Below, piece by piece: positions 1 through 64,000 of a stretch of 64,000 nucleotides of DNA; the first letter of the stretch is position 1, and each line of letters begins with the position of its first letter. A model generated the notes under the pieces. That model was given only the letters and a program-made list of their open reading frames with translations, was not told the origin of the DNA and ran no database searches. The stretch comes from Schmidtea polychroa (taxonomy: Eukaryota), in assembly GCA_044892525.1 (NCBI GenBank), contig CM097885.1, forward strand, positions 156,178,001-156,242,000, in the 5' to 3' direction. The translations under genes were made by a program, and so were the position numbers.

Positions 1-2
1 CA

Positions 3-1220
3 ACAAAATGTGGTGTACCAGTATTTGAAACAAATTATAAAGGAATATATTTAGCATACAAATATGTTCCAGCAGCAGAATCATTACATCTATCAGATAT
101 TATGATAGCCAAGTATATCAATAACAAGATTGATTTTTTGTATCATGATTTACAGAAACAATTGTTAGATGTGTATCAGGAAGTGATCCTGAACGATTGT
201 CGGTTAAATCGAGAAATAATATGAAATAGATTAGGAACATCTATAGCTAATCCTGATTTAATAATGCCGATGTTGACAGTGGAAGGAACATTTGGTAGAA
301 TCTTGAGTGAAGCAATTTATAGCTATCAATGTAAAGCAATAGAGGTAGAAATTACCAAATACGATTGATGTACATTAGAGCTTCCTGTGAAATATAAAGG
401 AAAATTGAGATTCATGATACCAGTATCACATCAGGTATTAAAAGAAGATGCCTCACCGTTGACAACAATTTGCAATCCAGCAATGTCACCATTATACAAA
501 ATTAACAATATTTGGATTTCATTGCCAGACAGAAAGCCATCCTCAAAACCTGTTGAAGTACTTCAAGCTACAAAATTAGAAACTAAAATGAAGTTTCGAC
601 CGTTAAATGAGATGTCAAAAGGTGGAGTATGTACTCCGGAAGATATTGAAGAAGCTCGGAGAGCAATTGTATTTCCCCAAATCAGAGATCGGGGAGTAAC
701 AGAGATAATAACAAGAATTTATCAATCATATGATGGAAAACCGGACTATAACTTATTATTTGGACCAGAACACTACAGACAAGCTGCATCAAATGTAATA
801 CGGAAAACCTGGGGTAGATTTACAAGCTTTGACATTTCTGTAGCAGGATGTTCAGGTATATACGCAATAGTGATGATATTGAAAATAATCATATCGCAAT
901 TATTTTCCACCTATAGTATCTTCAAGATCGGTGGATGGTCTTGGAAGTTGCTACTGGGAATGTGTCCAGTATTTCATCATCATAATAAAGAGATCGAGAG
1001 AATGAAGAGACAAAATGTAAAGAAGCATGAATTAATAATGTATGAACATAGTCATCGAGACGATGACAATTCTGACAAGGGAGGTAACCTAGAGGGCTAT
1101 GAGACCTCAGACAACACCTCAATAAAACCAGACAACAAAAAACCGAAATTTCAAAATTTTGAAAATAGTACGTTACAAGAGTACCCTTTTAAACCAAAAA
1201 GGAGGAAACGACAGGCGTAG
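3..1220 (+). pseudogene. C-terminal half of a chuvirus-like (class III fusogen type) envelope glycoprotein; in-frame TGA at 222 and 366
   Basis: Frame 3 reads TKCGVPVFETNYKGIYL...YINNKIDFLY...DCRLNRE...GTFGRILSEAIYSYQCKAIEV...CTLELPVKYKGKLRFMIP...CNPAMSPLYKINNIW...GGVCTPEDIEEARRAIVFP...WGRFTSF...AGCSGIYAIVMILKIII...YSIFKIGGWSWKLL. The Cys spacing and motif order match my recollection of chuvirus G and chuvirus-derived retroelement Env. Hydrophobic TM region near the C-terminus. Confidence 0.75.
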
Positions 1221-1485
1221 CCTGTGAACTATTTGTCACCATTTGAGGGTAGAAAAAAGATAATACCAGAACGAGTTGAAGAGGAAATGTTAAATTGTTT
1301 CGGTTTTAGAACAAATACAGATATATTACCATCTTCCTCATATCCAACGTATCATATGAAGTTCGAAACAATGCCACCCTGGGTACGTCAGTATTAGAGA
1401 TGGTACAAAAATATCCATTTAGCACGTTGAAACAACTAAAGGAAAACTATCAAGACGAAAATGACAAAGATTGCAAAAATCAACA

Positions 1486-2417
1486 TGTTGAGGATACCTA
1501 AATGAAAAATAACATAATAAATAAATAAATTACCTGGGGGAAGATCGTCATGACAAATTGGACGATCTATGGGAACTCAGAAAAGAAAACAGAAGTAAAA
1601 TGAAATTAAAAATGAGAAAGATAAATCAAAAAGAAGGAAACAAACAAGAAATTAAAACAAAGGTCATTGTTAATTAAGAAATACAAATGAAGGTGGAATT
1701 TCAAATTCCAGAAAAACAAAATAAGGGAAAAAGCCGTATCTTGACAGCTTGTCAAAGATAGCAAAATTGTTGGGAGAAGGCGGCTTAACAGAAAAGGAAA
1801 ATGGAAAAATATCTTGACATCTGTCAGAGATAAGGCTGATGTAGAGGGAAAGGAAAATGGTAAACAGAATCTGTCGCCAGTGCCACAAACAAAAAAACTA
1901 TATAAAGGAAAACTGGTGGACGAGAAATCAGAACAGATTGAGAACAAATTTAGAACGAATTTAGAACAGATTTAGAACGAAAACAGAACGAAATTAGAGA
2001 CAAAAAGTAGAGTAAAATTAGAGACAAAAGAGTTAAAATGGGAATCAAAACAAAGTGAAAAGAGAAGTGACAAGAATCTTTTATAAAATTGAATATAAAG
2101 TAAAAGTGGAGTAAATAAATTGTGTGGTCAAAGCAAATAGAACAATGATCAAAATATTCTGTAATTGAGTAGTTGACGGCTAGTGATTATTGTTGTGGTT
2201 ACAGAAAGGGCTATTCTTCACGTAGTGTCGAAATAAGCTCTGTGTGATAAATTGGTTTATAGTTAATTGGTTGTAATTGAAATTTGTACTATTACGTGTG
2301 GATATTAATAAAGCTTATTGTGTTCAAGAGTGTTGAATTGCGAATTAATAAACACACTTTGGAGCCAGAGTAAAGGTTTGACTTTACAAATATTGTCACC
2401 AACACAATAACCCAACA
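1486..2417 (+). mobile_element. Solo LTR (family A, 932 bp) inserted in the glycoprotein-protease linker
   Basis: Termini TGTTG...CAACA; 4-bp TSD AACA at 1482-1485 and 2418-2421; homologous to 28379..29345 (inverted); removing it restores an open frame into the protease. Confidence 0.9.
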
Positions 2418-2421
2418 AACA

Positions 2422-5400
2422 AAAATTCAGAGATAATATTCGAGGAATCTCAACAATATTAATGGTCAATACAATTAAAAAGACTCATAAGCCTACGATT
2501 AAATTAAAGGTTAACAGGCATACGGTTCATCCCATTATTGACTCAGGATCAGATTTGACACTGATCGAAGCAAATTTATTAAATGAAAGAGAATTACAAG
2601 CAATAGTGCCGACATTAACTGTGGCATCGGGAGCAAACGGACAACCTATCAATGTTATCGGAACATTAGATTGTGATTTAAGGTTGCGTGATTAAAAATG
2701 TAGACATGATATGTAGAATGTATAGGCGGAATGTATCGTGGGAATGGATATATTGAAAAAGTTAAAAGAAATTGTATTCGATTGTGCAACAGGCTAATTA
2801 GTAAAAGTTACGAGTAGAAAACGGGAAACCTACAGTTTAGATGTAGTGTTTTTGGATAGAACGGTGACAATACCAGCGAGGACCGTAACAGTTTGTTTTG
2901 TAGCAACACACCAAGAGGTGGAATGAGATGTTATTTTCGAACCGAGTGAGCAGTTCGTAAATAGATATAAAACGCCTATGGTGCAAAACTTGACAACAAA
3001 ACGGGGAGGAAGAATCCCAATCAGATTTACGAATCTAGCAAGCAAATCATTGAGACCAGAGTGGGTAAAATAATACAACTTTCTAACTTAAAGAAAGAGA
3101 CTGAATGGATATTATCGGTACAAGAGGATGAACGAGATCCCGATATCGAATATTATGATGCACCGAGCTGCGATAGTAAAGCTTTGTCTAGAAAATAAAA
3201 TATTAGAGTTAACCAGTTGTTACGTAAATATGACCAAGTTTTTGCCAAACACGAATATAACCTAGCTCAAGTTAATATTTTAGAGCATGAAATAAAATTA
3301 ACAGAAAGTAAACCGATAAAAATACGCCCGTACAGAATACCTCAAAGTATACAAGGGTCCGTAGATAAACAAATTAAATTAATGCAAAAATATAATATAA
3401 TCAGACCCAGTAAATCTCCATATTCCTTACCTTTGGTGGTTGTAGCTGAAAGAGACGGCTCAGTTAGATTATGTAATGACTATAGAAAATTAAATGAACA
3501 AACAGTTAGTGATAATCATCGGCTACCTTTGTTAAATTATATTCATGATAAAATGAAAAATTCAAAGTTGTTTATTGTGATGGATGCACAGAAAGGTTTT
3601 TATCAAATAAAGATGAGCGAAAACTCAATTCCTATGACAGGATTTTCTACAAGTAGTGATCATTTTGAATATCTAGTGATGCCATTTGGATTAAAAGGAG
3701 CCCCTCCAACCTTTCACAGAGCTATAAACATCATGCTGATAGATGCACATCACGCAATGGTATATATAGACGACACTATCATCTTTTCGGAAGATTAAGA
3801 TAAACATTTAGAACATCTTGAGGATATTTTTAAAAGATTGATTATAGCAAATCTCAAGGTAAAACCAAGCAAATGCAAGTGGGCAGAATCGGAAGTGATT
3901 TACGTAGGGCATGTAATATCACACGATTGCGTAAGACCAGATCCGGCTAACATGGATAAAGTGAAGAATTTCCCACAACCGGTGAATGTTAAACAAATCA
4001 AAGGATTTTTAGGGTTGACGGGATATTATAGGAAATTCATTCGGAATTTTTCAGCAATTGCTTTTTGTTTAACTACCTTAGAAAAGAAAGGAATAAAATT
4101 TTTATGGGGAGAGGATCAGTAACAATCGTTTGACAAGTTGAAAGATGCTCTATGTAATCCACCAATTCTACGATTTCCTGAATTTAAAAGACGGTTCATG
4201 GTGATGACCGATGCATGCACAAGTTTTGGGACAGAAAGACGAAAATGGCGATGAATACGCAGTAGCATATGCAAGTCGTGGATTGAAGCCACACGAAAAA
4301 AAGTTATGCTGTGATAGAATTGGAAGCATTAGCATTAGTATTTGCAGTGGAGAAGTTTAGTCATTACCTATGGGGCAGAAAGGTAGTTTTCTATACAGAC
4401 CATAGACCATTACAATGTTGTTAAAACATAGAGACTAAGTATCGAAATTAGTAAGATGGGCATTGAGATTACAGCCATATAATATCGAAATTGTATATCG
4501 TAAAGGTAAAGCGAATGGTAATGCAGACGCATTATCACAAATGGAGCAAGAGCCTGAGTCAGAAGATATAAATGAAGGAAGATTAGAAGGAACTATTTTC
4601 ATGCTAACAAGCGAGGCTAACACTTTGAGTGATTTAGTAGAAGCGCAGAAAAATGATGACTAGATCAATATGATCAGTCAAGCTATCGAAGTAAAGGTCA
4701 TACCAAACGAGATTCAGAAATATTGGGAGAAACATAAAGATAAATTCCTATTGGAAGAAGGCCTAATCAAATATATGAAATCAAGAGATAATGTAATATT
4801 AGTACCAAAGAAATACAGAAAATCGTTATTATTACAGTACCATGATGGATCACTTGGAGGACATCTCTCAGGTCTAGATTTAAAAATGAAATATTTCTGG
4901 CCAGATATGAAAGATGATGTTAAAAGTGGTGTCAATCGTGTAAGATATGTGTAACCAGAAGGAACACAGGCAGGAAACCACATGTTCCTTTGAAACCAAT
5001 GCCAGTACCGTCCTCGCCAATGGAGATGACTCTATGGACGTATTAAGGCCGTTTAAAGAATCGAAGATGGGAAATAAATTTATCATAGTATTTTGCGACT
5101 ACTTAACGAAGTGGTCTGAAGCATTCCTAATTCCGAATCATAAGGCAGACACAATTGCCAGAATCTTTGTTGAACAAATTGTATGAAGATATGGTGTTCC
5201 GACAAAATTGCTTACCAACAGAGGAAAGGATTTTATGAGTAATCAACTGAAGAGTATAAATGATTACTTTGGTATTTTAAAGTTAAATTCGTCACCATAC
5301 CACCCACAGACGATTGGGTTGGTAGAAAGGTTCAATGGAACATTGACAAACATGTTATCATCATACTTAAACTCAGGTCAGATCGACTGGGATGTGCACA

Positions 5401-5950
5401 TACCATCGTGCTATTTTGCGTATAGATATGCTGTTCATTCAGTTACAAGAGAAACACCTTTCTATCTGATGTACTTAAGGCATAGCAAGAAGCCAGTGTA
5501 TCTTATATTTTATCCGAAATTGTGATGAAGGAAACTACTTATTCGAGATGAAAGAAAGAATGATAGAAGCCTGGGAGAAAGCAGGTTTGAACATTCATGA
5601 TCGCAAAGCAAAGGATCATGGGTTTGTGGTAAAAGACTATATGATGTTGGAGGGGCATTACAACAAAAAAGGGTTTGTCTCCGAAATTAATGAGAAATTA
5701 CAAAGGGCCATATCAAATTTTGAAAGTTACAGAAACAAATTTGGTCTTGCAGTTAGTGGCAAACAAGAAAGCAGAACCCATTATGGTTCATGCGAACAGA
5801 TAAAAAAAAGATAGTTCCACCAGAAAAAGAGAAACCAAAATCAGAGATTGATGAATTCAAAATAGATAAGAAATCGAAAAAGAAAACGTTAGAATCATAT
5901 TAAAGTATCCTAAAGGGACAACCAGAACGATACCCTTTACGATCTCGACA
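2422..5950 (+). pseudogene. pol: Gypsy pol (aspartic protease, reverse transcriptase, RNase H, integrase), fragmented
   Basis: ORF-track pieces 2462..2695, 3217..3798, 3838..4122, 4463..4663, 4670..4954, 4947..5186, 5208..5525 carry consecutive pol motifs. The C-terminal PIMVHANR and RYPLRSR motifs are typical of gypsy integrase tails. Confidence 0.92.
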
Positions 5951-6962
5951 GATCCCGAAAACAGTAATTTTTCTAGCTGTAATTAGTTGTGTTATGATGA
6001 TGGGACAAGCATTTGAGATGTTTATACCAAAAGCAAGTCAACATCCAGATTTTGAATATCAACGAACAGGTAGAGCATTCAGATTTTGTTTAACAAATAT
6101 ACAATGGTACAGATTTGATCTATACCTGGCAGCTGCTGAGAAAGGAATATCGTTTCACTTGAATATATGGGATCGTGTAAAAGTAGTAGATGGACTGATG
6201 CCAAATACAAGTTATCTTCTAGAAATCAATACATTTTTTGCTGACCCAAACGTTTTTGCAGACGGAGGAGATTGTGTGGATAAAGCAGCATGCATTCTGA
6301 AGACTGCAGTATTTACTAAAAAAGTGGAGATTTAATATCTCGGGCAAATAGTAAGGTTTAGTCATCTATTGTGGAGGAGAAATGATACGTTTTACGCTCA
6401 AGATTGGAGGATAAATAATAGAATCGCGCTTATCGTTATATTGGAAAATAACCATCGAGTCAAGAAATTAGAGCTCAACCATGCGTATCAACGTAGAAGA
6501 TGGACAATCAAACAAAATGTTGTGACAAAGGCTAACATTTCGTATTTAGAATTTACTGAGAGAACGGTTGGTATTCAGTACATCACGAAATGGTAGATTT
6601 AATACCTTCCCAAAGGGAAAACTAACTAGCAAAGAAGGAAAGGCTAGATTAGTAAATATTCCTGGTTGTAGAGGAATAAATGCTATGGATTGGATTAATC
6701 TTCGAAAGGTAGCGAGTGAAAAACAATCCCGTATAAATAAATTAATTAATAACTGTAATTGTCAAAAGATAAAATGCCAACCTGGTTATTCATAGTTATA
6801 ATAGGGGGAGTAATTTGCATGATTTTAACTTTAATATTAGCTACCCTATGGATGTTTAGATTAATTATGCGGGATATCCGTTATTGGGAAAATATTTACG
6901 AAACCGAGGTAAGGTGGAAAAAGTCTCACCATATACTAGGAAGTGTAAATATATATATATAA
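5951..6962 (+). pseudogene. Predicted type I membrane protein (signal-like segment, FN3-like motif, TM helix) in frame with the integrase tail; disrupted
   Basis: PERYPLRSR continues in frame into QIPKTVIFLAVISCVMMMGQA (signal-like); VVDGLMPNTSYLLEINT resembles the FN3 E-F strand signature; TM WLFIVIIGGVICMILTLILATLWMF in 6759..6962. Confidence 0.55.
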
Positions 6963-7114
6963 TTATTTATTCGATATTTTATTTATATTAATATGTAAAC
7001 TAATGTGGGCTTAACAGAGCATCGGTAAAATCAGACATCAGCGAATGTTGACTTTGGTTACCCTGCGAGGGTCTATCACGAAAGTGATAAAAGCTGTTAA
7101 TATTTTTTTTAGAA

Positions 7115-9100
7115 ATGAATTACAACAGAGAACCAAAGCCACAAGTCCGAGAAAATCGACGACACCCATTGGCAACGTACAATCACCAGACTCGAGTTGA
7201 TACAGAGGTATACAGTACATATACAGGTTCATCGGAACCATGGTTGCAGCGAAAATGAACCATCTCACCTCAAATTATTGGTATTATCCTAAGAGAGTGG
7301 ATATTCCAAATGATTTTAAATTCCCAGGCCTCGAAGGCAAATGATGGTGACGGTTGTGAAAAACCAAGGGAGATTGAAACTGGCGGAAATATGCAGAGAA
7401 TATGGCTCTTGTCAAAAGTTAGAAAACATTTGGATCCATGCGATAAATAGGCCATTCACTGTGTTTATGGTGGGATTAGAGTTACCAGCGGAACTGGAAA
7501 AACAGTGCACTTTGGAGATATATCATGTTGATGGACTAGAACGAAATATTATGATCCAAACAGCAGCAATTAACACCATAATCGTGTTAGAAATCCTGGA
7601 CTTTAAGAAGCCATACCTTATAGTTTGTAAAAATGAACCGTCATGCATTTACAATGTAAATGAAGCTGATATACAGCAGTGCAAATCGTTTGTGAAGAAA
7701 AATTTAACCAAAGCCGAGGAGGATGAGACTACAATTTTCATATCGGCAGGTTTTGCCAAATCCAGAATTGAACTAAAAGAAACCCTTATCCAGATTGCGA
7801 TTATGGATATGAAAGGAAATAATTTATTGAGTGCGGTAGTGACCCTCAGAGATCCAGTTAAACACTACCAAACGCACTAATACAAGTTGAAGGAACCCGA
7901 TATCAGAGGAAATCTTGACGAAGAGGATTGTTATCACATTATAAGGAAGATTTGGGATAAGAAAATTCTTGTAGACATTTTGCTTAAAGATTTGATCTCG
8001 GTAGCCAATCTACCTGTGCAGCGATTATTTAGTATCCGTGACCTTTCTTAAAACAAATTATTGGAAACCAGAGGAGTCCCTAAGATTCATGAGCATTACA
8101 GATTGGGATTCCTGACAAAGACTTTCTCCCGGAGAATCAAGGAATTTAGTGGTCACCAATGAGACACTAGTAATACGTGCAGTTTACGTACATATTAGAA
8201 ATGAATGGTTAGACCATATCACGATACCCCAGGAGGGATTCGTTTCCGCAACTACAGCAGCGATAGTTGAACAGGAAATGGCACAGAAGAGGAGATTACC
8301 CAAGCAGCCATCTACATCGGATCAAACCCAGCCAAAGAGGAAATAACCTGTGGACCTACCAACGCCTCCGGTTATATCAATAGGAAAAGAGGACGAGTAT
8401 GTGAGGAATGTGATGCGGAAACGGCAAAAACACCCAAACAATCGACTAGCACTACCTATCAGCCAAAAAATAAGCCAGAAACTGCAACAAGAAAGGAAAA
8501 CCTGGAAGGAGGTAAGGTGAGGAAGATGTTAAAGAAAATGTTACCAGTAAAAAGAGACTAGTCGAAATTAAAGTTGAAAAAGGTTGTTAAACCATCTGAA
8601 AAAACATCAACAGTACAATCCAAAAGAGTGGAAGAAAGTCAAAGCAAACCGAAGAAAATATTTAATGAGCCAGAGGACGATATCATGGAAGTTGCCTTTC
8701 AACCTCCGGTTAAGGAATTGCAAGAAGCGATAAGGGTAAAATCGGAACCTGTAATTTGCAAAAAGTTGTTGAAGATTGCAAAGAACATGATAAAAAACCA
8801 GTATCGGTTGATGTGGATGAATTCGAGCCTATGTGGTATAAACGTCCTGACAGTAAATGGAAACCCAGAGCCAAATAGTATGACACATATGACGTAGACG
8901 GAATCCCTTACGTAGTGTCTACGGTCATATTAACAAGCGCTTTGGATGGTAAGGCTCTGGCAGTGAGTTTTGAGCCAGAAGTCTTGCAGAAGCGGAAAAA
9001 GAAGCTGCAGCGGCAATACGTTATTGCGAATGGCTACAGCACAACGGAACTAAACCTTTACAAGATCCCAGAACCAGATCCCGACGATCTGGATATTTAA
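7115..9100 (+). pseudogene. Accessory ORF3 with a REX4-like DEDDh exonuclease fold (~7731-8215) and a K/E-rich tail; disrupted
   Basis: ATG at 7115 follows a TTTTTTTTAG acceptor-like run. IQIAIMDMKGNNLL..VV..RDPVKHYQTH...KILV..LLKDL...IRD...SLRFMS...VIRAVY...EW parallels the REX4 pattern ARISIVN..G.V.LD.FVKP...V...RT...RILVGH.LKHDL...LRD...SLKKL...ATMLLY...EF. Confidence 0.55.
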
Positions 9101-9372
9101 TCAGGGAATGTTGCCTCTCAACAATTGTCGTCGAAGCCACTGTGTTCAGTTGATTATCCAGTTATTTGATATGGTGATTATTCAGTTTTTGACATTAATG
9201 ATCCAGTTATTTGTGATTTGAAACATTTGTTTTATTTTTCGGTGTAAATAATTAAAGTTGAATTTTCTTATTTGATTAATTTTTATATTTTATTGTAATG
9301 CTGTTTATCGAAAGTCTTTCTTAAGGTTACTTATCTTGTTTTCGAGACGAAAATCTTTTAGGGGGTAAGACT

Positions 9373-10771
9373 TGTTAGGGATAGGCCTGGAGACTGAAAT
9401 AATAAAACAATAAAAATTACTAAATTTAGAAATAGTATATTAAAAGAAAATAAACAATTACTTATAATAGAAAAAGGTTAAAAAAAATTACTTAAAATAA
9501 AGTTTAGTCATATTTAAAATAATATAAATAAAAATAATCTATAATTAGTAACAATTGGTGTTACTAATACTATATATAGTATATATTACTATTAATATTA
9601 TAAATAATTATATTTGGATATAAATAGAGATTCATATAGAGAACCAGGGACGAACAATTTAAGACGCAAATTTCAGACGAGAAATTTTCAGACAAAGAAC
9701 ATAAAATTAAAAATAGGGCATTTCTGTGAAGAAACATGATTAAAGAATCACCATGTAAATTGATTAGATTTTCGAGAGGAAAACAATTTGATTAGTTTGA
9801 TTTTAATTAACTAAGGAGATTTGATCGGAGATTTTGATCAGTACAATTCATTTAAATTGTTGAGAGAGAAATTTCACAAGGAGAGGAAAAATTTGAAACT
9901 ACGATTGAAGAGACGATTGACCAAAGTAAAATATTTATTGTTTGTTTGAAGGATGAGTTACTATCCTTGTGTCGTTTCGTTATTGTGAAATTTAAAAGAA
10001 CGATCACAAAGTATTGACAACTTACTTTTGTATTCCCTGGGTGTCCCAAAATAATCCCACTTGCTTAACCATTTCTTTCATCGACTTTGCGATCGTTGTA
10101 CTACACATGGGCCATCGACCTCTTGTAGGCTGAGATAAACAGCAGGGATTAATAAATCCATGTCTTGAATTTTTCTTCTGTACATTTATAAAATTACCAT
10201 TTGTAAATTGTTCAATAAAAGTTTTTATAAAAGAAAAGAGAAGTTGTCTTTTTTATTTGATTTAAATACGCGCAACCACATTAAATATTTTATATCTAAA
10301 TTTATATTTATTTATTGGAGTCATAGTGTTAAGGTTAAAAGCCCCCATCTTTTCGATCTTAACAGAAGTAAAAAACGAATTCAAAACTTAATGTTGACCA
10401 AATCATTTTGAATCTTAGCGTATGAGAAAGGGAGATCTCTTATTGGAAGATATTTCCAATGTGCAGGTTTGAGGTTGAAATTGAAAGTGTGCAGAGCAAG
10501 AGTTACTTAAAGTGGTGCAAACTGAAATTGTTTCATTAAAGTGTGTAAAAAATAAGTGTAATTGTGGTAATTTAGAATAAATATTATTGTGTTGGGTTGT
10601 TCGATTTGCTTAATAAAAGGACACCAAGAATTCAGTCAGTGATACCGACTTACCAAAATATCCAAATTTATAAAAATGTTGTAAAGTAAAAATCAGTGAA
10701 TTTTTACCCACTTGTTAATTAATATTGACTTTGTTTTCCAATTTTTAAATAATTTTTTTATTAATTTTAAC
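9373..10771 (+). repeat. Probable 3' LTR of the Gypsy element (right boundary uncertain)
   Basis: Begins TGTTAGG immediately after the purine tract at ~9360; AT-rich; the candidate end ...TTTTAACA at ~10771 is a guess. Confidence 0.35.
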
Positions 10772-12107
10772 ATTAGCACACAAAGCCTTATTGATATACA
10801 AAAAAACTTTGAAAATTTATTTATCTGTATCATACGTTCTCTTATCTCTATCCTCAAAATTTTCAATTTTTCAAACCAAGATTAAGTTTTAAAAAGATTT
10901 TTTATATACATAGAATATTCTATTGTGATTTACGACGATTACTTTTTGCACTGATTTTACAAATAGTAATCAAAAGCAATTCAAGCAAATTTCATGTTTC
11001 TTGTTTATTATTATATAAAACCTATAGTTTTATTATTATTGCGAACGCACCAAAAGAATTTTAATATCTCAACTTAACTCAAACTTTAGAAAAATTATTT
11101 ATTCAAATCAACAGTAATTTTACAAATATCGAGATCTAAATAGCAAAATTTCCTATTTATAGTATATATTTTGTAATGTGTAATAAAATTAATTTATTGT
11201 TATTATGTGGTGTTTATATGAGAGATTTGTGGAGCCCAACCGAGTCTCCTGTAAAATTTTATCGGGCGGTTGGGATGAATGATGAGTATTGTAAAATATA
11301 ACTCCTTATACTAACAAAATAAATAAAATGTTACTAATTACAATGACAAAATTTATTCCAATTCCAACGACGAATAATATGATAAATTATTAGTACCAAT
11401 TAATTTGATACCAAAATAAAGAGTTTTTCATAAAAATTTTCATTATATTCGAATCTTCTGACATTATCTTCTGTTTGGTTTAATCGTTATAGAATTCGTT
11501 TTAATTTTCTTTTTATACTTTTGCTTTTTTTCATATAGTCTATTGATTTAATATTTTTTGTCTTCCAATATGTCAGTTGGTGACTTACTATTAGGAATTG
11601 ATTTTATCGTTATGATAATAATAATAAACACAAAACTAATATACATGCACACTATTAAAATTACAAAAATCTCTTTTCTGTACTTCTAAAATAGCAATTT
11701 CAATTCTTAATTAACTAATTTATATATTTCATCATCGTAAATTTTATTTTTTTCGGCTTTCTCCAAATAAATTCCTCAACATATCCACCTCCTTTAATCC
11801 TACGATTGTCAAAATTGACTTTCATTTTTCCTTCAGATGATGATTGATGAAATCGATAAACTTTTAATTAATTAGTTTTATATTTTCACACTTACACCTT
11901 TTAGTAATATCATTCAGTTTGAAAATATGATATGCATTTATTTTTGTAATTACCATTTAGTTTTTCGTTTAAAATATATTGAATTTTCAGCAGGTAATTT
12001 AACTTATTTTTTAATTAATTCACGATACCTATTCTATACCATATTTTAATTCCTGATTGTTTTCTTGTAAACACAGCTGAGAATTTTTTCAGCTTTATCA
12101 TTTACCG

Positions 12108-12455
12108 CAGTGGTTCTCAATTAATATAAAAGCGCGGAACACCATTCACATGATTTTTTTTTACGCGGAACACTGACAAAAAATACTTGCCTACAATGAG
12201 TGACCAATCACAAATTACTATAAATCTGTCGTAAACGTAAACAATGCCTTCTTATAAGCAAAGAAAATACCACGCGCGACAATAACAAGCAATAAAAACA
12301 CCTTTATATTTGTATGTTTATATATCTGTGTAACGGCTTTCTTATTGAATCATCTTATAAAAATATTAATTGAGGTTTTTGGTGATATGAATCTTAAATG
12401 CAAATTTAAAGATAAAATGTCATTTTTTTCGCGGAACACGGGTTGAGAACCACTG
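12108..12455. mobile_element. hAT-type MITE, copy 1
   Basis: TIR CAGTGGTTCTCAA...TTGAGAACCACTG; near-identical to 25042..25383; TSD not clear at this copy. Confidence 0.8.
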
Positions 12456-12638
12456 CCTTACGCAATATAACACTATCAAGCAGGTAAAAGGTTTATAAAA
12501 TTATCAATATAAATAGGATAAGGTATAGTTGTTTTAGCTTAAAATAAAATAAAGTCAATAAATGCCTGAATACAAAATATATTTAACTATATCATTTGAC
12601 ACGATATATTAAAATTTAACAAATTCATATCATTTAGT

Positions 12639-12734
12639 TTATTTGTTAAAAATCACCGCAAGGAATACAAAAACACCAGCTAAGGCGGCAAATATTATAG
12701 TGGCTTTGGAACTAAGAGAATGCATAATTGCTCT
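12639..12734 (-). CDS. BAK1: Bak-like protein exon 4 (C-terminal membrane anchor, stop)
   Basis: Acceptor ctattcag|AGA; RAIMHSLSSKATIIFAALAGVFVFLAVIFNK*; follows a 55-nt GT-AG intron. Confidence 0.8.
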   Translation of the reverse strand, partial: RAIMHSLSSKATIIFAALAGVFVFLAVIFNK

Positions 12735-12789
12735 CTGAATAGGAATATTATACGTGACAACAGCGATATGGATATACTTATTAACTTAC

Positions 12790-12988
12790 CCAGCCACCAA
12801 TACTAGCAATAAAAGTCTGCACACATCCACTGGAAAGAAATCGCACCAAATACCCAACAATTGTTTGCAATGGATTAACGTTTTCTGACAACGTATCAGC
12901 AGCCATTGACAAACTGCGGACAATCCATCGATAACCGAACATTAATAAAACAAAGATTCTTCCTAGCGTTATTCCACTTTCAAATATA
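12790..12988 (-). CDS. BAK1: Bak-like protein exon 3 (BH1 and BH2)
   Basis: ctatttcag|T ATA TTT...: (S)IFESGITLGRIFVLLMFGYRW...FIASIGGW|gtaagt, comparable to human BAK SLFESGINWGRVVALLGFGYRL...WIAQRGGW; phase matches exon 2. Confidence 0.85.
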
Positions 12989-13172
12989 CTGAAATAGAAC
13001 TCTCATGTTAGTAGCAAGACAAATACATGAAAGCGATGTAAGGTATCCCTCTCCTACACTTCAAAAAATTATCGCTTTAACCTGCCAAATTGCTTAATCC
13101 TACGTATGCCACTGTTAACATAGAACTAGTAAAGTAATATACAAATCTCTATTGAAACCAAAAATTATAAAT

Positions 13173-13308
13173 GACAAGGAATATCTTATAGTCGAAAACT
13201 TTTTCATTAAATACATTATTCGAGGCAAAAGGCTTAAATTATCACTTTATTGTTTTAAATAATAAATGCTACTACCAAGAAATCATCACTTTATATATAT
13301 ATATATAT
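13173..13308. repeat. Dispersed repeat ending in (TA)n; homologous to the right arm of the palindrome at 37690-37830
   Basis: TGACAAGGAATATCTTATAGTCGAAAA...GGCTTAAATTATCAC...AATAAATGCTACTACCAAG matches 37690-37800 with scattered mismatches. Confidence 0.7.
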
Positions 13309-13745
13309 GTGGTTTTGTCCATGATTCATTAACATCTCTACTGCTCACGTCGTAGCATACACGCAGTGAATATATCTAACTAAATGATTTAGTCATCTTA
13401 TAACAGCATTTGCATTTAATTATATTATTTTATTAAATGAAAAAGCTAAAATAATCAAACCCATCATATAGCCATAAAATCTTAAAAGAAATATTTTGTG
13501 ATTTTGAATGAATTATGCATCATTCAATAAAGAAAAATCGATTTTTAGATAATATTGAAATAAAAATATCATGGCTAAATTTTAATTTAATATTCATATA
13601 TATTTTTAATACATAGGCTCAAATTTGATAAATTCTGTTAATTATCATTTTCCCAAGTATTTAATGTTATCTGAAAATTCAACACAAATTATTCAATTTC
13701 GCAATATAGTTCTTGTTATTTTTCTTTCTGTATAAATTATATTAA

Positions 13746-13965
13746 CACTCTCAGTGCCACAGAAAAAACAGACCTTTTTAACATGTTATTGTCAGACACA
13801 TTGACTTGACAAGTTTATTTTAAAAAAAGTCTCTACCAGATAGAGTATTGTTAGTTAAATGTGTCTGACGACCACAAAAATTACATATTTACCTGTAAAA
13901 GACCTGTTTTGGTGCGAGCGGCAAAGCACTGTCAGTCAAAAATGACTGACATGGCACTGAGAGTC
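13746..13965. mobile_element. piggyBac-type MITE
   Basis: TTAA on both sides; TIR (C/G)ACTCTCAGTGCCA. Confidence 0.7.
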
Positions 13966-14070
13966 TTAAATAATATTATAAATTTCGAAATTATTGATTG
14001 TATCTCATTATTATGAATTTGTCAATAGAATCGTTTATCTTGTTCTTCACATTTCATTTCATTTATCGTC

Positions 14071-14681
14071 CTAGTGGTTTTATTCTTTTCAGTGTACTTA
14101 AAGGATTATTATAACTGATAGCTGTTTACTTCTGACCTCAAATTCAAGTCACTATCGGTTTGATAATATTGATTTTATTAATATTAATTTTATTAGTTAT
14201 GACCATAAAATTTAAAATTTACTATAATTTTTAGATAATCATTTTTTATTGATTTTTCAATTGCAATTATTTAGTGAATTATATTTCAAATACGACGAAG
14301 TTCAAGAGAAAATAGATAAAAAATGATTTTTAATTTTTCCAATAAAACACGATAAACTTAAAAAATCTAACAATTATAAAATTATCAAGTACCTCTGTTA
14401 GTTCAAAAGTATTATTTCAGTTTTAATGGCATTTTATGATAACATTTTCTTTGTAACTTTAGGTTGTGTGAAAGGTTTTTGGTTTTGTAGACTAACATAA
14501 ACATTAGACAGCAATATAATAATTAGTTATACAGTACATAGTTATTTTTGCTTACATCAGAATTAATTTTGAGACATTATTTTAAGTTCAAAACTGATGG
14601 TGATTTGAATTTGAGGTCAGATGTAATCAGCTATCAGTTTTAATAATCCTTTAAGTACACTGAAAAGAATAAAACCACTAG
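14071..14681. mobile_element. Foldback-type MITE with ~90-bp terminal inverted repeats
   Basis: CTAGTGGTTTTATTCTTTTCAGTGTACTTAAAGGATTATT... at 14071 is inverted at ~14590-14681. Confidence 0.75.
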
Positions 14682-15925
14682 AACTAGAAAACCTTTAGAA
14701 GGACTAGGAACATCAGAAAATACCACAGGAAATTATATATGCCTTAGATAACGTCCACAAGACGCTTGAACGGTTTCTCATGAACTTTACAGTTGAATAA
14801 ATGCTTTAATCAATATTACATTTCAATCAAAAAAATATATAAAATACAACAATCATTAATAAACTTGTGACAATTTATGAAGCGTGGAAATGTAACCAAC
14901 TATTTTATAACGCCAGTCATTAATATTAAATCGAAATTAAAAACCCACCGAGATAATTAAATGAGAAAATACATAGTACAATTCATATTTCTGAAATATA
15001 GACTCAAAATAATGTTTCAGCATAGAATAAAAACGATTTTGTGAGAATAAGAAATAAAATCATATACAAGTTTCGGAAAATAAAAACGGATTGGTGAAGA
15101 TAAGAAAAGAATTGTTATTCAATAGGGGACCTTGAAATAGTTCAAATTATTTTGTCGTTCCGTTAATGTTTTAGTTATTAAGTCTCGTAAAGTTAATATA
15201 GAAAGCGAATCAAAAGAATACTATTTTCTAACTCGAAACCGTAGATTGAAACAAGATTTGTTTAATATAAAGAAGAAACTAGGAACTACTTTATTACACA
15301 GAAATACCGAATTCTCATACGAAAATGAATTGTTATTCACTGAAATTAATATGAGATGGACGACAAGATTTATGCTATTTGATAAAGTATATGATGAATA
15401 TTGATTTTATTAATATATAAATAGTGACGATGGAATTTTGATTTTTAAATCATTATGCTGTTTGATATTAGTAATAATGTGATTTCACTAAATCTGAAAG
15501 TATGTCAGCTACTGAATTAAATGCCGTGTTTCATCAATGAATTGTTTGCCAGTTAGTAGTGAACGCAATGGCAAGAAAGGTAATAAGTATTGAAAATTAC
15601 TATTATTATTCCACCACTATACTACAAAACTGATAGTATAATAATTATCACTATTACGCCAATTGACTGATAGATAAACAAATTGAAACTTCAACTGTGA
15701 AATTTTGATTTTCATAATTACTGAGTTATTCTATGGAAATCATAATAAAATTTTTTAAATAAATTATGAAATTTAATTGATAAATCCAACTAGCTTAATG
15801 AGATTTATCTAACAATATTTGCAAAGAAAAGAAGTTAGGCTACTGTGCTGAGCCATTTCTTCGTTATTATTCCCTTTTTACATGAAAATTTGTGTGGCAG
15901 AGAATATTGATTACCAGGATTATCA

Positions 15926-16750
15926 CAATTAGATGAAATTGGCAAAGAAAGTAATTGTATATGGTTCGCACGCAATGAACAGACACGAAGTGGGCTATTG
16001 TAGCACTAGGAAAGAATTTTTAGACACAATTTATTTTACCGAACATTTCAAACATTATTTATATGGTAAAAGGTTTAAACTAAGAACAGACTATAAGGCA
16101 ATAACGTTCATGTTGAAGACTAAAAAGCCAATAACATCTCAATTTGAAACATGGATTAACCAATTAGGTGGTCTGAACATTGAAATGGTATACCGTAAAG
16201 GAAAAATGCATTCTAATGCATATGCATTATCAAGAACTGAATGCGAAACGTGTTTACAATGTAAAACGAATCACGAAGAACTACAAACAAGAAAACTAAA
16301 AACAAAGATTCAAAAAAAATGATTTTGAAATTGAACGTCAATTTAGAACTGTTATAGATGCCATCCAAATTTCCTTAAAAGAAACAACGGGCAAAGACTT
16401 GGTTGAAATACTTCCTGAAGTTGAATTTATGTTGAATGCGAATTTTCAAAAAACAACTCAGCTGAGTTCTGCACAAATTGTTCTTGTGAAAAAAGTTGCC
16501 AGAGAACGATATAAAAATGACAAACCATGTGAACTACAATTATTAATGGAAAAGCGAAAATCAGGAAAATTAAAGTTACTAAAACAAATGCATGAAAATA
16601 TGAAAGATGAATCATATTTCAATGAAGTAAGACCAAGTCGAATTTTCAATGTTGAGGATGTTCTTTTTGGTAAATAAAAATAATGTGGCAAATAAAAATA
16701 AAGACAGATTTGTGGGTCCAAGGAAAATAATGAAAGAGTTGTATGACAGA
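15926..16750 (+). mobile_element. Gypsy pol fragment (RNase H end plus integrase end, internally deleted); inverted relative of the element at 27222-30000
   Basis: HFKHYLYGKRFKLRTDYKAI...YRKGKMHSNAYALSR; nucleotide-level homology to the reverse complement of 27570-28378 and 29346-29490. Confidence 0.85.
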
Positions 16751-19700
16751 ATTACTAGGATTGATTTATATAGATTTTATTCGAAACTTTGATAAATTTT
16801 GTAGTGTTTTAAACTAAATTCTTTGTTACAAAAGAAAGGAAAAGACTTACTAAAAGCCTAACAATGTCGCTAACGAGAAATTGAAATTTCTTAAAATTTT
16901 GTGTCTTAAAATCTATTGAAAATAAGTATAAGATTCCACCTTAGTAAAACTAATGAATCTCATAATGATCTTATGGCAAACCCAAATTTCTAATAAACGA
17001 GAGCAGGGGTATAAAGAGACACATTCTGGATATTATCAGCAAAACAAATAAAAAATGGGGTATAGGCTACATCTCAAAGGGGTCAATTTTCTATATATTC
17101 TAAGGACCGATTGCATTATCAATGCCTTTTTTGACTATCCATAATATTTTTTTTAGAATGGAAATGTTAATCTTATAATTTACATGACCGGGGTCGACAA
17201 ATGTAAATATTTTTTAATAGTTTCTAAGCGTATAATAATTTTAAGAAATTAGGGAATCATGATATAAAATAAAAATTTGCAGCCATATATGTAAAAAAAA
17301 TGGCCATATCATTAATTGGATAGAACTATATAAAGTAATACCATCATTATGGGTTATAAATGAAATTCAGTGTAATGTTAGTTTCAAATTTAAAAAAATC
17401 CTCTATGACTAAGATAACATGAAATTAAATAACTTTAGAAAAGTTTTAACTTACGAAGCTTTCATTTATCGTTACATCTTTTCACTGTTCATACAATTAT
17501 TTTTTTATTATTCAAATAAAGATAATAATCAAACAAAATGAATTAACGAGCATAACATTAGCATGGCAGTGAGTTTTACAATTACAGGAAAGTAAAAATG
17601 CATGATAATTTAAATTACATTTCAGTAGCATAATAAAGAAAATCTATATACCTTATCTAATATGTCGTATCTAATCTGATAAAACAATAAATAACAATAT
17701 ATAATCAAATAGATTACTTTTAACATTGACAAAAAACATTCGACTTAAAATATATTTATATTTTGCCGATGAAATCCCTACCATTCTAGTACAGCCTTGG
17801 GCAAACTATTAGGGAAGGGAGACACTAAAAATTTTAAATTGGATTGCAGGACCGCCAAAAAATAAATATTTGATAATATAGATTATATCATTTGATTTTC
17901 TTTGAAGTTGTAACGCCCTATATTTATAAAATTTATTTTTATTTATAAAAAATAGCATTACTAGGTGAATGAATTCAATGATATGAGCTCTGGTTGGTGT
18001 TAAAATGGTACCTTACATCGTTTACATTGATTTGTTATTATAATAATAAGTTCGCAATAATGATTTATTGGTACAGTCAACCTTCGTTTATCGATAGCCT
18101 ACGAAACAACCAACGAATAATTTTAAACAGTTTCGGATAAACAATGGATTTAAAAAAAGTTTTAACTATCAGTAAAATCTTTTTTCATTTACCCTTTGTC
18201 TGTTTAGATTTTTGCTTTATTTTCATTATGACTATAGATCAAAATTTAATTAATGCAGCTTGAATGTTGATGGAGAGTAAGTCTTCATAAGAGATTCTTA
18301 AACCAATTTTGTAACATTTGGCATTTTGTTTATTCTATAGATAACGCCATCTAATGTTATTTTTCCTAATGTTCGTGGAAATTAATAATTTTATTTTTGA
18401 TATGTTCATTAAATATTGCGCGGAGGGTTTTGTGAGTCTCGCCTGTGTAAGTTGAGTCACGTCTTAAACAAGTCAATTTACAAATAAGATTTTCTGAAAA
18501 ACAAAACGGAAAATATCTTTCATTATGTTCTGCATTGTTGTGCAACTCTTTCTTTTGGCGATTATTTTTTCATATTCGTTAAACCTTAAACACTGATAAG
18601 AACCAAATGACGCGTCCTCAGTAAACAATTCTCAGTGAATTGAACCATCTGATGTTCCAACTCTATTTTGTTCCTTCTTTCTGCGATGCCATTTGTCTTT
18701 AATTTCCACTCGCCTCTATTTTCTCTGATAACCTATCCGATATTAATAACTGCCAAAATTCCCGCTCATGTGAGTGGTTGCTGGTGATATATAATCCTGC
18801 GTTAAAGGATAAAGTAAAGCAAGCAGTTTTCTTTTTAAATCTTTCAATGAACTTTTAACAAAGAAGCCGCTCTAAAATCTTCAGTTAGTTTTACACTTAA
18901 AATTAATAGGATTACTCTTTAATTATTTCACTCAGTTAAGTAGTTTCTATCATTATTCTTCAAACACTTAAAATATACTTAGAAAGTGATTGGGCTAAGT
19001 TATTTTGTGCTCTGGAGTCTAAACTACGCTATTGATGGAATTCATTCAAATTAATTGAAGAATTGTTTTTGAAAATACAATGAAAATAAAAAACAATACC
19101 ATGCTTACTGTAACCTGGATTGTGTACTCCATTTTAGTTTGCACACTAGTTCATTTATGAAGTACTGCTAGTCCTTTAAAGAAAAAATTAAAAAGACAGA
19201 AAAGAGAAATAACATTTATTTTTATAAAGTCGGAATATCCCAGTGACGTGCCAAAGAAGAAAAAGCGTGATTAAACTCTCTACAGTACGAAGGTAACAGA
19301 ATTCATAGGAATAGGAAAATAAAATTATCTTATATTATCCTGACCGACAAATTTCTCTTTCCGTAACAATAGACCAAAAATGACACTCATGGATAAAATC
19401 TCTATTGACTAATTTTATCTGTACTTTTTAAAACTTTATTAATAATATCGCCAATTGCATAAGTATTTACAGCGTTTTCAATGTTATCAAAATATAGATT
19501 ATATTGTTATATATCATCTGAAAACGTGCATTCCTTTTCACAAATTTATTTCTTCGCAAATTATAAAAATACAAATCTATTTTAAAAATCTTTTTTTTGA
19601 TAATTCGAATTATAGAGAAATGTAAAAATTAACAAAAAAATGTATCATTTTTAAGATTATCAAAAGTCCGCGTTATTATTAAATTTTTGAAATTAGTTTC

Positions 19701-20177
19701 ATGAAAAATAAAGACTAATAGGATTTATTTAAATTTTACTCAAGACTAGCGAGCCTAAAATGAATCAGCATGAACGGATAATGAAAAATACTTGTAAGTT
19801 TGTGTAGGCGAAATAACTTAATCGAAATAGTGAAATCAAAATAAATCAACAAAAATTCATTAGTCATTCGGCAAAAGTACATAAACAAACTTAATGTTAA
19901 AATTCTAATACAATTAAAATTATATTTATAAATTATGCAAATATTGATTGTATAAATGTCTGGATGTAGCCACTTTTTATTTTCAGCTTTGATTGAAAAT
20001 AAGTCTTTATTATATAGATTTAGATCAATTTTAACCATCTAAGAAAAACTTTGCTTTATTAAATTTTAACTTATTTTAATAATGGTGACCGTTCCTGAAT
20101 GGAATAAAAAACAGCGTAAATGTTGGAAAAGTTAATTTGAATCGATTTTAATTTTGACAGGTTTTTTTAAGTATTAA

Positions 20178-20383
20178 CCCATTAGCACTCATGGTAGTCA
20201 AATGACTATTGTTTATATTTTTTATATCCATAATACCCACGGTCGTCATTTGACTACCACCGATATTATCAAGTTTATCTCTACAGGTAGGTAAACAACA
20301 TTTTGGTAATTTTTACTTCGTCTTGACGACCAATTAAATTTATTTCTGCAAAAAAAATTTTTTTAAATCTGGGCCTTAATGGG
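20178..20383. mobile_element. piggyBac-type MITE
   Basis: TTAA|CCCATTA...TAATGGG|TTAA; internal inverted motif GGTAGTCAAATGAC / GTCATTTGACTACC. Confidence 0.65.
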
Positions 20384-23300
20384 TTAATATAATATGAATA
20401 TTTATGAATTGGATTTTAAATGTTTTTAAATAATTTCTTGTATATATTGATTATTTTTTGTTAAATTAATTAATTAATGAAAAATTTTTAAATTATTAAA
20501 TTAAATTAAAGTTTTATAAAAAAAAACTTTTTAAAAATAATATATAATTTGAATTATGATTTTTAAAAAATGAAATGTTTTTATTAAATAATAAAAATTT
20601 TTTATATAATGAATAAATTTGTTTAAAATCCTTAATTTATATAGTTATTATATCCCACCTGATGATGACAGGAAAACTCTAAATATATCGTGAAAAGAAT
20701 GCTTGATTGGCGTTTTCTTATAATTAAATGATTGCCATGTATGTTTAACTAATTGTATTTAGGTTGAATTTTTGTAAAATTCTTGGTTTTTAAAATTGTA
20801 AGAAATGTGTAAAAAACATTAAAAATTATAGTTGATTGGGTTTTCCTTTCAATGACATTGATATATAATAGTTTTAACTTTTCATTTGATTATTAAATTA
20901 GGAATTAACACTTATTTTTATAGGTCACACGAAAAATCTTATATTAGTTAATTTTTTGATCGCTTCACATGATTTTGTCACGGGGGATGTTAAAAAAAGT
21001 AACTTTGAATTTGTGCCAAGAACTTATCATTGAAATAATGGATATGAAATCAATATAAAAAATCAATCGTTATGTAGTTGACAGGTGAAAAAATTTCTGT
21101 TAATTATTTTGATTTTTAATTCATACTGGTATATTTTGCTTGTCAATTGCTGCATTTCTAGAAACACTTATTGTAATCCCGGATATTCTGGAGTTCAAAG
21201 ATGTATTGTGGCTTTAAGTGCAATTTGAATTTACATGTCATTGCCCAGTATTTGAGTAAAGAATATTGTTTAGTTTAATTAGTGCCAGAAATATTTTAGT
21301 TAAAATTATTTTTATTTGTTTTAATTTTCTAAAATTGTTTTGATCACCGTAATGAAAGTCAAAAATTGAAATCAGAAATTCCTAACAAATAATGTAATCA
21401 AATCGAGAAATTATTTATTTATAATTGATTATTTCCTGTAGAAATTTCTTAATGGTAAAGTAATTATTTAACTAGGAATTGAAAAACCAAATGGACACAA
21501 TTCGATAATATTTAAACATTTAGACAAATATTAGAAATAATTTATTAGATATAGGAAAGTGGAAAAATGGAATGAGTTTAAAGAAAGCGGCATCTAATGA
21601 CGCAAATCGTGATTGTAAAAGAAAAATGTATTATTTAAGTTAAATCAAAACGAAACCGCTTTGAAAAAATGTATTGATGAAATAAAAAGAAAAGAAAGTT
21701 TGATCAAGACTTAAAAGAGCAATTAATCTGTGATTGGAACAAACTGCTAGTCGTCTTATCAATGATATTATTTAATGGTTACATTTCTCCTGAGTGGTTT
21801 AATAAACAGAGTAAAATAAATAATTATTGCAGCATTGAAAAATTAATTGGAAAACAAGGTTGTATTTGTGTTAAATCGATAAAATTTAAATAATTTAAAA
21901 TTACTTGCTGTTGTTAATTAAAGAACGCTTTAGTGGTCAATTTATTATTTAGGCGACTTTTCATAGTAATCTTAACCATTTTAATAAAAGTTTGTTTCTA
22001 AATATTTATTTAAACTACATATCAACGAAATGACATATATTTATACGTCATTCTGGTGATGTTTGGTTGTAATGTTGTCAGTATGCAAAGTTTCAAATCA
22101 ATCGAAATTGGGTCAGAATTTGATCATAAAATTTAATCCCAACCAACAAATGAATGAATGTAATTAAAAATTGGTGAAATGAACTGTCTATTGATCAGTT
22201 CAATCTTTGAAATTTAAAAATATTCTGCTTCTATTGCATTGGTTTTGAATTAAAGTAAAAATATTTTGTTGTCTTGAATTTCTAAAGTTTTTAAATATAG
22301 TAAGAACTTCAGGTCAACAAGAAAGAACATCTGATGAAATCTTACCGTATTAGTGTGATTCATAATTTTTCGGTTAAATTATGATCTTTACTGTAAAACG
22401 AAAGTATATAAGCATTCAAAGGCATTTAAGTGATATGACTATTTAATATTGATATGCATCTTCAATTTCTAAGAAATCATTTGATAATGTATATGATTAT
22501 AACAAAGATAATGAGATTCAATGTCGAAGAATTATAAGTTGGTTGATCTGTTGCAACTGGCGTGAAGTTAATCAAAAATAAAGCTGAAATTGATATTAAT
22601 TGGTTTACATCATTCAACAAGTCTGAAGTGCTATGGTGTGGTGTAGTAGTCTCATCCACATTTTATACTTCTACTAATATCTAAATAATCGATAATGATA
22701 AATTTTCTCAGGAAGTTCAGTCGACCTAAAAAAGAAATGATTTTGATCGTTAACTTATTTTATTTTTTATCGCCATCAAATAATGGGCATAAAAGGGGGA
22801 AATATTGTGTGATATGATTCGCGATATTGAAAAACTAAAATAAAATTGAAAGACAAAATAAGCAGTACAATGAGATCCTAAACAACTTTTTTACAAGCTA
22901 CTGTATCTCCTATTAGAAATGAATCAATAATCGAACAATCGATTAAATTAATACAATTTCGTCCAATCAATATGAACCAATTTGGCCAATAACAATAGTC
23001 TTTTGCGCCACTGAATATTGCATTATTATTCTCTTTATTTTTTATGTGCACATGATGCATTTGGTATTATATTATGTTAGGTTGTATTCTATATATATAT
23101 ATATATATTGCATATGCCGTTATAATTAAATTTTGTGCATGCTTTAAAATACAGATTCCTTACTTATTTCACTAGTATTCGCAAGTAGGTAATCATTATC
23201 GATAATTACCGAAATTAAAAATTTAATTTTATTACAGAAACCGAAAATATTTATATAAATTTAATTTCATATCTATCATAAATTTGTTATAATTTATAGC

Positions 23301-23690
23301 ATGGGAGGCCAACCTGTGGCTCGCGAGCCGCATGCGGCTCCTGATATGAAATTCCATTATACTTGATTCACTTTATATTTTTCCATTATATTTAAAAATT
23401 ATTGTCGTTGAGTATGTGTCTCAAAATGTCTCTTAAATTACTCATCACAAATATAAGGAATAAATCCAACGTTGTAACAAATTTTATTTTTGTCCAAGAT
23501 AAAAAAGATATGACTCATCAAAACAATTTGTATCAAATTTGCTACGAATATAATTTTAATCTGTAATCTTTTGTAAGTTAATTAAATTTTTATATTATTT
23601 TTTTGCAAATCTTTTGAATACGAATTTCTTTGCGGCTCGCGAAACATTTTGAATTTCGAAAAATGGCTCCAAATCAAATCTATTTGTCCA
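23301..23690. mobile_element. Decayed hAT (Charlie/SPIN-type) MITE
   Basis: GGCCAACCTGTGGCTCGCGAGCCGCATGCGGCTC subterminal motif and GCGGCTCGCG near the other end; termini eroded. Confidence 0.5.
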
Positions 23691-23979
23691 AAAAATCAAA
23701 GATATTTTTAACGTAGATCGATTATTGTTGTTGAACAATTGAACTATCTTAAAATACGGAAGAGCAAAGAATATGCGATACGGATTTAAATAGTTCCTGA
23801 TAACAATATGATGAGCTTAAACAATTGGCTGAAGATACTTGCAGGTAATTATATGAAATGTGTAACGAACTGATCTGAAACTTAGAATGCTTTTTCTAGA
23901 TGACAATGCAATGTATCAAAGTTATATCAACGAAATAATAAGAAAAGTTTGTAAAAAGAGTGAGCATTTACAGGAAATT

Positions 23980-24162
23980 CAATTATATAATGATGTGAAA
24001 CTTTTAAAGGTTACTGGAGAACGATCCCAGAGATTAGAAAAGCTTTATCGAGTTTTATTAACAATCAAAACTTCAAGTGTGAAATCAGAAAGAGCTTTTG
24101 TCGTTACACAGCTTAAATCAGGACTTTCTCATAAAACATTAAAATCGTTTATAAATGAATAA
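23980..24162 (+). pseudogene. hAT transposase C-terminal dimerization-domain remnant
   Basis: LEKLYRVLLTIKTSSVKSERAF resembles the hAT LL(T/S)IPPTSVESERAFS motif. Confidence 0.55.
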
Positions 24163-25041
24163 ATATTTTTGATAAAGAGTTCTGCAATTATCTCAATAAT
24201 ATTTATTTTTAGAAAAACGATTAATATTTTTGTTTTTTATTATAGAGATACTTAAACTATTCATAAATTGGATCATAAGCTATATACATTTTTATACAAT
24301 TGAGTAGTGAACAATTAGTAAAAGCCTTCACCAATTGGGAAATGTGTAACTCTATTAAGCTGACAGATGTATATTTATACGAACAGGGCTACATAGAATT
24401 GCTTCATTTATATTACTTATTTATAAACTTAAGAATAAGCTTGTAAAAATCTTTTAAAATGTGAAATATAGCCAAAAAATAAGTACAAATTATAGATTGT
24501 TAAATTACCGGTAATGTCATTTTTTATTCGATAATTATCGGTAGTATTTTTCCGAAAATGTAAAATATGACATGTTTGCGCATTTTTGGAGCCTTGTTCT
24601 GCAAATAAAGTATTTTTTTAGTAATAATTTGTCTTTTTCACATGAATTTAATGTTCCGTGATTCCAATTAACAGGCCTATTTTAATACAGCTCACTCAAA
24701 ATGAACTTTCTACTACTTACTGCAATGTTTTCTAATGAAGATGCGGTTTTCGATATCTACAAACAGTGATACATCGTCAGACACAGTTTGCTGGCAGTGA
24801 TAACGTGATTTTAACAAAGAATCAATAAGGTCACGCACTATGATACATTATGGTCAACGGATATCCTACAACAATGTCACCATAAAACTGGGTTAGAATG
24901 TGAAACGTATGTGACGGAGTGCCAAAACGAGAAACAAGAGGCCAACTGGAATATAATTGATTCGTATGTGTATGAGTACATGTAGCGGGCTAGAGTAAAA
25001 CAATGATGACCCATTTGAAAAGGTCATTCGAGACATTATAG

Positions 25042-25383
25042 CAGTGGTTCTCAATTAATATAAAAGTGCGGAACACCATTTACATGATTTTTTTACGCGG
25101 AACACTGACAAAAAATACTTGCCTACAATGAGTGAACAATCACAAATTACTATAAATCTGTTGTAAACGTAAACAATGCCTTCTTATAAGCAAGGAAAAT
25201 ACCACGCGCAACAATAACAAGCAATAAAAACTCTTATATTTGTATGTTTGTTTGTGTATCTGTGCTTTCTTATTGAATCATATTATAAATAAAATATTTG
25301 AGGTTTTTGGTGATATGAATCTTAAATGCAAATTTAAAGATAAAATGCCATTTTTTTCGCGGAACACGGGTTGAGAACCACTG
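25042..25383. mobile_element. hAT-type MITE, copy 2
   Basis: TIR CAGTGGTTCTCAA; perfect 8-bp TSD CATTATAG (25034-25041, 25384-25391). Confidence 0.9.
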
Positions 25384-26341
25384 CATTATAGAATATTAGG
25401 TAAATTACAAATTATATTTGACTATTTTAAATATTGTCCTTTCATTGTCTTTTTAATATATACTTTGATTTGAATATATTTTCTTTATGTTTTGTCAAGG
25501 AAAGGTTTAACCCAAATGCCAGAATCCCATCCGAAGTATTGGATTTCAAACCGCTGATGATTTAAGAAATTTAAAAACAGAGAACTTTAATGAAAGGTGT
25601 AGCGGCGAAACTCTTCTCAATTATGTTTTCATTTTTTTCAGAAATTTAAGAAAAACTATCATTGTTACCATCATATGTATTATTAACATCAACATTTTCT
25701 CCATTATTATTATATTTTAAAAAGGAAAATCTTAGGCTTTCATACATTAAAATGACACTTATGCCTAGAATTTATTTGAGAATTTATTAAAGTCGGATTA
25801 ATTATTTAAAATTTTTTTTAATTTTAAGATTTAATAAATCAAATAATAAAAAATTTAATTAAAAAAATAAATAAATCTTTTAAATTTAATCAATCCATTT
25901 TTAATAAAAAAATTGGTGATTTTTTATTTTGGTGTCAAAAACATCATGAATTAAAATTTTAATACATAATCTAATGACTCAAATTGATAGATGATTCACG
26001 CACAAATCGCGTGACTGATAAATAATAAGTAGAATACTCACTAATAAGTACAAAATATCAATCAAATTAATAGGTATTTTATATACTGTTTAACGCAAAT
26101 TGCGTTAAACATTTTAAATTGAACATCAAGGATAGAAAAATGAAGCTCAAAATCTAGATGTTCTTCATTTTCTCACTACGGTAAATGAAATTGGCAAAAA
26201 AAGAAAACTTTAAGTGAACCATATTAAATTGATCTCCTTAAGATTTATAAATAATTTATCAAAATTGTTAATAAAAATTGTGTTTTTTCGTTGATAATTA
26301 TTCTTAACAAAAAACGTAAATTTTAAATTTACAATATTTAC

Positions 26342-26503
26342 CTAGACGTAATTTCTACAAAATGTCTGTATCCATTTGCCGCGTCACATATGATCTTTGA
26401 TGTTATAGCTTTACTTACTAAATTGTCAAACTCCGTTTGATATGATCTGTCGATTTCATCTGCTATTCTTTTTAAATCAGTTGCGATTGGATGGCAACAA
26501 TCA
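26342..26503 (-). CDS. BAK1: Bak-like protein exon 2 (BH3)
   Basis: DCCHPIATDLKRIADEIDRSYQTEFDNLV...YRHFVEITS|gtaaat, comparable to BAK VGRQLAIIGDDINRRYDSEF...YEYFTKIATS. Confidence 0.85.
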
Positions 26504-26545
26504 CTTATTATTAATTACGCAATTTCAACAATTTATAAAAAAAAC

Positions 26546-26739
26546 TTCTTTAGTGGCTCCGTTTTATTTATAATATCTTGTGCAACTTGAGCATTTTTAT
26601 CGCGTTCAATATCAATTTGGGCGACCGAGGTAATAAATTGTGTTACGAAATTTTGAGTATTAGATTCTGCTTCCGGGACAGTATAATTTTCCTCATTATC
26701 ATCATCTTGAATTTTATCATTGGTATCTCCTGATGCCAT
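26546..26739 (-). CDS. BAK1: Bak-like protein exon 1
   Basis: MASGDTNDKIQ...TQNFVTQFITSVAQIDIERD...EPLK. A 42-nt intron (26545-26504, GT..AG) removes two in-frame stops; the joined CDS is 651 nt (216 aa). Confidence 0.75.
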
Positions 26740-27221
26740 TAAAACTATATACACTTAAAATAACAAAATAAAAAGATTTAGAAATAATAATAATGGTAAT
26801 AGTTAGAATTTAAAAAAATTATTTTTAGTTAGAATTTTTAAACAAACTTCAATAAATTAAACATTAAATTCATGTTCTTTACAGACTTAAAATAATTTAG
26901 GATTTAAATTCATTTAATTCTTTGGTATCAGTATATTTAATATTCTTTCATCTGAATATATATCCAATATTAACTAAATTTTATTATTACCTATTTCTTT
27001 TGTGTTACATCTTCATACTATTGGTTTACGAAAGTCAAATTATAATTTCGTTATGGATTCATAAACATCCAAAACTTAAATTGATTTTTGATATAAAAGA
27101 GAAGCCCTTTTGTTACTTCTTTAGTAACTTTGATGTTAATCTTAGAACAGCTGAAAGGTAAACACATAGTTGGGCCAAAATAGAGGACATTCATGATTTG
27201 TTTTATTAAGCATATAACGCA

Positions 27222-27488
27222 TGTACATTCATAGGCACCCAGTTTGAATTAAAATTACTTCTTCCTTGTTAGAATACTTTAGAGCTTAAGATTTATTAAT
27301 ACTAAAAACTGATTATCGCTCAGGAAAAAGTAATTATATTGTAGGTTTCTTGAGCAACACACACACATTCATCAATAATATAATATTACATCTTTGAAAT
27401 TCATACATAGATTACATAATAACCAAAAATACAAATTTAACATACAAAAATATTATTTTAAATAGGTATTATTTACAGTTATTCTACA
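27222..27488 (-). repeat. 3' LTR (~267 bp) of Gypsy element B
   Basis: Minus strand: PPT GAGGGGGA then TGTAGAAT...ATGTACA; TGTA/TACA terminal inverted repeat; internal AATAAA. Confidence 0.7.
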
Positions 27489-28378
27489 TCCCCCTCATTT
27501 TATAATGTTTGATCAATTTCACATTTCTAATTTTCACTTTTCCATTCTGACATTCGATCCTGAAACTTCTGCCATACAACTCTTTTATCATTTTCCTTGG
27601 ACCCTCAAATCTGTCTTCATTTTTATTTGCCACATATTTTTACCAAAAGAACATCCTCAACATTGAAAATTCGACTTGGTCTTACTTCATTGAAATATGA
27701 TTCATCTTTCATATTTCCATGCATTTGTTTTAGTAACTTTAATTTTCCTGATTTTTGCTTTTCCAATAATAATTGTAGTTCACATGGTTTGTCATTTTTA
27801 TATCGTTCTCTGGCAACTTTTTTCACAAGAACAATTTGTGCAGAACTCAGCTGAGTTGTTTTTTGAAAATTCGCATTCAACATAAATTCAACTTCAGGAA
27901 GTATTTCAACCAAGTCTTTGCCCGTTGTTTCTTTTAAGGAAATTTGGATGGCATCTATAACAGTTCTAAATTGACGTTCAATTTATCTATTAGCTGAATG
28001 ATGATACGTACTTGTTTATATACTAAATTAATACCATGTTTCTCTGCAAATTCTTTTAATAAAGCTGGCTGAAATACTTTTGCTCTATCACAATAAATAG
28101 TCATTGGAGAATCAAATTTCAAAATCATTTTTTTTGAATCTTTGTTTTTAGTTTTCTTGTTTGTAGTTCTTCGTGAATCGTTTTACATTGTAAACACGTT
28201 TCGTATTCAGTTCTTGATAATGCATATGCATTAGAATGTATTTTTCCTTTACGGTATACCATTTCAATGTTCAGACCACTTAATTGGTTAATCCATGTTT
28301 GAAATTGAGATGTGATCGGCTTCTTAGTATTCAACGTAGACGTTATTGCCCTATGGTCTGTTCTTAGTCTAAACCTTT

Positions 28379-29345
28379 TGTTGGGTTATTGAGTTGGTGA
28401 TAAATTTAAATGTTACTCTGTCTCCAAACGTGTCTTTATACGATTCACAAATAACACTTGACAACAGAAATCTTTATTGATAATCACAAATAAACTTTCT
28501 CTTCACACTGACAATCAATACAACATTCTGCATGGTGTCTATACAATGCCTATTACAACACTCGGTGAGGAATTGCACTTGCGTGTGGCACCGGATTGAA
28601 AGATCACAAATTACTGATTGGTTTATCAACTTGGACTTTGAGCTGGTTGTTTTCTTTGACCTTGTTCAGAACTTTATTCAAATACTCAAATAACTTCTTA
28701 TCGTTTAATTTTTCAACTAATTCTTATATTCAAATCTTCTCCAACAATTATTCTTCGCAATTATTTTCTTAAAAATTATTCTTCATAAGTCGTTTTCCAA
28801 TTTTCTCTCTATTCTTTTCTCGCTTTTGTCTCAATTTATCTCTCACGTTTTGTCTCAAATGCGTCACTCTCTGTCTCTAATTTTGTCTAATTTTGTCTCT
28901 CATAGTTTCTCTTTATATAGCTTGTTTATATTCTGGCACTCAAGATAATCAAGTATTTTCCCACTTTCTTTCTCCTGCCTTTCCCGACTGTTCTATTTGT
29001 ATCTCTGACAGCTATCAAGTCATTTTTCCTTTTTCCTTTTTGTTTAACCGTCGTTTCCCAGCAATTCTGCTATCACTGACAAGCTGTGAAGATAAGAGTA
29101 TTGTCGGTATTCCTATTTTCCCAATTTCGAAATTCCTTTTCCTTTCTGTAATAATTAATTAGTACTGACCTTGGTTTTTATTTTCATGTTTGATTTCTTT
29201 TGTTTTCTTCCTCTTCATCATTTCTCATTTCTTTTTGCTTCCGCTTTCTTTCTGAGTTCCTACAGATCATCCTGCTGGTCATGACGATCTTCCCCAGGTA
29301 ATTTTATTTTTTTATTTCTACATTGTTATTTAGGTATCCTCAACA
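28379..29345 (-). mobile_element. Solo LTR (family A, 967 bp) inserted in the RNase H of element B
   Basis: TGTTGAGG...CCAACA termini on minus; 4-bp TSD (CTTT on plus at 28375-28378 and 29346-29349); the empty site GGTAAAAGGTTT is visible in the paralog at ~16075. Confidence 0.92.
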
Positions 29346-30086
29346 CTTTTACCATATAAATAATGTTTGAAATGTTCGGTAAAATAAATTATGGCTAAAA
29401 ATTCTTTCCGAGTGATACAATATCCGACTTCTTGTCTGTTCATTGCGTGCGAACCATATACAATTACTCTTTCTTTGCCAATTTCATCTAATTGTGATAA
29501 AGCTGTTCCGATTCTGTCAAAATTGGCATCTGTGTCCAAAATAAATTCCTTTGTAAAGCCAAAGAATACAAGATTTAAAGCTTTTACTAATTCTTTTTTC
29601 AATTTTTGAAAGGCTTCTTCGCATTAATTTGTCTACATAATTTTTGTCCGATTTACACCGCATAATCTTTCGTGTGGTTTTGAATATATACTATAACTTT
29701 TTTATAAATTGATGATAATAATTTGTTAATCCTAGAAAACTTTGTAATTTGTTAACACATTTTGGAGTTTCAAAATTTTCAATCGCGATGATTTTATCGT
29801 AATCTGTGTGTATCGCTTCATCATTTATGGCATTTTCTCAATATTTTATCTTTTTTTTAATAAAATAATATTTTTTAGACTTATATTTAACCCTGAAATA
29901 ATTTTCTTATTCTCTTATTATTAGAAGCTGCTAAAACATCTTCTAAATTATTTTTTAAATCCGGTTCAAAAGTTAACGTCATAATTCCAAGTATTTATTT
30001 AATGAAATGTTGTATAATTTCCAATCAAATTTTCAGAGTTGAATAAAATATTTCAAAAAACCATTTATTAAAATTTCGATATTTAA

Positions 30087-31967
30087 CCCTGCAGAGCACG
30101 CGCTAAAAAAATTACATGGATGCGCGCGTTGGGTCTCACAGACCCAATATTGTTTTCTCATGATTTATAGACTTATTGATTGGCAAAATAAAGCAATATT
30201 AAATTTTAAAAGATTTATTACTTTATAAACAAGCTTTTACATTCAAAATATTCAACAATTTATGAAAAAACACAGGAAAGAATTATTCATTGCACAAAAG
30301 AAACTGCATACTGTGAAGCAAGCTATTGATCATCAGAAAGACACTGTTCGCAAATAAATTTAGCGTGTTTTAAACACAAATACTTGTGGCACGTGGTACA
30401 GAAGTATTTAGTCTTTCTGTCTCTACCCTGGCATTTATGACAACGCCCTCGTTTGCCAACTGAGGGGGCCTCATTTTGTACTTCTGTGTTTGTTACTTTG
30501 GACAATTTCTGTCGCAGTTGCTTTGGCAAGGTTACGATACTGGATCTTTTCTTGACGTGATCGTCAACTAATTCTAGACACAATTTCTTCAGAAATGTTC
30601 GTCTTTGCATTGGTTTATTTCCATTTTTGCAATAAATAATAAACCCATTGACACCTTCGATGTTTAGTAAGCGATAAAATATGACCATCGGCCATCGTCT
30701 GGTGTTTCTAGCACAATTGTAAAGGGATGACTTTTGATCTACAGTGTCCACTCCTCCTTTTGTAGCGTTGTAGAAAGTTATTATTTCTGGCTTACGAGCG
30801 TCTCCTGTCTCCTCGTCAATCTTGTCATCATTGTGAAGTGTAGAAAGTACCAAAACATTCTTCTTCTTTTTAGGAATATAAGAGACTAAAGTGCAGTTAT
30901 CCTCAAAGCCAAACAAACTTGTTTTTTCTTCTCTGCCTCGAAGGTTCAGGAATTCAGGAGGAATTTGTCTTTTGTTTTTCCTCAAAGTGCCAACAACTGT
31001 TATTTTATGCCTAAGCATTCTTTTAGATAAATCATAGCTAGTAAACCAGTTATCCAAGGTTATGTTTCTCCCTGTTCCGAGTATACTACTGCACACCCGT
31101 TCAACAACATCACCAGGACTATTACTAACTTTATAGGGTCCATCCGCTTGCGTTCCGACATAGACCTCAATCTTACTTGTGAAGAAAGTTTGCGCATCCA
31201 CTAAAGCAAAAAGCTTGATCCCATATTTATCAGGTTTAGATGGAATATATTGTCGAAAACTGCATCTTCCTCGAAAACCAGCTAACATTTCATCAACGGT
31301 GGCATATTCGGAAATAGAATAAGAATTCTGACAGTTATTTACAAATATTTGAAATATCTCTCTGATTGGGGCTAGTTTGTCACTCTTCAGCTTTTCACTT
31401 CTTGTCGTTTTGTCGTCGAACCTGATGCACTGGAGAAGGAATTTGAATCGTCGTAATGACATAGTAGTATGAAATATATCAACACCTGTTCCATCTTGCT
31501 CCCACAGATCTTCCAAATTTTGTCTTCCTTTTTTTCCAAACTGTCTCACCATCTTTACCAGTATAGTAGTCTAAACCATCTGTATCCAACTCATCCTCAG
31601 AAGCTACGTCACTCATTTCTTGTTCATTATCAGTAGATTCACGTCTAACCTCCAAATTGTCTTCCTCACCTGCGTCACTATCATCATCAGTTTCATCAGA
31701 ACTCACAACAATTGTCTCCAGTAGCTGTCGGATTCTTTCGTTTTCTTTTTAAACTGGATCCATGATTATTTTTTTTTCAAAAATAGTAAAGACTGTTGTC
31801 TAAAATTATAATAATTTAATAATGTATTAATGATTTTGGTCGAAATTAAAGTAAAGCTGAAATGAATCAGCTACAGAATGTTCTGAATTGATGCTACGCC
31901 ACAAAAATTTTTTTTACGCAAAAAAAGATCGTCTGGGTCTGTGAGACCCAACGCGTCCTCTGGAGGG
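30087..31967 (-). mobile_element. piggyBac transposon, internally deleted
   Basis: TTAA TSDs; TIR CCCT(G/C)CAGAG(C/G)ACGCG plus internal repeat TTGGGTCTCACAGACCCA at both ends. Confidence 0.92.
30323..31764 (-). pseudogene. piggyBac transposase (DDD triad and C-terminal Cys-rich domain intact; N-terminal stop and deletion)
   Basis: TVDEML, TLDNWFTS, GGVDTVDQ; CHKC...CTTCHKYLCLKH; TAA at codon 5; a frameshifting deletion joins GKDGETVW to KKGRQNLEDLW. Confidence 0.9.
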
Positions 31968-33384
31968 TTAAAATATATTTATTTAAAAATGATCCGGTTA
32001 AAAAGCTTGTTTAATTTAAAAATTTAAAAATTTCAGTTTAAAAATTATTTTAAAAATTATTTTAAATAGTCAATTATTTATCATTCCAAATTATTTTAAT
32101 AATTTTTTGAAATATTTAACTCTCAGCTGAAAACACCTCACACTTATAGTGTGCTTGTAAAGAAGACGAAAATATTAATATGTCGTCAAGATAAACAAAA
32201 GCTTTTTTTTACCATTCAGTGGTCTTAATACTTTATCCATGAGCTTTGGAAATATTGCAGGTGCAGCTGCGATGCTAAAATCCATACAAATAAAACAATA
32301 TTGAATATTATTTGTGGAAAATTCTGTTTTAATCTAGATTCATCTTGTAGCTCAACTTTATAATAAACACTTTCTAAATCAAGCGTGGTAAAATATTTGG
32401 CGAGATACAAAACTTAAGAACTGTATCAAATGGGTTAATACTCGCAAGAAATGAGCGTGCCTCTGCACACTATAATCGTCGAGCCTTCGGTGTGTTCACG
32501 GACTACCGAGAGATGGCCTATGTACGATTTCTTTTAGGTTTATTCTTCGCTTCACCAATTTTTACCCGTATATTTTATAGAATGCACTCATCATATATCT
32601 CAATCCAACCCAATTCAGCCCAGAGAGTTTCGTAATCCAACTCAATCCAGTGGTGACTATATTGTAAATATAACGGTTTAATTTTTTGTGATTCAGTTTG
32701 ATATATAATTTGACTTATAAATGGAATTATCATTGACATTTTATTTTTGACTGATTTATGATTTCCGATTATGACATTTATTTATTATTGCTAACTATGT
32801 TTTATTCGTATTGTGTTATAAATAATTGGGCTTTTATTTGTTTACAATCTATTTATCATTTGTTTTCGTGTTTTCACATAAAATCTTAATTTTATAATTA
32901 GAGAATGGGATTAATAAAATTTTAATCATTAACATTAATTAAGAAAATTTTAATTTAATATAAAACAGCTGTAGAAATTAAATTGAGAAATAAAACATTT
33001 AGAGTTTGCATTTTTAGCTGTAACATTTTTGAAATAAAATATTTCTTTTGAATTAAGTATTCTTGAAAAAAATTCTTATGGAAATAAAATAATTCTTGAC
33101 TGTCAAGACATGATTCTTTAAGACTTGAAAATAATAAATTATTTTTTACAATAACAGCTGTCCAAAAAAATTGTATAAATAGCGACTTAAAATCACTATT
33201 CTTCGCCCAAAAATAAAGCCACTTTTTACATAATCTAAAAAGGTAAATCCTTATTAGATTTTAAACTCAGATGGACACGACAGAAAAGTCTAAAATCGCA
33301 CGCAACATAGGACGGAATAACAAAACAGTCACACAATTACATATTTGCACCCATTATCTAGCGAATCAAAATCTGAAATCGAAA

Positions 33385-34140
33385 GAAATTGTACATTCAA
33401 TTGGTAGAAGTTTGTTTTTTAGGACACATTATTTCTCGCGATGGAGTTCGTCCACTTTTAGACAGACTTGGCAAAATCCGCAATTTTCCTCTTCCGAAAA
33501 CAGTAACACAACTACGAAATTTTCTTGAAACGGTGAACTACTGCCATAGATTCATCTCCAAAGTTTCCGAAATTCTTTCACCACTTTCAGGTCTTTGTTC
33601 TAAACCAAAGAAATCTTTAGTTATCTGGAATAAGGATTCACTTGAAGCTTTTGAAAAAGCAAAAGGTTCTTTGTCGGAAATACATTACATTATCTCAAAA
33701 AAAGATTTATCATCTCGCTTATCCACAGAAGCTTCAAACATAGCTATTGGGGTCGTATTACATCAAATTTATGGTTTTGTCGTAGAACCTTTTTTTTTAT
33801 TCCAAAAAAACTTTCATCTGCTCAACACAAATACTCGGCTTTTGATCGCGAGCTTCTTGCTATTTACCAGGCGATTAAAAATTTCAGATATCTGCTCGAA
33901 GGTTGTTCTTTCAACATACATACAGACCATAAACCGCTGCTGTACCTCTTTAGTATGAAAGATCTTTCACCTCGTCAGCAACGTCAGATCAGCTTCATAT
34001 CAGAATTTTCTTGCCAGATATGCCACATAGCCGACAAAGAAAATATAATCGCTGATTATCTTTCGCGAAACATCAACATTATATTACACGAAGCTTTGTT
34101 CTCCATTAGCGAACTGCAAAATGATCCTCCATTTTCCAAA
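33385..34140 (+). pseudogene. Gypsy RT-connection/RNase H fragment (a third family)
   Basis: FLGHIIS...PLPKTVTQLRNFL...TEASNIAIGVVLHQ...YSAFDRELLAIY...TDHKPL...ENIIADYLSR. Confidence 0.85.
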
Positions 34141-34259
34141 AACATATTGAAATTCGGAGATAAACATATTGTCCAAAATGGAAAGAAATTATTATTATGA
34201 AATTGTTTTTAGCAACAAATCAAAATGTTGAAATTTCAAAAGACAATTTTAAGATATTT

Positions 34260-34760
34260 AAATAATTATTTAATATCTTCCAAAAGGATTAGGCCTTGTG
34301 TGGAAAAAAGAAATTCAAATAGAATATTGGATATTCGGCAAACATTTGTTACACGTCTGCTTAAAGATGGTTGAACAGTAAATATATTTATATAGATGAA
34401 TGCTCTTTCAATACATGGACGAATGAGATTCGGTAGATCAAGAGTAGCCAATCGAATTTATAGCAATGTGCCAACAAATCGAGGTCCCAATATTTCTCTA
34501 GTTTTGGCAATTTCCAAAATTATTATTGGATCTTTTAAAAAGGCATCATATCAGTCATTTCTAACTGAATTGACTGTGAAACTGGATGGCACTGGATTCA
34601 TTTTGATCCACGATAATGCATCCATCCACAATAATATATTTCCATTCCATAATCAAATTGAAAAGTCGCCTCCATATAGTCCATTTTTGAACACCATCGA
34701 AAAGTACGTTCAGCAAAATTAAGAATGAGGTAAGGACTAAAATTTAATCAGCTGATGGAT
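34260..34760 (+). pseudogene. IS630/Tc1-like transposase remnant
   Basis: YIDECSF...RGPNISLVLAIS...LIHDNASIH...SPPYSPFLNTIE. Confidence 0.7.
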
Positions 34761-34869
34761 TTAGCAGAATGACTTTCAATAACAGTTTTACTGCAATATC
34801 CCAAGCAGTTAACGAGGAACTTCGAAAACCAGATTATAGTAATTTGAAAAATTACTATAATCATATTAA

Positions 34870-35053
34870 CCGTTTGCGGACGAAATTAATTTTAATAAGT
34901 AGGGCTTTTAAGCATAAAATATTTAGGATATGAATGTCCGATATCGTGGTATGATTTTTTTAAAGTTTGGTCAGCACAGCTGGCCATTATACATTGTTGA
35001 ACATCTGGAAAAAAATTCGTGGCCAACAGTGCTGGCCTACCGCCCGCAAAAGG
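34870..35053. mobile_element. piggyBac-type MITE
   Basis: TTAA|CCGTTTGCGGACG...CGCCCGCAAAAGG|TTAA. Confidence 0.6.
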
Positions 35054-35448
35054 TTAAAAGATTCTTCCCTAAATGCTTGAAGAAAAAAGATATTTTAGGT
35101 GAACTCTGAAACATTTTATGTGTATTTAAATAAATAAATATCTTTTACCATAAATTTCACCTAAAAACTTATATTAATACTAAAACCAAAATAAAGCTCA
35201 ATTTACCTTTTTTATTAAATGTCTTATTAATGATTATCAATTGCGCTTTGGTGTACGTATTAATTTTTTTTCTCTTAGTGAATTTTTCTATCCACTTATA
35301 GTAAACTTAATTTTATGGAAATGTCATCTATAAAATCAAAAAGCTTATATTATAGAAACACACAGATCTGTCTGTATTGATTGTTTTGTAGAATAGCAAA
35401 ATTAATATAAATTGAGAAAGTGATAATAAAAATAAGTTCAAACACAAA

Positions 35449-35835
35449 CATGGGCGTGCGCAAAGGGGGTGGCAAGTGCCCCCACCCCTGAATTTCCTAA
35501 ACCATTCTATTTTTCGATTAATTTAAAAACATTTTAATAGATGCGCTCAAACAATGTTGGAAAATTACAAGGCAAAAGAATTAATAAAAACATTTAATTT
35601 AAAGAGGCTTCCTGTTTTTATGTTATTAATTATATCTGGAAATCAATGATTTCAATTCATCTTATTTGTATAAAAACTTTCAATATTAACAGATGTTCTG
35701 GTTTTAAAAAGTGTTCTATTTTGTAAATTAATGAAAAAAAAGTCCTATTTTGTATAATGCCCAAATATTTTTTATACACATGCATTTTTTTTCAACTCCC
35801 TTCCCCCCTTCGAAAAATTCCTGTGGACGTCCATG
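35449..35835. mobile_element. hAT-type MITE
   Basis: TIR CATGG(G/A)CGT; perfect 8-bp TSD AACACAAA. Confidence 0.8.
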
Positions 35836-36274
35836 AACACAAATACATATATTAAACGAATGCAAAATCGATCTATAACTGCTTTATTTTTGAAACAATA
35901 AAACAAATAAAATGTAGAATTTAATACCAAAGACTATCGAATTCAAATTTACTACCCTACAAAATAGAATTAAAAACAAGATAATGAAAATTAATTTTAT
36001 TTAGGTCGACACATTTGAGAGCTATATAAAAAGCTACAAACATTATTTTGTGAATAATCGCCAATTTTGGCAAAATATACTGTAAAAATGATAAAATGTC
36101 ACGAATATTATAAAAAATGTAACTTTAAGTTAAAACTTATTATTAAAACTTATGTTTGTGTGTTTCCTATATTATTGATTGCAATGCGATGTATAAAACC
36201 GAAATCTATCAAATTCTAGAGAAATAAAAAAACAAAGAAAAATCAAAAATATATTCTAGCACCAAAAAATAAAA

Positions 36275-36793
36275 CTACCAATCAACATCTCCCCAACCAT
36301 CTTCATTGGATGTGGTTGATTTCCTATTGGAAACGGGTTTCTTGACTTCGACATGTTTCTTTAATTGCAATTTGCTTTGAGGTTTCGCTGGTGCCGATTC
36401 TTTAATAATATTATCGAAGAAATCATCCGGATTACTATCCCATCTAGTATCGATACTTTTGATGGGTGGTTGTGAATCAAACATAATGTCTTCCAACGGT
36501 GCCCATTCATTGTCGTCGTTATTTTCTTCCTCTTTCTCGCTGTTGTCTATTATATGTGGGTCAGTAGCCTTGTCTGGTTTTACAATTTTCAAAGGCTCCG
36601 GCGAAATGTTCTTTGTGGTGTTCGTTTCACGAACTGGTTCCGATGACTGATTGGTTAGTGTTGTGTTGTTTCTGGCAGTTGTCGTTTCATTCTTTTTAAT
36701 GAAACTTACGGCCCAATTTTTCCAACCTATCGACTTTTGGGCTTCTATATTTTCAAGAGGCACTATTTTATTGTTTTCCGGATTCTGAGATGC
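36275..36793 (-). CDS. SCYL1: SCY1-like pseudokinase 1, exon 4 (disordered C-terminus, stop)
   Basis: Acceptor gctatag|GCA; ASQNPENN...GWKNWAVS...EDGWGDVDW*; phase 0 with exon 3. Confidence 0.75.
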   Translation of the reverse strand, partial: ASQNPENNKIVPLENIEAQKSIGWKNWAVSFIKKNETTTARNNTTLTNQSSEPVRETNTTKNISPEPLKIVKPDKATDPHIIDNSEKEEENNDDNEWAPLEDIMFDSQPPIKSIDTRWDSNPDDFFDNIIKESAPAKPQSKLQLKKHVEVKKPVSNRKSTTSNEDGWGDVDW

Positions 36794-37551
36794 CTATAGC
36801 ATTTTTATAAATAATATTGCTACAAAATGGATTGGTAATAAAAACAATATTAAATTTCAGTGAAAAGTGCTTCATTATTGTCCAAAACTGTTTAAAATGT
36901 AATATATAGTGGTGTCGAATCACCAATATGACCTTGGAATTCCAAGTTTTATGTTGTTATTATTTAAATACCCAAACCCACTTTCACACATAAGTTTTTA
37001 TTAAATAGTATTTTTTAATTTTATCATTTAATTCTTAATAATTTAATTTTGAAAAGCTCAATAAACAATTAATTGACATATAATCAACTTTAATCAAAAT
37101 TTATATTAAATATTCAATAATTATAATATAAGATTATATCAAATTAAAATAAACCTCATTAAATGAAAAGCTAAAACTATTAACCCATATTCTCATTAAA
37201 ATCTTTTATTTCGCCACTGCCTTTATATAGTGTAAATAATCCGAGTAAATGCAGTTCCGGAAATAAGTCTTATATAAGAAAAATAAATTTTGATCAATAG
37301 TCATAATGGAAACTTATGTAAAATTAAAATAACAAATGTGCTTGGAAAATGGTTATTTAAAAAAAGTATCTTCTTATTTTTAATTTAGCAATTTATAAAA
37401 TAATAATAACAACTATGCCTACCGTATATAATATTTACATTGCGATATATATATGTCGTAGGCAAATGGTAATTTTAGGAAAATAACATTTTCAAGGTCA
37501 TATTATTATTTAAAAAAAATATTATTATTTTCTAAGTTTTTATTTTCTAAG

Positions 37552-37553
<2 letters not shown>

Positions 37554-37600
<47 letters not shown>
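37554..37600. repeat. (ATT)n microsatellite
   Basis: About 15 uninterrupted ATT units. Confidence 0.95.
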
Positions 37601-37601
<1 letters not shown>

Positions 37602-37602
37602 G

Positions 37603-37777
37603 TATTTAAAACAATAAAATGATAATTTAAGCCTTTTGCTGCAAATAATGTATTTAATGAAAGAATTTTCGACTATACGATAATCCTTGTCAAGGACTAT
37701 CGTATAGTCGAAAATTCTTTCATTAAATACATTATTTGCAGCAAAAGGCTTAAATTATCATTTTATTGTTTTAAATA
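37603..37777. repeat. 175-bp near-perfect palindrome
   Basis: 87-bp arms around a single central base (37690), one mismatch (37683/37697). Confidence 0.9.
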
Positions 37778-38289
37778 ATAAATGCTGCCACCAAGCAATC
37801 ATCATTTTATACTTATTATTAGTATTAATATATATATATATATATATATATATACTCCTAGTCTATCCGACAAAATATTCTGTCCCCCTATGGGTATTAG
37901 TCGTAAGGGTACTGGTCGCACTCAACAACTCGCGAGGGTATTATTATGAAATAATAGCTAAAGCTATTTGACCAGGCAAATAACATTTGCCTAGCCAAAT
38001 GTTATTTTCCTAAAATTACCATTTGCCTACGACATATACACAATTTTTCACAAATTTATTTAATTATTTTAAATATTATCCACAAATGAATTGGCCTATA
38101 TGCTATTGATAAAAGAATTACTTATAAAATTGGTTTAATAAATAGTGACTTATTGTGTAACAATGGCGAAAACCTTTGTATTTACAATTAAAATTCAGGT
38201 ACGGCTGATGTTTTATATCAATACCTTCCATGTTATTCCCTTAGCCTAAATTCTTTCTCTATCACTTGAAAGACTATAACATTTAGGTA

Positions 38290-38745
38290 TAAGGAACACT
38301 CACTCCTTGTATTTTCGTCCTTTATTCTCGTCTTTGAACTTTCCAATGACAGGATTAAAGTTCCTCGAATACAAGGGATGTTTTAGGACATAACTTAATG
38401 TGTCAAGGAGTTGGTCTCGAACCATCGCAGATAAAAGTACGTCAAAATTACAATTTTTAATTTCCAGAAAAAAAGAATTGGTGTCCCCAGCAACTACATT
38501 AATATTACAGTTGAATTCATCTCGATATTTATATTTATAAATAGCTTTTTCTCTATATGTATTTGCCCTATCTACATGAGAAATTTTTACACCCAAAGAA
38601 ACAAACAGTTTAAGAAGCATACAATGAAGAACATAATTCTTCTTGGGATAATGCGTAAGCATCAGCTTCTCAATTTTAGAACCCGGAACACACATATTTT
38701 CAGTAGCTATTAGAAAATCATCTAGTTTGTCATAAATAAATATTA
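38290..38745 (-). pseudogene. Polinton/Maverick-type protein-primed DNA polymerase B fragment
   Basis: KIEKLM...PKKNYVLH..LLKLFVSLGVKI and AGDTNSFFLEI...LDT..Y...HPLYS..FNPVIGKFKDE match the pPolB NYV.HY and Y.DTDS...HPLYS..NKKVIGKFKDE motifs. Confidence 0.75.
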
Positions 38746-39334
38746 TTAAAAATAATAATTGATGATTTTGAATAAATTATGCATTATTCGATAGTTCAAT
38801 TGTCAATTGGATTTGTTTTTAAATTTTAAATATGAATAAAGATGTTTCAAACAATCCAACTGATTCCTATATGACATAGTGGCTGCATACGATTGTCAAA
38901 CACTTCATTGAAGAAATGAGATTATATAAGAATTGAACATCAAAAATTGTTATCACTTCTTAGAGGTATGTATGAGATGCATATATATTTTTAAAAAATA
39001 TGCAGTTTCTCTTAAAGCAAGAGGAATTTGAGATTGTAATTTAGAATATTTGAAATTTTTTTTGGAATTCACATTTTTAGATTAAGTTAATGAATGTTAA
39101 CCAAAAAGCCTCATGTTAGAATATTATAAAATCACTGGGAGCAAAATCGTAATATGGACTAGATTAGTGGTGAATTTTTTTAAATAGTTTTAATAAATTT
39201 TTTAAAAAATTAACATTTACTTATGAATATTTAAATGCGTACTAAGAATAAAAAGTTGATTAATTTATAATATTATTTATTGTAATATAATTACTGACAA
39301 ATTATAAGTATAATATTAGTTTAAAGTTCTTTTT

Positions 39335-39635
39335 CAGCTTTATCACTTACCGCGGAACACCATTCACATGATTTTTTTACGCGGATCACTGACAAAAAAA
39401 TACTTACCCACAATGAGTGAACAATCACAAATTACTATAAATCTGTCGTAAACGTAAACAATGCCTTCTTATAAGCAAAGAAAATACCACGCGCAACAAT
39501 AACAAGCAATAAAAACACTTTTATATTTGTATGTTTATATATCTGTGTAACGGCTTTCTTATTGAATCATCTTATAAAAAATTAATTGAGGTTTTTGATG
39601 GAATGTATCTTAAATGCAAATTTAAAGATAAAATA
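39335..39635. mobile_element. hAT-type MITE, copy 3 (both termini deleted)
   Basis: Body matches 12135-12420; shares the upstream flank TTTTCAGCTTTATCA(T/C)TTACCGC with copy 1. Confidence 0.75.
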
Positions 39636-39748
39636 GAGATTATTATTATAGTTAAATACATAATACAAGTGTAAATTAAAATTTTTTTTTAATAAATTGA
39701 GATAATTTTTATAATAAAATAATATTAACATATTAATAGTAAACCTAC

Positions 39749-40057
39749 TTCTTTAAGACGAGAAAGGGCAAAATCCAAAGCTTTAAACGTCTGATCTCGA
39801 ACGTCCTTTTCTGGATCTACTGTTAAGAAAGAAAGACATGGCAATAATTTAGTAGCTACATCATTAACTAAGAAGAGATGTTGAGAAGCAACAAGTGCAG
39901 ACACAGCACTTAATTTAGCTGGTACGAAAGGATCTCTTGTGCATTTTAGAAGCACATTCAGTACACTAGTTTGACGAATTTGAGTGGACAATAAATGAGC
40001 AATTTTTGCTAAACATACTGTTGCGTTTGTTCTGATTCCACCTTGTTCATCTTTTAA
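39749..40057 (-). CDS. SCYL1: SCYL1 exon 3 (HEAT repeats)
   Basis: catttag|LKDEQGGIRTNATVCLAKI...RDPFVPAK...LTVDPEKDVRDQTFKAL...KE|gtaggt, comparable to human KDEQGPIRCNTTVCLGKI...LTVDPEKSVRDQAFKA. Confidence 0.9.
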
Positions 40058-41052
40058 CTAAATGTTTAAAAATATACCTGATTTCTAAAATAAGAATATA
40101 AAATACTATAAAACCTCGAAAAATTACAAAATTAACATCTCGTTGAAAATAATTTCGAATCACAGAAACATTTTATTCAAGGATATTTATATAATGAAGA
40201 AAAAGAAAACCATAAACCATCAGAAATTATTCTGGTTTTCATAATAACTGATCAAATTTGATTGAAATTAATGAAATTTTATAATTTTTGTAAATAAATA
40301 CATTACATAATCTTCCGAATCTTAAACTTTAAGTTTAATAAACCGATTCGGTAATGTCCTTTTCAGGGGTTTTTATTATTTCATTTATTATTCTGAAAAA
40401 TTTGTAAAGACAAAAATGTATACAAAATTATCGAATTTATTCGTGATAATTTTATTTAAAAAAATTACGTTCAAGAACTTGATTAAACGTTGTCACAAGT
40501 GCATTATATCGGATGGGGATTACTTTAAATGCGATAACATTCCGATTGATAATTAGCATTGTAATTTAAGTGTAAATGAAGGTAACCGGGTACTTTTTGA
40601 AAGTGGTAATGTATTTAATAACTATTATTTATTAAATTCATTTTAATATTCTTTAGTATAACAAATAATAATTGTTTGAAAAAGATACAAAAATTAAGAC
40701 TCTGGAAAAGGAATCATTTAATAACGAGTTAAAACTTGAGAATAAAATACAAAAAAGATTTGGAAGCGAGAATCTAGATTTTAAACAATTATAATAAGGT
40801 TCTTTAATAAAGGTTAATTTAATAAAGATATCTATTCAATACATTTTAAATATTCATTAGTACAGTGGTGTACAACCATTTTCAACTGTGGGTGATTTGA
40901 GAAAATACTTGGATATTTGCAGATAACAAAATGTTTAATAGATCTCACTATTTTTCATATGCAAATAAAAAGAAAAAGAAAGTGAAGGAATAATAAAAAT
41001 ATTCTATTCAAAATTGATAATTAATATGACATTTGTATTTCTACCAGTTGTA

Positions 41053-42425
41053 CAGAGTATTGTCTTAAGTAAATGGACACCCCATAAAATAGGGAAAATG
41101 CTTAAACTAATTAATAACATCATATTACAAAAACTACAATAAAGTTAAAATACACAATTTACATCACCCTATAATAGTCGTTGTGCGAAAGCTAACTATG
41201 ATTGGTTAGTATCTTGTCATTGACAATATAAGAGATCTCATTTCCACGTGTTTTCACACTTGTGTTAATCATGCCACGCACTCCAGGTGCAATGAGCTGT
41301 CAGATTTTTAAGAGATCGAATTATTACACAATGTGAGACAGGAAGATTATAAAGAAACGTTGCGCCTGCTTTGCACGTGTTCCTATCGACAGTGAATAAT
41401 ATTGTGTGCCAATTTCGTAATTTAGGAAAATCCATTGTCAACCCTCGTAGTGGACGATCAAGCCATCTGAGAGTGTTTTCGATCTGTGAGACGAAGTGTT
41501 AAGTCTGATCGTCGTACAGCAGCTGCTCAAATAGCAAAAGAAGATGCTATCTACTGCACAGTGTTATTTGACGAGGTTGGGATACAATGACAGAGCTGCA
41601 AGACGAAAGTCACTTCTGACACCAAAGAATATTGCCAATCAATTTTCTGGACAAGGGATATAATAAGAAAGCCTCATACATCTGGGAACGTGTTATCTTT
41701 AGTGATGAATTCCTTTCAGTAGTTCTCCACCAGTAGTCGTGTTTGGATGTATTGTAAACCGGATGAAAAATAATATAACACTCGTATCCAATCCACTGCG
41801 AAACGAAGCATCTCTGTCATGGTGTGAGGAGCTATTTGGTTCAATAGAAAATCAAAACTACAGCATTGTCAAAGGTCTGTCACCACCATCCTTCTCATCT
41901 ATGAAAACGGTAAAATAGCAAAAGAAGATTCCAATTTTATGCAAGATGTTGTACCTTGGCACACTGCATGAGCAATGAAGACCTGGTTAGATGAACATGA
42001 AATTTCTTGTCTGAAATAGAGTGCACAATCGCTAGACATAAATCCCTTTGAAAATGTTTGGTTTCTCATGGCTAAGGGCTTAAGAAAGAGACAATGCAAG
42101 CCAACGTCGGCTACAAGTCTATTGGTCACCCTACAAGAGGAATGGGAAGCAATTTCCCAAGAAACAATAAATAAACTTATACAGGTAACCCTCCTACAAA
42201 GCGATTCCTAAAATGCGGAAATTTTCCTACAACGCGGCATTTTTTAGGATCTATGTACCGCGTTGTAGGAGGGTTATTTGTACATTCAATCTCACAACAT
42301 ATAACTGCTCTTTTTAATGCCAAGGCAAAATCTACCAAATATTAGAGAGCGAAATATAATCGTTTTTCATGGATAAAACTTTGTTTTTTTCATGGGTGTT
42401 AACAATTATAATTTTTCCCGGGTGT
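41053..42425 (+). mobile_element. Decayed Tc1 transposon (DD34E)
   Basis: TA|CAG...AAGTAAATGGACACCC end; PRSGR, WERVIFSDE, SVMV*GAI, FMQD...(34 codons)...NPFENVW; many stops. Confidence 0.8.
42186..42276. mobile_element. Tiny MITE nested in the Tc1 remnant
   Basis: TIR TAACCCTCCTACAA / TTGTAGGAGGGTTA. Confidence 0.6.
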
Positions 42426-42620
42426 TCATCTATTCATGACAATGCACAATAGAAACAGAATTAATTAAGATTTCTTCAAAAAACAAAATCACTAAGCTAC
42501 CTAATTTGTCAAAAATAAGGTGAAATAATTCAATAATAGTACAAACACTTGATAAATTAACAATTAAACTTTTTAAATTGTGATATATTGTAATATCAAT
42601 TCAATACTAATACACCAATC

Positions 42621-42856
42621 TAGGGCTGGATTAAGCCATTTTAGTGCTCAAGGCACAGACCCACATGGGTACCTCCTTCTGCCCGGGCCTCTGGTCTTTC
42701 ACTGACCGTGACCATTGGTATGTTCAATATTATGCAAATCCATAACACTTGTTCAATTTTCAGTTGTTTCTGGAATTAAATTTGTTCAAAAAAATTTTTC
42801 TTTAGGACGTTTCCCAAGGCATGTGCCTTGTTTACCTAATGGTTAATCCAGGCCTG
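42621..42856. mobile_element. hAT-type MITE
   Basis: TAGGGCTGGATTAA...TTAATCCAGGCCTG; TSD CACCAAT(C/G), 7 of 8 matching. Confidence 0.7.
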
Positions 42857-43930
42857 CACCAATGGCTCGCTTAACGAATTAAGCGACTTTTTATTTTAAT
42901 TATCGATAATATAAACCAAAAATTCTGATTAAAAACGGTAATATATACAAATTATTAATGTTCTACCTTTAATATTGAAGTAATCACAACAATAAATGCA
43001 TAATTCGTTTGTTTTATTTTGTATTCTGTTTCCGTATATTCGTACGGTGAGATTTCGCTAATTAAATAAAAAACAAAAATTCGTAAATCGAATTTTTTTT
43101 TCGTAAACATAAACTGTGAATTTCTTTCTAAATTACATTGCGAAACTTCGTAAAGAGACTTCGCTATGAAATCATTCGAAGAGAATTGCATTTCTCATTT
43201 CCTATCATCAAATATTCACAAGAAAAAATAATAATGTTTCTTAATTTTTTCCATAGTAAGATTTATAATTTTAGTTCCAATGCATTTTGTTTTATTTATA
43301 AAATATATATTAAACTCTCTTATTGTATTATTAGATTTAAATAATATCGTATGATTGGTCGGGGGCCGTAGGTTTGGAACTACTGTATTATTATCACAAA
43401 TTAATTATTGATTTGTATTCAAAATTGAAATTTCCTACAAAAGTATAACAGATTAAGATTAATCTCGATAAAGACGCAGGGCCTTCAACCGTTGCCGATA
43501 CCCTCATTATTATTACAAAAGCATGTTTAATAAATAATTAGAAAACAATTGCAAGTAATTATAGGTAAAGTTCAAGCTATTTTAAAAAGTATTGTCGATG
43601 TAAAATACTGATGGAAATTATCAGTTGATAGTTATTTGAAATATTTCCTGCACTGTAGTGTACCACAGAGACATTTCTCCTTCGAATTCCATTTTCCAAG
43701 TTCACACAAATTTTTTTCTGTCAGATATTTTCAGAAAATGAAACTATATCAACTTTTTAATCTTATAATTCGAATCAAGAAAATGACAGTAATTCCCATA
43801 TAAGAATCGTTTCATATTGATGTTCATGTATCAGTTGTAAAACTTACGTTTAAGAACAATTGAAGATTTATTCTTGAAAGAATTACGAATTGAGAATTAA
43901 GTTTTAAAATAAAGGCTTATAAGTGTTTTA

Positions 43931-46179
43931 CCGTATTTTCGCGCATATACCCCGCATACGCGCATAACCCGCACACGCGTATACCCTGCACAAATTACAA
44001 AGTAAAAACAAAATCGTACGACCCGCACCCTTATATACCCCGCATGTGCAAAGTGAGACTTGCCGTAAACTACCAGTACATAAGGTTGTTGCTTATCAGA
44101 CGTCTGTCCCTCGAGGCGCAATCGTGCTGCAGTTGTTGTTCCAACAAGCGATACATGGAGTGCAACACGCGTTTGAAATACGATACGAGCCTACGTCGTA
44201 TCTGTAGTATGTTGTTTTGACAGAAAGTCGTTGACCTAGTTATCTGGTGATGGTAGGAGAAAGATTTGCTGCAGCAGCTGAGCTGGGCCCTACGATTGGC
44301 CTGATTGTGCATCGGCTGGTGCTCGGCCTTATTGTGTAGGCTATTAATTCCTGGGGTAATCAGCAGCACGGGTATTCTTGTAGTTTGAACTTCGTAGCGT
44401 ATAGCGTGCAGCACGTGCAATTAAAGTGTATAAAAAAAGTGTATAAATTCTAATCAGTACTCAGTAAAGTCTTTTAAGCCTAAAAATGCCAAAGCGTAAT
44501 TCATATACAGCCGATTTTAAGCTGCAAGTTTGTGCAGTTGCTGCTACAAAGGGCAATAGAGCTGCTGGAAGACAGTATGACGTTGATGAAAAGTCAGTTC
44601 GCGAATGGCGAAAAGACATTTAAAGTCTACAGCAAATTAATCCCCGCAAAAGAGCTCGTCGAGGGGGAAAGGTTAGATGGCCACAGCTGGAGACAAACCT
44701 CGCAGCATGGGTTCGCTCTCAGCGTGAAAACAACAGGGCAGTGTCAACTGTTGGTATCAAACTGAAGGCGAAAATAATGGCTGCTGAAATGAAGATGGAT
44801 AATTTCACTGGTAGCAACAACTGGGTTTTTAAATTCATGACACGTAATCAGCTGTCGGTTCGTGCACGGACAACTGTTGGCCAGAAACTGCCAGAGAATT
44901 GGGAAGTGAAAGTTAACGACTTTCAGGAATTTGTTAGAAAGGATATCGTTGAACAGAATTTAAATCCTTCTGCTGTCTATAATATGGATGAGGTACCCAT
45001 GTCTTTTGATATTTCGGCAACTCGCACTGTAGCGGAAAGTGGTTGTAAAACGGTTGCTATTACCACAACTGGACATGAACGCACCTGCTTGACGGTTGTC
45101 CTGGCGTGCTCAGCTGCCGGTGAGAAGTTGAAGCCATTGATTATATTCAAAAGAGTGACAATGCCACGTGAGAAACTGCCTCAGGGAGCAATCGTACTGT
45201 GCAACAAAAAAGGATGGATGAACACGGACGTGATGAAAGAGTGGATTGAACGATGCTTTCGTGCTAGACAGGGTGGATTCTTTCTGCCAAAGTCTTTGTT
45301 GATTTTTGATGCAATGGCTGCACACAAAGAGCCGTCTGTTCACAAACAGATCAATAAGACCGGTGCGCACATTGCTGTCATTCCGGGTGGCTTAACATGT
45401 AAGTTTCAGCCACTTGACATCGCTGTCAATCATCCATTCAAGTGTTTTGTCCGCAACGAATGGGAGAAATGGATGAGTGAAGGAGAACACACATTCACAC
45501 CATCAGGAAAGCAGAGACGTGCTACGTACATTGAAGTATGCAAATGGGTTCTGGCAGCGTGGCAGCAAATCAGCACTGAAACTATTCGCAATGGTTTCAA
45601 GAAGGCTGGCCTGCTAACAGTTAGTGAAGCTAATTCAGAGCCAGCAGTAGAGGGCAGCTTCATTTCGGCCGACAATGTGAACGCTGATACTGACGATGAT
45701 GATAGTGATGAAGAGTCGATTTATGACCCAACTGCTGTTGCCAACATGCTTCGCTTATTTGAAGAAGACAGTGAATATGATACGAGTTTCGATGGCTTCA
45801 CTAACTATAGCGAGGACAGTGACATTAGTGAGACTGGCGATTGCATGCATTGTAGTCTATACGTTTCGACACTACTGGTATCGGCAAATTAGTTAAGTTG
45901 CTTACCTACTTGTTACATTTGATTACTAGTATATTAAAGATTCTCTGCCGCATCGGTACTATTTGTTTTCTTGAGGTTTATAATGAGATGTTCATAAAGC
46001 TTTACAATGTACATTTCACAACCACACAGCGAACTATAGGAGGTATAAAGACCCACCGGTATGTCCATAGTTTCCGTTATGCTATGTTTATGAGTAAAAT
46101 AAATTTTGTAAACCCCGCACAGCTGCCATTCGTTTGGAAAAACTTGTATAACCCGCGGGTTATATGCGCGAAAATACGG
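43931..46179 (+). mobile_element. pogo-family DNA transposon (DD35D, Passer/POGK-like), near intact
   Basis: TA TSDs; perfect 19-bp TIR CCGTATTTTCGCGCATATA. Confidence 0.92.
44486..45892 (+). pseudogene. pogo transposase (Brinker-type DBD, CENP-B HTH, DD35D) with a single in-frame TAA at 44621
   Basis: MPKRNSYTADFKLQV...GNRAAGRQYDVDEKSVREWRK; NMDEVP, IFDAMAAH, QPLDIAVNHPFK with 35 residues between D2 and D3. Confidence 0.9.
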
Positions 46180-46708
46180 TACTCCATCTTCAAAATAAAG
46201 TAATGGTTGACGTTTCATCCTCAGTTTTATCTTCAAATAAATCCTTTGGTTTTCTATTTTCATGCTCTTTATTAATAATCACAATTAAATATGATAATTT
46301 TGAATTAGTAATAAAGAAAAATGTTTCAAATAATTCAATAATAATATTATCGAAATATATATCATGCGCGGTATCTGTGGGTGCGCGCTTTATGATTTAT
46401 ATTTTACACGTGGCGGCATTGCCAGTGGAAATATTTTTATGATGTGACAGTAACCCTACCATCGGTTTTATTGTTTATTGTAATCAGATACCGCGCGCGT
46501 TATATGCGCTAAAATACGGTAGATTATTTGTAAATAACAATATTTTTATAATAATAAGGAAAATTAAATAAAAATAAAATTAAAATACACATTTTTACAA
46601 ATTTTAAATAGTGAGAAATATCGATAATTTTAAAATCAAGTTATTTCCAGGAAAACCATAAGTAAAAGTGCATCAAAAACAAAATATTGATCAAGACAAA
46701 TATATTAC

Positions 46709-47152
46709 TTGAAGATTCATTAAATGGTTGATTAGGATTTCATTGAGATTTTTGTGACTCAATTTCGGAGCTAAGTGGACTACTGCACGAATAGTTGCCT
46801 CTCGAACTACGGGGTTTGTGTCTGCTAATCCGAGAACAACTGCAGGAAAAATATCTATATCGACAACTTTAAATGGAAGCACATCGACAAATGTTGGTAA
46901 CTGTTCCAGCAATCTAACTCGAGTCGTTCTATTACTACTTCTGAACATTGCCACAAGACGAGGGACTACGCTCGTTTCAAATTCAGATGCCTCAAGAAGT
47001 TTGCCTAATTTGACTAAAGGTAATAACACTTCGATCCCCGCACCTCCGAACTGATGACACATCAAAAGATGAGGTAATATCTTATATTTTGCTATGTCAT
47101 CGGGAAAACTATCAACCAAATCGGTAAGACTAGCCATAAATTGTTGTTTTTC
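46709..47152 (-). CDS. SCYL1: SCYL1 exon 2
   Basis: gttcag|EKQQFMASLTDLVDSFPDDIAKYKILPHLL...RTTRVRLLEQL...GLADTNPVVREATIR...NLQ|gtaata. Confidence 0.9.
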
Positions 47153-47519
47153 CTGAACATTTAAAAAATAAAAGAAACATCAAAGTTTTGAAATTAAATT
47201 TAATAGCAATTTTGTGATACATTAATCAATATAGGCTACGTAGCTAAATTGTTGGGGTTGCATAAAACTGCAGAAATTAATTTACAAGTGCCAAATTCAA
47301 CTGCAAATAAGTAAAACTAAAGAATTTTAATTAAGAGTAAAAAATTAACGAAAATGAAAAATCAATATTTTAAAAGGAGAAAAGGTATAAACGGGTACCA
47401 AATAAAAAGTTAAATATGAATATATTAATCAAAAATTGAGATGGAGTCCTCAGTTAAATTTATTATAAAAATAAGAACTAATTAATAAATTATTCAAAAA
47501 GGTTGGTGATAATCCCGAA

Positions 47520-47830
47520 TGCGACAGGCACAGTGACAGTCAAGCAGTTTAAGGCTCAAACGTGAATTAGATTTTTCTAGAGCTTAGGAATTACCATTGG
47601 GAGAGATCTCCTACTTCATACAAATATTACAGTTTTCAAGAACTGTTGTTTGAGAAATGAGCGATTAATTTGGTATATCTATCAAACGGTAGACCGAAGA
47701 AGAAAAATGCATGTCTGATTTTAAAATTCTATTAAAAATTTTCGATAATTATTGGGAACGTATAATTTGTGAGGCGTTGTTGACAAAGTCATTGAATCCG
47801 AAAATTAATATGAAAAGTATGTTTGATTAG
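47520..47830 (+). pseudogene. Penelope-like element GIY-YIG endonuclease C-terminal remnant
   Basis: DFKILLK...NYWERIICEALLTKSLNPKIN resembles the conserved PLE endonuclease tail (F.IL...R.I.EAL.IK.LNP.IN). Confidence 0.55.
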
Positions 47831-49593
47831 CGTTTTCTTATAATATTGTCAATACTTTTATTTTTATTTGCATTTTAAATAGAAGTGATAAGGTAAGTAT
47901 TTGCAAAAGAAAATCACTTTTTCTGGTAAGACTTTAAATGATTTGATTCACTACATCTAGGCCCCCTCTTTTCTCTTTATCTATTTTTTGAATAAACCTA
48001 TTTCAAATTTTATCTTTGACATTCCGACAGCTAGACACCAGTGTCAATGCATTTAATAGAAGTTTCTCGTTCAAATTTTCAAAAAAATAATTAAACTAGG
48101 TGAACAACTTTCAAATCAAAACCACTAAGTAAGCGGCATTTTTGTTAAAAATAAAATACTTAAGTAGACGGCCTCTACCCTTTTTGTCTAAACACCCTGT
48201 TGAGCAAATTTGAATTTAAGAAAACATCTCATTATTGATTTTAGAAGAAAGACAAATCACATTATTTTTCTCATTTATCGCTGGGGATTTCTATATACCA
48301 ATTAAATTTATTTATTTTTCATAAATGATTAGTATTTTGATGAATATATATTTTTCTGGGAACCTCTACTAATTTTTATATTATTACATTCGCAGTTGTC
48401 ACCTCATTTCCCATCCGTACATACATGCTTACCCCGAAATATGTCAGTTTTTAATTAATTTTGAATTTTTCTAAATTTTTTTTTATCGATTTGCACCCAA
48501 TTAAATTTTTTTTGCTTTACTCTAGACAAACATCAACACTACTTTAGAAGTCTAAGAAGAGAAATCATCATTTTACTTAAAATTTCGTCAAAGTGCCACT
48601 TGAGTAGTTTACATAAGTAGTAAACATACTCAATTAATATAACAGTGATTGATCCAGTGAAGTGGCTATATAAAGTGATTGATTCTGTTGATTTGTTATA
48701 TTAAAGAAAATATACTACTATTTGTTGGGTTCTGTGTTGTTTAATCAAAAGAACACATGAAGTGAGAAAACCAAGTCCCGTCGGAACATTTGATATTAAA
48801 GTTAACAAAATATATGAAAAATGTGTTATTCTCTAATTTTTATTTTCATTTTCTTTAATCTTCATTTAAGTTTTAGATTTAACACGAATTTTAGACAAAC
48901 GTTTTCTAAGTATTTGTGAAGCACTCGGGGCATTCATGTTTAAAAGTAATTTAATATGTTTTACCAGATTTTGTTATTTAATCAAAATGACAAAGGTGCC
49001 AGATTAGTTTGTCAATTGTACCATTGTACCAAAAATCTATAGAAATTTGTAAAAAATAGGCTACAAAATTAAATTTTTTTGACGATTGACCAACCTGAAA
49101 AATGACTTGCAAAATACATTAAAATGTACAAGATCATAATTTATTGTTTCTGTGTTTATGAAAGAAATATAAAATTGTGTGAATCAGGATTTTTCATAAT
49201 GTAAATTATTTTCTTTTTTTCTAGTGATTTAATAATAAAAAGAAAGCAAAAATATTTCCTAAAGATTCCTTTGTGATTGTGACTATGATTAACTCTGAAG
49301 TTGGGCATGAATTTGGTCATGAAGTTATAATGGAAAAAAATAAATTCTCCAAATGTGATATTTTAACAATTTAATTGATTTGAAAAAAAAATTAATTTGC
49401 CAGTATTAAATAGCTTTATCTTTATAAGATTAATTTGGAAGCAGAATAAATCTCGATATTTTTAAACGATGCAAAAACCACTGATAAGTATGATTTCATT
49501 TGTCAGGTGACAAAATATTTAATAAATACAGTCTAATTAACAATAAAATAAATTATCAATTAATTACATTAGACTTCAAAATTCCGTTTCTTC

Positions 49594-49670
49594 AGTAATA
49601 ATTATTATTGAATATTCATTTATTGGTAATAATTATTATTGAATATTCATTTATTGGTAATAATTATCAC
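49594..49670. repeat. Short minisatellite (~31-bp unit, ~2.5 copies)
   Basis: GTAATAATTATTATTGAATATTCATTTATTG repeated in tandem. Confidence 0.8.
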
Positions 49671-50719
49671 CAATAAATGGATAATCAATAGTGTAATAAA
49701 TTTAATATAAATTGTGAATATAGGGTGTGTAAAACAAGTAAAGTAGGATATTTTGAAATTTATTATTAATTAAGCATCCAAAATAAAACTGCAAAAAATG
49801 AATACTGACATTAATTATTTTCAAAAGAATATATTTGTTTTATTAAATTAGCGTTACAATCGGGTTGATTCAAATTGCGATTGTGCTTTACAGTAACGGA
49901 TGCGTCAATAACGAATCAGGAACTTTGGTTAAGAGTTGGAATGGAATAACTTATCAGCAGGGAAGAGAAATATTTTTAAAAAAATTAAAGAAACTGACGA
50001 GATAGAGGTTAATCTGATAGATAAAAACAGGTTGTTTTATTAAAGCCTTACTCATTCAGTGTATAGTTTGGAGGTTATATTCGTAATGTTTATGCAGTCA
50101 GTTTGGTTACTAGAGGTATTACGTGATGTGCGAAAATTGATATATATGTTTAAGTGTGTATTGTAGTCAGGAACTCCACAAACTACCTTATAGTTATATT
50201 TTACACAATTTTGAATCAACTTATTTTTTTAATAGTTACGAGAGATCTCGTAACGCAGTTAGTGTGGCAGAACAAATATAAAAGCGTCTGAAAATTTCTA
50301 AGGATACGCATGGGTCTTTACACTTGAAACTTGACAAATTTCAAGAAAATCCGTTCTCTCAACAAACAGCAATGACGTTTTGTGTGCTATATCATAGCAA
50401 TATTAGCTGTGATTCCCGTTGTCTAAATCCACTAATAAAGATTCTGATTAATAATTGCTAAGTGCAGTTGATAAACTTTATTTTTTTCATATTCGAGGTG
50501 CTTAAATTTTCCAGGCATTTTTACATGCAACTAGATTAATTCGTTTTTTGTAATAATATATCTATAATTTTAGTGGTATCACATTAGATCAGCATTAGGG
50601 TAATAACTATTATCATCATTTTACGTAACGAAACTGAAACCCCTTATATTGGAGGAACAATTGTATTCAGATGACAGTAGCAACATTAATTTTTTGAAAA
50701 ATTGAAAAAAGTTCCCCCA

Positions 50720-52500
50720 TTTTTTTATTTTTCTTTTTCACATATCGCGCAGTTTGACTATCGATTTCAAGTTCACACTGATTTTTTGTATGACGTTATA
50801 AGACTGCTTTTAAGCACATTCCAATCAGCTGTTTTCATTTGTTTATAAACAAGGCATTTACAGATGGTTGTTAATTTTTTTTTCTTTGTTTTGATTATTT
50901 TGGATAAACTATCTCGTTTTCAGTGCAAGATTGCAAGTCTTACAGAGAGGAAGAAAATTACAAGACATTTAATAACTTTTAAAGGACAAGAAAATGTCTT
51001 AAAGAAATTCAAGCAACATAGTAAAGTCAAACAGATGTATTTTGATGAAGAATCTACCCTCATCTTCTAAACAGAAAAAAGGGATCCAAGAATTCCATCT
51101 GTTGAAAAGCTAACCAATCTCGCACGGATGCCAACAAACTATCAAATTCTTGGAAACTTCAGTTTTCTGTTCAAAAGCGAGAAACAGCGACTGGATCGAA
51201 TTCAAATTATGATTACGGATATAGGATTGTTCTGGATGGAAATTCTAGACTTTCCACTATTATCCAGCGCACTCATCAGAAAGAAACTCAATAGTCTGAT
51301 TGAAATATATGACAAAAACAAAAAGAAACCGTCTGATAAATTCACTACAACACTTTCTCAGTTATTTGATGTCACCAACGTTAATGGAGAATGGAAAAGA
51401 ACGGAGATAAATAGGCAAGTTAAGAGTGGAGGAAAGATTGGTTATTTAATGATCAAACAAGTAATTTTGGAATTAATCCACCCAAGAAAGCGAATCAAAA
51501 ACTCAACTTCAAACCAACTCTTCTCAATTGCAACCCACACAAACACATAAAACTGTCTCAGATTCTGAAACCTCTGCTTTTTCACCCGAGTCGCCAAACT
51601 CTTCTTCCACGTTATCTTCTCCTGAATGCAAACCGAAATACCAAAGAGCAAGCACTACAACAGCGGATTTACTAGTACTGAAAAACAATATTTCTACAAA
51701 TAAAGCACATGACGTTCTTCCAACCATTGCCGAACAGATTCATGATGTGCCGGTTCCAAGTCAGCCGGGTGTCTGGAAACGAGTAATCTCTGAAGGACAG
51801 AAAATGAAAACCAAAATTGTTCAAAAACTTCACAGCAAAGATCCCCATAGTCTCTAGTTTGAATGTAAAAGACTGCAAGGGCAGGAGTATCAAGTAGTTC
51901 TGCTGAAAAATATGACAACCGAAATCAAACTCGGTATTCTTAAATGTGAGATTGGTTCTGCCGCGGCCATTCACGAGGAACTACATCAGCTAATTGATGA
52001 ATACGATGCTTCGAAAATATTTGCATGATAATTTGCGACACGGCCGCAATAAATACTGGTCGTTTGCACGGAATAATAAAGATCATACAGGATGATGTCT
52101 TGAGCAAGGGCTTTCAGAAGCCACCATATATTGGTGGTCAGCGCTATGTACCCGACTTCCTTCTGATGCATGTCATCAATTTTCTTATTCAAGAGCCAAC
52201 TAGCAGACCAGAACTCAACTATTCCTTCAGGCTGATTACCGCCTCGTTGCGACAGATGATGTTAACACAAGCGAGAACCCTGGATGGCAAGATGATTTTA
52301 AATTCTTTATTCATTACAAAACAACTTCAAAATGGCCTTGAATCAGCTGGAAGGAACTCCCAAACTTACACCAGGCAAGATGGAACCCACGTTCGATATA
52401 TGCAGTTATAGCATTATTTCTGATACCATAGTTCCTTCGATCGATCTGAAATTTTGAAAGAATGCATTGTTCTCGACGACGAATCTATCTGCCAAATTCC
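50720..52500 (+). pseudogene. Decayed hAT-like (hATm-type) transposase
   Basis: MPTNYQIL...LFW...KKLNSLIEIYDK...SQLFDV...GKIGYL; later KRLQG...KLGILK...CDTAAINTGRLHG...YIG, resembling the DGK...DTT..NTG...C.HH pattern. Confidence 0.55.
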
Positions 52501-52915
52501 AGCTCAATCCAATCATGGGAAGTGGGTTAATTTACCGTTGCAAAAGGTTTGCGTGGCTCAAATAAACATTCATTCAAAGTGAATTTAATAGAGATTTTAA
52601 TGAAGTTAAAATAAAAAAAGTCTCGATTATGATTGATAGTTAGCAATAATGAATCACTATTCAGAAAAATGGCAGAGGCGATTAATCAACATTGTAAATG
52701 AAATTTAATATTAAAAGTATTTGTTAAAACTTATTTAAATAATTATTAAAAGAAAATTCATTTTAACACAAACATATTTAGATATTAATCAATATTTTTT
52801 TTAGACAATGACTAATTTTTATAAATTAATTCTTATAAATTAAATTCAACATCTTACAACTAAAAAATGTTTGTTGTTATTTAAGAATCAATTTATTTAA
52901 AAAAAATAGTAATAC

Positions 52916-53795
52916 CTCTTGTTCTTTAATCTGAATTTCTTCTAAAAATAGAAGTGTTTTCACATAGAAATTATCAGCAAATCCACCGGGGCTACTGATT
53001 TCTTTTAATGCATTTTCTAAATTTAATCTCATATTAGATTTTGGATGAGTTAATCTCTGAAACAATTTCACTAATTGACCGGGTAACTTTGAAATTTCTT
53101 TTAAATCCGATTTTCGTGATAAATTTCGATTGAAAGTCTCCCAAATTAAGCAACCAAATCCGTAGCTATCTATTTTACTTTTATCCATAGGCCAATAGAG
53201 ATCAGTTTGTACCACAGGAGATTGTAAATCATCCCCAATGTTGGTAACAAAATCAAATGCTCCAACTTTCCAATCTCCAGATTTGTTAACAAATATTGAA
53301 GTTAACCTAATTTGATTGTGCTGGATTTTGCAAGTTGAACTTAAAAAGACTAGTCCTCGTAAAATTTGAAATAACCCCCAAGAAGCTACAAAAGAAAAAT
53401 TTGATTGAACTTAAAAAGACTAGTCCTCGTAAAATTTGAAATAACCCCCAAGAAGCTACAAAAGAAAAATTTGAACTGTCACTTTTTTCTCTGAGATATT
53501 TCTCTAGAGGTACAACTTTTTCAGTGACTATCTGTACTTCCTTCAGTGATTCATTACTATCAACATAACTTATTAAATCTGGATGTTTTAAAGTTTTCAT
53601 CTTTTTTAAAGCATTCTGAATTGTTCCTTTGGACAAATTATCTATGCTTGATATATCACGTAAGAAAACAGAAAACTCTTCTCCTTTCTTATTTACTCCA
53701 TTACTTAAAATCCAACCATTAAGTAATTTAATTTCATTTTCACATGATCGACTATACGGAAAATTCACAGAGGAATCTTTAGAAAATAGCCACAT
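52916..53795 (-). CDS. SCYL1: SCYL1 exon 1 (pseudokinase domain); as assembled, frameshifted by a 70-bp tandem duplication
   Basis: MWLFSKD...KKMKTLKHP...VTEKVVPL...SWGLFQILRGLVFL; removing the duplicate gives ...HNQIRLTSIFVNKSGDWKVGAFD...DSYGFGCLIWETFN...KTLLFLEEIQIKEQE|gtatta. Confidence 0.88.
53335..53474. repeat. Exact 70-bp tandem duplication in SCYL1 exon 1
   Basis: 53335-53404 is identical to 53405-53474. Confidence 0.93.
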
Positions 53796-54381
53796 CTAAA
53801 TAAATTTTGATCTGAAAGTTTAAATATAATTAAAAATAATATTGTAACTTCGTTTAAGCTATTTCAAATTAATAAAATCTGATGAGTAACTTAATTACTA
53901 AAATTATAAAATAATAAGATTTCATAAAATATTTACACGCGACAAAATTAAATATATAATTAACATATTTAAAGAAACACAGAGTCATAATTTATATGTA
54001 AAAAAATATGTTTTTAATTATAAATTCACTATAAAAATTTAATGAAATATAGTAATAATTATTTCTCGATTTTATTTTCTGTGGTCAATAAATTATTTAA
54101 TATTTAAAGTTCGGTTTAAAAAACTAACAAAAATGTTGAAAGGTTATGTAATTGTTGGCGTTTGGGTAAATATATTATTAAATTACAACATGTAATATCA
54201 AAAGATTTTAATTCTTTTATCACTACTTGTGGGTTAGGAGTGGAGAAACATTTTACGGCTGTACTTGTCCTTTCTTGTCAATATTTTCAATTCTGCTCCT
54301 TTCCTTTCGTAACTGCGCAAATTAAGTATTTAATTTGTGTGTTTGTGTTTTAATTAATTATAGCTTTCGGTTGCTATATAC

Positions 54382-56994
54382 CAGGGCTGGCAAAAGCGTC
54401 GACCGCGTAGCTATCGAAAGTAGCCCGCTAGCACTATGGAAAATTGCATATAAAAATCAGTTTTTTATTTATTGAATTTCTAACTTTATAAACATATTTA
54501 AAATAAGTTTCGATTCATATGACAAAAAAATTCCAATAAGAAACATAATATTAGTCAGATAACACTCAGACTGTAGTAAATTTTTAGTTTGAAATTCAAA
54601 TATATACAGTTAGCTAATAATCAGAATAAATTTCATGTGTTTGAACAAGTAGGCCATAAAATAAAAGCAAAACATTGACGCTACAATCTTCGATAAGGAA
54701 TAAAAAAATAAAAAACAACCAAAATAAAATACAACAAACGTGTGTTTGTCTATTTCAATTTTGAAATCAAATTGTTTTCGTTAGAAAAATTTGAAAGCTT
54801 GAAGTATTCAGTATTGAATAATACCTGCTTATAATATTAATTTCAAAATTTTTTTATTAAAAAAAATTCTTTATAAAAGTTAACATTTTTAATTTTTGAG
54901 TATGTAAGTGTGTTTAACATTAATTTTCATATTTAATTTATTTTAGCTTTTATTATTTTCTTGTTTTAGCCCCAATGACACAACCGGCCAAAAAACTAAA
55001 ACGTACCATTATAATACTGAATGGGAACAGAAATTTTTTTTCATAATGATGAAAGATAAGTGTGTTTGTCTCATTTGTAATTCAAACGTAGAGCTAACGT
55101 TGAACGACATTTTCGAACAGTGCACAAACAGTATGAAATTGACTTTCCATTACATTCCGAGGTACGAAAAGACAAAGTCAAGCAGTTAAAGTCTCAATTA
55201 GGTGCACAACAAACTTTTTTTACGAAATTTAACTCAAAATCAAAAACAGCTACCCTAGCATCATTCAAGGTAGTTAATATTTTGATGAAACATAAAAAAC
55301 CTTTTGGAGATGGCGAAATATGGAAACAGGCGTTTGTTGAAGCTGGTGAGGTTTTATTCAAAGATTTTAAAAATAAATCCGAAATAATGGATTGTATCAA
55401 CAATATGTCATTGGCGCGCAATATTAGCACGCAAAGAATGGTGGACATTAGCAAAAACTTGGAAGATATTTTGCGGCAAGATATTCGAAAATGCCGCTTT
55501 TTCTCTTTGCAATTTGATGAATCTACAGGTTTCACTGATACTGCGCAACTATGCATCTTCATTCGAATGGTTTTTGATGATATGTCAACCAGAGAAGAAT
55601 TATTGACTATTCTTCCAATGAAAGGACAAACAAGGGGTCAAGATATTTACAATTTATTCAAGTCTTTTATAAGTCGCACCCATTTTCCGATTCACAAGTT
55701 GGTATCAATTACCACGGATGGAACTCCGTCTATGATCGGAAAACATGTCGGATTTGTAACACTTTGCAAAAATGATGAAGAAATTTCCAGTTTTCATTCG
55801 TATCATTGCATTATCCACCAGCAAACCTTATGCTTGTTGAACTCTAACTATGTAATGAATATTGCGTTTAAAATAGTAAATTCGATACGTGCAAGAAGTC
55901 TACAACGACGTCAATTTCGAACTTTGCTTGAACAATGTGAAATTGAAAATACTGAATTATTGTTACACACGGATGTAAGATGGCTTAGCCGTGCAGCATT
56001 TTTAAAACGATTTAGAGATCTTTTGCCCGGAATAAAACAGTTTTTGACTGGAAAAGAAGAATTATATCCCGAACTGGATAAAAGTTGGCTGATAAATCTT
56101 GCTTTTCTTTGCGACATTACAGAGCACCTGAATAAATTAAATTTACAGCTTCAGGGGAGACACAAATCAATTCTTGACATGATAACGGCAGTAAAGACGT
56201 TTAAAGAGAAACTGTCCTTGTTTGTGCGTCAACTAGAACGGGGTGATTTGAAACATTTTAAAAACATGGAAGAAGAATCCAAAAATGCGCCAGGAATTCT
56301 TTACTATAAATATACAAATCAAATTACTACCCTTTTAAATGAATTTAACACACGTTTCGCAGATTTATCTAAAATTGCAAATATTGCTATGTTCATGTCA
56401 TTCCCGTTTAATGATGTTATTGATACAGAGGAGATCGCTACTCAGATTAATGAATTTCTGGATTCAGATTCAGCTTGCTTAGAAGATGAGATAATAGCGT
56501 TGAAAAGCGACATTTACTTAAAATCAAGAGCTACAACCGAAGATAATTTTTGGAATCTTATTTCAGAAGAAAAATATCCAATTTTGCGGAGAGTAGTTGG
56601 ATATATGTCCGCATTTTTTGGATCCACCTATCTTTGTGAATCAGCCTTTTCTTCAATGAATGTCATTAAAACAAAACATCGATCTTGTTTGACAGATGAT
56701 CATTTGGAATCATGCTTGCGGATCGCCAAAAGCTCCTATTGCCCGAAATACGAAGAACTTGCTGATAAGATGCAGTGCCACGTATCAGGTGCAGGTAGTA
56801 GCAGTAAATAATATTATATTAAGATATGTTTACGTTCTAGTAAAGTATTATAAGTTTTTGTCTAATTCGTTTTGTATTTAAATAGAATAAATAGAATAAC
56901 TACAGGTAACAATTGAAAATAGTTTTTCTGGTAGACCGCCAGATTTAATTTAGTTAAAAGTCGCCCGCAAGACTTGAAAGTTTTGCCACCCCTG
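54382..56994 (+). mobile_element. hAT transposon (SPIN/GTF2IRD2-like), full length
   Basis: TIR CAGGG(C/G)TGGCAAAA; perfect 8-bp TSD CTATATAC. Confidence 0.93.
54975..56811 (+). pseudogene. hAT transposase; 563-codon open core, frameshifts in the N-terminal zinc-finger region
   Basis: EWE..FF...KCVCLIC...NVERHF; SLQFDEST, ITTDGTPSM, HCIIHQ, RWLS, STYLCESAFS. Confidence 0.9.
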
Positions 56995-59510
56995 CTATAT
57001 ACCTTCATTCCAAACCATAAAAACATATTTCAAACATTTTTTTTCATCAACACACTTTTTCTATGGATAATACTCAGTTAATTTTCTGGATGATTGATTT
57101 TCTGCAAACTTCACATTTTCATTTGCATTGCTATATTCTAGGAAATAGCACAGGTGCGCACAAGAAAGTAACAATATTTGATTCGATAGTCTCTTTTAAC
57201 TCTAGTTCAACTTATTTTACTTAGTTTCGAAGTTTATAACACTGTAAATTGAATTTTGTATTTGCCAATTTCATATATTGGATCATGTATATTGTTTCTG
57301 TTGTTAATTCAACAGTCAGCCATACTATTCCTACCATTTAGCATTATTTGTGCTTAAATTTTATTTTTCGATCCAGCTTTTTGGATGAGCGTTTCAAGCG
57401 TGTTTCATTTTTATTTTTATAAATTGTTCTATCTGTTTTATCACATATTGATCGCTTAATTACATTTGTTGTGTTATTAATGACATATTTATCAAATATT
57501 TTCTTTATTAAAACAAAATAAAAATTATTATAATAAAATTAACAGAAGTATGAACGAAATTTGACTATTTCTTTGTAATTCATTATAGCACATGTCTTTT
57601 TATTCGTTTTATCATTGTCTTCATTGTCAATTTCACAATTTTAATAATTTGAATTATTATTAACACAATCGCAACTTTAAATCCCGACTGAGTTCTTAAA
57701 AACTATGGTGGTAACTTATAGAGAGAATCTTTCACTTTTGTTTTTGTCAATTCGGCAATTTTTTCTAGATTCTCCTTCCATTAGCAACCGCGCATAATTA
57801 CTTTATTCGGCTACTAAATGCCCATCTCAAGCGACTTTGGTGCTGAAATTTAGCGGGTGGCTGTCGGCAAAAGGTAAGTTTTACCATAAAACTATTAATG
57901 ACCAGACGAACCTCTGAGTTCATGGGGTACCATAGAAGCTAAAGCGCCCCATTTTCTCTTGTTCACTTAAAGTTTGGATTTCTCTGAGTTCCCTGTGTTT
58001 TCCTGATTCAAGTGAACTTGGAACCGGGTATTTAAACTGTCATGTGAATCTATTGCAAACTGTTTCAATTATCTGTTAAAAATAATTAATGAAAACATTC
58101 CAATCATTTTTGGTGATTTTATAATAATTATTAGAAACAAAAAATTCATATATTGAAGATATTTGGAATCTTTAATTATCTAGAAAATTTACTATACTTG
58201 TGAATAAGATTCATCAAAAATATATATTTAAATTATTTATCAAACTTTTCTATAATTTATGGTTAAAATAATTACAAAATTTAATAAGGTGTAAAGAAAT
58301 GTAACCAATATACTTGAAACAAAGTTTGAAATCCAAATTCTGATATCATGGTGATGTCATTTCAAAAAATTATCTCATTAGTCTTAAATCATTTGATATG
58401 TCGTTTACTAGGGATAAAAATTGTTCCGAATTTATCCTGACGTTTCTAAAACATTTTATCAATTAATACATCGAACATAATAATAAAAATTTGGATTCTT
58501 GATTTATCCCTTCGATTATCTCCAACCTAAACTATGTGATCTAAATCAAATGAACTAAAATCTATTTTAAAAATTTTATTGATTTCGAGTTAAACCATCA
58601 AAAAAAAACTTTAAATTTACAAAATTCATGCAAAAATAAATGGCATTTTACTTTAAACTTTTTGAAAAGTCTGGTAGATTGTCGATCTTGGTTTTCGTTT
58701 CCATCGTAAACTGAACTGCGTTCGATTTATTTTTTGATTTGATTCTTTCTACTCTGGTTTTCTTTTCTGCTTTAGTTTTTATTTGACTTTATCTTTATTT
58801 TCTTTACTGTAAATTCTAGCGGGAAAATTGATAGATTGTTCAGATAGTTTGTTGAATTTTTTGATGGTTGTTTGGATAGTTAGGCTTCGAATTTTCTTTT
58901 ACTGGGGTTCTTTCCTTTTCGTGTTTTAGAATTCAAGATTGTTTTGTGGTTTTTTTTGTCTAGCTTTGTGTTGCTTTCTGGTTGTTGATTTTGGTTGAAG
59001 TTTTTGAGAGTTGAGCTCTTTTAGTTTGGTTGTTTTAGTTCGTATTCAGTTTTTTGTTTTTGGTTGGTTTTTTTGTATAAATCTACTTCGGGTATTTATA
59101 CCATTTGGTTTAACTGAGGTAGAGCCTTACGCTACCTGAGTTTTCCTTGAAATTTCTTGAGAGTGTCTAGTCTCACCCTGATCAATTATTGAACAACTTT
59201 AAGTAAGTGCTGTATAATCAGGACCTATCTTTTTGAACTAAACTTTGTTGAATTTGTTATTAGGTTGAAAAATTTCAACATTTAATTTTCATGGTTTTTT
59301 GTATGCTGTTTTCTTTGTCTCCCTTGGTGCAAAATCACCTGTCCATCCTCCATCTCATTATTTCTCTGTGACTGTTTTCGTTTTTCCATTACTATATTTT
59401 TTTGTTTTAATTTGCGTTTCTTCATTTTTAAAATTTTTTTTTCATTTTCTTGTATTTTAAATTGTTACTTTTAATGGTATTTATCTTTTTTGTGTTTTAT
59501 TATATTGGTA

Positions 59511-59854
59511 CTTCCGTGTTATCTTACCCCCAAAAATTAAATTATAAAATACAATTAAAATAACAATATAAAAAATGAGAGAATACATTATTGATGACGT
59601 TATTGAACATGAATTTATTAAGGCTATCTGTGATTTATGTGATTATGTGATTGTATGTGGCGCAAACGTGTTCTAAGCAACAGTGCCGATGTGTTCGACA
59701 TTATTCTCAAAGACATTGTGGTTTTCTGGCCACCTGGATGACAATTTACAAACTCTTTACAAACATTTGCTGAGTTTGTAACTGTGATTTAGAAAAAAAA
59801 TATAATAATTGTGTTCTTTTTTAATTTAATTTTTGGGGATAAGATAACACGAAG
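59511..59854. mobile_element. TA-flanked MITE
   Basis: ~35-bp TIR CTT(C)CGTGTTATCTTA(C/T)CCCCAAAAATTAAATTA; TA on both sides. Confidence 0.7.
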
Positions 59855-60693
59855 TATCATTATATTTTCTCTCCTTTCGTAGTTTATTTTAAATATTTTT
59901 ATTTAGTTCTTGTAGCTTCCTTTCCTAATTTATATTTTTTTTAAATGAAGTAATTTTATTTATGTTTTTACCCAACATTATTATTAAATTTCACATGACC
60001 CTTTGGTCTTCTATCCTCGATTTCTGTAAGAGCTCTATTTGTCTTTGTAGTTACTTATCGTAGTCTGGACTAGGATTCGTCTTCCTCTACTTGTCGGGTG
60101 GCTTCCGCAGTGTATCGCCCGACTTCTTCTCTAACTTTCGCCATCTGATCTACAAAATCACAATAAATAAGAAATTATAATAGCGAAGTGACGACTATAC
60201 TGTCACGAGTAATATTAGAAAACATGCATCAAGATTGTGCAAATTAAATGACATCATGATTCATATATATATATTAAATACTTACAATTAATACAAACGA
60301 TTAAGGTAATGAATTTTGGTTGATCAGACACATGGGTTATTTCATATTTGATCTTAAAACTAGAACTTTATCTATGGTCCCACTTTATTTGCTTATAGAA
60401 ATCTGTGTGTAATGTACGACTTAATTTATCTAATTCTAACTAATAAATTTAATTTAAAAATATAAAGAACCAATATATTCATCCTACAATTACATAACTA
60501 TGCCGTTTAAAATTTGTTTTACTTTGATTATTGGTTTCCTGATATATAAGTATTTTATGATTAAATTTTGATGAACTCTTTTTTTAAATAATGTCTTTAT
60601 TTTAATCTTTACATAAGTACATTTGAGACTAAATTTTGTTTCAATTATTCAAATTAATTTTCAAATTGTTACTTAAACGTATAATTTTAAAAT

Positions 60694-60718
60694 ATGAGTT
60701 ATAATACTAGAAGTCCAG
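60694..60718 (+). CDS. UBE2J1: Ubiquitin-conjugating enzyme E2 J1, exon 1
   Basis: MSYNTRSP|gtaaat; 41-nt intron; human sequence METRYNLKSP. Confidence 0.8.
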
Positions 60719-60759
60719 GTAAATTATTGATATTGAATAATTTATTTATGTTAATGAAG

Positions 60760-60965
60760 CTGTAAAACGACTTATGAAAGAGGCACAAGAATTGTCTGAG
60801 TCTACTGAGTTATTTCACGCCAAACCCTTAGAAGATAATTTATTTGAATGGCACTTTACAATTAGAGGCCCGATAGATACCGATTATGACGGAGGAATTT
60901 ATCATGGACGAATACTTCTACCTGCAGAATATCCAATGAAGCCTCCAAATATATTATTAATGACA
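60760..60965 (+). CDS. UBE2J1: UBE2J1 exon 2
   Basis: AVKRLMKEA...PLEDNLFEWHFTIRGP...GGIYHGRILLPAEYPMKPPNILLMT|gtaaat. Confidence 0.93.
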
Positions 60966-61722
60966 GTAAATAAATTATTAAACTTAATTTAATCATAGTT
61001 AATTTAAATTTTTAAATTCCATTATCAAATATTTTCTAATAAAATTGAATCAATTTTATAGTAAACATTAATTTATGATGAAATAATTATTGAATATTTT
61101 ATTACTTATAAATTAATTTAGAGAAGCAGACTATTTTGAGTGATTAGTAATAAAAATTTAACTCATGTTTTCATTAAAAAATTCTATATGTTGTCATCTT
61201 TTTAATGTCAAATAATCAAATGTATTTATTACTTATGTTTTGAGTCGTAGTGATGTTGCGTAAAAATGAGTGTAGATTTCCAGCTTATTGATATTCACAA
61301 GGGGTTTGAAAAATTATAAATTTAAATTTTCTTTTGATTATATTTTACTAATAAATATGTTAAAATAATATGGTAAATATTTGACCAAGCTATTCGATTA
61401 ATAAAGCATACTATTTCGAAACATTGATTAGATCCACTTTAAATAATATCATGTCACAAAGTATCATACATTCTCAGACGCGCTTTAAGTGACATGATGC
61501 TATATGTAACACAATGTGATGTTATAAAGAAAGAAATTGCATTTCAGCATCCTTTTTCTTTCTTTTCTCTTTTGATTAATTAGAAAATATGACTTATTTA
61601 ATATCTAATTTTCTCCAATAAATTATTTAGCGAAAGAAAAATTTATTTAGCCTAACACTTTCTACTTTTTTGGCTATACTGATTATACATGATAAGTATA
61701 TCCATTAAGTCCAAATTGGAAA

Positions 61723-61922
61723 TCTCTCTATATATAAAAAAGCTAAGGGTCCCCTCCATCCGAATTTATTATTTATTTTTTATTATTTTATTTTTTATGA
61801 TGTATTTTTTCTTTTGTACCTACCTTACTCCTGTCCAAGAATACCCTGGATATTTACTTTAACATTAACCTCACGTTCTAACGGGGTTGGTGAAGCGAAG
61901 CGAACAGGGGCAAAGCTCCTAG
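61723..61922 (+). mobile_element. Non-autonomous Helitron in UBE2J1 intron 2
   Basis: A|TCTCTCTATATATAAAA 5' end; GCGAAGCG...CTAG|T 3' end; inserted between A and T with no TSD. Confidence 0.65.
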
Positions 61923-62234
61923 TATGATTAATTTATTTACAAATATGTAATTCACAAATGTTAGTGCATACATATGCTTTCAAAGGCCAAAATGATGCAA
62001 TTTTCTGGGTTAATACAATTATTATAATTTTAGTTATTGCAATTTTAATCCTTGTATTTATATGATCAAAAATCCTTACGTGCAATTACAATTAGGGCAT
62101 TACATTCAGTTGTATGAACATCTCGTTTATATATTGACATTTTTTGATTATTATATGTAGCAGGATACTGTCAACTGTCAATTTACGTAGAGTTATCGCA
62201 ATATTTTAAATATTTTTTTTCTTTTATTATTTAG

Positions 62235-62425
62235 CCAAGCGGCAGGTTTGAAATCAATCGTAAAATTTGTTTAAGCATATCTGGATATCATCCTGAGACT
62301 TGGCGTCCATCATGGTCCATTAGAACAGCCCTGTTAGCCATTATTGGATTTATGCCTACTCATGGTATCGGGGCAATTGGATCTCTCGATTATCCTCCGG
62401 AAGAAAGGCGTAAATTAGCTAAAAG
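62235..62425 (+). CDS. UBE2J1: UBE2J1 exon 3 (catalytic Cys)
   Basis: PSGRFEINRKICLSISGYHPETWRPSWSIRTALLAIIGFMPT...IGSLDYPPEERRKLAK. Confidence 0.93.
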
Positions 62426-62471
62426 GTTAGCTATTTACGAATACATATTTGGAATTATCTTTTTTACACAG

Positions 62472-62592
62472 CTCATCAGATTTTGTCTGTCCTCAATGCG
62501 GTGGAATTAAATTTGTACTCAAATCTTTGACAGACGCTTCTGTGGCGGATGTTAATGAGGCGAAAAATTTGGCATCTCAAATATCATTTACG
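62472..62592 (+). CDS. UBE2J1: UBE2J1 exon 4 (gene continues beyond the window)
   Basis: SSDFVCPQCG...EAKNLASQISFT|gtaaga, comparable to human SQDFCCEGCG...EAKELARQISFK. Confidence 0.85.
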
Positions 62593-62815
62593 GTAAGATT
62601 TGCGCTGTTATTTGAAACGATTTCCAGTAGAATTATTTTTAATGGTAAAAGGAATTTGGAGCAAGATACTTATATAAACATTACTAATAATCATTAGCTT
62701 TTGTTAGAACTGGAACTTTATCTTTCACCTAATAACAAAATAGAGACCAACACCAAATTAGCCAATCATTGAAATACCAGTTTTAATTTTCAGTTCATTT
62801 TCCATATTTTGTAAC

Positions 62816-64000
62816 TAAGTATGTACCGGTTTTCGGCTCCGACTCCGGTAAGCCGGATTTTTGGCATTTTTGCAAAACCGATACCGTCTTCGGTGCTAAT
62901 CTTTTTAAATGGAGAATCTTTTCACCATGTCATTCAAGATTTTATGTAACTGTATACTATTGTTTCATCAGTAACCGACACTACTATATATTATAAATGC
63001 CTATCACATTATGGCAGTAGTTATCATCGTGGGGGGAACACCAACACGACCGAAGTCCAGGCCAGTGTGACAATATTTTACAATAAGCACCACAGAAACA
63101 CATCTTGCAATCTATGCAAAAAGAGCATAACTCGGGGTAAGTCCGGAAAGTCAAGGAGTTCAGCACGTCCAACCTCCCACCCATCTCCACAGTAAGCATC
63201 CATTTGAGTTCTCATCACTGCAACGACCTTGTCCTCCACCTCCCACAGGACCAACCTCAGCAAAGCAATCGGGCATTCAGCAAACTCTTGTGGGGTGTAT
63301 CGCTCTAGCACAAAAATGAGACTATGATCATCCATAATGGGATAGCAAGAACGATTGCTATTGACATGCAGCCTGTATAAATTGTGGAGAATGATGGTTT
63401 CAGATACCTTATGAATGTATTGGAACCCCGCTACAAACTCCCTTCTCGCCAAATTTTCACTGAGAATGTGCTGCCAGATCTGTTTGATGATATAAAAAAG
63501 AAAATCAAGGAAAGTTTATCATTCACCGTTGATTTGTGAACCTCTGAACACAACACTAACTCCTATATGAGTCTGTCTCACAGTACATTGACTGACCTCT
63601 ACATTTGCTACCCAAATGGCACTGCTTCATTGCGAGGTGTTTAAGGGGCAACACACTGCAGATCGCATTCGCTGTACATTTTTAAAGATGTTTGAAAATT
63701 GGGACATTCCCATTTCTCACTGTCACGTTGTTGTGCATGACAATGGAAGCCATATCAGCAAGGTCTTCCGCAACATTGCTGCTGATAACTCTCACTATGC
63801 CTCATGTTTTGCACATACACTGAAGTTAGTGGTCAAGGATGGCTTCCTCTCACAGCGTTACGTGTCAGATCTCCTTGCAGTTGCTCGAAAGCTTGTGGAG
63901 CACTATAGCAAACTCCCTCGGCCGCAAATCCTTTACATCAATTCAGCAGGATCTCAACACGCTGGAACTCCACTTATTATCACCTAAAGCGGTTGCTGGA
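62816..64000 (+). mobile_element. Decayed hAT (ZBED1/4-like, Ac-type) transposon in a UBE2J1 intron, running off the window
   Basis: Subterminal CCGG/CGGT-rich repeats; IDMQP..IVENDGFRYLMNVLEPRYKLPSR...HTADRI...VHDNGS...SCFAHTLKLVV. Confidence 0.8.

Follow-up and report, generated by a model that had tools for sequence, protein, structure and literature searches.

The window analysed here is a 64,000-nt stretch of the Schmidtea polychroa contig CM097885.1 (positions 156,178,001 to 156,242,000), and its positions 1 to 10364 carry the following features, all on the forward strand.

1..1483, + strand: rear half of class III (Monjiviricetes/chuvirus/gB-type) Env (end of the ectodomain, transmembrane segment at about 834–890, cytoplasmic tail), PF24664, with stops inside
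1486..2417, + strand: nested solo LTR (TG...CA, with an AACA 4-bp duplication) whose source is a related Gag-Env-Pol family, foreign to the element
2418..3200, + strand: aspartic protease with DSGS near 2540, then the pre-RT spacer, PF00077 and PF13650, broken
3325..4480, + strand: reverse transcriptase (RT) and RNase H, PF00078 (PF17917 on a young copy), broken
4664..5806, + strand: integrase (H2C2, core, GPY module), PF17921, PF13683 and PF24626, several frameshifts
5939..6911, + strand: predicted type I membrane protein following the integrase, last part of ORF1, broken
7101..7114, + strand: T-rich tract plus AG, a candidate splice acceptor 2 bases ahead of the ORF2 ATG
7115..9100, + strand: ORF2, broken in this copy
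about 7115–7700, + strand: double-stranded beta-helix domain of ORF2
about 7722–8240, + strand: ISG20L2/REX4-like DEDDh fold without catalytic residues, then a variable linker and a conserved C-terminal block
9360..9372, + strand: polypurine tract (9360–9370, continuing to 9372), the identical sequence lying directly 5' of the 3' LTRs of young copies
9373..10364, + strand: 3' LTR, TG...CA, matching the 1,076-nt young LTR in pieces of 71–82% identity from first base to last

Positions 1..1483 are 89% identical in amino acids to residues 1416–1942 of ORF1 in young copies of the family, and PF24664 is matched at 3–221 (E 1e-7) and 369–1217 (E 4e-29). On a young copy the same profile gives E 7e-82 at ORF1 1449–1835, between the zinc knuckles and the protease, with the hydrophobic transmembrane segment at ORF1 1755–1773; the Env ectodomain searched as a single sequence had no sequence match in the PDB. 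The RT is 93% identical in amino acids to that of young copies. The spacer between protease and RT is dUTPase-like by position only. As the initial annotation had described, every module is decayed, with stops or frameshifts in each (2.2–9.8 breaks per kb, and dN of 0.04–0.11 when compared with a young copy), and the modules are co-oriented and intronless, Env, protease, RT, integrase, membrane protein and exonuclease-like ORF mapping in the same order on young copies and the region aligning colinearly with complete copies at 84–90% over its whole length. The nested LTR is a gap in the alignment to young copies and is 81% identical over its full 932 nt to both LTRs of a family at loci L099–L101. 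The closing polypurine tract (9360–9370) and the TG of the LTR at 9373 were verified in the sequence, but the LTR does not reach 10771 as supposed; it ends at 10364, and 10365 to about 10665 is a separate dispersed repeat outside the element. The expected leftward extension exists in that gag and the primer site were found, but the 5' LTR survives only as an 86-nt remnant, these parts lying 0.3–2.4 kb left of the window, where the ubiquitin-like and Bcl-2-like parts and the front of Env have been lost in a 2.4-kb deletion. Among the 40 best env matches the post-integrase gene follows in at least 32, the exonuclease-like ORF in at least 31 and both in at least 30, so that the modules co-occur elsewhere and the claim of one element with a virus-like gene set stands.

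The young copies have LTR pairs 99.6–100% identical and 4-bp target duplications, and were inserted recently; several intact, near-identical copies are present in the genome. They show the Ty3/gypsy features of paired TG...CA LTRs (about 1.08 kb), target duplication, polypurine tract and primer site, the last complementary to tRNA-Trp(CCA) genes of the S. polychroa genome. ORF1 is a single frame of 3,516 codons (holding 10 of the 122 matches) that encodes, in order, Gag, a ubiquitin-like part, a Bcl-2-like part, a class III Env, protease, RT, RNase H, integrase with an H2C2 zinc finger and GPY/F module, as in Ty3/gypsy, and the predicted type I membrane protein; ORF2 is separate and lies downstream. 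Both frames are unbroken in five of the six best-scoring copies fetched. The locus holds the decayed remains of one member of a 15.3-kb Ty3/gypsy family (here family A) of the planarian Burro, or GAG-ENV-POL errantivirus, kind.

Purifying selection acts on every cargo, as judged by dN/dS between subfamilies A and B (each ratio from one pair of copies): 0.04 for Env, 0.05 for protease, 0.02 for integrase, 0.14 for Bcl-2, 0.22 for the ectodomain of the membrane protein, 0.03 for the exonuclease-like domain and 0.03–0.05 for the ORF2 domains, the ORF2 ratios being rough because dS there is near saturation (2–3). Env is retained in all families fetched with that region. The ubiquitin-like and Bcl-2-like Pfam matches are weak and below cut-offs, yet they fall at the expected places in two families, and in a profile search for the latter (best E 0.002) the Bcl-2 family stood alone among the 60 rows listed.

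The post-integrase segment is in frame with Pol in young copies and is predicted to comprise an internal signal peptide, a beta-rich ectodomain of about 250 aa, a transmembrane segment and a tail ending ETEV (hydrophobic segments at ORF1 3193–3211 and 3475–3493). The initial annotation had called it FN3-like; the top Atlas matches of the ectodomain are indeed fn3 (best 0.89), but there was no match in Pfam or by PDB sequence searches, bar one chance septin row, and the AlphaFold model is all-beta but too poor (pLDDT 39) for a structure search, so FN3 is a lead only and is not established. No homologues were found in a set of 5.8 billion sequences. No other folded part of ORF1 changes as fast as the ectodomain (61% amino acid identity), and between family groups ectodomains do not align and profile–profile comparisons were not significant; a common origin of the group ectodomains therefore rests on position, topology and tail. 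The ETEV end is found at 26 of 29 loci of family A, and a tail ending [ST]-x-[VL] in all seven families examined, including unalignable ones, against a background of 144 of 3,401 frame ends (about 4%). This is a class I PDZ-type motif, the consensus being given, with ETEV as an example, in PMC12326194.

The ORF2 model is good (pLDDT 91), and its structure search returned ISG20 (Z 18.4) and, for the beta-helix domain, P4H/ALKBH (Z 10–10.8). A profile of ORF2 matches 7yw5 (E 1e-30); the whole ORF2 as a single sequence had no match in the PDB. An AlkB-type 2OG-Fe(II) dioxygenase was considered for the beta-helix domain and rejected, as the HxD...H triad is absent: His is conserved in a single column of the N-terminal domain (37 of 42 rows). 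The earlier label 'exonuclease-like' was right as to the fold, but the catalytic residues are missing: at the DEDDh columns (D, E, D, H, D) the residues are S, G, L, L, E in family A and D, E, E, H, D in sister families, the middle column shifting by one position with the alignment, and these residues are lost in 21 of 46 complete homologues as well as in family A. Judged from residues and substitution ratios, the exonuclease-fold domain is likely to be inactive in family A yet under purifying selection. An abundant sister family (loci L060–L065) lacks the exonuclease ORF2, which is thus dispensable for the clade. The arrangement of T-rich tract and AG precedes ORF2 in four related copies or families and was not seen at the methionine tested in two others. 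Contigs of one run, of uncertain RNA type, cover the 3' region, with no joint into ORF2 among the matches listed. A family search for a host ISG20L2/REX4 donor gene gave element copies and one ERI1-like gene; such a search can miss intron-split genes.

The initial annotation did not recognise the gene set as a described architecture, and this did not hold: the core gene order is already published. Burro/GYPSM1 (Jurka 2007; Grohme 2018), as summarised in section 7 of PMC6431247, encodes a single polyprotein in which Gag is followed by a Ubi/SUMO-like and a BCL2-like domain, then by an in-frame env of mononegavirus-like type placed ahead of pol, and last by PR-RT-RH-IN; family A has this order (with weak Ubl and Bcl-2 matches). 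GAG-ENV-POL gB-type errantiviruses, several of them in Schmidtea, are catalogued in PMC13524379, and in these flatworm elements, too, a class III env sits between gag and pol. The fallback guess, a variant of the planarian giant Gypsy elements, was correct, though family A is half their size. Among the catalogued Platyhelminthes HSV/gB-type elements, Smed_errantivirus_4 shares the Ty3/gypsy Pol, the class III env between gag and pol and the presence of several near-identical copies (eight, with a listed interval of 14.9 kb including flanks, similar to family A). Over a 252-aa Env segment the two have 164 of 252 residues identical (about 65%, ungapped, counted by eye), which probably means that family A is a sister family and not the same one. 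No tRNA primer is given in PMC13524379 for its elements from Schmidtea, whereas family A has tRNA-Trp.

Family A is Burro-like in the way it works, yet it lies outside the giant families, which exceed 30 kb and carry MATH, BIR and ankyrin domains, to which ORF1 and ORF2 of family A have no Pfam match. A 35.1-kb Burro1-like element in the same genome is 34% (Env), 39% (RT) and 51% (IN) identical to family A, and its ORF1, too, has a membrane anchor followed by a T-x-V tail at the end; tblastn of family A ORF2 against two giant Burro copies gave no match. In an RT tree of 15 rows, with an unsettled bootstrap, a tentative grouping of family A with the giant family has 94/95 support when three other gypsy-type RTs, taken from the flanks, are included for comparison. 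The rotifer elements Vesta and Juno are gypsy-like, too, and carry an ORF with an exonuclease fold 3' of pol, but as described in PMC5408684 that ORF3 is RNase D-like (DEDDy), has intact catalytic residues and replaces env, whereas the domain of family A has an ISG20L2/REX4-like DEDDh fold, is joined to a beta-helix domain and looks inactive, and env is kept. Anakin of mosquitoes likewise captured a chuvirus-type class III glycoprotein but, according to PMC7642597, on a BEL/Pao backbone; family A has a gypsy-type Pol, an in-frame env before pol and no match to Pao protease or RNase H families. Troyka, with the CG termini and 3-bp duplications given for it in PMC12440569, was ruled out. The flatworm element descriptions in the sections consulted of PMC6431247 and PMC13524379 do not mention the post-integrase membrane protein or ORF2, the main text of the latter has no exonuclease, fibronectin, accessory or Burro term, and a literature search on the beta-helix/exonuclease ORF2 and membrane-protein cargoes gave nothing on point; it should be noted that the figures of Grohme 2018, which annotate LTR families, may already show such domains. 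The post-integrase membrane protein with its kept PDZ-type tail, and the ORF2 that joins a beta-helix domain to an ISG20L2-like fold without catalytic residues, are apparently undescribed, not having been found in the texts examined.

Young copies probably spread as retrotransposons ordinarily do, and Env may also carry them from cell to cell. Two internal signal peptides and two anchors would make the polyprotein cross the ER membrane repeatedly, with Gag and Pol staying cytosolic and Env and the post-integrase protein facing outward, and it would be processed by the protease of the element together with signal peptidase. The PDZ-type tail probably holds the post-integrase protein at cell junctions or vesicle-budding sites, and this protein is likely to partner Env in attachment or egress. 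For the Bcl-2-like domain a role in modulating cell death is likely, and ORF2, probably made from spliced RNA, is likely in family A to bind RNA without cutting it. We have good confidence in this explanation as a whole.

That unrelated elements came to be nested here by chance, an idea to which the nested solo LTR and the neighbouring repeat lend themselves, is refuted by the colinear alignment to complete copies and the joint presence of both 3' modules in at least 30 of 40 env copies. It is also very improbable that the 3' cargoes are decaying passengers captured from the host, with ORF2 a dead exonuclease and the tail motif chance: the lost catalytic residues and the rapid change of the ectodomain would fit, but the low ratios in the ORF2 domains and in the ectodomain (0.2) already largely refute it, the frames are open in young copies, and the tail recurs in every family examined, far above background.

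A purely intracellular retrotransposon, with Env and the second membrane protein working in or at the surface of the host cell (for example as decoys or modulators), is a possibility that we take seriously while judging it unlikely. PMC13524379 states that env-mediated transmission remains unshown for most elements outside Drosophila, and the Bcl-2-like and ubiquitin-like cargoes are of host-modulating types; against this, the constraint on Env equals that on protease and integrase, and Env is kept wherever its region was fetched. At the other extreme, it is conceivable, if distinctly doubtful, that planarian Burro-type elements are working enveloped retroviruses whose one polyprotein encodes two glycoproteins: a pre-Pol class III fusogen and a separate, fast-evolving post-integrase attachment protein, which at PDZ scaffolds would serve to pass the element from cell to cell and so into stem cells. 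The Bcl-2 mimic and an RNA-binding pseudo-nuclease derived from ISG20L2 would then be genes of counter-defence.

As the core is known, the copy in the window is in itself no more than a common fossil. Family A is a compact, recently active member of the enveloped gypsy clade in a group of model animals whose heredity runs via adult stem cells. The active-looking and dead-looking ORF2 of sister families offer a natural comparison for the use of an ISG20L2-like domain by a retroelement. If true, a second membrane protein present throughout the clade, with its PDZ-type tail kept, would mean that invertebrate errantiviruses divide attachment from fusion as herpesviruses or paramyxoviruses do, and through this protein the movement of such elements between cells can be tested directly.

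The region at the left end of the window is real and is one element, whose core is already known and two of whose cargo features we did not find in print. At the left edge of the window a class III fusion-protein gene (PF24664, Pfam) is already under way; after a nested solo LTR come, in order, protease, RT, RNase H, integrase, two more coding regions, then a polypurine tract and an LTR:

1486-2417, nested solo LTR, interrupting the element after the fusion-protein gene
9360-9372, polypurine tract
9373-10364, 3' LTR

The right end in the initial annotation holds for the polypurine tract and the LTR start at 9373, but the LTR stops at 10364, not 10771, and the ~300 bases to its right are a different dispersed repeat. 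Leftward extension (20 kb of flank) recovered gag, the primer site and an 86-nt 5' LTR remnant, but no full 5' LTR. The match to young copies is colinear throughout (84-90% identity along the entire length), and a 2.4-kb deletion left of the window has taken out roughly residues 576-1380 of ORF1. Stops or frameshifts interrupt each of the ten segments tested (2.2-9.8 per kb), and dN against one young copy is 0.04-0.11, as would be expected if a single old insertion had decayed as a whole; the single element originally proposed is supported. The nested LTR has its match in the LTR of a related family, at 81% identity, and a partial inverted copy (76%) of this solo LTR family lies at 29000-29345. 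Long inverted repeat pieces at 15950-16764 and 27554-29468 (86-98% identity, about 11-13 kb apart) are probably two copies of another repeat.

Searching the same genome at the DNA level with window positions 5900-9400 gave 39 matches, from 37 candidates scored out of 152; 29 of the matches were nearly full length, with 79-81% identity. Six of the best were retrieved with 30 kb around each. All six have an LTR pair of about 1.08 kb (99.6-100% identical, TG...CA ends), measure 15.3 kb end to end and are flanked by 4-bp target duplications; five carry a 3,516-codon ORF1 and a 775-codon stop-to-stop ORF2, and the sixth is broken. These six come from the top of the list and so overstate the share of whole copies: genome-wide, the 3,516-codon frame holds in 10 of 122 matches. 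The modules do travel together, as the first reading supposed, since among the 40 best env matches the post-integrase gene was found in at least 32, the exonuclease-like gene in at least 31 and both in at least 30, both being absent for seven among the matches listed. Synonymous distance between subfamily A (family A in what follows) and subfamily B changes abruptly along the element, being 0.1 in Gag, 0.28 in RT-RH, 0.8 in Env, 1.2 in integrase and over 2 in ORF2 (loci L002-L058), a mosaic from recombination. Three family A copies at 14,218-bp spacing (G000:C2:100869000-100908000) form a head-to-tail array, in which neighbours would have an LTR in common. Dozens of 2,881-bp tandem units (G000:C3:107054001-107236000 and 106490000-106523000; L072, L073), each with 2.2 kb from the 3' region of family A (ORF2 and a stretch of the membrane-protein gene) at 94% identity, are a satellite derived from the element's cargo.

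Pfam places in ORF1, in order, zinc knuckles, a Monjiviricetes fusion protein (E 7e-82), protease, RT, RNase H and integrase. Between Gag and Env, ubiquitin-like (E 0.003) and Bcl-2-like (E 0.002) segments fall under the curated cut-offs; both recur at matching positions in a sister family, and among the 60 rows listed for a four-sequence Bcl-2 profile all are Bcl-2 family chains (best E 0.002). Inspection by eye suggests a putative signal-like stretch ahead of Env. The primer site pairs with the 3' end of tRNA-Trp(CCA) genes of the same genome, an end with 821 exact genome matches, and tRNA-Trp(CCA) is the primer of the element clade. These genes also form a tandem array with a 284-bp unit (G000:C4 from 55022433; L117).

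The suggestion that the architecture was undescribed is not supported for the core, whose order is published for Burro (PMC6431247) and for GAG-ENV-POL errantiviruses (PMC13524379). Burro ORF1 has Gag, Ubi/SUMO-like, BCL2 and a mononegavirus-like env placed between gag and pol in the same frame, followed by dUTPase-like, RT, RH and IN (PMC6431247). The genome's own Burro1-like giant has Env, RT and IN in common with family A (34%, 39% and 51% identity), and a 15-row RT tree with unsettled bootstrap joins the two at 94/95 only:

G000:C1:96631283-96666417 (L090-L094), Burro1-like element, 35.1 kb

Its LTRs measure 4,791 nt (99.98% identical) and its ORF1 4,791 codons; downstream follow a BIR ORF, a coiled-coil ORF and one that is TRAF-like by eye, and the genome has at least 150 BIR matches. 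Burro elements are described as PIWI-silenced and released tissue-specifically (PMC8532177).

Past integrase, ORF1 continues with a hydrophobic segment (3193-3211) and an ectodomain of about 250 residues; a strong transmembrane segment follows (3475-3493), and the frame closes with a short tail. A protein at this position occurs in every family for which the region was fetched:

Subfamilies A and B
L103, a 27% relative
L061, L067, L100 and L109, three or four more distant families
The 35-kb giant

Between one family group and another the ectodomains show no alignment. The tail in the element's own family reads ETEV at 26 of 29 loci and ENGV at two, and was not found at one; other families end in MTTL, ETRL, ETWV, ETFV, ETFV and ATLV. 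With three truncated copies without readable tail excluded, and two of the seven tails read from copies broken upstream, [ST]-x-[VIL]-end fits 7/7 families as against 144 of the 3,401 frame ends across all the DNA retrieved. Because the families are related, this is conservation and does not count as seven separate events. Such an ending corresponds to the consensus for class I PDZ binding, and HTLV-1 Tax, whose tail binds syntenin, likewise ends in ETEV (PMC12326194). Of the FN3-like membrane protein first proposed, the predicted membrane protein stands and the FN3 identity is a lead only: an Atlas search gave a best score of 0.89 with the ten best named matches all in one family or clan, but the ectodomain has no match in Pfam or PDB and its model, all-beta, has pLDDT 39. 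No other folded part of ORF1 evolves as fast as this ectodomain (61% amino acid identity, A versus B), which is still constrained at dN/dS 0.22. A Y-x-L-R-S motif right before the post-integrase signal peptide in five families (window 5939-5960), present near the Gag start too in two, may be a protease site or may resemble the foamy-virus chromatin-binding motif.

ORF2, searched against 1.84 billion representatives, has 67 relatives; ten of ten looked up were without names, and 12 of 32 scanned matched PF00929 (E up to 0.01). An alignment of 55 rows, made of the query, two genome loci and 52 of the 67 relatives, has a profile match to ISG20L2 (E 1e-30) and yields a model of pLDDT 91. Residues 199-381 resemble ISG20 (Z 18.4, rmsd 2.8, 161 aligned), and residues 16-170 form a double-stranded beta-helix like that of prolyl hydroxylases and AlkB homologues (Z 10-10.8), without their metal triad. 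The exonuclease-like ORF originally noted has the fold, but its catalytic residues are replaced in family A: the D, E, D/E, H, D kept in 25 of the 46 rows complete there, including two sister families in the same genome, are S, G, L, L, E. The domain is nevertheless under selection: A and B share 88% identity there and dN/dS is about 0.03, a rough ratio since dS is close to saturation. In the window copy, in A and B and in two sister families, the ATG of ORF2 is preceded at a distance of 2-5 bases by a T-rich tract and AG, which are absent at the methionine tested in two others; ORF2 may be expressed from a spliced message. One sister-family copy (L066-L068, G000:C52) has Gag, Env, protease, membrane protein and ORF2 with catalytic residues, RT-RH-IN being removed in frame; L104-L105 looks similar. 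Rotifer LTR elements carry DEDDy exonuclease ORFs, and Maelstrom and EXD1 are inactive DEDD proteins binding RNA, according to PMC5408684.

Element structure, recent insertion, primer and selection on cargo are backed directly. By analogy with established retroelement and membrane-protein biology, one polyprotein would be translated with Gag and Pol cytosolic and two glycoproteins facing outward, reverse transcription would start from tRNA-Trp and the polypurine tract, and integration would duplicate 4 bp. The second glycoprotein might act in attachment or egress at PDZ scaffolds, the Bcl-2-like domain might oppose cell death and the inactive ORF2 might bind RNA. We found no publication on the two 3' cargo domains; Grohme 2018 may already annotate 3' domains. 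Further context is given in PMC7642597, PMC11410931, PMC9289625 and PMC10175614.

Six Schmidtea GAG-ENV-POL gB-type errantiviruses are catalogued in PMC13524379. Against the Env segment of Smed_errantivirus_4 given there, family A is identical at 164 of 252 positions by eye. Together with the Burro likeness, these matches point to a planarian host. An abundant sister family (L060-L062; G000:C1:110157847-110175583) differs from the Env of Smed_errantivirus_2 there at 4 of 214 positions, again by eye; family A, by contrast, is at 65% to its nearest published relative. If the genome examined here is not that of S. mediterranea, the near-identity of the sister family would hint at transfer between planarian species.

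Follow-up and report, generated by a model that had tools for sequence, protein, structure and literature searches.

The window analysed here, a 64,000-nt stretch of the Schmidtea polychroa genome (contig CM097885.1), begins inside what is very probably an old and now defective copy of an enveloped Ty3/gypsy element of 15 kb. In the family of this element Gag, Env and Pol share one reading frame and would likely be made as one polyprotein, which is predicted to pass back and forth across the ER membrane before being cut. The parts of this copy, all on the forward strand, are as follows:

1..833 (+): C-terminal part of the ectodomain of a chuvirus/gB-type (class III) Env, its frame interrupted by stops at ~222 and ~366 (PF24664, E 1.1e-7 over 3-221 and 3.9e-29 over 369-1217; 92% identity to a sister copy)
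834..899 (+): predicted Env transmembrane helix, TM1 (KD19 2.27 in a sister copy; position kept in two other families and in the ENA protein P0005)
900..1485 (+): Env cytoplasmic tail and 5' part of the Env-protease linker, with a private TAG at 1218-1220 and a private 1-nt indel near 1380 (linker dN/dS 0.04, shared variants)
1486..2417 (+): solo LTR of a sister Gag-Env-Pol family, 932 bp, target-site duplication AACA, inside the linker
2418..2800 (+): remainder of the linker, then the aspartic protease (IIDSGS, with its catalytic D at 2540), with breaks from 2693 onwards (Pfam RVP, E 2.5e-4)
3199..5810 (+): remains of RT, RNase H and integrase, ordered as in gypsy elements, with many private breaks (RVT_1, E 1.3e-17; Integrase_H2C2, E 8.3e-8; sister copies have the full set)
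5964..6911 (+): membrane protein encoded behind the integrase, within the one ORF of the family, with predicted signal peptide at 5964-6011, ectodomain including an FN3-like stretch, predicted TM at 6783-6857 and tail ETEV (hydropathy and sister copies)
6990..9100 (+): decayed separate ORF2, ~740 aa in sister copies, no family match
9357..10364 (+): polypurine tract and 3' LTR, the LTR at 9373-10364 (LTR/PPT comparison with sister copies)

Env thus lies upstream of Pol on the same strand, the PF24664 match being followed by protease, RT and integrase fragments, as an initial annotation of the window had described.

Structure of the family

The part of the window from 900 to 1500 has at least 39 other matches in its own genome at 83-89% identity (40 scored of 84 candidates), and four copies were taken with 20 kb on either side. 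In all four, Gag, Env and Pol are enclosed by one pair of LTRs of 1.04-1.09 kb with TG...CA ends; the two LTRs of a pair are 99.3-99.9% identical, so the family has moved recently. A 4-bp target-site duplication is readable in three of the four. The primer-binding site (PBS) of each would pair with the 3' end of a tRNA-Trp(CCA) encoded in this genome, and a polypurine tract (PPT) precedes the 3' LTR. A full-size copy measures 15.3 kb. The Pfam scan of sister copies returned three CCHC knuckles, PF24664 (E 3.3e-72), protease, RT, RNase H and integrase. With its LTRs, target-site duplication, PBS and PPT, and with Gag knuckles followed by PR-RT-RH-IN, the family is a Ty3/gypsy LTR retrotransposon.

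The long reading frame, ORF1, runs through Gag, a putative ubiquitin-like domain, a putative Bcl-2-like domain, a predicted signal peptide, Env, a predicted TM, a linker, Pol, a second predicted signal peptide, an ectodomain and a final predicted TM. The ubiquitin-like and Bcl-2-like domains both fall under the curated Pfam cut-off (E 7.7e-4 and 8.6e-3, respectively), and the PDB matches for them are weak (FPV039, BOK, Mcl-1 and CNP058). From Gag to Env, the copy used as a yardstick has 1,773 codons without a stop, and the same stretch is fully covered and unbroken in four of 23 further copies; the remaining ones carry scattered breaks or deletions, no break being common to the family. The only breaks that recur in this stretch belong to a duplicate pair, to one stop found in two copies, and to two breaks that the window copy shares with one other (L054). 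At the other end, the frame continues from the integrase into the hydrophobic segment of the second predicted signal peptide in 17 of 24 copies (12 stop-free, five with stops), the other seven being five that were not scored, one that is shifted and one with an insert. One stop closes ORF1 in 19 of 24 copies, in 18 of these after ETEV. Because the Gag-Env, Env-protease and integrase-end stretches all continue in frame, we arrive at an ORF1 of ~3,490 codons, a single frame put together from separately examined regions rather than from one copy read end to end. ORF2 follows at a variable distance (133-140 nt between marker motifs), so it is not joined to ORF1 by a fixed frameshift; it gave no Pfam or PDB sequence match.

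The window copy is older than the young copies, to which it is 86-92% identical, and 30 breaks were mapped in it downstream of TM1. A deletion of ~2.4 kb (~810 codons) upstream has taken out, among other codons, those of the Bcl-2-like domain and those of the signal peptide and N-terminus of Env. No CCHC motif is present in window positions 1-2700, and no exact PBS motif within the window. Gag is indeed absent between env and pol, as first reported, although it is not missing from the element: within ~2.4 kb upstream of the window, where gag, PBS and 5' LTR had been suggested as worth looking for, lie Gag remnants with one intact knuckle, the tRNA-Trp PBS and, of the 5' LTR, the final 87 nt.

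The Env-protease junction

In the window copy Env is ended by the TAG at 1218-1220, after which the same frame stays open to a stop at 1395, that is, for the 58 codons counted in the initial annotation. The latter had also proposed that removing the insert lets the linker frame run into the protease, and by their coordinates the frames at 1310-1501 (VLEMVQKYP...KNQ) and 2411-2695 (QKFRDN...IIDSGS) do share one register; the second gives retroviral protease Pfam matches. The gap between Env and protease contains only two purine runs, 10 nt each and both inside coding sequence.

Sister copies, proposed as the way to learn whether glycoprotein and protease form one ORF, bear this out. In 20 of the 27 copies examined (19 of 26 without the yardstick copy) one unbroken frame connects the TM of Env with the protease motif, while six have breaks and one is partial. 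All 11 breaks seen among them are private to one copy. These 27 were drawn from at least 39 other copies, and three pairs look like duplicates; since some copies are near-duplicates, the counts overstate independence. In uninterrupted copies the TM and the protease motif are ~246 codons apart, a distance at odds with the ~310 bp that had been estimated between glycoprotein and protease. The TAG at 1218, the 1-nt indel near 1380 and the solo-LTR insert were found in none of the 27 copies. For this reason we read the TAG and the shift as decay and not as recoding sites, one of the two options left by the initial annotation; they are two among many breaks of this copy.

Selection on the junction was assessed by simple site counting of dN/dS among 21 copies, with shared variants defined as those in three or more copies. 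For shared variants dN/dS was 0.05 in Gag, 0.12 in the middle part, 0.09 in the Bcl-2-like domain and signal peptide, 0.01 in Env, 0 in the TM and tail, 0.04 in the linker (3 N, 19 S) and 0.04 in the protease; for private variants it was 0.26-0.51. Purifying selection on the linker between Env and protease is strong, its protein sequence being conserved no less strictly than that of the protease itself.

The insert at 1486-2417 starts with TGTT, ends with AACA, and is bordered by a 4-bp duplication, AACA, at 1482-1485 and 2418-2421. Most of its best 32 other matches span nearly all of it at 89-95% identity. Other copies of this LTR stand behind a PPT and/or ahead of the same PBS, and one of them lies next to what is left of Gag, Env and protease in a sister family. 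On this evidence the insert is a solo LTR from a sister family with the Gag-Env-Pol layout. Among four stretches beside other copies of this LTR, three gave only short Gag remnants or nothing.

Env and the membrane segments

A profile search of the genome scored at least 68 places with PF24664, many in frames of more than 2,000 codons. A second family, with 42-43% Env identity and 50% RT identity to the window family, has the same four hydrophobic segments in four of four copies, and open stretches of 2,966-3,020 aa in all four. A third family (40% Env identity, two copies) has the first signal peptide (SP1), Env and TM1, with the protease motif in frame in one copy. The Env of all three families has 14 Cys, and the ENA protein P0005 carries CCHC, PF24664 and protease in one chain. 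For a low-confidence model of Env (pLDDT 47; TM-scores at most 0.34), the best Foldseek matches were gB of herpesviruses (E 3e-8) and the glycoproteins of chuviruses (E 4e-22). The search for homologues of the Env ectodomain found none at E 1e-10 in proteins of similar length, and one longer protein matched. Env is a chuvirus/gB-type (class III) ectodomain between a predicted signal peptide and a predicted TM.

Signal peptides and TMs were predicted from hydropathy, which places four membrane-type segments ahead of Env, behind Env, behind the integrase and near the end of ORF1. The one ahead of Env ends in TNS, followed by LTAYDC, and has a modest hydropathy in the window family (SP1: KD19 1.46, KD15 1.97). 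The resulting in/out/in/out alternation would leave Gag and Pol in the cytosol and both ectodomains in the lumen. The suggestion that Pol hangs off the cytoplasmic tail of Env fits this hydrophobicity pattern, as a predicted topology. Two observations count against this topology. Behind TM1 all families have another, weaker hydrophobic stretch (KD15 2.03, KD19 at most 1.1), which would put Pol in the lumen were it to span the membrane. In addition, no N-glycosylation sequon is found in the Env ectodomain of eight open copies of the window family.

The post-integrase membrane protein

The ectodomain behind the integrase had four phmmer matches among 1.84 billion proteins, two of which are FN3-repeat proteins (E 7.9e-10 and 8e-4); an FN3-like character is thus suggested, and suggested only, by sequence. 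No homologue of the protein was found among longer proteins, and its single-sequence fold was uninformative (pLDDT 40). The tail that closes ORF1 reads ETEV, ETRL and ETWV in the three families. In the open text of the papers searched, neither a post-integrase membrane protein nor the predicted four-segment topology was found.

gB-type fusogens need an attachment partner. The entry mechanism of gB-carrying errantiviruses is stated to be unknown in the text of PMC13524379, and the predicted second surface protein, encoded in the same ORF, offers a candidate for that partner which can be put to the test.

Expression of the element

The initial annotation had supposed an ancestor with a (Gag?)-Env-linker-PR-RT-RH-IN polyprotein, and in the family Gag through Pol do form one frame across a junction that is not chimeric. 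How could such a chain be sorted? Gag and the ubiquitin-like and Bcl-2-like domains would stay in the cytosol. An internal signal peptide behind the Bcl-2-like domain would then send the Env ectodomain into the lumen, signal peptidase cleaving it, and TM1 would bring the chain back, so that PR, RT, RH and IN might remain on the Env tail until freed by the protease of the element. From the second signal peptide and TM2 a further surface protein could arise, its short tail ending in ETEV. Without any recoding, the output of Gag, Env and Pol would be 1:1:1.

Internal signal peptides and stop-transfer helices likewise sort the cytosolic and luminal parts of one chain in flavivirus and alphavirus polyproteins. 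The likeness is one of predicted topology and no homology is claimed; the window family consists of LTR elements that use reverse transcription and carry a class III fusogen. We tentatively extend it to a mode of expression resembling that of positive-strand RNA viruses, with one polyprotein, four ER crossings and no frameshift or readthrough. The Env signal peptide might here double as the tail anchor of a Bcl-2 mimic and the Env tail might recruit Pol to the budding membrane, while the FN3-like surface protein, with its PDZ-binding-type tail, would be cut from the integrase end and serve as attachment partner for the gB-type fusogen. Support for the single-polyprotein mechanism itself comes from the copy-level absence of a signal for Env/Pol recoding, the selection on the linker and the conserved pattern of signal peptides and TMs.

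The single frame could also belong to the DNA only, with splicing yielding separate Gag-Pol and Env messages and Pol not normally tethered to Env. Single-ORF gypsy elements can splice: Cer1, which has no gag-pol stop, makes a spliced cerv mRNA, as described in the text of PMC10309623. ORF2, moreover, has no fixed frame relation to ORF1 (the 133-140 nt given above), which makes some second mode of expression likely. However, purifying selection acts on the tail and linker as it does on Env and protease, and three families preserve the alternating signal peptides and TMs that would hold Pol in the cytosol. Were Env spliced out, there would be no need for either, and we regard splicing as an unlikely account of the frame. 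Contigs of a putative RNA run (X1) reach 30 of 30 and 29 of 30 bins of a sister copy; among the contigs listed none extends from TM to protease, and GT..AG joints were not seen. These data bear neither way on splicing. In the text of PMC8532177, gypsy elements are derepressed after smedwi-2 RNAi.

A role of the TAG at 1218 and of the shift near 1390 as programmed sites that tune the Env:Pol ratio, which had been offered beside decay, is far less probable. Slippery-type heptamers are present in the A/T-rich region, and the two sites are a feature of the window copy only; yet none of these heptamers lies near 1380 (the last is at 1188), the copy is broadly decayed, with its many breaks downstream of TM1 and its upstream deletion, and the absence of either break from all 27 sister copies leads us to reject programmed readthrough or frameshifting for the family. 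The junction might finally be a unique chimera, with an env from another element, as a foreign solo LTR sitting in it could suggest. Here the chance seems close to nil: of 19 copies, 18 can be aligned to either side of the insert with 87-91% identity over more than 1.1 kb, the 19th aligns over a short piece, and a single LTR pair holds Gag, Env and Pol in the four flanked copies. The chimera was rejected on these grounds, and the single polyprotein is the reading that we retain.

Relation to known elements

The layout is not new, contrary to what the initial annotation had implied. An env in frame between gag and pol was published in 2019 for the planarian element Burro (Arkhipova and Yushenova, PMC6431247), and the main text of Chary and Hayashi (eLife 2026, PMC13524379) describes gB-type elements with the order GAG-ENV-POL in Nematoda, Bryozoa and Platyhelminthes, six of them from Schmidtea mediterranea, and reports that such elements are not monophyletic. 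Gene order and in-frame fusion being already known for close relatives, the window copy adds one more family and not a new kind of element; interest now lies in the processing and topology of the polyprotein and in the role of the second membrane protein.

The window family shares with the GAG-ENV-POL HSV/gB-type errantiviruses the order gag, env, pol between LTRs and a gB-type ectodomain. Closest to it is Smed_errantivirus_4, which shares the gag-env-pol order, gB-type env, Ty3/gypsy pol, multi-copy state and a span of ~15 kb (14.9 kb for Smed_4; PMC13524379) and is 31-37% identical to Smed_1, 2 and 3 according to the same text. Over an Env stretch, by a count made by eye, only about 164 of 252 residues (~65%) are identical to the window family, so Smed_errantivirus_4 is likely its counterpart in a related host. 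The tRNA of Smed_4 is given as 'none' in PMC13524379, whereas the PBS of the window family matches tRNA-Trp. The post-integrase membrane protein of the window family was not seen for the Smed errantiviruses in the text of that paper, and the words 'polyprotein', 'fused', 'single ORF' and 'splic' do not occur in its main text.

Burro/GYPSM1 shares with the window family the env in frame between gag and pol. It is larger, exceeding 30 kb with an ORF1 of 4,873 aa as given in the text of PMC6431247, and its MATH/TRAF, BIR, ankyrin and dUTPase domains have no Pfam match at E 0.05 anywhere in ORF1 of the window family. Its ubiquitin-like and BCL2-like domains ahead of env may have counterparts in the weak matches, under the curated cut-off, described above. 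Further afield, non-canonical nematode ERVs also have env upstream of pol in a metavirus, as does the window family (Sacco et al., 2022, as cited in PMC13524379).

Descent of the window copy

The window copy (stretch L021) and the L054/L005 copy at 236.6 Mb of contig G000:C1 are both old, are missing a similar middle region and have two breaks in common. These features suggest that the two copies are descendants of one defective lineage. L005 carries neither the TAG nor the shift of the window copy, and it is also free of the solo LTR. The primer tRNA of these abundant Gag-Env-Pol elements is tRNA-Trp(CCA), whose genes form a tandem array with a period of 284 bp on contig G000:C4, from 55,022,433, and whose gene pattern has 821 matches in the genome.

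Encoded proteins

The Env ectodomain, read from the sister-copy stretch L092 (3903-5534) and from seven other open copies, comprises 544 aa with 14 Cys. N-glycosylation sequons are absent from the ectodomain in these copies; the ectodomains of the sister families have one or two. P0005, a protein from ENA, is a single chain of 2,296 aa that carries Env and Gag knuckles together with three protease-like DSG motifs, and in which an RT motif was not found.

In three families, the last four residues of ORF1 follow the pattern E-T-x-V/L, a motif of the class I PDZ-binding type; they read ETEV, ETRL and ETWV (window 5964-6911 and sister copies). Despite this common end, the post-integrase ectodomains of the families align poorly (23% over 100 aa, E 0.32). 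In one copy of the third family, L100 (G000:C52:144800-154799, minus strand), approximately 2.9 kb of pol is absent compared with stretch L101, but a single open frame of 1,433 aa ending in ETWV still holds Env together with TM2 and the second signal peptide.

Within ORF2, the segment at window 7700-8200 (aa 290-465 in the sister-copy stretch L028) was judged by eye to resemble a degenerate DEDDh/REX4-type exonuclease from which the acidic motif is absent. Pfam and PDB sequence searches with this segment returned zero matches.

Other features of the window

14062-14690, inverted-repeat pair, 100 bp
16176-16232, another gypsy fragment, RNase H-end-like
30326-31570, long ORF, DNA-transposon transposase-like (by eye)
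44624-45889, long ORF, DNA-transposon transposase-like (by eye)
55081-56808, long ORF, DNA-transposon transposase-like (by eye)
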